Assembly: GCA_013239625.1 (NCBI GenBank)
Contig: MU055753.1
Coordinates: forward strand, 2,658,702-2,722,701
Length of the DNA stretch: 64,000 bases
Source of the DNA: Lama guanicoe
Lineage: Eukaryota
Direction of reading: 5' to 3'
Shown here in pieces: positions 1-64,000 of this stretch (the stretch's first letter is position 1; each line of letters begins with the position of its first letter). A program made the translations under genes and the position numbers. The notes under the pieces were generated by a model that was not told the origin of the DNA, searched no databases, and saw nothing but the letters and a program-made list of their open reading frames with translations.

Positions 1-137
1 AGAAGGGGCTCAGAGACGCAGAAGAGTTGGAGACAGATACTTCCGGAAGGGACCAGAGGCAGAGAATGCCATCAAGAGGCAGGGAAGGTGGTTCTAGGAG
101 AGGCCAGGGTGGTCCCTGTGGGCAGAGCCCGCCATAC

Positions 138-2876
138 CTTCTGGCCAACCTCAGAGCTGAGGCTGCCTGCACGGGGCCAGTCCAGCTTTGGCTCCCAGGG
201 GTCATGAGCAGGCGGCAGCCCTCGCTGAGCCATCTCCTCAGTGCAGGTCAGCTGCCGCCGGCGGAGCTCCTCATCTGTCTCCTTGTCCACCACCAGCAGC
301 CGAGTCTGCCCCTCCACAGCCTTGATCCTCTGCACCACCTGGGACAGGTAGGTGGTGGGAGCAGGTCACGGCCAGCACTCCGGGCAGCATATCACAGTGG
401 TACCACCCAGGGCTGACCCAGGGTGGCAGGCAGGGGCAGGGGTGGGCGGCTGGACCGAGAGGCCCGCTGGCTCCACCCCCCACCCCCAGGCTCTGGCAGC
501 TCCCTCCCTCTTCTCTTGGGGCTCCCGACACCAGGGCCCAGGCTGCAAGGGCTGCCAGGGACTTGCAGGGCCTCGGCTCAGCCCAGGGTCTTCTCCAGGA
601 GGGGCTGGGAAGTGACAAAGACAGTGTCTGCTGTGTGCATCTTTCTGCATCAAGGTCTGTCTCCATCTGGGTTTGAGGGAGAGAGGTGTCTCCCTGAGTC
701 CCAGTCTCAGTGTGTCTGTGCCTACTTCTGTCTTTTCTGGTGGTGAGACGTGGAAATCTAAATCTCTGCCTCTAGGCCTTCTGTTCTCTTTCAGACCATG
801 ATCTTGGACCTATTGCTGCTGGACCTGCAGAGAGAACATCTGGGTTCCTGAGACAAAACACCTACTCAGGTACCCACAAAACACCCAATAAGCCGAATCG
901 AGACCCAGCAGGCAGAGGTAGGGAGGGGCAGATCCACCTGAGGGAGAGGTGTGATTTGCAGGTGTCTGTGAAGTGTCAAGAGCATGCGTATGGCCACGGA
1001 GCATACATGCCAGTGTGTGCCCGCAGGGGAAGGAGCAGTGCCCACTGGGCATTGCAGTAGGAAGGGCAATACCTCAACCCCTACCGGAGCCCTGGGGGAG
1101 GGCAGACAGGATCCCCACCAGTTGCTCAGTAGATGTTGTCAACAAATAGGAGAGTTTGAACCAGACCCATGTTTGCCCCAGCCCTCCTCTGTACCTCCCT
1201 CTCCCCATGACCCATAGAGTCACAGGAGGACCCCAGCACCCTGATGCTTCCTGATTGTGAGACCTAGATGAGTCATCCGGTATCTCCAAGCTTCAATTTC
1301 CTCATCTGTAAAATGGGAGCTGTAACTGAACCTCCTCTCTCCCAGGATAGTGGGAAGGTGTCACATGGTCCCGTGTCTTAAGTTCTTAGAGATTAGCACT
1401 CCAGGAGGCCTGGGGTAAGCATCACCCTTGGGTTAATGATGGCACTGGCTGCTACACAGAGGCCAGGTACTAGGTCTGCCAGGCCCTCCCCATGGCCTAT
1501 CAAGCCAAACTCTCTGGCCCTGACATCCACCCTCCTTCAGCAAACTGCCTTACCCAGCTGACACTGAGTAAAAGAAAGAAGGTTGCTAGACAGATGGATA
1601 TACAAAAGCTCCAAGGGTAGAAGAGTTCAGCTCCCAGCCCAGCCAAGAACCGATTTACTAATCCCTAGGTCCCAGGGCTAGCCACACACTCTCAGGTGCT
1701 GGGGGAACACAGAAGACCGTGAGCTAAACAGGTGGAGGAAGACTGGACCCGAGCCAGGTGAGTCTCAGTAAGAGATGGAGACCCCCGTCAGGGGGTCAGG
1801 GGTCAGAACCTGCAGAGAACCTCCCCCTAGTCTTTATCTACAGCTGCAGGGGGCCAATGGGCTGTGGCGAGTGACCCTGCCAGGCTGCCCAGCAGCCTCC
1901 TATGAGAGGATCATGCTGCCACCACCGGCGACATCCCCCAGGACACAGACACCATCAGACAGGACACACACTAGTATATCGGCCTGCAGACACACTGGCA
2001 ACTACACATAACCAGGTAGGCAGACACACAGGCCTGGCCACATATGCACGCAGCCACAACAAGGAGGGTATGTACACACACACACACACACAGCCCAGCT
2101 CACACACACATCCAGGCACACAGACCTGTCCCCACACATAAATCTAGGGGGTGCAGATCTGTAAACTCACGTGCACACAGTCCAGTACACACACATGCTC
2201 ACTCAATTGATGCAGGCACACACAGGTGTGCCCTTATTGTGACACCCCCCCTCAGGTACACACATGCATGACCCTCAGAGGGACCTGCATATTCACACAT
2301 ATACCCAGTTGTGCACACACCCACAAGTGTACACAGTGACAGAAAAGCACCCGGGGTTCGCATACAAATGGAGACCCCCGAGGTGCCAACTCCTCCACAC
2401 AATGCACTGAGGCCGGAACAAGACTAAAGAGCTAGGGCTGAGAACCAGAAGAGCCGCAGTGCGGGCCCCTCCTTGCCAGGATCTCCTTCCCCATCCGCGC
2501 TGCAGGACCCACCCGGGTGGGGAAGGCTAGGAAGGAGGTCGGCTGCCGGTGCCTCCGTGGCCACGTCTCCCACCTCTCCACGGGAGCCCACGCAGGCCCT
2601 TGTGCGATCCCCTCCTGGCCCCAAGAAGGGAGCTGAGGCCTGGGCGCAGACAGCACGGAGCCCCGGGTGGGCACTGGCACCTTTGGCATTGACGCCGTTG
2701 ACCTCGACCAGCCGGTCTCCGGCGCGCAGTGCGGCCGCCTCGGCCGGGGACCCGGGCTCCACGCGACGGATGAACTGCCCGCGGCGGCCCTTCTCGCCAT
2801 GCAGGTGGAAGCCGTACCCCTGCTCGCCGCGCACCAGGCGGCACAGGCGCGGCCGCAGCGGCTCCGGTGCGGCCAT
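138..2876 (-). CDS. SLC9A3R2: NHERF2 (Na+/H+ exchanger regulatory factor 2), partial: exon 1 from ATG at 2876 (3' end anomalous, expected ~2664) and exon 2 at 338-138; the gene continues off the left edge
   Basis: Exon 1 reads [63 protein letters not shown] (PDZ1, GYGF loop). Exon 2 reads [51 protein letters not shown]..., 201 bp, with cccag acceptor and AAG|gtatgg donor. CpG island over exon 1. Confidence 0.93.
1960..2400. repeat. CA-rich low-complexity tract including (CA)n at ~2074-2110
   Basis: Repeated acacac/cacacat runs in NHERF2 intron 1. Confidence 0.7.
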
Positions 2877-5800
2877 GGCGCCGGCTGCCCACCGGCCGGC
2901 CACGGGCTGGCCACGGCGATCACGCCCGCCACCGGCAGGCAGGGGCGCGAGGGCCGGCGCGGGGGCGGCGCAGAGTTAGCGGTGGCGCTGGGGACCCGGC
3001 GGCAGTCTCGGCGGCTCCGGCTCGGCTCCCGTCGCCTAGGGCTCGGGCTCCGGCTCCAGCTCCGGCTAGGGCTGATCCAGAGAGGCCAGCAGGGAGACTG
3101 CAGGGTCAGGAGACCCCCGAATCACCAAGACCCCTCTGTCTCGCCCCCACAGCCTCCTATGGCTGTGCTGGGCAACCTCCTTAGCGCCAGAGCCTTGCTT
3201 CCTATGCCAGAAACATTTATTGATCACCTACTGTATGCTCCACACCTGTACTAAGGTAGGCTCTTGAGGTGGGAAGGGGGCTGAGAGTTAGCTGAGGGAC
3301 CCCCATATGGAGGCTAGAGGGTAAGAACAAGGGCCATAGCTCTGCCCAAGCTCCATGAGAAGCCCCTCTCCTCCCCCACCCTCCCATTCCCCATTTCTGT
3401 GTCAGGATCCCTCCTGCACCCAGAGCTGCCCTCATTCAGCACAGAGTCCCAGGATGGTCCAGGAGGCAAAAAGAGGAGTTTGAAATTGACCAGGCAGAAG
3501 CCCCGCCCTATATCCTGTAGGCTGGCGACTAAGTGACTTCCTGGCCCTCCCCAGAAGTGTTTATGTCTATCTGTGCTGTGTGTGTCCATTGAACATTCCC
3601 GACTACCATCCCCTCCCTTTTGCCAGGGACCCTTACTCCTGTCCCTGTCCATCCCAGCCTGATGGGTTACTGCAGAGAGCTGGGGGAGCTTGTCTGGCTA
3701 GAAGGGGTCTTTCTACCCTCCTCCTGACCTGGGGTGAGAAGTGCTAATGACTTGGGCCTCTGAGCGCTGGCCCGTGGTCAGCATTCACAGGAACTGTTCC
3801 CTTGAGCAGGCCCCTTTGAGTCTCCCCTCCTCTGCCCCAGCCCTATGTCTACCTCCACCAGTGTTTGTGCCCCTTCCCCCCAACCGATGGAATGTATGCT
3901 TTGTGTGCCTCTCTGAGGACATTTGATCTGGAATAACCCTAGGGGTCTCGGGCCATTTTACAGATCAGGAGACTAAGATCTGGAGAGGAAAGAAACCCAT
4001 ACAAGATTCCCCAGTTCCGCTTGGACCCAAGGTGGTGAGATTCGAAGTCCACACTCTTCAGCTTTTTCAGTTACACATACAGGAAGCTGGCTGAGCTGCA
4101 GGCTCACCTTCAGCCTGCCCCTCCCCAGCTCTGCTCAGCCCCCTGCACATACCTGGTTCCCAGGGGTCAGGCATAGCCAGCCCAGATAGTTCCCCATGAG
4201 GGCAGAAGCACGCTCAGCTCAGTTCTTACTGCTCCTTCTCTCCTCTCTAGTGCCCTTGCCTGGGCTCCTAGCCCCCGCCCAAGCACAGGACCTGCCTCTA
4301 GGCAGCCTCCTGGGCCGCAGCCCCTTGGGTATCCACACCCCAACTTCTCCCCCTAAAATCCACTTAGGCTGAGGCTGCATGGCTGTTCCCCTACCCTACC
4401 TCCGAGTTCCTGGCTGATGCTGCCATAAGCTCCTGCCTGGCTAGCCACCTCCATTTGTCTGTCTGTCCAGAGGCTTGACTGTCTGCCCTGTGACTGCCCT
4501 TACTGGACCAAACCTGGTACTGCTGCCCCAGGAGGCTATGAGGATGGATGTGGACAGTGGGGTCCACCATATACCACCCCAGGTGGGGCTTAGGGGTCAC
4601 CAGGACCACCTAGGACCTGCCAGGCTATAGCTTTAAGGCCACATCAGAGTCAAGGGAGGTGGCTGGATGGGAGACCAAGGGGTAGGAAAGGTAGGGATCC
4701 CTGGTTCCTTGGGTCAGGAGGCTCTGAGACCTCCTCCTTCTGTAAAACAAGTGCTCTCAGATCAGCATTCTGCAGCCCAGGACTCACCCTAAGAATGAAA
4801 ATGGATGGGAACAGAACATGGTGGGGGGGGTAACCAAGAGATGTGGTCACAGCCAGGGGCCAGGAACACCGCATCCCAGAATAACAAAGGAGGCCCCCAA
4901 GCAAAAGAGGAGCGAGGAAGTCCCAAGAAAGGTAAGAAAGTAACAAAGACAACATCTGAATAACAAAGGGGATGAATAGCAAAGGAAGTGAGTAACAGCT
5001 ACAGAATAAAGGCAGCAGTTCCGGGGTGAGTGAGACCTGCAGGTAACAATTGCAAAGGGGGAGAAGGAATGAGTGAGAGAGTAACAGAGATTAGGAAAGG
5101 TGACCAAGCAGCCCTATGGACAGTCTCCCAGGCCTCTTCCTTCAGCCCCACTGTGATGGAGGTGTCAGAGGAGACAGGTAAGGCAGCAAAGTGAAAGGAG
5201 CAGCATGGGCAATGGCCTGGAAGTGTGCGCTGAAAGGTGTTTGGGTTGTAAACTGTTCGGGTCGCTGGGGAGTGGGCTAGGGGAGGTGTGGTGAGGCCAG
5301 CAGCAGGCGGGAAGGCTCTCAGGTCTTAGGGGATCAGAGGTCTGGGTGACTTCCTCATGCTCACTTTCTCACCCTACTCCTGCCATCTTGCTACACCTGA
5401 CAGAAGCAGAGTAGGTATGTCAGACCTCCCAGTCCTTCTCCACCCTGGGTTCACCTGGAGTGGGGTTGCCCTGTGCTCGGGTTTCAGGGAAGGGGCCTCC
5501 TTTGAACCTACCTCCCTGCAGCAGTGCCCCCAGCGGTGGGGCAGAGCCTGGGCCTGGGGTGTAGCTGTGGGCAGAGGTCTTGTCACTACCAGAGGGAGGG
5601 CTGGGGGCCCATCTGGTGGGGGGGGGTGAAGCCATTAATCTGACGCTCGGGTAATGGCCTAGAGCTTCCTGGGCCGGCGCCGCCTCCCTGATGGGCATTA
5701 AGGGCCCCGCGAGATGACCAGGCCTCGCTCACGACCCCTTCCTTCAGACTTTCTCTTGCCTGTCAGAGCCCCAGATTGGAGCAGACGGGACCAGCACGAT

Positions 5801-6007
5801 GGGAAGAGAGGGGAAAACGAGATGAGAGACAAGAGGGAGAGAAAACTGGGGAGGACGAGACAGTTACGGAAGCGCAGGACACCCGCGAAGGCAGAACTCA
5901 CTGGAGGCCTGCCCCGCCCACCCGAGATGGGCCCGCCCACTGCCCGCCCCTAGCCCCTCCCATCGCCGGAGGCGTAGGGAGCGAGTGTAGCCTGGGAGAG
6001 CGGCTTA

Positions 6008-6024
6008 TAGCGCCACCTGCCGGC
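6008..6024 (-). promoter_or_regulatory. CTCF-like motif in a small CpG-rich intergenic island (~5640-6210)
   Basis: Minus strand reads GCCGGCAGGTGGCGCTA, close to the CTCF consensus CCASYAGRKGGCRS; GC boxes nearby. Confidence 0.55.
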
Positions 6025-8072
6025 TCTTTGTGGGATTCCATCGCCCGGGGAGTGGCCCCACGCCCCGCCCTTCTGGCTCTGACTTGTCCAGCCCTGCGGG
6101 ATGGGGATTGGGTCGAGGTCCGCGCCCTCCGGCTGCTAGCGATGCAGAAGCATAGGGGTGCCATAAGGGTGGTAGGCAGAGAAGCCAGGTCTCTCCCGAG
6201 CCCCGAATCGGCTAAGCTGTCTCACCTTGGATCTGCCACCAACCTCTGCACTGGGATATCTTCAGGCAATATGAAATCTAGCCTCTCACCAAGTATTCCA
6301 TCACTTGTGACCAAACATTGGCAGGCCACTTGCCGCCAGCCTGGCGAGCAATGGAGAAACATCAGCGAGACCCACAGAAACAGGGATCTGATACCCTGGC
6401 AAAGGGAGGCCCAGAGCTGGGGCAGCCCCCAGGAGGTGCATTTAACCCAGCCTGGGGCTGGAGTCCTCAGGCAAGGTGGACCATGGGGCTGTTCTGGAAT
6501 CTGCCCAGAGTTTCTCCAGGCTGTGTGGGGAAGGTGAGGGAGCAATGAGGCTGGGAGACAGAGGCCCAGCCCTAGAGCATGGATTTCGTTGCATGGGAGA
6601 TGGGAGCCCTTCAGGTGTTGTGCACTGGGGGGTGACAAGGTCAGGACATCGTGTTTTGAAAGGCCAGGTTTGGTGAGGAGCGGGGGCAGGAGCATCGGAG
6701 AAGTGGGGGAAAGAGTGGGTTGACTTGACTGGTCTGTGACCACCCTTTCCCCCAGTGCAGATCCTTGAGGGTAAATTAATTCTAGGATCCCTAAGAATTG
6801 GAATGGTGACATCAAAAAGACTGCCCACATTAGGGGACCATGTGGGGAGAAAGGTGCACCCAGGAGATGAGAGGAAATTGCCAGTGGGGAGAGGCCTCCA
6901 GAGGGTGTTTCCAGAGGCCAAGGAAGGTCCTGTGGGAGCTGGTTCCACGAGGGCATCCCAAAGCCAGGAGCTAGACAGACCTGGGGCCACCCCTTTTCCT
7001 GTCCTTGCTGGGTGCCCCAAGGGCAGTCTTGCCACATGGCCAAGGAAAGACTCCAAGGGCAAACAGCATCAGGGCACAGTGACCAGGCACTTGGACATTG
7101 AGGACAGTTGTGGGAGTCCAAGCCCACTCTGAAGAGGGTTGAAGGGGGAGCAGAAAGGTGAAGTGGGGCGGGGCAGGAAGGTGTCCCAGGTGGAGGGAGA
7201 TCCTTGCTATTCAAGATGATATAGCACATTGACATGGGGGACTGGAGACAATAACTGGAAATGCAGAAGGGGATAAGTGGTGGAGGGGTCCCTCAGGAGG
7301 CAAGAGCGTATCAGGTGGAGGGGCCCCTTCCTCACTAGGAAGGGAGCGTGGCAGTGAAGAAGGGAACTAGATGGGTTCCACTTTATCAGGAAGGCTTTGG
7401 CTGAGGGGAGGGAGGAATTCCAAGGAGATCCAGGTTTGAAATGACTGCTGGGAGATGGGAGAAAGGCTGGATGGGCTGCTAGCTCTTGCTGTTCCCCTCC
7501 TTGGGGAGGACATTCTCCCCAGTCTGGCCAGGGGGCATAGTGAGGGGCACCCTGTAGGACTCCTGGGAGGCTGGGTGGGAGTTCCAGCCCCACTAGTAGG
7601 GTATGAGCTCCTGCTTTCCTCTTCCTGCACACCTTGGTGAATGGCAGCCGGACCCAGGGTGTGACTTGCCCTCCCCTCGCCGTGGAATACCCCTCCCCTC
7701 CTGTCGGACCCTGGGACCTAGACTGATGATCCCACCCCCTAATGGGAGGTGCAGCACTGGCAGAAAAGGGAGAGGGGACACAGGCCCAAGCAGTGTCTCT
7801 ATCTCTGTCTCCCCTTCTGGCCGGCGAGGACATACAGATCTCGGCTGGGTTAGGGGGAGCGCTTCTGGCCAGCCAGAGGGCTCCTGACATTTGCTAGGAC
7901 GTGGGCGCGGCTGTTTGCGCCCGGAAGCTAGATGACAAAGTACACATCGCGGAGGAAAAGGGTCACACGCGGGGGAGCGAGAACCAGGCGGGTTTTATTG
8001 ACCAGACGGCGGGACTGGAGGCCGAAGAGACTCTGCCTGGGTCAGGCACGGGGGCGCGGGCAGGGGCTGCGA

Positions 8073-8875
8073 TCAGGACGGCCCTGGGTTGAGGCGGGGG
8101 CCGGCGAAGGCAGTTCCCTGCGCAGACTGTGGCTGATCGGGAGACTCTCCGAGAGCTCTAGAAAGAATAGAGCAGGACCGTGGGGAGAGGGTTGTGCGCC
8201 TTCCACTACGCTCCCGCCTCCCGACCCCCCACGCTGGAAGAGTAGAGACTGCGTCAGGAAAGCCTTCCTGGGCTTGAAGTCAGGGATGGAAAGTTCGCAG
8301 GGTGCCCTGTGGGAACGGGGACATGCGTCCTGGGCTCAGATCTTTCAAGATCCCTTCACTCGCTGCTATCCCCTCCCCTTTCCTCTCCCCGCGTACCTGG
8401 CCTGCTCTGCGGAGGTCCAGGAATAGGAGCCCAGCCACGGCTCCCGTTGGGGTGCAGACGCCGGGGCTTGCGAACGGCGAGGGGCACTGACCGGGAGCCC
8501 AGCGCCGGAGCTTCTGCGTCGCACCTCCCACAGTTTCTGAACCCCGGAGGGAAGCAGCAGAGCATCGCGGGCGGCGGGCCCCGGGGAGAGGGTGTTTCTG
8601 GCAGATGGCCCCTGGGGGGGCACGCCCGGGCCTAAAGTGTCCCAGGCAAGGGGTCCGGCAGCGGGCCGTAGCGCGCGCCGCCACATGTAGGGCGAGCGGC
8701 GCAGCCCCATGAGCAAGCCCGCCGCGCGGCCGACGGTGTGGTAGCGGGGACTCGCCACGTGCTTGTACCAGGCGCCCGCGGGCAGCGGAAGCAGCAGCAG
8801 CAACAGCAATGCGAGTAGCAGGAGGCTCGCAGTGGCCCCCCGCCCCGGGCCCCGCACCCCCGTTCCCCTCGCCAG
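8073..8875 (-). CDS. NPW: Neuropeptide W precursor; exon 1 8875-8397 (probable CTG start), exon 2 8157-8073
   Basis: Leu-rich signal peptide, then mature [32 protein letters not shown] (NPW23/NPW30 dibasic sites). Donor AG|gtacgc, acceptor ttctag|A, stop TGA at 8075-8073, AATAAA at 7999-7994, TATA-like ATTTAATA near 9011-9018. Confidence 0.95.
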
Positions 8876-11800
8876 GGTGCTCACGTCGACAGCCGCCCGG
8901 TAGGGCGGACCTGGAACTGGCTTGGCGGGATCCAGGCGCTCAGCGTCGGGAAGCCGGGAAGCCGGAGCGCTGGAGGCTGCAGGCTAGGTGTTGGTCCCGG
9001 CGGGTCCAACTATTAAATGCTCGGTGGCCCCGCCCCTCCTCGCCCCCGCAATACCCGCGGGGCTCCCCAAGGGTGGTAGAGATGGAGGGAGAAGAGGAGC
9101 CCAGCATCCTCCCTGAGTGGGCCTTTAGCTAGAACTCATCTTGATGCTCTACCGGGAGCTCCCTTGCTCCCCTCTCTCAGCCCTCCTCTGCCTCCTCCCC
9201 CCAAGGAGAGGAAGGAACTGCCAGGCACAGGGATCGAGGGACAGGATGCCCCCTTAGCTAGGCTCTTGAAGTGGGCCCCAAGCAGAGCAAAGACAGGGAG
9301 GCTGCCAGAACCATAGGGCCGAAAGACAGGAGAGCTCACTGGTGCCCCACCCCAACTCCCACACTATTTAAGACCCCTCTGTGTATCTCCTCCCCTGAGG
9401 GCTGTTCCTCTTCCTCACCTAACACAGCGCTCAAATCTTCCCCACAGGCCTAGCTTCTCCCCACCAATCCATTTCCCAGCTGCAGCTAGATGGATGCTAG
9501 CAATTGCAAGTTTGGCCACATCAAACCCTCCTTGAGACAGTTAGTGGTTCCCGAAGGCTTCCAGAATAGAGTCAGCCCCTCATGCCCCCAGCCCTAGCCT
9601 GGGCAGAATAAGGCCCTGCAGACCTCCAGCCTCCTCTCTGGTCATGGTCCCCTGAAAACCACTTTCTAGGGCCACTCTCAATTCATTTGCTGTACCCAAT
9701 GACCCAGGAGTTTGCCCACCTCTCAGCTTCTGTGCCTGGGACACAGAATGTACTTCCCTTCCTTCTCCACTTGGCAAACTCCTACTCATCCTTCAGAATC
9801 CTACTTAAATGGCCCTTGTCTGAATAGTCCCCCAGAGTATCCCTCTGGGCCTGCCTGGGCTTAATAGCCCCATCCCAAAGGGCAGAGCCTGACCCATTCT
9901 TGCTTGGGCCCCAGACCAGGGAGGATGCAGCCCTCAAAATAATCTGACCTCACCCCACCCCCTAGCAACCATATCATTTGTGGGGCAGCTTGTAGATCTC
10001 AGACACCAAGGATCCTGAAATATCTTGTTTTGACCTCCAAACACTGCCACAAGGTGGGAGAATTATTGATTCCATCTACCAATGAGCGAACTAAGGCATG
10101 GGGGAAACTAATTTGTTCCAGATCACCTTTTGGGTTAAGCAGTGGGATGACTGGAGTCCCACCTAGCCTCCCCACCCCCAGCCTGAGAGTTCCAGTTTGG
10201 GGACCCCAGCTGTAGTTCTCAATGAAAACCTCCTCTTCCCCTCTGCCCATTTCTTTGGCAAAAAAGAGGGGTGATTCTGGGGGAATGGGGAACACAGTCT
10301 GGGCCTGTGCTTCCTCTTACGTGTCCATGTCAGGAGAGGTGCAGAGGGGCTGTGGGGTGCAGAGGATGGCACCTGCTTCTGAGGCATGAGGGGCATAATA
10401 GGGTCTGGTGACCCCCACTCCCCGGGGGAGGTTTGGAAGCAGCAGCAGCCCTCTCCACAGCCTGGCAGAACCAATGAGAAATGTGCCCTGGAGCCCAGTA
10501 TGAGCATTAAAAAAACCCAGGCTGGCTCTTGACACTGTGCCTGGCACACAGTAAGTGCTCAGTAATGGTGTAGCTACCATCTATGGCTGTTGCTGTTCCA
10601 GTGGCTGCCTAGTCTCCTAGCTGTCAGTGAAAACCGTTTGATGGAGGAGTGATGGTGCAGGGACCCAGCAGAGTGGAGGGAAGCCGCCTGCGCACCTGGA
10701 GGGGCCTGGAGAATCCTCGGGACCAGCAGGCTGTGCTGAAAGCTGACCCCCACCACCACCTCCCCCTACCATGCTCCTCTGGGGCCCCTTGGCTTTGAGA
10801 GCCTGCTGGAGTGTGTGGTGGGTGGGTGGTTCGGCACGATGCAGGCTGCCAGGGTTCCCCTGGTGCTGCCACCTCATCCCTGCTAAGAGGATGCAGGGGA
10901 CTGCTAGCCTGGGCGTGGAGCTTCTGCAGGGAGAACGTCATTGATACAAAAACTGATCAGTTGTGGTCTATGGTATAATGGAGATTTCTGTGGCAGTTAG
11001 AAAATTGAAAAGAACTACCATTAGCAGCGTGAACAAATCTGAAAATGCAGTGTTAAGCAGAGAAAAAAGTGCTCTGCATAAGGACATGTTCAGTATCTGA
11101 AGTTGAAATACCAGTGATCCCTCCGGCTTGTTTATGACTATGGACCAGAGGGAGTGAAACTGTCAGGGTGCAGGTGAAGGATGAAGGCCACATTGGGACA
11201 GAGGAGGGTGGTTGCCTGTCTGGTGTGCAGAAGGCATGTGGGGAGGGGGCCCAGGACGGGGGAAGGGAGCAAAGCACAGAATAGCTTGATGGTCCCTGGG
11301 GCCTCCCAATTTGGAGTGCAGAGGAGAAGGGGCTCTGTGTCCCGCCCAGCCCTGAGCACAGGGACAAAAGTATCCACTAACCAGGAGTCTGGAGTGAAAG
11401 AAAGGTCCATTGCCAGCAGAGGCAGTGACCCTAACAGTCCATGAGAGGTGATTCTTCTTTCTGGGACTCACCTCTCCTTTCATCTACACACAGCCCCTCC
11501 TAGGAATCGTGGCTCTGACTATCTGTACACCATTCTTGGTGACACTGGACCAAGGAGGACACAAGACCTCCAGGGATCAGAACCACCTCGGCTTCATACT
11601 CACGGCCCCCACCCCAGGTACAGAGCCTGGTCCTCAACAGGAACCTCATCCAAATGACCCAGTGATTGAGAAAATCTCCCCATTTTGTAATTTTAAAATT
11701 ATTTTTTTAATCAAGGTCATAGACATTATAAATCAAATGCTAGTATAAGGGAAAAAATAAAGCTATCTCTGTTCCAGCCTTTCACATTCTGCCCTCCAGG

Positions 11801-12075
11801 GGCAACTGCTTCCAACTCCTTCAGATATTTCTCCTAGTATTTGCCTCCCTATTTTGAAATAATAAACTTAACTGCTACTCTAAAATTTGGTGGTCTTTTT
11901 AAGGAGGTATCACACACTTTGAGTAAATGTGCATATCTTAACAATTTGTTACATACGCATTCGCCTATGTTCCCACAGCCCAGATCAAGATAGAAAACAT
12001 TGCAGCTCCCCAGGGGGCTCCCTTTGCCCCCTCCTAACCAGAAGCCCCCAGCGTAACTCATGTATGACCTTAGAT

Positions 12076-12785
12076 CAGCGTTTCTCAACCTCAGTACGGT
12101 TGGCATTTGTGAGGCTGTCCTGGGCACTGTAGGGTATTGAGCAGCATCCTTGGCCTCTAGTCATTTGTGTGGGCAGAAAAATAGCCCCTCCCCAAAGATA
12201 TCTACATTCTAATCCCTGGAACCTGTGAATATTTACTTTACATAGTAAGGGGGAATTACAGTTGCAGAGGAAATGAAGAATGCTAATTGGCTGAATTTAA
12301 CATAAGCCAAATCATCCTGAATTATCCAGGTGGACCTAATGTAATCTCAAGGGTTCTTAAGCATGGAGGAGGGAGGCAGAATCAGAGAAGGAGAGGTGAC
12401 AATGGAAACAGAGGGTGGAGTGACGCACTTTGTAGATGGGAGGAATGGTGGTGAGCCATGGAACACAGGTGCCTCTAGAAGATGGAAAAGTCTAGGAAAT
12501 GGATTCTCCTCTAGAGCCTCCAGGAGGAACGCAGCCCACCTGCACGCTGATTTTATCCCACTGAGACCCATCTTGAACTTCTGAATTCCAGAACTGTGAG
12601 ATAATAAATGTATGTTACTTGAAGCCACTGTGTTTGTGGTAATTTTTTACAGCAGCAATAGGAAACTAATGCACCAGTAAATGCCATTAACACTCCCACC
12701 CAACTGTAACAACCAACCAAAAACGTCTCCAGACTTTACCACACGTCTCCTTGGGGGCAAAATCACCCCCCATTGAGAACCGCTG
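12076..12785 (+). mobile_element. MER20-like hAT DNA transposon, interrupted by an MLT1 LTR
   Basis: Terminal inverted repeats CAGCGTTTCTCAA...TTGAGAACCGCTG; degenerate 8-bp TSD ccttagat/actcagat; internal gggggcaaaatcacccc and agcagcatccttggcctcta motifs typical of MER20. Confidence 0.75.
12166..12673 (+). mobile_element. MaLR solo LTR (MLT1C/D-like)
   Basis: TG...CA ends; ctaatccctggaacctgtgaata at the 5' end; ttctcctctagagcctccag; aataaat...aagccact...tttgtggtaatttt..acagcagcaataggaaactaa at the 3' end. Confidence 0.8.
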
Positions 12786-12833
12786 ACTCAGATTATAAAA
12801 CACCATTCTAAAATTTATCTTTTAAAAAAAGTT

Positions 12834-12950
12834 GGGGAGGGGGGAATTAGGTTCATTTGTTGATTTATTTTTAGAAGAGATACTGAGGATTGAACCCAGG
12901 ACCTCTTGCTTGTTAGGCATGCACTCTACCACTTGAGCTATATCCTCCCC
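12834..12950 (-). mobile_element. tRNA-derived SINE, camelid Vic-1 type
   Basis: Minus strand GGGGAGGATATAGCTCAAGTGGTAGAG...GGTCCTGGGTTCAATCC (A and B boxes) followed by an AAT-rich tail. Confidence 0.8.
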
Positions 12951-13875
12951 ACTAAATTAATGTTTTTTAAGACACCATCAAACGGCTTCCTCCTAATTTA
13001 GATGAAGCTTTGGCTCTCCCCCAACCCAGTCACCTCATTTCTCATCTCTCCATCCTCCTAATATGAATTTATCATAATTTTTGGTTAAGTCACTGGTCAG
13101 TGTTTCTATTATTATGACCATGTAGTGTCCTCTGCTGAGCCAAGTAGTGGACTATGATTACATTTCCTTTCTCATTGATAGCTGTCTTATTATTTTTCTT
13201 TGCTTGTTTTTCTATATTCTTGTTTTGTTATTTTACCCTAAATTTTCCAAGCTCCTTGCAATAACTTTTCCTGGTTCTTAAGCACACAAGGAGATCACCC
13301 ACAATCAATTCCATATTTACTCTGGAGATCTCCCTCTGGAAGCCAGTGGCCTCTTGCTCCAATCTGGACATCCATTTTCTAGGACATCCACTCTCTAAGC
13401 TTCTGCACAGGCATCATTTGAATGGGAACACATAAGCTAAATAATTTGTCCTTTTTATGTTGCTGACTTTATGCTGGATGGAAAGTTTTTCTGGGTATAG
13501 AATTTGTGATGGAAATCATATTCCCCCAGAAAGTTGAGAGAACTTCTAGCTTCCAGTGTTCTAGGATTGTAAGTCTGATTTTCAGTCCTTCTTACAGGTT
13601 CTTCTCCCTCCTTACTCCCTTCCCCTGAAGATTTTAGGCCCTTTGTTTTATCTACAGTACACAGGTACTCCATGATGATCTCTCTCACTGATGCTGTCTC
13701 TTTCCCTTGATTGGGCCCTTTCAATATGGAGACTCATGTCCTTCAGATCTGGCATATATTGCCTTATTGGCTCTGACAACTTTCACCTCTCCATTTCCTC
13801 TGTTCTCTCTGAAATTTCTATTAATTAGATATTGTGCCTGCTGGATCCCAACTTTCATCTTCTTATTTTCTCTGT

Positions 13876-14000
13876 TTTTTGTTTTGTTTTTTTAATTAGG
13901 TTTATTAATTTGTTTCTGCTTGGAGGAGGTACTGGGGATTTGACCCAGGACCTCTCGCATGCTGAGCATGCGCTCTAACACTTGAGCTATACCCTTCCCC
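13876..14000 (-). mobile_element. tRNA-derived SINE, Vic-1 type
   Basis: Minus strand GGGGAAGGGTATAGCTCAAGTGTTAGAGCGCATGCTCAGCATGCGAGAGGTCCTGGGTCAAATCCCCAGTACCTCC plus A-rich tail. Confidence 0.8.
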
Positions 14001-14141
14001 CTTATTGTCTCTGTTTTCTACCTTGTCTTTTTGTTCTGCCTGCTGAGAGATTTCTTCAACTCTGTCTTCCATTTTGCTCTTGAACTTTTAATTGTTATGT
14101 TTTTAATTTCTAAGGGTTCTTTTTTGTTGTTGTTTTTACTT

Positions 14142-14793
14142 GTTTTATTGAAGTATAGTTAGTTTACAATGTTGTGTCAATTTCTGGTGTACAGCATAAT
14201 GTTTCAGTCGTATGTATACATACACGTATTCCTTTTCATATTCTTTTACATTTTAGGTTACTACAAGATAATAATTCTCTGTGCTATCAGTATAAACTTG
14301 TAGTTTATCTACTTTATATATAGTAGTTTGTATCTGCAAATCTTGAACTCCCAGTTTATCCCTTCCCACCTTCTTTCCTTCCTGGTAACCGTAAGTTTGT
14401 TTTTTATGTCTGTCTGTTTCTGTTTTCTGAGTGAGTTCGTGTTTTTTTAAATATTCCACATATAAGTGATATCGTATGGTATTTTTCTTTCTCTTTCTGG
14501 TTTATTTCACTTAGAATGATGATCTCCAGGTCCACCCATGTTGCTGCAAATGGCATTATTTTATTCTTTTTTATGGCTGAATAGATAGATAGATACCACA
14601 ACTGCTTTATCCGCTCGTCTGTCAAAGGACATTTAGGTTTCCATGTCTTGGCTATTGTAAATAGTGATGCTATGAACATTGGGGTGCATGTATCTTTTCG
14701 AATTAGAGTTCCCTCTGGATATATGCCCAGGAAAGGGACTGCTGGATCATATGGTTAAGTCTATTTGTAGTTTCTTAAGGAACCTCCATACTG
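14142..14793 (-). mobile_element. 5'-truncated LINE-1 (ORF2 C-terminus and 3' UTR)
   Basis: Translates as MFIASLFTIAKTWK-PKCP...IYSAIKKNKIMPFAATWVDLEIIILSEI, the typical L1 ORF2 end; 3' end actatacttcaataaaa. Flanking AT-rich DNA (~11680-14120) looks like older decayed L1. Confidence 0.9.
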
Positions 14794-14929
14794 TAAGTAT
14801 ATAGTGTACGTATGCCACAGTACTCACGGAGCATACTCATGGAGTACTGGAGCAATACTTAAACTAAAACATTCGCTGTTATGGGAGGGTAGGCTGGCAG
14901 GAGACAAGGGACCGAGGAAATGGGAACCC

Positions 14930-15180
14930 GACACACACCACCTAGCGGCGGCCAGCAGCTGCTCTCCAAGCATTCCGCTCCGGCTAGAGCGCCCAGTGCC
15001 TGTGGCGCCGCTCTAGCCGGCTCCTCACTGGGGCGGAAGTCGCACGCGCACTTCCGCCGGGCGGGGCCGTTGCTGGGCGGGACGGTGACGTCACCCCGGA
15101 AGGGGCGGGCCCGCCGGGACCAGGCCGTGCCGCGCCGCGCCGCGCCGCGCCGCGCCGGCCGGGAAGGGGCCGGATCCCGC
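14930..15180 (+). promoter_or_regulatory. ZNF598 CpG-island promoter
   Basis: CTCF-like CACCACCTAGCGGC (~14936-14949), ETS cores GGCGGAAGT/CACTTCCGCC/CCGGAAG, GC boxes, palindromic CRE TGACGTCA at 15086-15093. Confidence 0.7.
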
Positions 15181-15183
15181 ACT

Positions 15184-18100
15184 ATGGCGGCGGCGGCGGC
15201 GGGCCCCGAGGGGCGGCGCGTGGTCCAGGATGCGGCGGCGGCGGTGCCGGAGAGGGGCGGCGGGAGCTGCGTGCTGTGCTGCGGGGACCTGGAGGCCACG
15301 GCGCTGGGCCGCTGCGACCACCCAGTATGCTGCCGCTGCTCCACCAAGATGCGGGTGCTGTGTGAGCAACGCTACTGCGCGGTGTGCCGCGAGGAGCTGC
15401 GCCAGGTGAGCCGCGCCGGCGGGGCCGCGCATCGGGGCGCGGGCGCGGCCAGTCGGGGCGGCAGGGAACCCAGCGGCCGGAAGGGGACTTTACCTTCCTG
15501 GTGTCCGGCCGCAGGCCTGGTGGCGCCGGCTTCCAAAAGAGAGGCCTGGCGGGACCACTTGGGGCGGGGTCCCGACCGCAGGGCCGACTCTGGGGCGTCT
15601 GGGGCCATGAGGCATGAGATGGCCGATCTAATTTGAAGAGGTAGCGATCCCTTTGGGGACAGAGCCCGCGGACTTTCCTCCTGCTCCCCGGGAATTCCTG
15701 CTGGGCCACAGAAGGGGTACGATCAGAGCAGGAACCCCTCGACCTGCTCGTCTTTGGGAGTTTATTCCTCAGGGGTCTTCATTCCGATGGAGGCAACGGG
15801 GCAAGTGGGCACCCTCAGACGCGGTCTGTCCTGGAATTAGAGGGTCAAGCGAGCTTTTCCAGCCCAGCTGTTATTTCTGGACCTCCCTGGGTTACGCTGA
15901 GCAAACTCCTTTTCATCTATTAAGTGATGGTGGCACTCTGACCTGCCCACCAGAGGGGAAGGCAGAACCACTGAGGTCTCCTCTGGTTGCTTGGTGGGTG
16001 GGGATAAAAGTGTTATGAAGTTTTTCTTGCCAGTCCCAGCTGGGGGCTTAACTCCAGAGTTGGGGGATGGGGGCAGTTTCTGACTCTCCAGACTCCTATG
16101 AGCCCTAGTGAGGTTAGAGGGCAACAGGGAGCTTTTCCTCACTCTCCCTGCAATGCCAGCTGCTGGCTGGGAACGCCTAGCTGGAGCTTCCTTGGTTTGC
16201 TGTGCTTTGAGATCTGTTTGCTTCTGCAGTTGTGAAATTCCCCTGGTTTGTTCATGGAAAGCTTGAGCTGGTTACATCTACCAGGGAATCTTGAGTTTCT
16301 TCTTTCTAGAAGTGATGCAGAAACGACTTTGTTCACTTTTGTTGTTGTTAGAGATTTATGTTAAAAGAGCCTAGGAAATGCTGTAATCCCATGACTACTC
16401 TGTGGTTACCTATTCTGTTCACTATTGGAAAGACACTTGGAGACGCTGTCAGTCTATCATGGGGAGTACAGAGAGGGATGCGGATCTGGGAGAGAGCAGA
16501 GGTGCCGGAGCAGTCGGGGAAACCTTGGATCTGTGATTTAGTCAGAAGGCACCTCCCAGCTTTGCCAGAGCCTGCCTTGTCGGCTAGTCTTTCATGACAT
16601 GATGTAATTCTTGAACAGCCAGGTTTCCCAGCATACCTGTAGTTTCCTTCCAGGAAGGCAGACAGGCAGGCAGGCGCTGTGGAGTCCCTGGCCCTGGGTG
16701 CTGCAGGTCTCACTCAGGAAGTGAGCAGACATCTATATATGGCTCCTCTAGCTAGCATCTAGCCTCTCTCATTCCTTGTGGGTCCCACACCCTCCAAGTG
16801 CTCTGTGGCAAGGGGGTGTTGACATGAGCTGTCAGCTGGCTCCAGCTGGGATGTGGTTTGGCATCAGGTGCCCTGGCCGAGCCTGACCTTCCTCTTGGGC
16901 CTGCCCTGAATTGCTAAGCAGCAGGAGGGTGTACTGGGAAGTTTGCGGAGATGATGCTCCTCCCCATTCATCCTGCTTCCCTCCCACTCTTGAACTTGCA
17001 GCACCCCCTGTCCCTCTTGTTCCCTTGTTGAGCCCTGCATTGTCCTCTGAATACGTCCTGTGTCCCATGCCCCCTTGGGAATCCCACAGTGACCCCTAGC
17101 CCCTGAAGCCTGCCTCTGCTCTGCCTCCTGTATGGAACTAAGTCTTTGTGAAAATTGGAAGGAAAGTATGCCAGGATGCAGGGACAGGCCAGCTTCATCT
17201 GCTGGTTAATTCCTACATCTTGATCTAGTGCCTTCCTATGCCTGCTCAGGGGGGCAGCCTTGCAGCTGCCGGTCAGGCGAGGAGCCAGATCAGTTAAATT
17301 GCTCGGCAGGTGCTCAAGGCAGAGGCCAAGGCGGCTCCCACCTGATGGGCAGCGGTAGCATTGGTCTTGAGGGCACTTTGGTTGAAACTGATGTCAAGTC
17401 CCAGGTTCCTGTCCTCTCTTCCCTGGTTGTACCTTTTACACAGGCCACTTTCCTCTGAAAGCATTCCACCTTGTCTGGACCCCTGGTGATGCCAAAGAGG
17501 CTTGATGGGGCTGCTATACAAAGTGGGATATGTCTGTCTTAGGAGGGGAACTGCAGGCCACCTAGTGCAGCCCCAGTGCCCTGTTTCATAGAAAGTAGGA
17601 AAGGAGGCTGAAGGCAGGTCAGGAGGCGGGACCTGCTGACTCAGGTCATGCTTTTCTATTGTCCGTGCTCCCTCCCCCCACCCTGGTCCTGGCCCTCTTC
17701 CTCTAAGATTACCCCTGCTCCATCCCCCTCTGGCTCTTCTTGTGCCTGTGTTCTAGGTAGTGCTGTCTCTGGGGGCTCACTCTGTATTCCCTCCTCTCCC
17801 CCAGGCCCACCCCTCACCATCCAGCTCACTCTCAGCACTGGTCATTGCTAATACCCCTGTCCTCTCATCCACTCATTCTCAGTGAGTGCTCACTGCATGC
17901 TGGGAATGGGGAGCAGCAGGGCCCCAGGCAGAAACCCTTAGGCAGGGAGAGTCTGAGGGGGCTCTTACCCCCATCTCCCTCTCCTCACGGCCTGGCCATC
18001 TTGGGGTCCACCCAGGCTGCCCAAGTATCTAGGCTTGGTCTGTACCTCTGTCCTTGGACCTATGATCTCCTCCCGTCAGGGTGATCACCAGGGTGGGTGG

Positions 18101-21100
18101 GTCTCAAGCCACACTGGTTGGATCACTGGTGGGTTCCTGCCCATCCCTGGCCAGGCCACCACACCCTCATTCTTGTCCAGCCACTCAGTCTTGCCACTCA
18201 TCTCACTCTCTGCTGGGGGCAGGGGACACTGGCCACACCAGGCTGCAGTACCATCCATCGTCTGCTCGTTGCTGGACCTGGCCTCTGGTGCAGGCCTGAG
18301 GGTCCAGTCCTGCTCCCAGGGCCTGTCCAGGGGTGGGTGCAGTTGGCATTTCCCCATTCCATGCCCCCTGGCTCCTAACCTGCTCACCCTCCTTCTAAAA
18401 CACACACAGCTTTGAGCTTGCATGCCCATGGCTTCTTTCCTTTCCCAAGCCTCTTCTGTGGTTCCAGCCCTTTCCCAAGCCAATCCAGTTTCCCCTTTCT
18501 GACCTGTCTCAGGTGTGCCTAGCCAGGGCTGTCCCACTAGACCGCTCAGGAGGAACAGACGCCCTGCCCAAGCTGATTGTCGCTCAGTCCACGGCGAGGG
18601 TACCCACAGCCCAGGGAGACACTGCCTGTGGTGGATCAGAGCTGACCCCTGAAAGGAGGGTGCCAGAGCCGGGATGAGGGTAGGGGGAGCCTTCTGGCAT
18701 GGGTTTCCTCTGGGGAAGTTGTTCCTTTGCTGAGTCTGTTGGGCTGGGATGCTTTTTGGCAGCTTTACGGTTTCCCTCTAGGGCTGCTAATCTGAGTCTC
18801 AGTGCTTAGTTCCTTATGCTCTGTGCTCCTCCAGCAGCATCCTGAGTGGTTCATGGCCCTGCACCTGCAGGCACCTATCTCTGGACAGGAACTGGGGTTT
18901 CTGCTGGAAAAGCCCCCTTAGGAGTGGTCAGAAGGCAGGGCTGGGTGTAGGCTTGCTCTTGGAGGGCAGATCCCCTGACAAGAGGCCAGTGCGAGGTCCA
19001 GGGACCCTCCCTATGTTCATTCAGGGCCTGCAGAGAAAGCCAGGGCAGAGAGTGTGGAGGCTGACCCTTTGGAGGCAGAGCCAAGGCTCCCCTTTGAAGA
19101 CAGGTCACAGGAGTGCAGCTGGGATGAGGTGTGCTCAGTGTGGGGCAGGGGCAGGGGTCGGTGGCCATGTTTATCCTGCCTGGCTTTACCAGGCATGGCG
19201 ACAAGGGGAAGAAAGGCCTGTTGGGGGTTCATTCCTCCACCCCTACCTCGCTGTGGCCCCCAGAATGGGTGTGGCTGGACCATGACACTTCCCTTGGGCT
19301 CCTTTGGGGGCAGAATCTGGGGAAGACTTGGTGGTCAGCCTGTTTTCTACCACCATCCCCCACAGCATGTCCTCAGAAGTGGAGGCTGAGCTCCCCGTCT
19401 CCTCCCCCAGGCCCCCAGGGAGCCAGTTTTAACCACCCTGCTGCTGGAGACAGTGTGACCACCCACTCTCTCCAGCCAGTCCTATGCTTTCCCAAGTTCA
19501 CGGCCAATTGTAGTCCCAGACAGCCTCCTTGGCTGGGCCTAAACATAACAGGGGTGTCCTTGATGTGGCCTTTCCCAAGGTGAGGATGTCCCCCGCGTGT
19601 GCTGGTGAGGACTCTGAGCTGAGCTGAGTGCCCTACTTTAGGCTGGGGGGACAGTGGTGGATCTGAAAGGGGCACGGAAAGGAGACAGGACTGTCGTCTT
19701 GATCCAAGTGAGGGAGTGGGGGACAGAGAGAAAGGGGGTGCTGGAGGATGAGGGAGTCCTGGAGGGAACAGTGCCCTTGTTGGCTCAGAGGGGAGGCCTG
19801 AGCCTATAAAAAGGCCTGGGGGCCAGGCTGGGGTCTCTGGGACAGGGGTCTGGTCCTCGTCCATTGCCACAGTTTGTGGAGGTGCAGAGCCTCCAGAGGG
19901 CTGGAGACCCCAGAGAAGCAACCAGGCTGTGGACATTTCTGCATCTAGCTCACCAGCTCATCCCTTTGGTGCCCCCAGACAGCCAAGTTAACAGGCAGGC
20001 AGCCCGCCCAGAATGGCCAGGGTCCATGACCCAGTGCTGCGGGACAGTTCCTCTCCTGTGGTGTTATGGAAGTGTCGTGAGTGGATGGAGGGTGGCCAGG
20101 CATGGTCAACTGATGGGTCCTGGCCTGGCAGCATTATTTCCTTAGCTGCTTCCTGGATTGTGTCTCTCCTTTCTCCCAGTGAAAGTCATCCTGTGCTTGA
20201 CACCCATGTGATTAAGGTTTGGTTTGCCCCGCTGTCTGGTCCCTGTCACTGCCCCTGGGACAGCCTCTGTCTGGCAGGTGCCAGTTTTGCTGTGGATGAG
20301 TGGGGAGTCGGCTGCCCCCTGGCTGCGAGGCCAGGGATTGCTTCTCTGTTTTGGCAACCCTAGGTGGCTGGGCTGCGGGTGAGCAGAGGGGGCGTGTCCG
20401 CCTCCCGTTCTTTTCTGCTTGACAGCGCCTTCCAGTGGACATCCCGGGCCCCGCTCACCGTGCCCTTGTACTTTCGGTTCCAGGTGGTCTTTGGGAGGAA
20501 GCTTCCTGCCTTTGCTACAATCCCCATCCACCAGCTGCAGCATGAGAAGAAGTATGACATCTACTTTGCTGATGGGAAAGTGTTTGCCTTATACAGGTGA
20601 GAGAGGAACCCTCAGCCTGGGATTCCGAGAGTCTGCAGGGCGCTTTGTGGTGGGGACGGGCACATCCCCATCACCTCCTGTGCTCCTCACAACACTCAGG
20701 TGGGTGGGGGCACTTTCTGTGGCACAGACATCAGGGTCAGGTGGCTAAGTTCCCATCATTGGTCTTCTGTCCTGTAACTGGGGGTGCTCACACCCCCCTC
20801 CTGGGGTGGTGGTAGAGATGAGGGGCAAGGGGGTGAATTCAGGGAAAGCCCTCCTGGTGTAGCACCCAGCACCTGCTTCCTGAGGGCTCTTGGAAGTGCA
20901 CAAGAGCTCTTGCAAGTCAGGCTCTTAGCCCATGGTGGGAAAACCCCGTAAAGTGGTACAGTTATCTTGGGGCCGGTCCTCATCTTCCAGGTGAGAGGGC
21001 AGCCGCCTGGCTCAGCTAGAACCTGGGCTTTTGACCCCAGGCTCCTGTGTGGGCTCAGTTATAATATTCATCTGACACAGAGGTCAGTCTCCTGCATCAT

Positions 21101-23676
21101 GGCCCCACCCCCGTCACATGGCCTTGTTCAGCTCAGGCACTGGCCCAAGCCCCATCTGACTCAGTGGTCAGAGCTCCAAGGTGCATGGGGAGCCGAGTGC
21201 CTGTCTTCTGGCTCCCACTCCGAGAGTGTATCCAGGGCCTTGGAGCGGTGGACCATGGGGAGGGTCTAGTGCTCACTCTGGATGACACTGCTGAGTGCCC
21301 TCGGGTCCTGGTGCTCTTGGTGTCTCCCTAGGCAGCTTTTGCAGCACGAGTGCCCGCGATGCCCTGAGCTGCCACCTTTTGGCCTCTTTGGGGACCTGGA
21401 GCAGCACATGCGGAAGCAGCACGAGCTGTTTTGCTGCAAGCTGTGCCTCAAACACCTCAAGGTGAGCCCCACCCTGCCTCCACAGCAGCTGCTTGGGTCT
21501 TTGGGACATTTAGGGAGTCCCTGGCTGAGGTGGATGGTGTCCAGGCCCTGTAGAGGCTGGCGTAGGGGTGCTCAGCAAACAGCTGTGAGGGGCTTATTGC
21601 TGCCCCTGGCCCTGGCCAGGCCGGATCCCCAGGGCTTCCCAGCACCCACCCAGCTCTCCTGCCTCACAGAGCCCTGGGGTGGTGACCAATCAGGCTGCAC
21701 AGCCCAGGCAGGGCAACCTCCTAGTAACCACGTGGGTCCTCCAGGTTGCTGGTGTTGAGGGCCCTGTGACAGAGCTGATGCCACCAGGATCCTTTGGTGG
21801 TGTTGGGCTGTGGGGAGAGGTAGGGGGCCGGGGAGCCCCCACCCCATGCCCAGCCCTTCCCCACTCCCTGCAGATCTTTACCTATGAGCGCAAGTGGTAC
21901 TCGCGCAAGGACCTGGCTCGGCACCGCATGCAGGGGGACCCCGATGACACGTCGCACCGCGGGCACCCGCTCTGTAAGTTCTGTGACGAGCGCTACCTGG
22001 ACAACGATGAGCTGCTCAAGCACCTGCGGCGCGACCACTACTTCTGCCACTTCTGTGACTCTGATGGGGCCCAGGACTATTACAGGTGGGTGCGGTAGCA
22101 CAAGGCCCTGGACACCTGGGCAGGCTGGGCACAGGCCGTTGGCCACGGTGCCTGGCGGCCCCAACTAACAGCCCATCCCCGGCAGTGACTACGCATATCT
22201 GCGCGAGCATTTCCGAGAGAAGCACTTCCTGTGTGAAGAGGGCCGTTGCAGCACCGAGCAGTTCACCCACGCGTTCCGCACCGAGATCGACCTTAAGGCC
22301 CACAGGACAGCCTGCCACAGCCGGAGCCGTGCTGAGGCCCGCCAGAACCGCCAGATCGACCTGCAGTTCAGCTACGCACCTCGGCACTCACGCCGGAATG
22401 AGGGTGAGCAGGCCTCTCCTTTGCTGAGTGGAGCTCCCACAGCTCCCACCTGGCCCCCGAGGCAGTGCTCACCTTGTGGAGCCCTGCTCTGGAGGCCTCA
22501 GACCCAGGTCCTGATCCGACCGCTCACATATCGACGGGGACAAGGGAAACACCTGTTGAACCTGCATCTGCCAGCCCATCGAGTAGCTCTGAGCACCTGA
22601 GCACATTGGGACAGGGAGCTCTTCACTCCAGCTGGCTCCCGCAATGTCTTGGATCTGCTGCTCTGAGGTCCCTGGGACTCGTCCCTGGGTCAGGAGGATT
22701 ATTGAGCACCTGCTATGTGGGCGTTCCTCCTGGGAGTGTGGGGTTGGTAGGGCCAGGCCCTTCTCCCAGCACCATTCTTGCTCTGACCTGGTGCCCAGGC
22801 CATAGAGGTCTGGGGCTGTTGGGGACCCCAAGAGGTGTCAGCCCATCCCCCAGGGCTCATGTGCTGTGGGGGGCGGGAAGGCTTCTGCTGTCCAAGCTGG
22901 AGCACTGGCTGTGGTCTTGCCCGGGCCCATGACAGGCTGTGTGCTGGCTGCAGGGGTTGTCAGTGGCGAGGACTACGAGGAGTTGGACAGGTACAACCAC
23001 CAGGGTCGCGCAGGCCGGGCCAGCGGCCGTGGAGCCCAGCAGAGCCGCCGAGGAAGCTGGAGGTACAAGAGGTGGGAGGATTCACGTGCCACTGAAGTTC
23101 TCCTGGCACCACCCCTGAGGCGGTGGCAGCGGCCGGCAGCTGGGCTGGGAACAGGCACTGGGGTCCGGGGACTTCAGCCTTTTGGTCTCTGGTGTCCCCA
23201 GCATGGCAACAGGGCCTGCTCAGTGTCCTCAGTGAGCACATTTCCTCCTCTTTTTCCTACTTTCAGCCAGAGACACGAGGAACCTGTGGGGTGGGGTTGT
23301 GTGAGAGAGGCTCTGAACTTGGGGGTTCAGGGCAGTTATGCCTTGAAGCCCGGGCACACAAGCACACTCAGGCTGGGGTTGGCCAGGCTGGATCAGGGCA
23401 TCTGTGGACTCCAGATGCTGCCCCAGAGAACTGGGTCCAGGTGCTGTCTGGGGAGCTGGAGCCTCAGGCTGGCAGGCACATGTTCTGCTGCCTCCCCAGC
23501 GCCCTCTCCTGGCCGGCGAGGTGGGCCAGCCCCGTTCCCCTGGCCTCCGACCCCTCCCCAGTCCCTCCCCCTGCATACTGCTGTAGTCCTGGGCCTTGCC
23601 CAGCCTGAAGATCTCTCCATCTCAGGGAAGAAGAGGACCGAGAAGTGGCAGCTGCCATCCGAGCCTCAGTGGCTGC

Positions 23677-23738
<62 letters not shown>

Positions 23739-26373
23739 CACGCAGGAGCGAGGACCAGGTGGAGGGCAGCAGGCCCAGAAAGGAGGAGGCAGTGGTGCGG
23801 GGGCCTGAGGAGCCCAGGGGCCCCCGGCGTCCGGCCCGGACTCAGGGTGAAGGCCCAGGTGAGTGGGCCTTCCTTGCAGGCGTCTCTGCTCTGGCCTGAG
23901 AGGCCTGAGGCAGCCTCTTGCCGAGCGTGGTGCCCAGACTGGCAGGGTACCCACCCAGAAAGTGGACAAGAACCCACATGCTCTCTGGTCACTCTGTGGG
24001 GCCTGATCTTGCCTTCAACATTGATCCGTCTGACATAGGGTTCTTTCGTGCCTCGCAGGCCCCAAAGAATCCTCGACAAACGGTCCTGTGAGCCAAGAGG
24101 CCTTCCCAGCAACCGGCTTGGCTGTGGGGACCGCACTTCCAAGGTACACGTGTGCACAAACCGGGGTGAGGGTGCCGGGCTCCTATAGAGGGTGAGTGTG
24201 GGACCGGCCAGGGACGAGCAAGCCGCTGAACCTTCTCCCGTTCCTCGGCTCAGCACTCTCCCACCCCCGACTTCGAAGCTCAAGGATGAAGACTTTCCCA
24301 GTCTCTGTGCCTCTGCTTCCTCCTCCTCCTCCACCGCAGCAGCCCTGGGCCCTGTGGGGCTGCCACTGGCATACGCGGTTCCCAGCAGGGGCAGGAGCAC
24401 CTTCCAGGAGGACGACTTCCCTGCCCTGGTGTCCTCTGCTTCCAAGCCCACCGCTGCCCCCACCAGCCTCATCTCTGCCTGGAACAGCAGTGGCAGCAAG
24501 AAAGTGGCACATCCCACCACTGGGGCCCAGTCTGCTGGTGGGAGCAGCCAGCCCTCCAGGAAGGCTGGGAAGGGGGGCAAGGGTGGCAAAAAGGGTGGGC
24601 CGCCCCCGGTGGAGGAGGAGGAGGAGGATGGCCGCACTGGCCTCACCGCCCAGGAGCTGCGGAGCGTGCCCACAACAGTCACTGTCTCCTCCCTGCTGGC
24701 ACTGGCCTCCACCCAGACCTTCACCAAGGTTGGCAAGAAGAAGAAAGTGGGCTCTGAGAAGCTGGGTGCCGCATCTCCCCCGCCACTGCCCTCTGACAAA
24801 GATGGGTCCCCTGGGGCTGAGCAGGCCCCCACAGCCCCCACTGGCAGGGCTGAGGGGCCAGTTGCTGTTGTCGTCAATGGACACACAGAAGGGCCGGTCC
24901 CAGCTCGGAGCACTCCCAAGGAACCCCCTGGGCTCCCAAGGCCCCAGGGGCCCCTCCCTTGCCCCACACCCCAGGAAGACTTCCCAGCGCTCGGCGGCCC
25001 CTGCCCGCCCAGGATGCCCCCGCCCCCAGGTATGTGTACCTGCCTCAGGCCTGCTTTTCAGCATCTGGGAAGAGGTCAGAGTAGCAGAGTCAGGCTGGAG
25101 CCCTCCAGGCCCACGAGGAGCACAGCTAGAGGTTCTGTGGTGCAGGTGCAGGTGCAGGAGGGAAGAGGTAAGCTTCTACAGTGGTTTCCAGCTGCCTCAG
25201 AAGCCAGGCTCCACGTCTGTGAGTGACGTGATCTCGGTTCACCACTTAACTTCTCTGTATCCTTTTCCTCCCCATAAATCAGGGCAATTTTAGCATCCTC
25301 TTGAGATGGGTTTAAGTGAGTTAACTTAGACAGGATTTGCCATGAGGGAGCACAGTTTATGTGCCAGCACTTGGCATCATCCGGTCCCAGGCCTGTTCCA
25401 TGGCGGAGGTGGGTCATGGATGAAGCCTGACCCTGATGAGATGGGAGGTGGGGAACCAAGGCCTGGCTGTGCCTGTCCAGTGAGAGTCACGTCCTGGGAT
25501 CTTCCTGTGCTCACCCTGCCACAGGCTTCAACACTGTGGTGCTTCTGAAGGGCACTCCACCCCCGCCTCCGCCAGGTCTCGTGCCCCCCATCAGCAAGCC
25601 GCCCCCTGGCTTCTCCGGCCTTCTGCCCAGCCCCCACCCAGCCTGTGTCCCCAGCACTACCACCACCACAAAAGCGTGAGTGAGGGTGGGCCGCCTGGCC
25701 TGGTGCCCCTGGGGGAGTGCTTTCACCTTGGGCCACCCCAAAGGCTGAAGCTTCCACCTCCTCCCCATCTCCTGACCCCAGACCTAGGCTGACAACCATG
25801 CCACGGGCCTACCTGGTCCCTGAGAACTTCCGGGAGAGGAACCTGCAGCTCATCCAGTCTATCAAGGACTTCCTGCAGAGCGATGAGGCCCGCTTCAACA
25901 AATTCAAGAGCCACTCGGGGGAATTTAGACAGGTTAGGCAGGCGGGGTTGCGGGGGGCCAGTCCAGCCACCTGGGGCCCAGGCCTGGGCCAGGTGTGACT
26001 GGTCTGCTCTGGGTGGCAGGGTGTGATCTCCGCAGCCCAGTATTACAAGAGCTGCCGGGACCTGCTCGGGGAGAACTTCCAGAAGATCTTCAATGAGCTG
26101 CTGGTGCTCCTGCCCGACACGGCCAAGCAGCAGGAGCTGCTGTCTGCGCACACGGACTTCCGAGGCCGAGAGAGGCCTCCCGGCACCAAGGCCAAGAAGA
26201 ACAAGAAGAATGCATGGCAGGCCAGCACCCGGCAGACGGGCCTGGACTGCTGCGTGTGCCCCACTTGCCAGCAGGTGCTCGCGCACGGTGATGTCAGGAG
26301 CCACCAGGCGCTGCACGCCGCCCGGGATGATGACTTCCCCTCCCTGCAAGCCATTGCCAGGATCCTCACGTAG
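15184..26373 (+). CDS. ZNF598: E3 ubiquitin ligase ZNF598 (collided-ribosome sensor), ~920 aa. Exons: 15184-15405, 20484-20596, 21332-21461, 21874-22085, 22186-22403, 22954-23071, 23626-23858, 24059-24143, 24254-25029, 25525-25675, 25782-25932, 26020-26373
   Basis: N-terminal RING (CVLC...CDHPVCxRC...CAVC), C2H2 fingers, Pro-rich PPPGF motifs, C-terminal DDDFPSLQAIARILT. All introns GT-AG with consistent phases. AATAAA at 26934-26939. Confidence 0.96.
23678..23734 (+). repeat. Pure (CAG)19 coding microsatellite (polyQ) in ZNF598 exon 7
   Basis: 57 bp of uninterrupted CAG, in frame as AA-Q19-ETRR. Confidence 0.97.
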
Positions 26374-29300
26374 CTCCCGCCAGTGTGGGCAGAAGTTGCC
26401 ATACTCATGAGCCTCCTTTCTCCTTCCTTCTCCCACTGGGCTGCCAAGCAGCCAGGTGAGGCCACCTGTTCAGGTCCTGCAGCTGACCAGCCCCCCAGGG
26501 GTCACCAGGAAAGCCCACCCCACCCTGTCAGCACACCATCATGCAGGAGTCCATCTGGTTTTCTCCTGGGAACTGGGGAAGGCCCCTGCCTTAGCAGCAG
26601 GCCAGTCTGGGTTATTCTCATGCTTTGGGAAGGGCCAGGACGCCGGGACCTGTCTGTGGTGTCAGAGTGAGTGGCCACGGTGGCCTAATTTGGGACCTCC
26701 TGAACCTGAGGGCTGTAGCATCATGGTCCCTGAGCCAGAAGCTGTGGGTCCACTGGTGTTGGAGTCAGATATTGAGTGTGTTGTGTAAACAGTTGAATGT
26801 TTCATGATTCAAGAATGTTCAGGATTAAAAGCAGACACGAAATCGTGCTACTTGAAGTTGAATCTTTTTACGAGACGAGCTGAATCTGGGATCTCAAATT
26901 GCCTCTGACCTTTTATAAGACAATTTATCTTTAAATAAATTTATTTTGCAATAATGCAGAGCTAGTGTTCTGAGCTTCTCTGCCTCCCGGGGTCACCCCA
27001 CAGCCAGGGGGACTCAGAGTTGTCAGATGCCACAGCTCAGGTGGTCACCAGTGAGTGCGGGGGCAGGGAAGATGTGGGGTGAGCTGGGCAGCCAGGCTTT
27101 ACTCACAGGAAGCAGCAGCCAACTGTGGGCTGGGGTCCTGGAGGTCCAGCACTGCCCAAGCCTTCCAGGAGATGACACAGCCCTGCTCGACCTATACTGT
27201 ATACCTAGTAAAACCACCCATTCAGAACGTGAGAGTCACAGACTCAAGGATACATCCATAGACCAGTGAAAGGGCTACTAAAGATAAACTCCAACAAGAA
27301 CAACTTAGTGCAGGGTATATCTGAAATACTGAAAGAAAATAATTTGTACTTAATTATTTGGATCTAGTATTTTGGAAGGGGACCAGACATGCACTGAAAT
27401 CTCTCCTTTCTGCCATACATGTAAATAGTGGAAGAAAAGGTCTAAACATAGCCCCGTCTAAATTTTTTTTAAAGGAAGAAGGGGTGCCCATGGTGATGAA
27501 GGGGACCTGGCCAGTGGCCTGCAGAGGGGCCACATGGCTGCAATGGCACTGTCTGAAGTCAAGGACCTGGACGATGCTACCTGCCTGCCTGTGGCTGGGC
27601 TGGAGTGAGTCGCTGGGTGATGGCCAGGCCCAGGGCCCACCAGGAGAGGAGAGCCTTCACCATCTTCACTCTCCACGGCCACCTGCATTCCCCACCACAC
27701 ACAAGAAGGCTCTCAGAAGAGAAACCTGAAAAATAGGCTCTCTCATTAACAATATTGAAAATACCTGTTCTTAAAGAAGCACAATTCATAATACCAGGCA
27801 ACACGGAAGTAAAGCTTGCTGTGTGACAAACACTGCTCTGAGCTCTACATGTGTTAATGCTAACCCTCACCCCACCGTGTGTGATAGGAACTACTGTTAT
27901 CTTTGTTTTACAGAAGAGAAACCAGAGGCACAGGCAAGTTGAGAGACTCGCCCCCAAAGACCAAGTTTGACTGTTGCCAAACCAGCATTCCAGCTCCAGA
28001 GATGGTGCTTATCTGCTTTGTTCATCCAGGAGGTTGCTAACCAATAAGAAGTTTTAGAAATGAAAAAGAGATAAAAATTCCAATAGATGGTTCAAAAGTA
28101 AACAAGACCAAGCTGGGGTAATCTCCAAAAAGGATTTAGCCGTGGAATGTGGCTCTGGACTCTGTGTGGTACACCTGTTGGCAGTCCCAGGAGCAGAAGG
28201 TAATGAGAAGGGGACATTTGAAGAAATCATGACCACTTGTACCAGCACTCTCCAATATGAGTGTCAGCCTAGCCACCTCCCTGCCCCTTTCTGGATTCTG
28301 GGCCCTGGTGCCCCTCAGGTTCCAACCTCTGGCACTGGAAGGGCCAGAGTAGAAATGATTCCAAGAGTGTCTGGGCCACGATAAACTCATTTACAGTCTT
28401 TATTGTAAAGAAGTTGCAGTTGGAACATGGGACACTGAAAATACACAATCACGGATTGTTCTTTCAGAAGAGAGAGGGAAAGTGTCATATATACAAAAAT
28501 TGTAAACATGTTCACTTAAATATCCACACATAATTGGTCTATGCTACAATGTACAGGGTTGTCACTCAACTGCAACTCCAGAGGGAGGCGTCTGTCTGTA
28601 AGAATGATATGTGGCAACCGCATTTGGTATTGACTTAATGTGAAAAGCCAGCTTTGAGCAATGCATGAGTACTCAGCTATGCAGAGGGACCTGCAACCTC
28701 AGGCTGGGCCTTAAAATGGGGTGCAGAGTGGGGAGTTGAGGGACTAGTCCAGGAAGCCAAGGTACAGGGATTTGCACGGAATGGCCGTCTCCAGGGCGTG
28801 GTGGGCAGGTGGAGCCTCTCGGCCTCTCTCCTCATGAGGGGTGTGTCTTGCCAGGCACCCAGGTGTCTTAAGCCTCCCACGGGCAAGGTCTTATTAAAGG
28901 GCTGGGAGAGGGCTGGTGCCCAGGCCTACAGCCATGTTGTGCTCTCCTGGGCAGAGCTGCCCACACCCCAGTAGGGGCCTGGGCCAAGGCAGGTAAGGGC
29001 TGGAGCAGGGCCCACAGACAGAGGGGCTGCTTGTGGGGAACTACGAGGTGAAACCTGAAGACTTGACCAGAACCACGACATCAACCAAGCCAGCAGTCTA
29101 GTGCGCCTGTGTGAGAGGAAATGGAGGGAGGCTCCAGACAGAGCACGTGGCCCTCCAGGGTGACCCACCAGGAGAGAGCAAGGACCATCATTACCCACAG
29201 GGACATGGGACGGGGAACAGTGGCCATGCTTACCAGGCCACGGAGTGGGGGCAGTGTCCCTTCCTCTAGTCACCCTCAGTCTGGGGCAGCCCCTTCACCT

Positions 29301-29657
29301 GGCTATGGAGGGCAGCTGCACCCCTGAGCCCAGGGTGGACAGGTAAGCCCCAGGCTGGCTGGCTCCTGAAAGGCATGGCTCCCTGCCTAGGCTGGTCCAC
29401 TGGAGGCTGGAGAACACGTGCCTAGGGCTGTGCTGTGCCCTCCTCAGGACCTCAGGCCCTGGACTGGGGACTAAGGGGATGGGAGGAGCTTGTAGGGGAC
29501 AGCCTAAGCACCCTGGAGGCTACCCTCTCTTGGCCCCAGACGGCTCACACTGGCCACACCCTGCTGCTGGGCTAGGAGGACCCAAGAGAGCTCCAGGAGG
29601 CCTTGGGCTCTGAGCTGGTGGGGCTGCCTTCGCGCCTTGGTCTGGGCCTGCCCACCA

Positions 29658-32418
29658 CTAGTAGGCAGGCACCTGGTACCCTTTGGGGCTGGTGTCCAGG
29701 GTCTCGGTGAAAGGCGGGCTCTGGTAGGTCTCAGTGCCCTCTACGCCGCTGCCAACCGGGTAGCCTGGGTACGCCTGGCCTGCCCCAGTGCTCAGCTGTT
29801 CGGTGGCAAAGAGCGACATGTCGGTGCCCAGGCGGAACCGCTGCAGGGCCTTCACAGTAAGCGCCACCTAAGGGGGAGTCCAGGGTCAGCTCTAGCCCCG
29901 GCCCCAGACCCCGCCGCCTGCGGCCCGCCGACCACACTCACCCAGCTGAGGATGGAGAAGAAGCTGAAGGCAATGGCGGCCCGCGCCGCGTCTCCTGCCT
30001 GCGTCGTGCCCGGCCCGGGCGCCGTGTGCTGCCACTGGTTGGTGAGGAAACAGAAGCCCACGAACCACAGGAAGGACCAGAGCCCTGCGGAGGAACCAGC
30101 GGGTCACAGGGAGCTCCAAGAAGGACCCCACCCAGCTACGCGGGAAAGAAGTATCCGCCGAACGGAGGCCCCGCCCCGCCGGGACCGGACGGGTCCCAGC
30201 CACACTCGGCTGAGAACACAACACCCTCCCTGTGGCCCCACCCCCGCCCCCTAGGCCCGCCCCTCGTGGCCCGGTCCCGCCCACCTGAGAAGCCCAGGTC
30301 GAGCAGCACTGCGCGGCGACGGTCGCGGACGCTGCTGATCTGCTGGAAACGCAGGTCCAGCAGCAGGAAGGCGGCGCAGGCAAGGAAGGCCCCCAGGCCT
30401 AGCACGACGCCGAAGCGGCAGGCTCCCGCGTTCCCGTTGAAGACACAGCGCAGCTCCGGGCCGCTGTCGGCGTTCACGTAGCCCTCGTTGATTATGGGCC
30501 CGAAGACGGCGATGGAGAACACCTGTGGGCCGGGGGAGGGTGGCAGGAGGCGCTCAGGGCCCTGAGATGGCCCCCTCCCCACCGAGGCCTGAGATTTTCT
30601 AGCCCAGCATGAACGCCAACGCCGTCCGGCGTGTCCCTGCGTTCCCCTGAAGCACAGAGTCCATCTCTGGGTGGAGGTCTTCAAGACCCCTCCCTTAATA
30701 CCTACAATATTTAATAACTATGGACGATGTGTACCAGTGAGCAACTACTATACCCAGGTGTTGTGCTAAAAATGGCTATGTGCCTTTGCTCATGGAATCC
30801 TCTGCAAAAACCATGAGGGTGGCATTGTTCTTATCCTGGGGATAATGGGGAAACTGAGGCTCCAACAGGTAAAGTGATTTGTCCAGGATCGCATGGCTGA
30901 TAAGAGCAAGGGCAGATGTTCAAGCTGGCTCCTCCGCACCTTGTGGAGCCTTTAGTGTCTCCCATGGCCCACTTCAGAGTGTGGGGACAGGAGCTTTCAT
31001 CTGGACCAGTGATTCCCAAGCTTGAGTCAGTGGAGCCCAGGAAAGTAGATGTGGAGTGCGGCCAGTGGGTCCAGAGGAGCCAGAGCATAGAGGGGGCCAC
31101 CAGAGGGACTGCTGCACAGAGGTGTCAGCGGGACCTCACTGGAACCTGCTCTCAGCATTTAAGAGCTGTGAGGCCCTGTTTCCTAGCATGCCAAATGTGG
31201 TAACAAGCACAACTCATGGTGTGCTGGGGACTGTGATTAATATCATCCATAAGAGTATGGGCTCAAAAGGTGACACTGTGGCTCCTGGGGTTCAGACAAA
31301 CCTGAGGGCCCTGTGTCTGTGATGGCTGGAAGGTAAATAGAAGGTGGACCACAGTCCTTTTAAACCAGATGCTGCTTTTTTAGCTCTGGGCAGCCCTATG
31401 TTTCTAAAAACAAAACTCCAGTTTCAACTTCATTTCTTTCCCACCCCAGCTCCTAGAGACTGAGTCAAGAGGGGAACCAAGGTGCAAGATATAGACATGT
31501 TCCCCCTGATTGGTCCACAAGTTGAATCAGATCTGGAACCAGAATGTAGGGTTCCTACTTTTTGGTCTGGCTGGAGTCACTCTACGCAGAAGACCAAGGC
31601 CCCTGCCCCACCCTAATCACTGGCCTCCTCCTGGAAGATAGGTGAGGAGGTGCCGCCACCCGCTGGACAAAACCCAGAACTCAGCATTACATCTCCCATC
31701 TCCCCAGCCAGGAGGAGCAGGCCACCAGGCCTAGGGTTACCCCAGTAGGCTAGGCTGCTCCCAAATCGGCCCCCCCAATGCAGAACTCCTTCTGGCTGCC
31801 CCTCTGAGAAAGCAACTCACAGTTGCAACTAGGGGTGCTGGAAAGGGCCAGCTCTCTTGGAAGGAGCCTGGAGGATGTGTGAGCAGGAGAGGCGGGAGGA
31901 AGCTGTCTGATTCTCTCTGCTCCGGGAGCCCCTTCTCATGCTGAGGCTGGGCGCCCAAACCCCTCTGTTAATTCTGTCCCCACTCCTGTGCCCACTTCCA
32001 GGGAGTGAGCACAGGAAAAACGGAGCGACAGCTGAGGAAGGGTACTGAGTTAGACCTAAGGAGGAATTGGGAGGTGGGTGCCGCGGGCGGTGACCTCTCA
32101 AGGTCTCCGGCTGTCGCCGCCAGCCCCTCCCCCGCCTGCAGGTGGGCGCGCCCTGCCTGGTGACGTCACCCCAACCTGCGGCCGGCGGGGGGAGGGGCCG
32201 GCAAGGATGAGGATGGGGGCGAGGGACAGGGGCGATGGGGAGGTGGTCGGAACTAGGGATGCGAGGCCAGGGGGGAGGGGGTATTGGGTGGGGCAGGGGC
32301 TGGGGCCGGGGACACTCACCCAGGACGCGACCCGCAGCAGGGTCTGGGGCCGCCTCGCGAAGCTCACAGGGTCCAGGGCGGCCCCCGCGCGGCCCGCGCC
32401 GAATGAGGCTCCCTCCAT
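29658..32418 (-). CDS. SYNGR3: Synaptogyrin-3. Exons: 32418-32320, 30522-30285, 30084-29942, 29867-29658
   Basis: MEGASFGAGRAGAALDPVSFARRPQTLLRVASW|VFSIAVFGPIINEGY...; MARVEL transmembrane segments; ends SPKGYQVPAY*. Canonical splice sites; AATAAA at 28404-28399. Confidence 0.96.
30750..30925. mobile_element. MIR SINE fragment; similar fragments near 1290, 27890, 51090, 57380, 61845 and 63900
   Basis: ggggaaactgaggctc...aggtaaagtgatttgtccaggatcgcatggct core motif. Confidence 0.6.
32161..32168. promoter_or_regulatory. Palindromic CRE (TGACGTCA) in the SYNGR3 intron-1 CpG island
   Basis: Exact 8-bp CRE about 150 bp into intron 1. Confidence 0.45.
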
Positions 32419-34132
32419 AGCCAGCCCGGGCGGGCCGCGCGCTCCTGGTGCCCTCTGTCCGTCTGTCGGTCAGGCCGGCCCCGCCCGAGGCTCCCCGGGG
32501 CTGCTGCCGATGCTGCCGATGCTGCCCGTCTGCCGCTATCACCGCTGCCTCCCGGGAGCGCGCGCCAGCCGCGGCGGGGGCGCGCAGGGCGGAACCGAGC
32601 CCGCTTCCCCCCCACTGGTCCACGCGCACTGAGCTGGAACACTCCCCTCTCTCTGCCCCACCCACCTTCCACACCCCACTCTCACCGCAGAACCAGGGTC
32701 CAGGCCCCAGGTCCCCATCAGGCGGCAGGGTCAAGGGGCTGGATCCCCCTCTGCCCCTCACAAGTAGTCAGGAGTCAGCAAGGCAGGCAGACACTGGGCT
32801 CAGGCTTTGCTGTAGCCACGTGGATAGACAGACTGACATGGCCCCGCTCCTCTGAGCAGGGCCCTTTCTGATTGTGTAAGGAGGTAAAACAGGCCCAAGG
32901 GCCCCAAAGTCTTCCCCTACAGCCCTCAGAGAAAGGGACCCAGCTTCCTGGCCCTGGTCCCTGTAGACCAGAGGTAGGTTACTGGGGCCTTTCCCATGAC
33001 TTCCCACTACACCCTAGCTTCTCAGAGGACTCTAGCCTTCCCAACAGGGAGGGAGAATGGCTTCTGCCCCCAGGGGCCCTTGTCCAGGAAGGCAGAGTCT
33101 ACAGGCCAGCATGGGTGGGAGGTGGGGCATCTATGCTCTTTTCCTGTGGCTGGATGTTGTCATTCCAAGGGTGCTCACAGAACCCTCTGCACTCCTGGGC
33201 CTCCTCAACTGACCATTGGCTGACGTATTTAGTCTGGGGCCAAGGAGTGGGCAGAAGCATCAGAGATGGGGAGTTTGGCAGAGCTGGTGCCTAGCTGCCC
33301 CATGTACTTACTAGGTCTCTGCCACATATCGCCCAGCCCCTGTTAGATAAGGGTTCCTTCCTTCATGTTCCTTCCAGCCAGCCAGCAGGGGCCCAGATTA
33401 CTCCCATGTCTGTCTAAGGCATTGAGAAAAGTCTGCAATGGTTGAACATTTAATGCCAGGCATTTCACCACAACCTGCAGAGGTAGGGACTGTTTTACCC
33501 CCATAGTTTGGTCAATAGGCAGGCTGTTTGAGGTCCTTGATCATGGAAAGTAAAGGATTGGGATTCAAACCCAGTTCCCAACCATGCCATCTGGGTGGTG
33601 TGGACAGTGGTACCTGTTATCCCAGATGTGGCCATCCACTGGTCAACTCCATTACACTATACATCCAATCCCATCACCTCTCGCCTGTCAGTGACAGTCC
33701 CCCCTCTTGGTCCCACGCATAATTTGTTCTCCCTTTTACTTGATCATTTACATCAGTGCATAAACGTGCTACCTTCTTGTAACTCAAAAACAAACTTCCA
33801 TTCTTCTTTTTTTTAAAACCTCCATTCTTAAGGCCACTTCCACTTCCAGCTGTCACTGCTCCTTTTAGTTCTGGGGCAATTCAGGCACTGCATCCTGTCC
33901 CTGTCCTCCTGGGAATACTGCCCATGTCACCCTCTCCTCGTGTTCCTCCAACTTCCTGGGCCCTTTCTTGTCACCCCTTCCCAGTTCCCTCCTCTTGTTC
34001 AATCTGTGACCCCTGAACCTTAGGGGGCCCCAGAGCATGGTCCTGGGTCTCTTCTCCCTGCTCTGTGTCCACTCCTTTCATCTCTGTGCTGACAGCTGGA
34101 GCCAGAACCTTCCCTTAAATTACAATCCCACT

Positions 34133-34505
34133 TGTCTTAGCCTGGAGGCCCTAGAAAACCAAGTCTGCAGCCAAGTAAGAGTTTTAATGGGCAGTGAAGC
34201 TTCGGGGGAGCCAGGGTTAGGGAAAAAGGGAGGCGAGGCAGGGAAGGAGGGAGAGCAAATACAGATGGTGCTCCTGAGCTCCCACAGCTTTGCTGGCTCC
34301 CAGCATACAGGTGACTTGGGAAAAGCCAGAGAGAAGCTCTGTGCTAGGGAAGGAAAGAGCCGTGACTCCTTTGCTGGTGGCTCCCTGCCTATTTCTTTGC
34401 ATCACCTGGCCCTGCAGAAACCAGCACCCCCATGGGGCCAGTGGGGTAAAGGTGCCAAGGAGACTGTGCCAAATGTTGGCACCTGCCCAGGGAGAAGCTG
34501 AGACA
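34133..34505. mobile_element. Probable old ERVL/MaLR-type solo LTR
   Basis: Begins TGTCTTAG and ends CTGAGACA (inverted termini); LTR-like length. Family not assignable by eye. Confidence 0.35.
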
Positions 34506-35735
34506 CCATGGAGAGAGGTGACCAGAGCTTTACGACCACAGGGATGGGGCACACTGTTGCTGGGCCATTCCAGCTGGGAAGCCAGGAGCCAAGGCCTAGG
34601 AGCAGGTATGGCTGCGAAGATCCAGGAAGGCCCAAAAGCTGAGTCCAGGTCACCCCCAAACCTGCTCCAGTTACAGCCTTTTTGCATTTCATTAATACAC
34701 TGGGCAACTCCATCCTTCCAGCTGCTTGGGCCAGAATCCCGGAGTCACCCTGGGCTCCACCCTGAGTGTATCCAGCGATCTCTCCTACCCACCCTTGGGT
34801 GAGCTTCCCTCTAAGCTGCCACATGGGTGCCTGCCCTCCCTGCACTTGCCCACACCTGCCTCATTCTAGCTCAGCAGCCAGAGGGACCTTTCAAAAGTCA
34901 CATCTTGCTATTCCTCTGTTCCAAATCCTTCCAGACCTTCTTGTCACAGGAGCTGGGTCTTAAAACCACATCTTTCCTAGGGCCTTGAGGACTCCTGCCT
35001 TGTGACCTCTCCTTGCCTCTTTGACCCTTCCTCGGCCTCCTTGCTGTTCCTGGAACATCTTGACCCACTCTTTCTTGCCTTGGGACCTCTCCCACTTCCT
35101 AAGGAGCCAGAACCCAGACGGGAGAAAGCAGTAGACTATAGAGGGACAAGGGCAGGCCCTGTCCATCGCTGCAAGTCCTGGCACAAAACACACCACAGCC
35201 AGGTCTTCAGTCACTTCTCCAGCATTTTATTTTGGTCTCAAGTTCACAAAGCCTCTGACAGGCCTGGTACAGCTAGGCAAGGCCACAGGTTGAACAGGGA
35301 CTTGCGTGCAACAGAGCTCAGCCTCCGAGGCTTCTTTCCTGATGTGCAAACAGCACACAGCCCCTGGGGCTACAACCACATCTGCTTTCCCTAGCTACAA
35401 GGTTTGGAGACAATGGCCTGGCCTGGAGGGGCGAGACAGCCAGGTCTGTTGCCTTCCTGTTGGGGGAAGTGGGGCACCAGGGTGGCAAGTGAGCAGGAGG
35501 CTGAATCCTCTATGGAAAGGACAGTCTACGCTGCTCCTGCCTCCTTCACCTGCAGCCCCACAGGGTGGTGGCTGAGGAGGCCATCAGGGTGCCGGGAATG
35601 GGCATCTCCACCTCTACCCCTAACTTGAGAGGGGAAGGGCTCCATGGGCAATATCTGGGGACCACCCAACACAGGTGAGACACAACAGGCTCTGGCTCTG
35701 AGGCACTTTAATGAGCGCCCCACCCTCTCTGCTGG

Positions 35736-37652
<1,917 letters not shown>

Positions 37653-38429
37653 GTTGCCCGCGCAACGCCTGCCGGGCCAGCTCGGCCTCCAGATGGGTCT
37701 CCAAGTCGGCCTCCAGGCCAGCGCGCGCGCCGCCGCCAGGGCGCGGCCACAGGAGCCGGGGGCGCGCGCCGAGGGCGCGGGCGCTGAGCTTGAGCTGGGG
37801 CCGGGGGCGGGGTCGGAGGCGGGGCCGGGTTCCGGCGAGGTGGCGGAGCTCGGGGCCTCGGCCCGCGCCCGGTAAGAGGCAGAGCTGGAAGCAGGGGTCC
37901 GGGCGGCCTGGGTGCGCGCGAGCCCGGACGCCCGGGTTGTGGCTGCACCCCTAGGCCTCGTTCCTCGACCCGAGCCCGACTTGCGTCGTCCGGGCTTGCG
38001 CTCCCGTTTCCTCCAGTAGAAGAGCAGTGTGTTGTGGAAGTAGCGCCGTGGCCGTGCCGCGGCCTCGGGCTGCGGCCGAGGCGACGTCTGTGTTGCGGCC
38101 CGCGATGCACCCATCGCTTTGCTCTGACCGTCCCCCGTGCCCGCGGCTAAGCTCTGTGCCCTCCGTTGGGGGCGCGTTCAGCAGCCGTTTCTTGGCGCCA
38201 TGGCAGCGCCGGGCAGGGCCGTGAGCGCACAGAGGGCGGTGCGTGCTGGGGCCGGGGTCCCACGGATCCGCCCGGGCGACTGGCGCCATGGCAACGGGAG
38301 TCAGGCAACTTGGGGCCTGGCCGTGACTGCAAAGGGGACGGTGCGTCTCCTCCGTGCACCCAGCGCCCTCGAATCCTATAGCCTGCATGAAGTCGGGAGT
38401 GGCCTCAAGGATACCTTTGCTTCCATACC

Positions 38430-38720
38430 TGCATTTGTTCATTCCGCAAATACTTGTGTCGTGCCTAATCTGTTCCAAACACAGTTAGGAGCTGGGCAGG
38501 GTGGGGAGCAAGATCCCATCCCTGACCTCCTCAGTTCATAGTCCAGTGATCAAGATGGAAAAAAACAAAAACAAAAGGAGAAATCACACTAATAAATATT
38601 CAGGTACAAACTCTGATGGGTGCCGTGAACAGGGTATAGGAAATCCAGGAGGCCTCCTTGAGGAGGTGACCCTTAGGCAGAGGCCTGAAGGACGGGGAAT
38701 CAGTTGAGGAGGTCAGTCAA
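38430..38720. mobile_element. Decayed L2-like fragment
   Basis: catttgttcattc..caaatacttg and ggcctccttgaggaggtgac motifs typical of L2 3' ends. Confidence 0.45.
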
Positions 38721-40440
38721 GGCTGAGGCAGGAGAGAGGAGGGTACTGGCCTCTTGCAGAAAGTACAGGACCTGGGGAGAGTGGTGAGAGATCTTGGGTG
38801 GCCAGGGGCCCACCGAGGTTCTCAATCAACTGCCATGGAAGTTGAGGATTTATTCTGAGGATTGTGGGAAGGTGCTGGGCAGTTTCAGGGAGGACTACTA
38901 CCCTGACCTAATCCCATTTCTGTTTTGCAGATTCCTCTGGAGAGTGGATGTCCTGGGTGCGAGTGAGGAGCACAGGCATTGGGGGAGGATGGACTCTTGT
39001 AGTTGTCCCGGTGAGAGGATGAAAGGGGTTATGGAGAAGGAAAGAAGTGGAAAGAATCTAGGTTGCTGGGGGTGTGGAACAAGGGTTGTTAGTTAGCATA
39101 GGAAGGGGGTCTCTGCATCCTTCTAGGTCCCTGGCTGTGAGTTAACTGGCCCTTCTCCTGTTTCTCTCCTTTGTCTTCCAAGGAAGCAGGATCTCTTCCA
39201 CCTTGGGCCCTACCAGGCCAGCGGCCCCACTGAGGTTGGCAGGAGTATGACAGCTGGGCTGAAGGCACTTTGCAAAAAGCAGGCCTATGTCAGCATTGCT
39301 CACTGCTTGGGCCAAGACCAGGGAAGGTTTGAGGGCTTCAGAGAGAGCTGCTGGTCAAACAGATACACAAAGGCCTTTTGTTGAGGCCAGGGTGGTTTCC
39401 TGGAGGGATGCCCTAGAGGCTCACCTCTCCCTGGAGTGTATAGGGCAGTGGAAGTCCCAACACAGAGGTGGTGGCCCCAACAGCAGACAAAACCACTGCA
39501 TACCAGGGTAGGATGGGGCCCCAGAAATCTCCCTTATAAGGAAGCAGTTCAGCGTTGTGGGGCACCTGGGCACACCCTCTGTCTGGGGACTCTAGGGCCT
39601 TAACCTTCACTGCCCCCACCCCCCAGTTAGTGGGGGAATGGTCATTCCTAATCTCAGAGGCTTTGTTTGCAATAAACTATGATAAATCATAAATTTGGAG
39701 GTGACTCTCAAAACAGTCCTGGTCACCACCTCCCCATCCCCCAAATGCTAGTGACTACAGATGGACCCTGTTCATCCCATCCCAAATCTCCCTACCACAG
39801 GGGAACCTACAGGGTGAGTCTGTGGTCTCTCCCCAACACACACAGAAAAAAAAAGAAACCTTACAATATTTAACACAAATTTCCTCCTCTGTGACTTGGG
39901 GACATGAAATAACCTTTCCTGCTACGTGAAAATTAAGCCAAACAAAGGACTTCAAGCCCTTAGTGCTGGGTCATTCTTTCCTGGTGACAATTGCAGTCAC
40001 CGCCCCAGGGAGTTCAAAGACAGAGCCAAGGGGCACACCCTGCAGGTGGCTCTTTCCGGTCACTGCTACATGGGGCGTGGGAGGGCAGGGAGGGTTGGCC
40101 AGGCCTGACGTGGTTTGATGGCTCATGCCTCCCCTCCTCCTCCCAGACTCCAGCAGCAGAGCCTCAGGCAGCAGTCCCAGCCCCTCCCACCAAACCCTGT
40201 GCACCTGTCCTCCCACCCAGATCTAGGGGTGCGGTGAGGAAGCTGTGAAGGACCCAGTCAGGGGCAGGGAAGTGCCGCAAACACCTGGTGGGTCTGGGGC
40301 ATTGCCGGGGAATTCCAAACAGCCTTCCTGGTGCCCCAGGGGGTACTCCCCTCCCCACGCAGGCAGGGAGGCAGTAGGACCCTTGGCTACACCTGGCAGA
40401 CTCCAGAAGCTCGTGACAGAGTTCTGGGAAGGCCATAGCA

Positions 40441-42467
40441 ATGGCAGGCCACCGACACCCAGTGTCCGTGAGCGGGGCAGCTCTGGTGCAGACAGAGAAG
40501 CTCCAGGTAGGAACCAACGGGGATCCCTGACGGCCCCAAGAGGGAGGGAGGGAGTTCCTGGCTTAGTCCCTCCATGGTGTCCCCCACCCTTTCATCCCAC
40601 AGACATTCGCCTTCTCTGTGAACTGGTCGGATGACAGTGACACCTTTGCACGCAGAAGCTGGGATCAGTTCAGAAAACTCCATGTGAGTGAGCCTGGAGC
40701 GACCCCAACTTCCCCCAACTGCATGACCCAGCAATGACCGCCCCTCTCAAGTGCCTGCCCTTGGGTCCTCCAGCCCCTAAGATCCTGGCAAGGGACCCCC
40801 ACCCTCCCAGGGGAACCCAGTGGGCCCTCAGAGACTGAGATGCCCATTCTCACCCTCAGAAGACCCTCAAGGAGACCTTCCCAGTGGAGGCGGGCCTGCT
40901 GCAGAGATCAGACCGCATTCTCCCCAAACTTCCTGGTCAGCCAGCAGGGGTCCCAGGAGGGGTGGGAGTGGCCGCGGTCTGATGTGGGGAGCCCTAGGGC
41001 AAGGTCCCAGTCTGTCCCTATCTTGCCCACAGATGCATCCTTGTTGGCACACTGGGGGCGCACGGGCCGCGGCCTGGTGCGCCTGCGGCTGCTGGAAACC
41101 TATTTGAGGGCGCTGCTGGTTGCGGGGGAGCGTGTGTCCCGCAGCCCGGTGCTCACTGGCTTCTTCGCGCCACAACCTCTGGACCTGGAGCCTGTGCTGC
41201 CACCGGGCAGGTGCCTGACCCACCCCCAACTCCCTGCCGGCAGAAACATTTGGAAGATGGGGAGGTGGGGTGGATTAAGGGCCTGTTAGGAGGGAAGGCC
41301 TGGAGGCTGGGTGGACTCCTGAGGGATGGCAGGCCAACCCCCAATCTTCCCACTCAATCACCTCTCATCTGCACCCTTGGCCCTTACCAGCCTGGTGATA
41401 CTGCCTGCCCGGGAAGAGCCCCTACCAGGCCCCAGGGGCAGCCCTGCCAGCTGCAGTCTGGGGGCTCCGAGTCTGCGCTGCCTGCAGCCCTTCAGCACCC
41501 AGGATGCGTGGGGCCAGCCCTTCCAGGCTCGGGCCCAGGAGGCCCTTAACGTGCTGCTGCGACACCCCTCAGGTGGGGCTGGGCAGGAGTCTGGGGACTC
41601 GCCCTTCTGCCCCCTTGGATCCCAAGGGGCCTCAGGATCTGAACCTCTACCCACCTCTTGGGCACAGGCTGGTGGCTGGTGGCGAACGAGGACCAGCAGA
41701 TGGCATGGTTTCCTGCTCCCTACCTGGAGGAGGTGGCCCCGGGCCAGGGACGAGATGGGGGACGGTCCCTAGTGAGCAGTGGTACGAGACTAACCCTCCT
41801 CCCCACACCCAGCACCACTACTGGGCAGTGTACATCACGGGTGGACCACAGGGAGCACTCAAGCCAGGGGATGACTAGGTGGCGAGAGTAGCCCTGTAGT
41901 GTGACTAGTCCCTCTAGTGAGCCACCACCCCAGGGGGTTTTACAGTGGTCCCTGGTGTCTGCAGAGATCCAAATGGGGAGAGCCTGGAGGTGGTGATTCA
42001 GCAAATGGGGGGGGGGGACGGACAGGTGAGGCCCTGGCCTCTGTGGCCCCCATGGTGACCACAAAACATCCACTCCAGGGCCCCAGTTCTGTGCTTCCCG
42101 TGCCTTTGAGGGCAGCCAAGCTGATGAGCTGTCAGTGCCTGCAGGGGCACACGTGTGTGTGCTGGAAACATCCGACCGCGGCTAACTTCATCCTCTTCAC
42201 AGATTTGGTGGCCGCACTGGTCTTCTCCCGGCTGCAATACTGCAGCCAGACGGGCTGGGCACAATCCTTAGCGGGCCATGGCTCCACCTTGGGGCAGATG
42301 ATGGGGAGGACAGAGAGGGAGAGGCCCGAAACTTCCCCAAGTGCCCCCAGGCCAAGACCGTTCCCCCTACTGTGCCTGCCCGACCACCACTGAGTGCTAT
42401 TCAGAGCCGGTGCTGCACCATCACCCGTAGGGCACTGAGGGACCCAGAGGGTCAGGGACCTTTTTGA
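40441..42467 (+). pseudogene. NOXO1: NADPH oxidase organizer 1, disrupted/truncated. Exons: 40441-40506, 40603-40683, 40860-40935, 41033-41210, 41391-41572, 41668-41781, 42079-42185 (premature TAA at 42183-42185); stranded exon 8 at 42203-42467
   Basis: PX domain (MAGHRHPVSV...[10 protein letters not shown]...RRSWDQF), SH3A ([23 protein letters not shown]), SH3B start ([21 protein letters not shown]...LETSDRG*). The WWLCR codons and exon-7 donor are absent. Exon 8 is still an open frame ([11 protein letters not shown]...[25 protein letters not shown]). Confidence 0.85.
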
Positions 42468-42816
42468 GTGTGTGGAACCTGGTGGAGGGCTGCGCTGTGC
42501 ACCCCATAACTGGAGCGGCAGCCCAGAAGCTCCAAACTCCAGGTTTGACTGATAGCAGCCACATCAGCCCCAGGGCTGTGGGAGGAGCACTTGACCCCAA
42601 GTGGGTGAGGCCAGGAGGCTACACCCCGCCTTGTCCTGAGTAAAGAACTCCTGATGGACCCACACTGCTACAGTGTCTGTGCTGAGGGGCGGGGCCTGCT
42701 GGATCTCAGCCAGGCCAGGGGTGGGGATGGAGCTGGCTGGAGGCCAAGACCTGGGGTGAGACAAAGCTCAGACAGACACAGCGTGCCGAGATGGCAAAGT
42801 CCATCTTTCTGCATGT

Positions 42817-45800
42817 TCAGAGGGCAGAGGGGGCCACGGGGAGGGGGGGCAGCTTCATGTTGTGCCACAGGAAGTCTAGGAAGGTGGCCGCCTGCAGTGT
42901 CCGGCTGAGCCGCTGGAAGTGCCGCTCTGGGGGAGAATGGAAAGCTGTCAGGGGTCCATGGAGGCCAGCTGGACTCTTCCTGCCCCGACCTGGGCTGTGC
43001 CCACGTACCGGTGTAGGGCAGCAGGGCCTCAAGTGAGGCCTGAACACCCTCATAGGCCAGCAGCTCTTCAGGGGCCTCATGCCGCAGGAGCACGCCTAGC
43101 ACAGCCTGGGCTTCATGGCAGTGCCGTGAGTTGGTGTTCCATGTGACACAGAAGCGCAGCAAGGCCTCTGTGGGTGGCAGGGATGGTCAGACCTGCCTGC
43201 TGGGCCACTGCCCCTTACTAGCCATCATCCAGCCCCTACCTGCCCACCCCGGACCTTTCTGGTCTCGCCGCAGTCGGAGCACCGTGGCTTCCAGCTTCTC
43301 GCAGGACTCAGGGTCCTTTCGGATGGCTGTGGGAGGAGGGGAGATTGAGCCCCAGGGAAGGGACACCACAGATCTGAGACTCCCTCCAACCCTGCCCTTC
43401 CTGTCCAGCCCCTGAGGCAGCACTGACCCTGGATCACGGTCAGCACCGTGTGGGGCCGGTCCAGGGAGATGGCGAGGCCCAGTGCCCGCAGGTACCGCTT
43501 TTCATGGAGCAGATTGTCCAGCTCTTGCTGCCTGGTGGGGGAAGGAGGGAGGACAGGGGACAGGGCCACTGGGAGACTTGGCTGGAGCTAAAGGCAGAGC
43601 CATCAGGGGTCTGAAGCCTGGAGCAGAACACCCACTGGTGGAAAGCTGTGTTGCTGGTCCAAGCCTTGGTTCCCACAGGCTATAAAGAGAAGGGAAGCCT
43701 GTGTGCCCTACTCCAAGGGGCTGACACTGATGCATGGGACTCCCAAGCAGGGCCAGGTGGAGACCCCCGGACTTACTTGACCACCTGCTCCTCTCTCTTG
43801 GCCTGCTCCTCTGCCTGCTCCACCTCGGTCACATCCTGGGGTCAGAATGGGGTCAGCAGGCAGGCCCATGCTGCCTTGCCCATTTTCCACCCCCACCAGC
43901 TCATGCACCTTCCAGAGGATGATGCAGGAGTCACTGGCGCCAGTGAGGGCGCGGTCATCCAGCCTACTACAGTGCAGCCCCCAGATCTTGTCCTCGTGGG
44001 CGTCCAGTGTCCTCACACACTCGTTGTTCTTGATGGTCCAGAGCTTCACAAGCCCGTCAGAGCCACTGGGTTTGGGATTGGGAGAGGGCTCAGCCTTGGG
44101 GCCTGCCCCCCAGCTCACCCCAAGTCCCACCCCGCCCTCAGCCCACTCACCTGGACAGCAGCTGGGTACCGCGGCTCACAAAGGCCACCTTCAGCACAGA
44201 AGCGTCATGCCCCTCAAAAGTCTGCAAGGTGGGGTGGGGGAAGGTGTGAAATGCCAGTGGGCAGAGGGCCTCGCCTGGGGTGAGGGCACCTTACCTTGAG
44301 GCAGCTGAAGTCCTGCAGCGCCCAGAGCTTGACTGTGCCGTCAGCTGAGGCTGTGGCCAGCACCTGGTCCATGGGTGAGAACTGAACACACCAGAGGCCC
44401 CGTCGGTGGCCTGAGAAGACTCCCAGCAGCTGGCACTGTGGCAGGGCCCAGAGTTTGGCTGTGCGGTCCTGTGACCCTGTGGCCAGCAGCTTGTCGTTGG
44501 GGGCAACAGCCACACTGTTGATGTCCTGGTGATGCGAGGGGGCAGCAGCTCAGACCCCTGTCCCAGCAGGGGCCTCACCACGCCCCACCTGGTGCTGTGT
44601 GCCATTACCTTGTCATGGCAGCGCTGCGTGGCCTGGGCCTGGAGGAGGACAGGGCCCCCAACTGGGACTGAGCCTGGGGACGGCAGGGCTTCGGGGAGGG
44701 ACCACAGCTTCACTGTGCAGTCCTGGCTGCCTGTCACCAGGAAGGTCTCCTTCAGCCTAAGGACCGATTTGGGGGACGGGGAGACACCTGCTGAGCCCTG
44801 GCTGGCCCTGCCTGCCAGTGCACCATAGTTCAGGCCTGCCAGACCTTGGTCCAGACCAGAAAGACAGACTGTCTCCGAAAGGGAACTGCTCATGTCAGCC
44901 CTATACACCTCTGGGACCACCTGCCCGCCCTCAAGCCTGCTCTGCCCGCCCTCAGTGCTGTCATACCAGGCGACTGGGCTCCAACCATGAGACCTCCAGC
45001 CTTAAACAGTACCTTCTCCACCTGGGCCTTGCTCAGCGTCACCTTCCCCGCTGTGACACCCCTCCCCTTTTATCCACCCAGCCTCAAGGCCACTTCCAAG
45101 GAACCCCCAATAATGGCATGTAGGGGTGCCCCTGTTCTCCATTCCATATCCCTGGAGACCCAGTGAGCAAAGGCCAAAGCCGCCTCCTTCTCCTCCCATC
45201 TCCTTAAGCTGGAGCCCCATCAGCAGGGCCTGGGCCTCTGCCTCCATGATACGCTGGACCCAGCCCTGAACTGCTACCTCGAGCAGCAGATGGTGCCCAC
45301 GCTGTGTGTGTGCCCAGAGCCCTGAGCCACACAGGTGACCTCACCAGCCTTGTTCATCTTCCAGACGCGGATGCTCTGATCCTGGGGATGGGAGGGATGA
45401 GGACAGAGGCTGGGCTGGGCTTCCCCACCTGGGCACCTGTACCCTCACCTCTTATAGTGCCTCACCTTGCCACAGCTGGCAAAGAGCCACCCCTTCCGGA
45501 AGACATCTAAGGCCAAGACGATGTCTGGGAGAAGGTGGAGGGGGAGTGGTTAGAGATCAGTTATGGCAAGCGGGGGCAATCCAGTCCAGGATGAGGTCCT
45601 GGGGGCACTGGCCCAGTGCCCTCACCTGTGTGGCCATGGAGAATCTGGCAGGCTGACGTCTGCAGCTCAAACACTTTTAGGCAGGGGCTGTTAGAGGCCA
45701 CGACAATGTGGGAGTCCTCAGGCCCGAGGAATCGAACGTCCAACACCTCCTCACTGTAGCCAGCAAACTAGGGGTGGGCGAGAGGGACACAAGTCAGGGA

Positions 45801-48800
45801 CCGAGTGGGTGGAGGGCTGGCATCCCCAGGCCTATGGGCTGAGCAGGGGCAGCACTCGCTCACCTGTTTCTGGAGCTGCAGGGAGCGGGCCTCGTAGAGC
45901 AGCAGGTTGTGGTCAGCAGTGACACTGAGGAGCAGGCCAGCGGCTTGGGCCAGGGTGCAGTGGGTCAGCTCCCGCCCAGGGCCTGGCAACTGCTGTTGTG
46001 TGTGGACACACTGCCCAGAGGCTGCCTCCCACACGCGCAGCATGCCTGTTTGGGGACATGGGCTGCTAGGACTCCAAGGTCCACAAGCCTCCTTTGGCCC
46101 CTGCTGCCCACCCTGGCCGAGCCCCACACACCTTGGTCGCCAGCGGTCAGGAAATGCAGGCCCGGGGACTTCACACCCAGCTCAGGCACCGGCTCCTCTG
46201 GCAACAGCACTGCAGCCTCTACACTCTGAGGACGAGTGGGTCAGAGGTGGCAATCCTGTCCCTCACCCTACCCCATTCACTGGCCCTGCTGCCCCTACCT
46301 CAAACACTGGCACAGTCCTCATGGCCTGGAGGCTGTGCAGGTCCCAGACAATGCAGATCTTGTCACGGCCCGAGCTGGGGGAAAACAGCCATCTCAGTTC
46401 CTGGGTCTCAGCTGTGGCCTTCCCTTTCTTGCCAAGGCCTGGGTGGCTGGTCACTGACCTGAGCATGGTGTGGCCGTCGGCACTGAAGGTCAGAGAGGTG
46501 ACAGCACTGTAGTGGGCAGTCAGCACGGCCAGGCACGACCGGTCCTGCAGCGACCACACCCGGATGGCGGTGTCTGCAGCTGAGGAGAAGAGTAGCAGGC
46601 GTGCGGGTTCCGGGTGGAAGGCCACCAAACTGCAGGCAGGTGGGGTGGGGCTGGTGAGCTATGCTACCCTGACCTTGATGCTCCACCCACCCAGCCTCTG
46701 CAGCCTCTACTCACTGCACGACACCCTGTGAGCCCCGAAAGTGGTGTGTCCCATAATGCCGCACGATGTCCCAGACACGCACAGCCCCGTCACAGCCACC
46801 TGTCGGAATGTGTTTGAAGTGGGGAGAGGGCTGGTGTGCCCAAAGCCCCCTGCCTGGTTCCAGCCAACCCACCCATCCAGCAAGGTCCTACCTGTGGCTA
46901 GCAGTGTGGAGGTGGGGTCGAAGGCCATGGTGGCCACAGGGGCTGTATGTATCGCCTTCCACAGGCGGGTGATGCTGCCCTCTTGCCAGGCCCACTGAAC
47001 CAGCAGCAGTGCCCGGCTAGCTGTCACCAGCACCTGGGGGAAGATGCAGTTCAGCTGGGGGTTGAGGCATGGACGCTGTCCTCATCAACTCAGTTTGCTT
47101 GGGATGTACTGGAGCCCACCTCCTGTCCCTGTTCCATATACCTCATTATCAGGACTGAGGTCAAAGGCAGTGATGTCCTCCTGATCCTCCTGAGGGTTGA
47201 GAGTAGACATAGAGCACCAACCATGAGACAAGGCTGCCCTCCACACCAGTCCCTCACACCAACCCTCTCAGCCCTCACCTGCTCCAGGCTCCGCAGCACA
47301 GCCCCTGAGGCCACATCCAGGATGTTGACTCTGGTACCACAGACGCAGAAAAGGTGCTGCCCAGTCTCATCCAGCTGGTGACAAAGGGGTCTCAGCCAAG
47401 GTAACACTCTGCAACCCCTGCCTCACCCTGCCAACTCTGCCCCTCCCTGGGCTGGTACCTGCACCTTCCCGCCCTTGTAGAAAGGCTCGATCTTGCGCTC
47501 GACAGCATAACTGGAGGGAAGACAGAAGACAGTGAGGTACCCAACCCTTGGTCCCCAGTGCCAGCTCTATACTAGGTGCTTTCCCAGAGGTCAACCCAAT
47601 AGGGACCTGCCCTTGAGGAGTTTCTGGGCAGCAGCAGGGATGCAGGGGACATGGGGGAGAGAGGCTCATGAACTCTTCTGTTATCTTCTTTAATCCTCTC
47701 AGCTACACTGTGAGGTGGGTGTTGGTATCCCTATGTTACAGAAGATTTGGGACCCTAGCTGGACACTGACACACACCAGTCCCAGGGCAGCACAGGCAGT
47801 CCAACAGCCCAGTCTTCTCAGAGATTCCCCACTACCGAGCAGGCCAGGCCTTGGGGGCCCCCTGCTGGCCATGGGAGGCCAGGCCTGGGTACCAACCCAG
47901 AGTAGCATCCTCTTCAAGATCTTCATCCTTGAGGTCCAGCCCGCCTCTTCCCTAACCCTGGCTCCTTCCTCCATCCCACTCTCCAAGCTGCCCTCATTTC
48001 GGTGGCATCATATGTCCTCTCCACTCCCTCTCAGCTACTTCCATGCTGGTCCAGGCCACTGCACTCTCCTCTCTGGACAGTTGCTCCAGCCTCTCCACCA
48101 GGTCTCTACCACTCTCTCAAACTCTGCTCTCAGAGAAGCTGCTCAGAATATAACTCTGTTTATGTTGCCACCCTGCCTTCAAACCCTCCCCTCTCCTTAC
48201 TTGTTTACAAAACCCTGCTTGGAGAAGCCTCTGCTGACCTTTCCCATTCACACAGGCTATTTCCTGCCTGTGACCTGGGCTTCTCCTCCCGAATTTCAAA
48301 GGTGCCTGGCTAACTCTACTGGAAGAAGCCTGACTAACAAGGTGAAATGGAGCACCCCCTCAACCTCCAAACCCAGTCAGCCATCCCAGCACCCGAGCTT
48401 CCCCTTGCTAGCGCTTGTCACAGCCACTGATGGAAATTATTTGCTTTAATACGTTTATCCCATCAGACTGCGCTCCATATGGTTAGGCGGCGTCTAACTT
48501 CTCTTCCTGCTCCCTGGAGAAATGGGACAGCAGGTCGCCCAACCTAGGCGTAGTGGTTTTTTTCTCTACCCCTAGGAGGTGGGGTGTCCCCTCCCAGGAC
48601 CAGCCTCGACGGTGCTCAGCCCGCCCCTTCCTCCTCCTCTAGGGTTTTTCGTTCTCACCCCCAAACCCGTCCCAAGTTTAAGTAACCCGGCCGCGCTCCA
48701 GTGCCCGCCGTCCGCGAGAGCTGTCAGTGCAGCCTCTTCCACTTTGTAATATCGCAGCCGCCACGACCGCGCGGACCTGTCGTACGCAACCCTCACCACC

Positions 48801-48929
48801 TCCCCAAACCCGAATGGGTGCCGGAGCCACGCGGACGCCTTCGCTACTCCGGCTGCGAGCCCGGCTCCCTTCCCGGGTGGCGGCTTACTTGGACTTGAAG
48901 CGGCCCACTCCGGCCGCGGGCTCCGCCAT
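42817..48929 (-). CDS. TBL3: Transducin beta-like 3 (UTP13, SSU processome WD40 protein), ~800 aa, 22 exons: 48929-48889, 47510-47459, 47374-47279, 47189-47142, 47033-46892, 46799-46715, 46629-46459, 46374-46299, 46225-46132, 46045-45864, 45767-45626, 45524-45466, 45381-45278, 44756-44609, 44525-44295, 44221-44151, 44065-43909, 43835-43777, 43531-43428, 43326-43255, 43167-43009, 42926-42817
   Basis: MAEPAAGVGRFKSNYAVERKIEPFYKGGK; many GH...WD repeats; Utp13 C-terminal WNTNSRHCHEAQ...LLPYTERHFQRL. All junctions GT-AG and phase-consistent. Confidence 0.96.
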
Positions 48930-49140
48930 GTCGCCGCTGCCGCCGCCGCGTGAAGGAGACCGGCGCGCCACTCCGCACGGTCGCCGCGCTGCGCAATCGG
49001 CGCGCTGAGATGGCGTCACCGCCCGCTGCGACTGCGACGTCACCAGCACCGCGGGCTCGGCGACATCTTTGCTGTGGGCACTGGCCGCCGCGTCAGGAAG
49101 CGGAAGGTGGCAGAGGCGTCTCCGGCCCGGAGGTGGGGGT
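48930..49140 (-). promoter_or_regulatory. TBL3 CpG-island promoter
   Basis: CpG-dense; YY1-like GAGATGGCG, CRE half sites (CGTCA), ETS GGAAG cores. Confidence 0.55.
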
Positions 49141-49409
49141 GTAGAGTGGTTTGGAAGCGGCGGGGGCTGGTGGGGTAGACTGGCAGCGACTGGGGTAGCC
49201 AGCTGCCTGTCCTTTTGATAGAAATTTTAAAAGATATTCGTAGGAAATGTTTACTGAATCCCAAGACTCCTGCCCCTTCGGGACTCTGGGATTTGGGGAC
49301 AAGCGAGGTCGGGTGCGGTGCCTGAGCAGAGAGCTGTTAACCGGGCTCTGCTTTGGGGCTCACTGTCTAGTATGAGGAATAACGCAGGTAAATTAATAAA
49401 TCGGGTAAC

Positions 49410-50160
49410 TTCAGAGTCGTTCAAATATTGATGGAGCACATTCTATGTGCAAAGCCCCGTTCTAGACGCTTAAGAGGCACTAGAGAAGCTGGTTCTTGAC
49501 TAGCTCACAAGCTAGTGGGGTGAGGGCTAGGCAGAGAAAGGGCAGGGAATAATCTTGATTGTTAAGTGATGAGTGCTGTGGAAAGAATACAGCATGGCGA
49601 GGGATGGAGTAGAGTGTAGGGGTGCAATTTTAAATTGGGGGTGAAGGCTTCATTGAAAAGGTGACATGAGCAAAAACCCGAATTTGGTGAAGCAGGGATC
49701 CCTGTAATTATCTGAGGAACAGCCAGTGCACAGGCCTGGTGTTTAGAAGCAACAGAAGCCAGTGTGGCTGCAGGGATTTAGTAGGAAGGGGAGAGTATAG
49801 GGCAGGAAACAGAAACTAATGGGAGATCCCAGGGAATCATTGTGAGGAGTTGGCTTTTGAGTTCAGGGTTTTAAGCTGTTTGTACTACTGCTGGCTGTGA
49901 AGCTGGTAAACAGATTGGTAGAAGGTAACTGGGAAGGAGACTGGGAGAGGTCGATCTGGAAACCTCTGCACAGAGGAGACAATTTGGTGAAAAGAGAGAT
50001 CCAGGGGAAGAGCCTGCCAGGCAGCCATTGTGAAGAACTGGTTGGGAAGAACTTGCAAAGGTCCAGGAGAAAGGCCAGAATGACCATTTGGGGTGAAGGG
50101 AATAGTGCCTGGAAAGGTGAGAGGGCCCGCAAACGTGGTAAAGGTGTAAGGTCAGCAAAC
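49410..50160. mobile_element. Decayed L2-like fragments
   Basis: ttcaaatattgatggagcacattctatgtgc, ggcttcattgaaaaggtgaca and aagccagtgtggctg motifs characteristic of L2. Confidence 0.5.
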
Positions 50161-50213
50161 ACAGAGGTGGTGAGGCGGCCAGGCCTGGGCTCTGCGTTTA
50201 TTTATCCCTCTAT

Positions 50214-52240
50214 TTACAAGGTACCTTGGTCCTGGGCCCCCCACAACTCAGCCCCAAAGCTGCCTTCTGGGGTGGCCTCAGCCTCCTCTTGTGGGGCGCC
50301 CACAAGCAGGGCATCATCTTCCTCCAGGAAGTCTCCGAGCTGGGCCAGCTGCCGGCGGATGAGGTTGGTGGTTTGGTGCATTTTGCGCATGCGCCGCAGC
50401 AGGCACAACACCAGGGTCCGGCTGCGCTCCTGGCGCTGGCTCCAGGCCTCCCGCAGCTCACGGTAGCAGTTGTGATTCGCACGCTCGGCTGGGCCCAGTG
50501 TGGCCCCGCAGCCCAGGGGGCAGCGTTGATGGGCACCATGCTGGCAGTGCTGCTGGTGCTCGGCCAGGTCCCCGCGAGGCACCCGAGACATGCAGCCCTC
50601 GTTGGGGCAGGCCATCAGCTCAAAAGGGCATGAGTCCTGGTGCCCCTTACGATGGGCAAGTGGGCACGTCACCAGGCAGCCAGCTTCGGCGTTCTTGCAC
50701 TGTGGGTAGAGGGGAGCATTGTGTAAGCTAAACCATGTTGGGCATTGCCAGCCATAAGCTGCCCATCCCCTACAGAACGTTCCATCCTTGACATTCCACT
50801 GACCGGGAACCACTGAACTGGGAGCCTCCCAAGCTCTTTTGACACCAATGACGTGATGGAGAGGGAAACAGTAGGGCAAATGCTTGGAGGTGGGGAAAAA
50901 AATTTAGATCTCAAAGAGGATGAGGGCAAGTCCTGAGGTTTGGAGAACAGGGAGTTACACGGTTGGGTGGGTCTGGTGCATTGTATGTACACCAGGCTTC
51001 TTTTCTTTTCATCTCAGTTTCCCCATCTATTAAATTAGGGGCTGGAGAGTAGTAGTAGGCAGAGCAGACATTTCATCCTCCATAATCCCCATGTTACAGC
51101 TGAGACTCTTGGAACTCAGAAAGGCTGGGTAACTTGCCCAAAGTAACACAGCAGGTAAGTAAGTGGTAGAGATGTGACTCAAATTCAGCCAGGTATAGAG
51201 GAGAAACCCTCAGTTCTGAGGATGGGATTCTTCTCACCCTGTCTCCTGGCTCTGCACCCTCAACCCTGCAGGGAAGAAGAGTGTTGGGTGGTGGGAGTGG
51301 GTGTTTTGAGCTACCTTGACTTCCAGACGGCCAATGGTCTTCCGGAGTTTATTCACATGGACCATCTTTTTCCGTTTCACCTCTTTCCTGCAGCACGGAC
51401 AGGTCTTTTGTCTAGAAGGAGACATGAGTTGGGGTGATTGTTGGGAGTGGGGGAGGAGCAAGTGGCAGCAACATGCCTCCCCTGGGGGTCCCTCCTCTGT
51501 AGCTGGAAGAGGTATAAGAGGGCTTTATAGGGAGCTCTCAGCTCTGAGGTTGGGGCTAGGGGCTGCAGATATCACGGGGTGACTAGACTTAATATTAGTA
51601 TCCCAGGAGATTTGGCAGCTGAACCCTATGACCATCATGACCCAGTACTTGGCAGACCTTTCTTCTCTCTTCTGGGCCCCAAGAATGGCCCCCCCCAGAC
51701 CCCTGCCCTCCCAGCCTCTTGGGTGCCCAGTAGCAGCACCTGGCCAGCCACCGGAGGATGCACTTCTTGCAGAAGATGTGGCTGCATGGCAACCTCACTG
51801 GTCTCTTGAGAACCCCATGGCAGACAGAACACAGGAAGTTGCAGTCAGGAGGGCTGGCGAAGAGGTTGAGATCATACCCGCCACTCTGCAAAGGACAGGC
51901 CAGCATCAGGACCTGGATCCCATTCCCCGACTCCTCAATACCCAGAGGGGGTCCCCAGGAAGATTTGGGTGGGAGATGGGCCACATGCAAGCCCCAGGTG
52001 GAGGGTTGGTTCAGCACCCACTTTGAGGGGGCAGCTGTGACAGTCAAGACCCCCATGACTACCAATCCCCAGGTGCAGAAGCTGGCCTTGGCCTGGAGTT
52101 AGACCTGGCCTGACCCCTCTGAAAGGTTTCCTTGTCCCATTTGGGATTCTGTACCACACTGTCCAGATTATCTCAGTGAGGAATGGTGTCCAGCTCTGGG
52201 CAGGTCCCTGGAGTTAGGCACAAATTTAAGGGCTCACCAT
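50214..52240 (-). CDS. RNF151: RING finger protein 151 (testis). Exons: 52240-52238 (ATG only; a second ATG at 52243), 51885-51740, 51411-51315, 50699-50214
   Basis: [42 protein letters not shown]...CPCC (C3HC4 RING), TRAF-type zinc finger [13 protein letters not shown]; ATG|gtgagc donor; AATAAA at 50202-50197. Confidence 0.93.
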
Positions 52241-53281
52241 CATCTGTGTCTGGACGGCAGCTCCACTGACCCCCAGGGCTCGGGAGCCTCCATTTCATAC
52301 CAGGAGTGGGCCGACATCACAGTGGCATTGTCCAGCTCAGGCCAATCACAGCCCTGGCCCAGGGTATCACCTGGCTCTTGCTCCCCTTTCAAGAGTCACA
52401 GATGTGGGGTAGCCCAGAACCAGGGTGGATCCCTAGAGCCCCTGCCTTTGGCAAGGGTGGTTTACAGCTGATCTTCAAACACCACTAAGCTGAGAACCAA
52501 GCTTCCAAGGGCTACTTCCCCCGAGAGCTGAGGCTTCAATAGAAACGCAGTGATTGTTCCTGTTTCCTCACTACTGCCCAGATCCCCAAGAGCTGGAGGA
52601 GGGTGGGTGGTTAGGGACCCATCATAAGGTCTCTTAGGATCTGAGACCCATAGAGCTAGCTCCAGGATACAGACCAGTTGTGGGGACCAGGTTTCCATGC
52701 AACCTGTGGTACCACAGTGGAGGAGTCTAGAATGTGGGAAAGTCTCCCAGAGCAGGTAATCTCTGAACATATGGTCAAGCCTAAGAGAAAAGGCACGGGG
52801 AAATCAATTCCAGCTTGGGAAACCAGCATGTTCCCAACATGAGGCACAGAAGAGAACTGCAGGTTCAGTGCCACTGAGTTTTAGCCTCATCTAATCCTAA
52901 AGACCCTAACCTTGTCCTGAGAACAATAGGGAACTACTGTTAAGCCTCTGAACTGTGAATCTTACACTCCCACCATTGTTAATGGTTTCCTGGTCCAGCC
53001 TGACTTCTACCAAGCTCCAAGTACTTTACTTGCTAATGTGGAAGCTATGGGGTGTGGGTAGACACAAGATGAGTTCAAACCTGACTGCCAGTTTTCGGGG
53101 GGTGGGCTCTTCGGAGTCACCTGGCAACCACCAAAACCAGATTCCGTCCCTGCATGGCATCGTTCAAAGCAGGCTGGGAAGGTGTCCCACAAGGGTCTCT
53201 TCTCCACAGCACACCTCGGTCCCAGCGACAAGAGACGCATTTTCCCGGCCGATGGGCAGAGGACCAAGAACACCCACACAC

Positions 53282-53690
53282 GGCTGAATTAGACCAACAG
53301 CTTTATTTAAAGACGAGAACAGAGACCCTCTCCCCCGCGGTCCTGGCGGCGGCGGCCTCAAGCTCTTAGCATCCAGGTGTACTGCGGGTAGAAGACGGAG
53401 TCAAGGGTCAGAGGCCAGAGGCCAGGGCACGCGAGCAGCCGCAGCGGGGATCGGAACGGCGGCGCCTGTTGGGGCCTGGGTTTCACCTCCCCACACCGAG
53501 GAGTGGGCTGTGAGCTGAGGCCCCGAGTGGCTCTAGGCGCCGAATCTCACCCACGGCCACGGCCAAAGCCGCAGGCGATTTTCAGCTGACGCCGACCTCC
53601 CAATCATCTTCCCCCCACCGCATTCACAGTGCCGCATGGAGGACGCAACCCAGACAGGTTAACCTACCTGCAACCCGAGAGAGTGAGGTG
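53282..53690 (-). ncRNA. SNHG9: SNHG9-like snoRNA host transcript; exon 1 ~53690-53668, exon 2 53381-~53282
   Basis: TATAAA at 53711-53706, pyrimidine (TOP-like) start CTCACTCTCTC, donor CAG|gtagg, acceptor cccgcag|, AATAAA at 53307-53302. The intron holds SNORA78; transcribed divergently from RPS2. Confidence 0.75.
53464..53590 (-). ncRNA. SNORA78: H/ACA snoRNA SNORA78 (ACA64)
   Basis: Minus strand ...TGAAAATCGCC...GGCTTTGGCCGTGGCCG...GGTGAGATTCGGCGCC...GGTGAAACCCAGGCCCCAACAGGC; two hairpins; ACA 3 nt from the end; syntenic position. Confidence 0.85.
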
Positions 53691-53699
53691 GCAGCGGCG

Positions 53700-53900
53700 C
53701 GGGACTTTATAGCAGCTGCCCAGTCGCGCAGGTTCCGGTGCCGCAGACACACAGTCACAGGCAGAGATAGGCGAGGGCGGCGCACCGCGGAGCCAGTCAC
53801 AGGCTGCTTTATTGGCCTGTGATTCGAGGCAGCCGAGATCTCGCGGCACTTGGCGCGCTATAAAATTATCCCTTTGGCGCGGCCTCTTCCTTCTTTACCG
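53700..53900. promoter_or_regulatory. Bidirectional SNHG9/RPS2 promoter with RPS2 TATA box and 5'TOP
   Basis: TATAAAA at 53859-53865, CTCTTCCTTCTTT at 53884-53896, non-coding exon 1 ending at 53909 (gtgagt); inverted CCAAT at 53811; TCTCGCGG motif near 53839. Confidence 0.75.
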
Positions 53901-54089
53901 AGACGACACGTGAGTGTTTGCTGAGGCAGTGGCTTCCCGAGGGCTAGGGAGGCGGGAATCCGCCGACATCGGGTGGAACCCGGGCTGGCGCTCCCGCCTT
54001 CTGTGGCTGGAACCCGGCCCGGGAGCCCTCGGCGGCCGTAGATGCTAGGGCCTCAGTGACCAACTGGTTTTTGTCGCTCTTTTCAGCAA

Positions 54090-55960
<1,871 letters not shown>

Positions 55961-56142
55961 TTTTATATGCAAAAAATAAAGTGAATGAAGTCTGTTTATA
56001 GTTGCTTTTTATTTATTCTTTTTTAAAAGTGGTGGCTGAAGTTGAAAGGGAAGTGGGGCCAATAAGACGTTTCAGAGACAAGTTCCATTACTCTTTATTT
56101 TAGCAACAGTGACAGTCACATGAGGGGGTTCATAGAGCTGCC

Positions 56143-58441
56143 TCAGGCAGCAGCAGCCTCTTTAGCGGCTTTTCTCTCTGCCAGCATCCTCTGCTTCTGT
56201 TTTGCCAGGCACTTCCTGGCAGAATAATGGGCCCCCAGGTCGTGATCTGGGAAAGAGATGGAGAAGGGGAGTCACGGGCCTCTTCTGCCTTGATGGGAAC
56301 TTGGGGTCTTTTCTCCATGCAGGGAGGAATACTGGGCAGCTAAGACAGGTTAGTGAGCAGAAAGGGGACAAGGTAGGATTATTTTACACTGCTGGAGACT
56401 CAGCTAATTGGCATGCTTTGGGCAGTCATGTAGAAACTGCAGGAGTTAACCACCTTTAGCAAAGGGTTTAGCACACAGCTGTGTGGAGACTGGGACGTCA
56501 GGTGGCAGAAGCAGGAGGACCTGGGGGCAGACTGGGGGGGCTCACTCACAGCGGTCCTGGTAGGCCTTGGACACCTGGCTGAACTGCTCCAATTCCTTGG
56601 TACAGTTCTGCCTGTAGCTTTCACCTTCCCTCTGCTGACAGGCCTTCAGTCTTTCCTGGATAATGTTGACAATTTCTTGATCAACTTTGCTAAAAGAAAA
56701 ACAAGAAAAGGGGTCTACAAGGATTCCTTTCCCTGTACTCAGGGAAAGTGGAGTGAAGAAAGCAGGGCCTGGGAGCCCTGTGGTCTGGCCCCTTTACCCC
56801 CAAGGTCTGGGCCAACCCTAGGAAGCATTCTTGCTAGCTGACCACCAGCCTATGGCATCCTGAGGGAATGATATGCTCGGCAGGACGTGCTCACTTCGCA
56901 GGGCTCTCAGTACTAAGAATGAAAGCCCAAGGGCAGAACATACTAGTCTCTTCTCCATTGCATTTCTGCTTCAAACATGCACAGGACGTCCTTTTCCTTG
57001 CATTCTGTGATGTCCGGCACCCGACGGAACTCACGGTGGTAGTAGTAGTACTTGTTCTTGGCGTGCTGCTGTTCTATAAACTCTGCAAAGAGAACCCCAG
57101 ACCCAAAGGCCCTATTTGTTTGGACAGGCCAGCTTGGGCCCTGAGCTTTGTTATTTCTCATAAACCATGGAAGAGGCAGATTTCCCAAATGTTCCAAGCT
57201 TTTACAAAGACTGGTAACTGGACTCCCAAAGAAGAGGTGTAGGCTGGCAGAGATGGTCCTAGAAAGGACCAGGCTACAAATGGTGATGGATAGCTTCCTG
57301 TAAGCCAGGTACCAACCTTTCACGTTCCCTAATATGTCTCACTTTGTCTCTGCAACAATCCTACACAGGGCAGGTCCTTTTCATTTACAGAGAGGGGACT
57401 GAGGCCCAGAGAGATAGCAGGATTCAGAACCCTTCCTCTGCAAGCCCCAACAGCACAAAGACTCCACTGTGTAGGCAAAAAGGCCCCAACGGGGAGCCAC
57501 CAGCAGGGATTCTAGTCCCAGTTCTACCACCGCTGACCTTCTGACCTCAACTTCTCCATGGATAAATTAACAAGTTGGATCTAGTCAGGTCTCATCTATC
57601 CAGACACATAAAACATATCTTTAAAAATTGCTACAGGGAAAAGGGAGCAGTTCTACTGCTGTGTCTTCCAGACTTTGGAGCCGGGTCTGGTTCCTCCCAA
57701 AGAACCACCAGAGAATGCTATGCATCCCAAAGTTTTGTTGTTCAATGAAAGAATTGATTAATTGCAGGGACCAATTGCCTGGCACTAGTGACTGAGGGCG
57801 TAGCGTGGTCTTGCTGCTGCCCCACGGCTGGTTCATAAACTAGACAACAGTTTGAAACACTGGCCTGGTTTTGACCAGAGACGGGGTAATTTGGGCAGCT
57901 CTCAAACGTAGGCACACACGGAGGACAACTTACAGCACTAGAGGTGGAGGGGACCTCGGCCACCATTGACTACCCAGGATATTTTGCAGGCGTGCAAAGG
58001 GTTAGTGGAGAACCGCAGCACCTCAACAGCCCTTTGCTGACCGCCTACGGTGCAAAACGCAGGATGCAAAGTGTGCAGGGAGACAAGCCTCAGGACAGAT
58101 GACTGCGGTCCGCAAACAACCCTTAATATTTGAACATGGCCGGAGACCAGGGGTGCGTGTAAGGTTCCTCAGGCGGCTGTGGACGTACAGCACCGCTTAG
58201 TGTAGTGGTGAGCGTTCTGGGAGGCGAGGCCTGGGATGCAGAGGGGGCGGGGGGGGGGGACGGGGAGCGGTGAGGACGGGCTGGGGGTCGTACCTCTCAC
58301 CAGGGTCACAGGCCGGTCCACGAGGAGGTCGAACGCCTTCGTAAGGTAGGTGATGGGGTTAGGCAGCGAGGTCTGAGGCGAGGGCGCCGGCGTGCGGCGT
58401 GGGGGCTCGGGGTACACGTCCTTGTCCCAGCTGTCCGGCAT
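56143..58441 (-). CDS. NDUFB10: NADH:ubiquinone oxidoreductase subunit B10 (PDSW), 176 aa. Exons: 58441-58294, 57082-56944, 56689-56550, 56246-56143
   Basis: [53 protein letters not shown]...[17 protein letters not shown]...; ends [15 protein letters not shown] at 56099-56094. Confidence 0.97.
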
Positions 58442-58569
58442 GGCTGCGGCGCGCGGCGGACTCTGCTCTCAGACTCGCTGCCGCGGCCTCCGCCTCGGCC
58501 CCTCTGCCTAGTTTGCCCGTACAGAGGACACCCCACGGCGGTCGCGCTTACGCAGGACGGCTGGCGCCC

Positions 58570-58662
58570 GCGATGCATCATGGAACCTGTAATTCGTCCG
58601 TAGCCGAGGCCGCCGGGGGTTGGGAGCCTCCGCAAGGCACGATGGGACTTGTAGTTCGTCCG
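58570..58662 (-). promoter_or_regulatory. Tandem ZNF143/THAP11 (ACTACA-N2-TCCCA) motifs in the NDUFB10 promoter
   Basis: GAACTACAAGTCCCATCGTGCCTTGCG at 58657-58631, plus degenerate GAATTACAGGTTCCATGATGCATCG at 58595-58571. Confidence 0.7.
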
Positions 58663-59249
58663 GCAAGGCCAAGCTGGTCTGGGGAGCTGCTTCGCAGCGC
58701 CAGCACCCCTGCTTGGGACCATGGCGCCCACTGCACACGCGACGGGTGCCTACAGTGTGCTGGGCGCTGGTCTTGGCGCTTGGTATACGGCAGTGAAGGA
58801 ATCAAGGATCCCTGCTTACATTCTAGGACGAGACAGACACAGGAGTAAGTAATCTACTCATTCAGTCTGAACTGCCAGTTGCGTACCAAGTGCAGCAGGG
58901 AGCCGACTGATGAACACAGCTGGGCTCTTCTGGAGAACTCAGGCCAATAGAGCAAGCAAATAGCAAAGACAAAAAATAACACAAACTACTAAACGCCCTG
59001 CTTTTCCAGGGAGCCTTCCAAGATTGCCCATTCGCTGCAGCCCTCTCTGGGCTCCACTGGGTTTGCCAGGGCCTCTCATGGACTGGCTCATGCCAGTGAG
59101 CTTGAGGGGGGCCTCCCTGGGGCAGAACAGGAGGCGGGGCTTGCCCCACCCCACCCTCCGACCCATCCTCCAAGTAAGGAGAATTAGTTCTTACCCTGGG
59201 TGCAGGGCACTCTGTTCCTGTTTTTGTTTTTGTTTTGTTTTTTAATTCT

Positions 59250-59332
59250 TATTTTTTATAGAAGGATAGTCGATTTACAATGTTAGTTTCAGGTGTACAG
59301 CAAAACGATCCAGTTATGCACATACCTACATC
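59250..59332 (-). mobile_element. Short L1 3'-end fragment
   Basis: gatttacaatgttagtttcaggtgtacagcaaa resembles the L1 3' end at 14150-14220. Confidence 0.6.
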
Positions 59333-60323
59333 TGTTCTGGTTCTGATGGCTCCATCCTGGCCCTGAGCACTGTTGTGCCCCTGAGGCAGCTCCACTGACC
59401 AGGGTCCTCCTGGCCAACCTCTATGATCTCCATACCTGGCACAGCCTCTGACCAACACCAGGGAGGGTGAGTGCTGGTCACTTCCTGCCCAGAGGCTGGG
59501 GTCAGGGACACGGAGTCATCAATCCTATGGACACACAGAATCTGCAATCATAGAAACCTCAAATCTTCAAATCATGAACTCTTAGAAATTATCAGACTCA
59601 ACCAATCATAACATTGGCCTGCAACATCGGCCTGAATGAGGGGAACCAACAGAGTTAGGCTGGAGTCATTGCCATGACCCGCAGTAACCAGTGTGAGCTT
59701 GCCCACCAAAAGAATATAAGAAAGCAGAGTATGGCACTCCATTAAGGAAAAGTGCCAAGATGATGACTTTCTGCTGCTACCCAGCAGCAGAGGGACCTGG
59801 AGATCATGCAGCAGAAACAGAAAAAGGCAGAGGAGAGAGAGGAACCCAAGCAGCTTTGGGGCTCCATGTCCAACCCTCTGGCTCTTGGCCTGAGTATCTG
59901 GAGCCGATCCCACTACGTGCTTACAGCCTCAGCATCGCTGGCATTCCCTTTGGTCCTGAGCCAACAGCGCATCCCTTCGGAGCTTCCTTCCTTCCAGTAG
60001 CCTCTCTTCCCCTGGGCCACTTCTGGGATTGTCAGGTTACCCCTTCCAGTGATTATATCCCTGCTGGGCTCAGCCCAAGTGTTAAAAGTAGCTTCGTAAT
60101 TCAAAAACAACAAAAACAAAGAGTTGTCATATTTTAGTAGCGGAGGATTTTAGCATCTAATGATGCAAAATGCGCGGACCCTCAGCCATATCTCAGGCCT
60201 CTAAAACTCTGATTCTGTAGCTACAGAACTTTAAAACCTTACAATCTTTGAATCAAAAAAATAAGAGATTTTAATCAAAACTGCAAAATTTAAGTTCCTA
60301 AAACTGTCTAAATGTTCTTGGCA

Positions 60324-60420
60324 GGGTGGGGGGTAGAGAGAGTGTGGTAGATTGTGTGCTTAGCATACATGAGGTCCTGGGTTCAACTCCCTAGCACCTC
60401 CATTAAAAAAAAAAGAAAAG
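60324..60420 (+). mobile_element. tRNA-derived SINE, Vic-1 type
   Basis: gtggtag...tgcttagcatacatgaggtcctgggttcaactccctagcacctcc followed by poly(A). Confidence 0.75.
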
Positions 60421-60474
60421 TAAAAGAAAGGGTGAATAAATATTCTTAGATCACAGCTATTAGAGTCAAGGGAT

Positions 60475-60484
60475 CCTTATATGG
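60475..60484. promoter_or_regulatory. CArG box (SRF site) upstream of RPL3L
   Basis: Perfect CC(A/T)6GG: CCTTATATGG, about 480 bp upstream of the ATG; E-box CAGCTG at 60601-60606. Confidence 0.55.
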
Positions 60485-60963
60485 AATAAAGGCCCTGGTG
60501 ATCCTCTGGGCACAGAGTCAACCCTCCCCATCGCTCCCTGTTCGTCCAGCTCAGGCTCACAGTCCTCAGGACAGTACAAGAATCCTCTCTGCTCCAATGC
60601 CAGCTGCCTGAGAGAAACCCCTCAACAGATTTCTCAGCCTCCCTACCAGGCCAAGTTGTTCCTGTTCCAGAGGGTCATAGGAGGCAGAAAGCAAAGTATG
60701 GGACCTAGTCCTAGGACCCTGGAGGAAAGGAGGGCCAGGCCTGGCTCCAGGTGTCCCCAACCCGGGGGCTGCCCCCCTTTGCCCTGCCCTGGGCCAGGCC
60801 TGTTCCTGGCACCAGAGCCCATGCCTGACACGGGAGATGACAGAGCTCCCCTGCCAGGGGCTAAATCTGGGATCTGGCTGCTGTGTGTCCTGGACCTGCC
60901 GCTTGACCTCCAGCGCCTGGCAGGGAGGCCCCTTTCCTTCCTGACCTGCAGGGACCGACCACC

Positions 60964-63096
<2,133 letters not shown>

Positions 63097-63276
63097 TGAG
63101 GGCCGCCCACCACTCCCCAGCCCTGTGTGGGGATAAGCGGGGTGACTGGGCAGCAGTGGTGTGTGCGTGTGTGATGCCTTCATGTCAACAAAAGACAAGA
63201 ACTAGGGAGCTGGAGAGGAAATTGGATTAGAGGAGAAAAGAAAGCAAATATTCTCACACTTAGGGTAAGGAATTAA

Positions 63277-63377
63277 TTTTTTTTCTTTTCTTTTTTTAAT
63301 GGATGAACTGGGGATTGAACCCTGGACCTCGTGCATGCTAAGCACATGCTGTATCACTCAGCTAAACTCACCTCCCC
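63277..63377 (-). mobile_element. tRNA-derived SINE, Vic-1 type
   Basis: Minus strand GGGGAGG...TAGCTGAGTGATACAGCATGTGCTTAGCATGCACGAGGTCCAGGGTTCAATCCCCAG plus A tail. Confidence 0.78.
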
Positions 63378-63685
63378 AAGTTAGTAATTTGATGAAGTGT
63401 CATAGTTGGTTCCAAGCTTCCTAGCAACCAGGGTGAAAAGGGAAATAGGTAACTGACAAGCTCTTTTCATCAGAATGACATTCTTAGATCTCGAATCATC
63501 CCTGGCATCAAGTCCTGAAAAGGGAAGGCTCAACTGCCTGAGGAACCTTTACAGACACCTCCTTCCTTGTGGAGGAAGAGGCATAGCATAGCCTCTCTTA
63601 GCGGTGATGATCTTGGGCCTCCGAGTCAGAACAGGCTGTGTGACCACAGGCGAACTGACTGACCTCTTAGAAATCACACCCCAAC

Positions 63686-63708
63686 CACACACACACACAC
63701 ACACACAC
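63686..63708. repeat. (CA)n microsatellite
   Basis: cacacacacacacacacacaca. Confidence 0.9.
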
Positions 63709-64000
63709 CCTCAATGGATACCATTGAATGGGGACGAGAGAGGTCCCTGCATCTGGGGCGCTGTGAGGAGTGGAGGAACAGCGCGTGTCATGTGCTCTGC
63801 ACAGAGAAAGAGCGCAGCAAACCCCAGCTGGCCCTGTTTTTGCTGTTGCAATTGTTATCAACTTGCCTCTCATCCAGGGGCTCTGACCTTTGAGAACCTT
63901 GCTTTCTTCATCTTCAGAATGGGGATAATATTGTTCACCTTGCAGAGTCCTGGTGGGGGTTAGGAATGATGTGGCATGGGGCCCAGCCAGTCCTGGCTGT

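What the first reader, a model, noticed from the sequence alone, without database searches (positions are those of the whole stretch)
42079..42467. NOXO1 broken by a deletion fusing exon 7 to the branch point of intron 7; predicted NMD-escaping truncated organizer
Seen in sequence: exon 7 reads ...LETSDRG then TAA (42183-42185). The conserved WWLCR codons and the GT donor are absent, and only ~19 nt of intron remain (ctaac branch site, pyrimidine tract, cag at 42200-42202) before an intact, open exon 8. The junction GGCT fits a microhomology between GGC-TGG and an intronic ggctaac. The remnant is too short to splice, cryptic GTs in exon 7 give introns under ~55 nt, and skipping exon 7 joins phase 1 to phase 2 (frameshift). 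Established: NOXO1 tandem SH3 domains bind p22phox, its C-terminal Pro-rich segment binds NOXA1, and it supports NOX1 (gut ROS) and NOX3 (otoconia; mouse Noxo1 mutants have balance defects). Inference: the stop lies in the fused last exon, so the mRNA should escape NMD and give a 267-aa PX+SH3A+half-SH3B protein, null or dominant-negative. This lineage would then run NOX1/NOX3 another way (e.g. via NCF1/p47phox) or have relaxed them. The other exons have no stops or frameshifts, suggesting a recent or polymorphic event, or continued selection on the short form.
Basis: partly seen in the sequence, partly recalled or inferred. Interest (0 to 1): 0.85.

Follow-up and report, generated by a model that had tools for sequence, protein, structure and literature searches.

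The report
NOXO1 exon 7-8 deletion, probably misassembly
In this South American camelid assembly NOXO1 lacks the last 14 bases of exon 7 and most of intron 7, which creates a stop codon, but the alpaca reference has the same gene intact, so this is probably an assembly dropout or a young private allele rather than a gene lost by the lineage.

Summary
NOXO1 lies on the + strand between GFER and TBL3. Exon 7 reads ...LETSDRG, then TAA at 42183-42185. The WWLCR codons and the GT donor are missing. Twenty bases that look like an intron tail (42183-42202) run straight into an open exon 8. The product would be 267 aa.

The lineage-level reading does not hold. The window is a New World camelid. The alpaca RefSeq protein XP_072798521.1 (359 aa, not flagged low quality) matches the window's exons in 325 of 326 residues compared, with exon 8 at 87/87, and it carries ...SDRGWWLCRFGGRTG... 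intact. Older alpaca models, all Camelus models and every other mammalian orthologue whose sequence I read are also intact there. The lesion is therefore very young or not real.

All 14 DNA runs that hold this haplotype stop at 0.95-0.96 of the sampled words. That fits missing junction words, but a wrong G11 run length would fit too. Other unchecked notes on this genome describe similar mid-size deletions at G/C-rich stretches in other genes.

My estimate is about 0.65 assembly artefact, about 0.3 real young or private allele, and under 0.05 fixed loss.

The parts
40441..40506 (+). NOXO1 exon 1 (ATG, 22 codons, phase 0)
   Evidence: Read. The translation is 22/22 identical to alpaca P0156.
40603..40683 (+). 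NOXO1 exon 2 (27 codons)
   Evidence: Read. 27/27 identical to P0156.
40860..40935 (+). NOXO1 exon 3 (76 nt, ends in phase 1)
   Evidence: Read.
41033..41210 (+). NOXO1 exon 4 (PX domain end, ends in phase 2)
   Evidence: 57/58 identical to P0156. The only difference is A129V, GCG to GTG.
41391..41572 (+). NOXO1 exon 5 (linker and first half of SH3-A)
   Evidence: 60/60 identical to P0156.
41668..41781 (+). NOXO1 exon 6 (second half of SH3-A, ends in phase 1)
   Evidence: 37/37 identical to P0156.
42007..42017 (+). G11 homopolymer in intron 6
   Evidence: It could account for the sampled words that no run holds instead of the junction. The run seems two G shorter in the Camelus transcript, inferred from the P0163 peptide.
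42079..42182 (+). NOXO1 exon 7, truncated: first half of SH3-B, lacking its last 14 nt (TGG TGG CTG TGC AG)
   Evidence: 34/34 identical to P0156 residues 234-267. It matches Pfam SH3_1 profile positions 5-30 of 48 only.
42183..42185 (+). In-frame TAA created at the junction
42183..42202 (+). Remnant of the 3' end of intron 7 (ctaac-like branch site, pyrimidine tract, cag), in frame with exon 8
   Evidence: Read in frame it gives LHPLHR. This resembles the intron-7 tails seen in read-through ORFs of other mammals: KLRPPHR, KPHLPHR, SPVPHR, KPRPLCR.
42203..42467 (+). NOXO1 exon 8 coding part (rest of SH3-B, linker, Pro-rich PPTVPARPP, stop TGA 42465-42467)
   Evidence: 87/87 identical to P0156 residues 273-359.

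Best explanation
The window carries an orthologous, otherwise perfect NOXO1 gene of a New World camelid. About 75-80 bases are missing as assembled: the last 14 nt of exon 7 and the G-rich 5' two-thirds of the short intron 7. The size is inferred from other mammals, where the intron is 82-87 nt. The most likely cause is a local consensus or assembly dropout at a G-rich stretch, not a biological loss. On that reading the animal has a normal eight-exon NOXO1 encoding a 359-aa organizer (PX, tandem SH3, Pro-rich tail) like the alpaca reference. Shown here: the lesion is in the window; the intact allele exists on the same haplotype in alpaca; every other exon is undamaged. Inferred: that the missing block is an artefact rather than a private allele.
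For: (1) The alpaca RefSeq protein P0156 (XP_072798521.1, 359 aa, on a 47.36-Mb contig, no LOW QUALITY flag) equals the window's exons in 325/326 residues compared. That includes all 87 of exon 8 with its distinctive D305, A313, N315, V325 and single-R haplotype, yet the protein has SDRGWWLCRFGGRTG intact.
(2) Two earlier alpaca models (P0159, P0161) and all Camelus models (P0041, P0154, P0157, P0036) are intact. So is a Camelus transcript contig with intron 7 spliced (P0163).
(3) There is no second lesion anywhere in the gene.
(4) None of the 14 DNA runs from 5 organism labels and at least 7 studies holds more than 0.96 of the 105 sampled words of 41600-42600; 13 sit at exactly 0.96. That is 4 missing words. 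About 3 words are expected to span a junction absent from all runs (my arithmetic).
(5) In other mammals intron 7 is 82-87 nt and its 5' part is rich in G runs, giving read-through peptides rich in G, R, W and A. Such stretches are typical sites of consensus dropouts.
(6) Unchecked notes on the same genome list several like lesions: NDOR1 exons 12 and 13 fused by a deletion; a BHLHE23 deletion of about 150 nt in GC-rich DNA; a deletion of about 38 codons at a G-run cluster; ABCA7 missing about 5 nt beside a C15 run; an exon fused to the next through the acceptor tract.
(7) NOXO1 is kept in 160 of 164 mammals, even in those that lost NOX1 and NOXA1, and mouse Noxo1 loss gives balance defects (PMC10458973).
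Against: No read-level check was possible, so the artefact is inferred and not shown. The four missing words could equally come from a wrong length of the G11 run at 42007-42017 or from one private SNP; in that case the junction could be present in all 14 runs. The window's base-level accuracy across the gene is otherwise perfect, which does not look like a sloppy consensus. A clean deletion at a possible (G)GCT microhomology is also what a real microhomology-mediated or slippage deletion looks like. The notes on other lesions in this genome are unchecked AI notes.
Confidence: 0.65

Rival explanations
1. A real but very young deletion allele, either private to the sequenced animal or segregating in llama, alpaca, guanaco or vicuña. 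It would have arisen on the same haplotype as the alpaca reference allele by slippage or microhomology-mediated end joining across the G-rich intron 7. Its mRNA would end in a fused terminal exon and escape nonsense-mediated decay. The 267-aa product (PX, SH3-A, half of SH3-B) could not clamp p22phox with a tandem SH3 or recruit NOXA1 through the Pro-rich tail, so it would be a null allele. Homozygotes would be expected to have otoconial and balance defects and low colonic NOX1 activity.
For: The sequence is clean on both sides of the junction, and the rest of the gene is error-free. The junction could sit in a short GGCT/GCT repeat: other mammals' intron tails read ...GCN AAR CTN..., close to the window's GGC TAA CTT. 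Individual genomes do carry some exon-hitting deletions. Alpaca NOXO1 is clearly polymorphic: two RefSeq haplotypes differ at Q/R181, four exon-8 residues and one codon indel. The 0.96 word share can be explained by the G11 run instead.
Against: The intact allele exists on the identical haplotype. No run exceeds 0.96, so this reading needs a second window-specific difference. NOXO1 is strongly retained across mammals and its loss is harmful in mice. Similar lesions are reported in other genes of this assembly, among them NDOR1, which I believe (from memory, not checked here) to be essential; that points to a technical cause.
Confidence: 0.3
2. A fixed, lineage-wide inactivation of NOXO1 in New World camelids or in one of their species, with NOX1/NOX3 organized by p47phox or relaxed.
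For: Only the lesion itself. There is precedent for NOXO1 absence in three Eulipotyphla species and the platypus.
Against: Three successive alpaca annotations have the exon 7 end intact, one of them on the window's own haplotype. There is no second lesion and no excess change in the 87 codons downstream of the stop. The window's 1-kb stretch is nearly word-for-word identical to runs under five organism labels, so any deletion is far younger than the species.
Confidence: 0.03

Closest known systems
Alpaca NOXO1 (RefSeq XP_072798521.1, isoform X2, 359 aa) and Camelus NOXO1 (XP_031303576.2, XP_006174114.1)
   Same: Same gene in the same gene neighbourhood (GFER / NOXO1 / TBL3). 325/326 residues compared are identical to the alpaca model, and identity to Camelus is about 96%.
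   Different: The window lacks the codons WWLC and the AG of the split Arg codon, the donor and most of intron 7. It has A129V.
Mouse Noxo1 'head slant' (hslt) loss-of-function
   Same: If the lesion is real, the window's allele would also be a NOXO1 loss of function. It would be expected to disable NOX3-dependent otoconia formation (PMC10458973).
   Different: The mouse allele is a proven germline mutation with a phenotype. Here neither the allele nor any phenotype is shown.
Lineage losses of NOXO1 in Sorex, Talpa, Condylura and platypus (PMC10458973)
   Same: NOXO1 would be non-functional.
   Different: Those are absences shared by related species, and in the three Eulipotyphla NOXA1 is lost too. 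Here the closest relative has an intact gene and there is no other decay.
False gene losses caused by assembly dropouts in G/C-rich sequence
   Same: A single clean lesion in an otherwise perfect gene, located at a G-rich short intron in a 62-64% GC region, contradicted by another assembly of the same group. Like lesions are noted elsewhere in this genome.
   Different: Not demonstrated with reads here.

Membership tests
NOXO1 (p47phox-related organizer, p41phox) | Orthology: best match to annotated NOXO1 proteins, in the conserved position between GFER and TBL3 | tested here: met
   Exon 8 finds NOXO1 proteins only. Camelid NOXO1 is the top local match. Erv1/Alr (GFER) lies upstream and Utp13 plus WD40 (TBL3) downstream, both on the minus strand.
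NOXO1 (p47phox-related organizer, p41phox) | N-terminal PX domain | tested here: met
   Pfam PX at residues 29-121 of alpaca P0156. The window's exons 1, 2 and 4 are identical to it except A129V. Exon 3 was read only and not re-searched.
NOXO1 (p47phox-related organizer, p41phox) | Complete tandem SH3 domains (needed together to bind the p22phox PPPRP motif; PMC12730246) | tested here: not met
   As assembled, SH3-B stops at Pfam SH3_1 profile position 30 of 48, just before the conserved WW. It is met in the alpaca reference allele.
NOXO1 (p47phox-related organizer, p41phox) | C-terminal Pro-rich motif (human PTVPTRPSP) that binds NOXA1 and the protein's own SH3 domains | tested here: inconclusive
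   PPTVPARPP is encoded intact in exon 8. As assembled it lies downstream of the TAA, so it would not be translated.
Unitary pseudogene / lineage-specific gene loss | Inactivating lesion shared by related species or independent assemblies | tested here: not met
   Alpaca models from three annotations and all Camelus models are intact at the site.
Unitary pseudogene / lineage-specific gene loss | Further lesions or relaxed constraint in the rest of the gene | tested here: not met
   No other stop, frameshift or splice-site loss. Exon 8 is 87/87 identical to the intact allele. dN/dS was not computable because no relative's DNA was available.
Unitary pseudogene / lineage-specific gene loss | Lesion supported by raw reads | not testable with these tools

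The most novel reading that the evidence does not exclude
A young, naturally occurring NOXO1-truncating deletion allele segregates in South American camelids. It arose on the reference-type haplotype across the G-rich intron 7. It would give an mRNA that escapes nonsense-mediated decay and a 267-aa PX+SH3-A protein. Homozygotes would be a large-animal counterpart of the mouse head-slant (otoconia-less) mutant, with reduced gut NOX1 activity.
Probability: 0.3. Interest if true: 0.4.

Novelty: not a real feature. Interest (0 to 1): 0.12.

Why it matters
A fixed loss would have made camelids only the third mammalian group known to lack NOXO1. It would also have raised the question of how NOX3-dependent otoconia form without it. 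The evidence shows that this is not the case, because the nearest relative has the gene intact on the same haplotype. The practical lesson is about method. A single clean exon-intron deletion at a G-rich short intron in this assembly should not be scored as a gene loss without reads. If the deletion does prove real, it is a candidate recessive null allele of veterinary interest (balance disorders), not an evolutionary adaptation.

Tried and rejected
- **Reads.** Exon 3 was left out of later searches and scripts.
- **Relatives' DNA.** The exact deletion boundaries, the GGCT microhomology and dN/dS therefore remain untested.
- **Metagenome scan.** A scan for the exon-7 end, allowing both the Lamini and the Camelus base, gave 0 hits. 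A protein-based scan would mostly return other hosts, possibly human contigs.
- **Junction-spanning ORF.** A protein search with the 158-aa out-of-frame ORF that spans the junction found only a Camelus transcript ORF (P0163) with the normal spliced junction. It found no Lamini contig of either allele.
- **Spliced model.** The joined model (267 aa or 359 aa) was never built or searched.
- **Cryptic rescue.** The GTs at 42153-42160 give introns of 44-50 nt. The GT at 42135 gives 68 nt but joins phase 0 to phase 2. Skipping exon 7 joins phase 1 to phase 2. All of these shift the frame. Read-through of the TAA would stay in frame but would replace WWLC with xLHPLH, destroying the SH3-B core.
- **N run.** I first thought the N run at 55093-55244 might mark a gappy short-read assembly. 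It lies inside an RPS2 exon, so it is a mask and not a gap.
- **Literature.** No paper reports NOXO1 loss or a pseudogene in camelids.

Full report
**What is in the sequence**

The stretch is the 3' end of NOXO1 on the + strand. I placed all eight exons from the raw sequence:
- exon 1: 40441-40506
- exon 2: 40603-40683
- exon 3: 40860-40935
- exon 4: 41033-41210
- exon 5: 41391-41572
- exon 6: 41668-41781
- exon 7: from 42079
- exon 8: from 42203, with TGA at 42465-42467

Read in frame from 42081, exon 7 gives [34 protein letters not shown]. Then comes TAA at 42183-42185, then LHPLHR, then exon 8 (FGGRTGLLP...GQGPF). The codons for WWLC, the AG of the split Arg codon and the GT donor are absent. 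Only 20 bases lie between GGC and exon 8: taacttcatcctcttcacag. The coding length up to the stop is 801 nt, or 267 codons.

**Gene identity and surroundings**

The exon-8 peptide finds only NOXO1 proteins. An Erv1/Alr exon (GFER) lies upstream on the minus strand. A Utp13 domain plus WD40 repeats (TBL3) lie downstream, followed by a TRAF-type zinc-finger ORF. From memory, this is the usual mammalian order around NOXO1. The region is 62-64% GC.

**Which animal**

Local tblastn of all fetched NOXO1 proteins against 41000-42600 puts Camelus first, at about 96% identity over the exons. The 90% cluster of the Camelus protein also contains alpaca RefSeq models.

The newest alpaca model is P0156 (XP_072798521.1, isoform X2, 359 aa, on a 47.36-Mb contig). 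It is identical to the window in 325 of the 326 residues I compared, covering exons 1, 2 and 4-8. The only difference is A129V. Exon 8 is identical in all 87 residues, including a distinctive haplotype (D305, A313, N315, V325, one Arg fewer near the end). An older alpaca model (P0159) and Camelus do not have that haplotype.

The window is therefore a New World camelid carrying the same NOXO1 haplotype as the current alpaca reference, but it is not that reference sequence.

**The key result**

P0156 reads ...[21 protein letters not shown]... and carries no LOW QUALITY flag. Flagged models in the same tables do show that label. Its length of 359 aa equals the window's coding length plus exactly the 14 missing exon bases.

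The following are all intact at this site:
- the older alpaca models P0159 and P0161;
- all Camelus models;
- a Camelus transcript contig whose ORF P0163 crosses the normally spliced exon 7/8 junction;
- every other mammalian orthologue whose sequence I read, apart from two representatives that look like mis-spliced models (P0013, P0023).

The intact allele therefore exists in the closest relative on the very haplotype seen in the window. A lineage-wide loss is refuted.

**What is missing**

No camelid intron 7 DNA could be fetched. Several database ORFs of other mammals read through intron 7 (P0003, P0004, P0006, P0007, P0008, P0011, P0015, P0016, P0022). They show three things:
- The intron is 82-87 nt, counted from P0006 and P0007.
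- The read-through peptides of its 5' part are rich in G, R, W and A, which implies G-run-rich DNA.
- Its 3' tail translates as ...KLRPPHR, KPHLPHR, SPVPHR, KPRPLCR. This is close to the window's LHPLHR.

The missing block is about 75-80 nt: 14 exon bases plus the G-rich part of the intron. A short (G)GCT repeat at the two ends is plausible from these tails but remains unverified.

**Consequences if real**

The stop would lie in a fused terminal exon downstream of the last exon junction, so nonsense-mediated decay should not apply (established rule; inference here).

Pfam places SH3-B at residues 241-282 of P0156. The window's exon 7 covers only profile positions 5-30 of 48. Both SH3 domains are needed to bind the p22phox PPPRP motif, and the Pro-rich tail binds NOXA1 (PMC12730246). 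The 267-aa product would therefore be a null.

No cryptic donor restores the frame:
- GTs at 42153-42160 give introns of 44-50 nt.
- The GT at 42135 gives 68 nt but the wrong phase.
- Skipping exon 7 shifts the frame.

**Real or artefact**

Several indirect points favour an artefact:
- **Word share.** Fourteen DNA runs under five organism labels and at least seven studies hold the 1-kb stretch, but none exceeds 0.96 of 105 sampled words, and 13 sit at exactly 0.96. Four missing words is about what a junction absent from all runs would cost: 26-29 words span the junction at a sampling rate near 0.11, so about 3 are expected. A wrong length of the G11 run at 42007-42017, or one private SNP, would cost about the same, so this is only weak support.
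- **Single lesion.** The gene has no other lesion, and exon 8 is unchanged downstream of the stop.
- **Sequence context.** The missing block is just the kind of G-rich stretch where consensus dropouts occur.
- **Like lesions elsewhere.** Unchecked notes on this same genome describe NDOR1 exons 12 and 13 fused by a deletion; a BHLHE23 deletion of about 150 nt in GC-rich DNA; a deletion of about 38 codons at a G-run cluster; ABCA7 lacking about 5 nt beside a C15 run; and another exon fused to the next through the acceptor tract. These are leads, not evidence. A run of such lesions, one of them in NDOR1, which I believe (from memory, not checked here) to be essential, points to a technical cause.
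- **Conservation.** NOXO1 is present in 160 of 164 mammals surveyed. It is kept even in Afrotheria, which lost NOX1 and NOXA1, probably because NOX3 and otoconia need it. Noxo1-deficient mice have balance defects (PMC10458973).

Several points count against an artefact:
- The consensus is otherwise perfect across the gene.
- A clean deletion at a possible microhomology is also what a real deletion looks like.
- Alpaca NOXO1 is visibly polymorphic.

**Verdict**

The evolutionary interpretation is not supported. My estimates are about 0.65 for a local assembly dropout, about 0.3 for a real but very young allele (private or segregating), and about 0.03 for a fixed loss in some Lamini taxon. Interest is low unless reads show the junction.

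Noticed in passing
window 55093-55244: The only N run in the window (152 N) starts inside an RPS2 coding exon (...AFVAIGDYN then N). It looks like deliberate masking of conserved sequence, not an assembly gap. The window otherwise has no gaps.
   Followed up: partly
P0156 vs P0159/P0161 (alpaca RefSeq NOXO1), corresponding to window 42203-42464 and 41391-41572: Two alpaca NOXO1 haplotypes differ at R/Q181, four exon-8 residues (D/G305, A/V313, N/D315, V/L325) and a one-codon Arg indel near the C-terminus. That is unusually many amino-acid differences within one species. It may reflect Lama/Vicugna introgression or weak constraint on the linker.
   Followed up: partly
window 42007-42017: A G11 run in intron 6. 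The Camelus transcript ORF P0163 implies a run about two G shorter and a neighbouring substitution. It is a likely site of length polymorphism or consensus error.
   Followed up: no
P0144 and P0163 (one 5788-nt Logan contig, Camelus type): A camel NOXO1 transcript contig retains intron 6 but has intron 7 spliced out. Its 266-aa ORF ends inside intron 6, close in length, by coincidence, to the 267-aa product predicted here.
   Followed up: partly
window 41209-41211 region, exon 4 codon 129: GTG (Val) where alpaca (both haplotypes) and Camelus have Ala. This would be a CpG transition if their codon is GCG, and it shows that the window is not the alpaca reference sequence.
   Followed up: partly
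   Followed up: no
window 50217-50879 (minus strand): A long open exon with a TRAF-type zinc finger downstream of TBL3, where RNF151 lies in human as far as I recall.
   Followed up: partly
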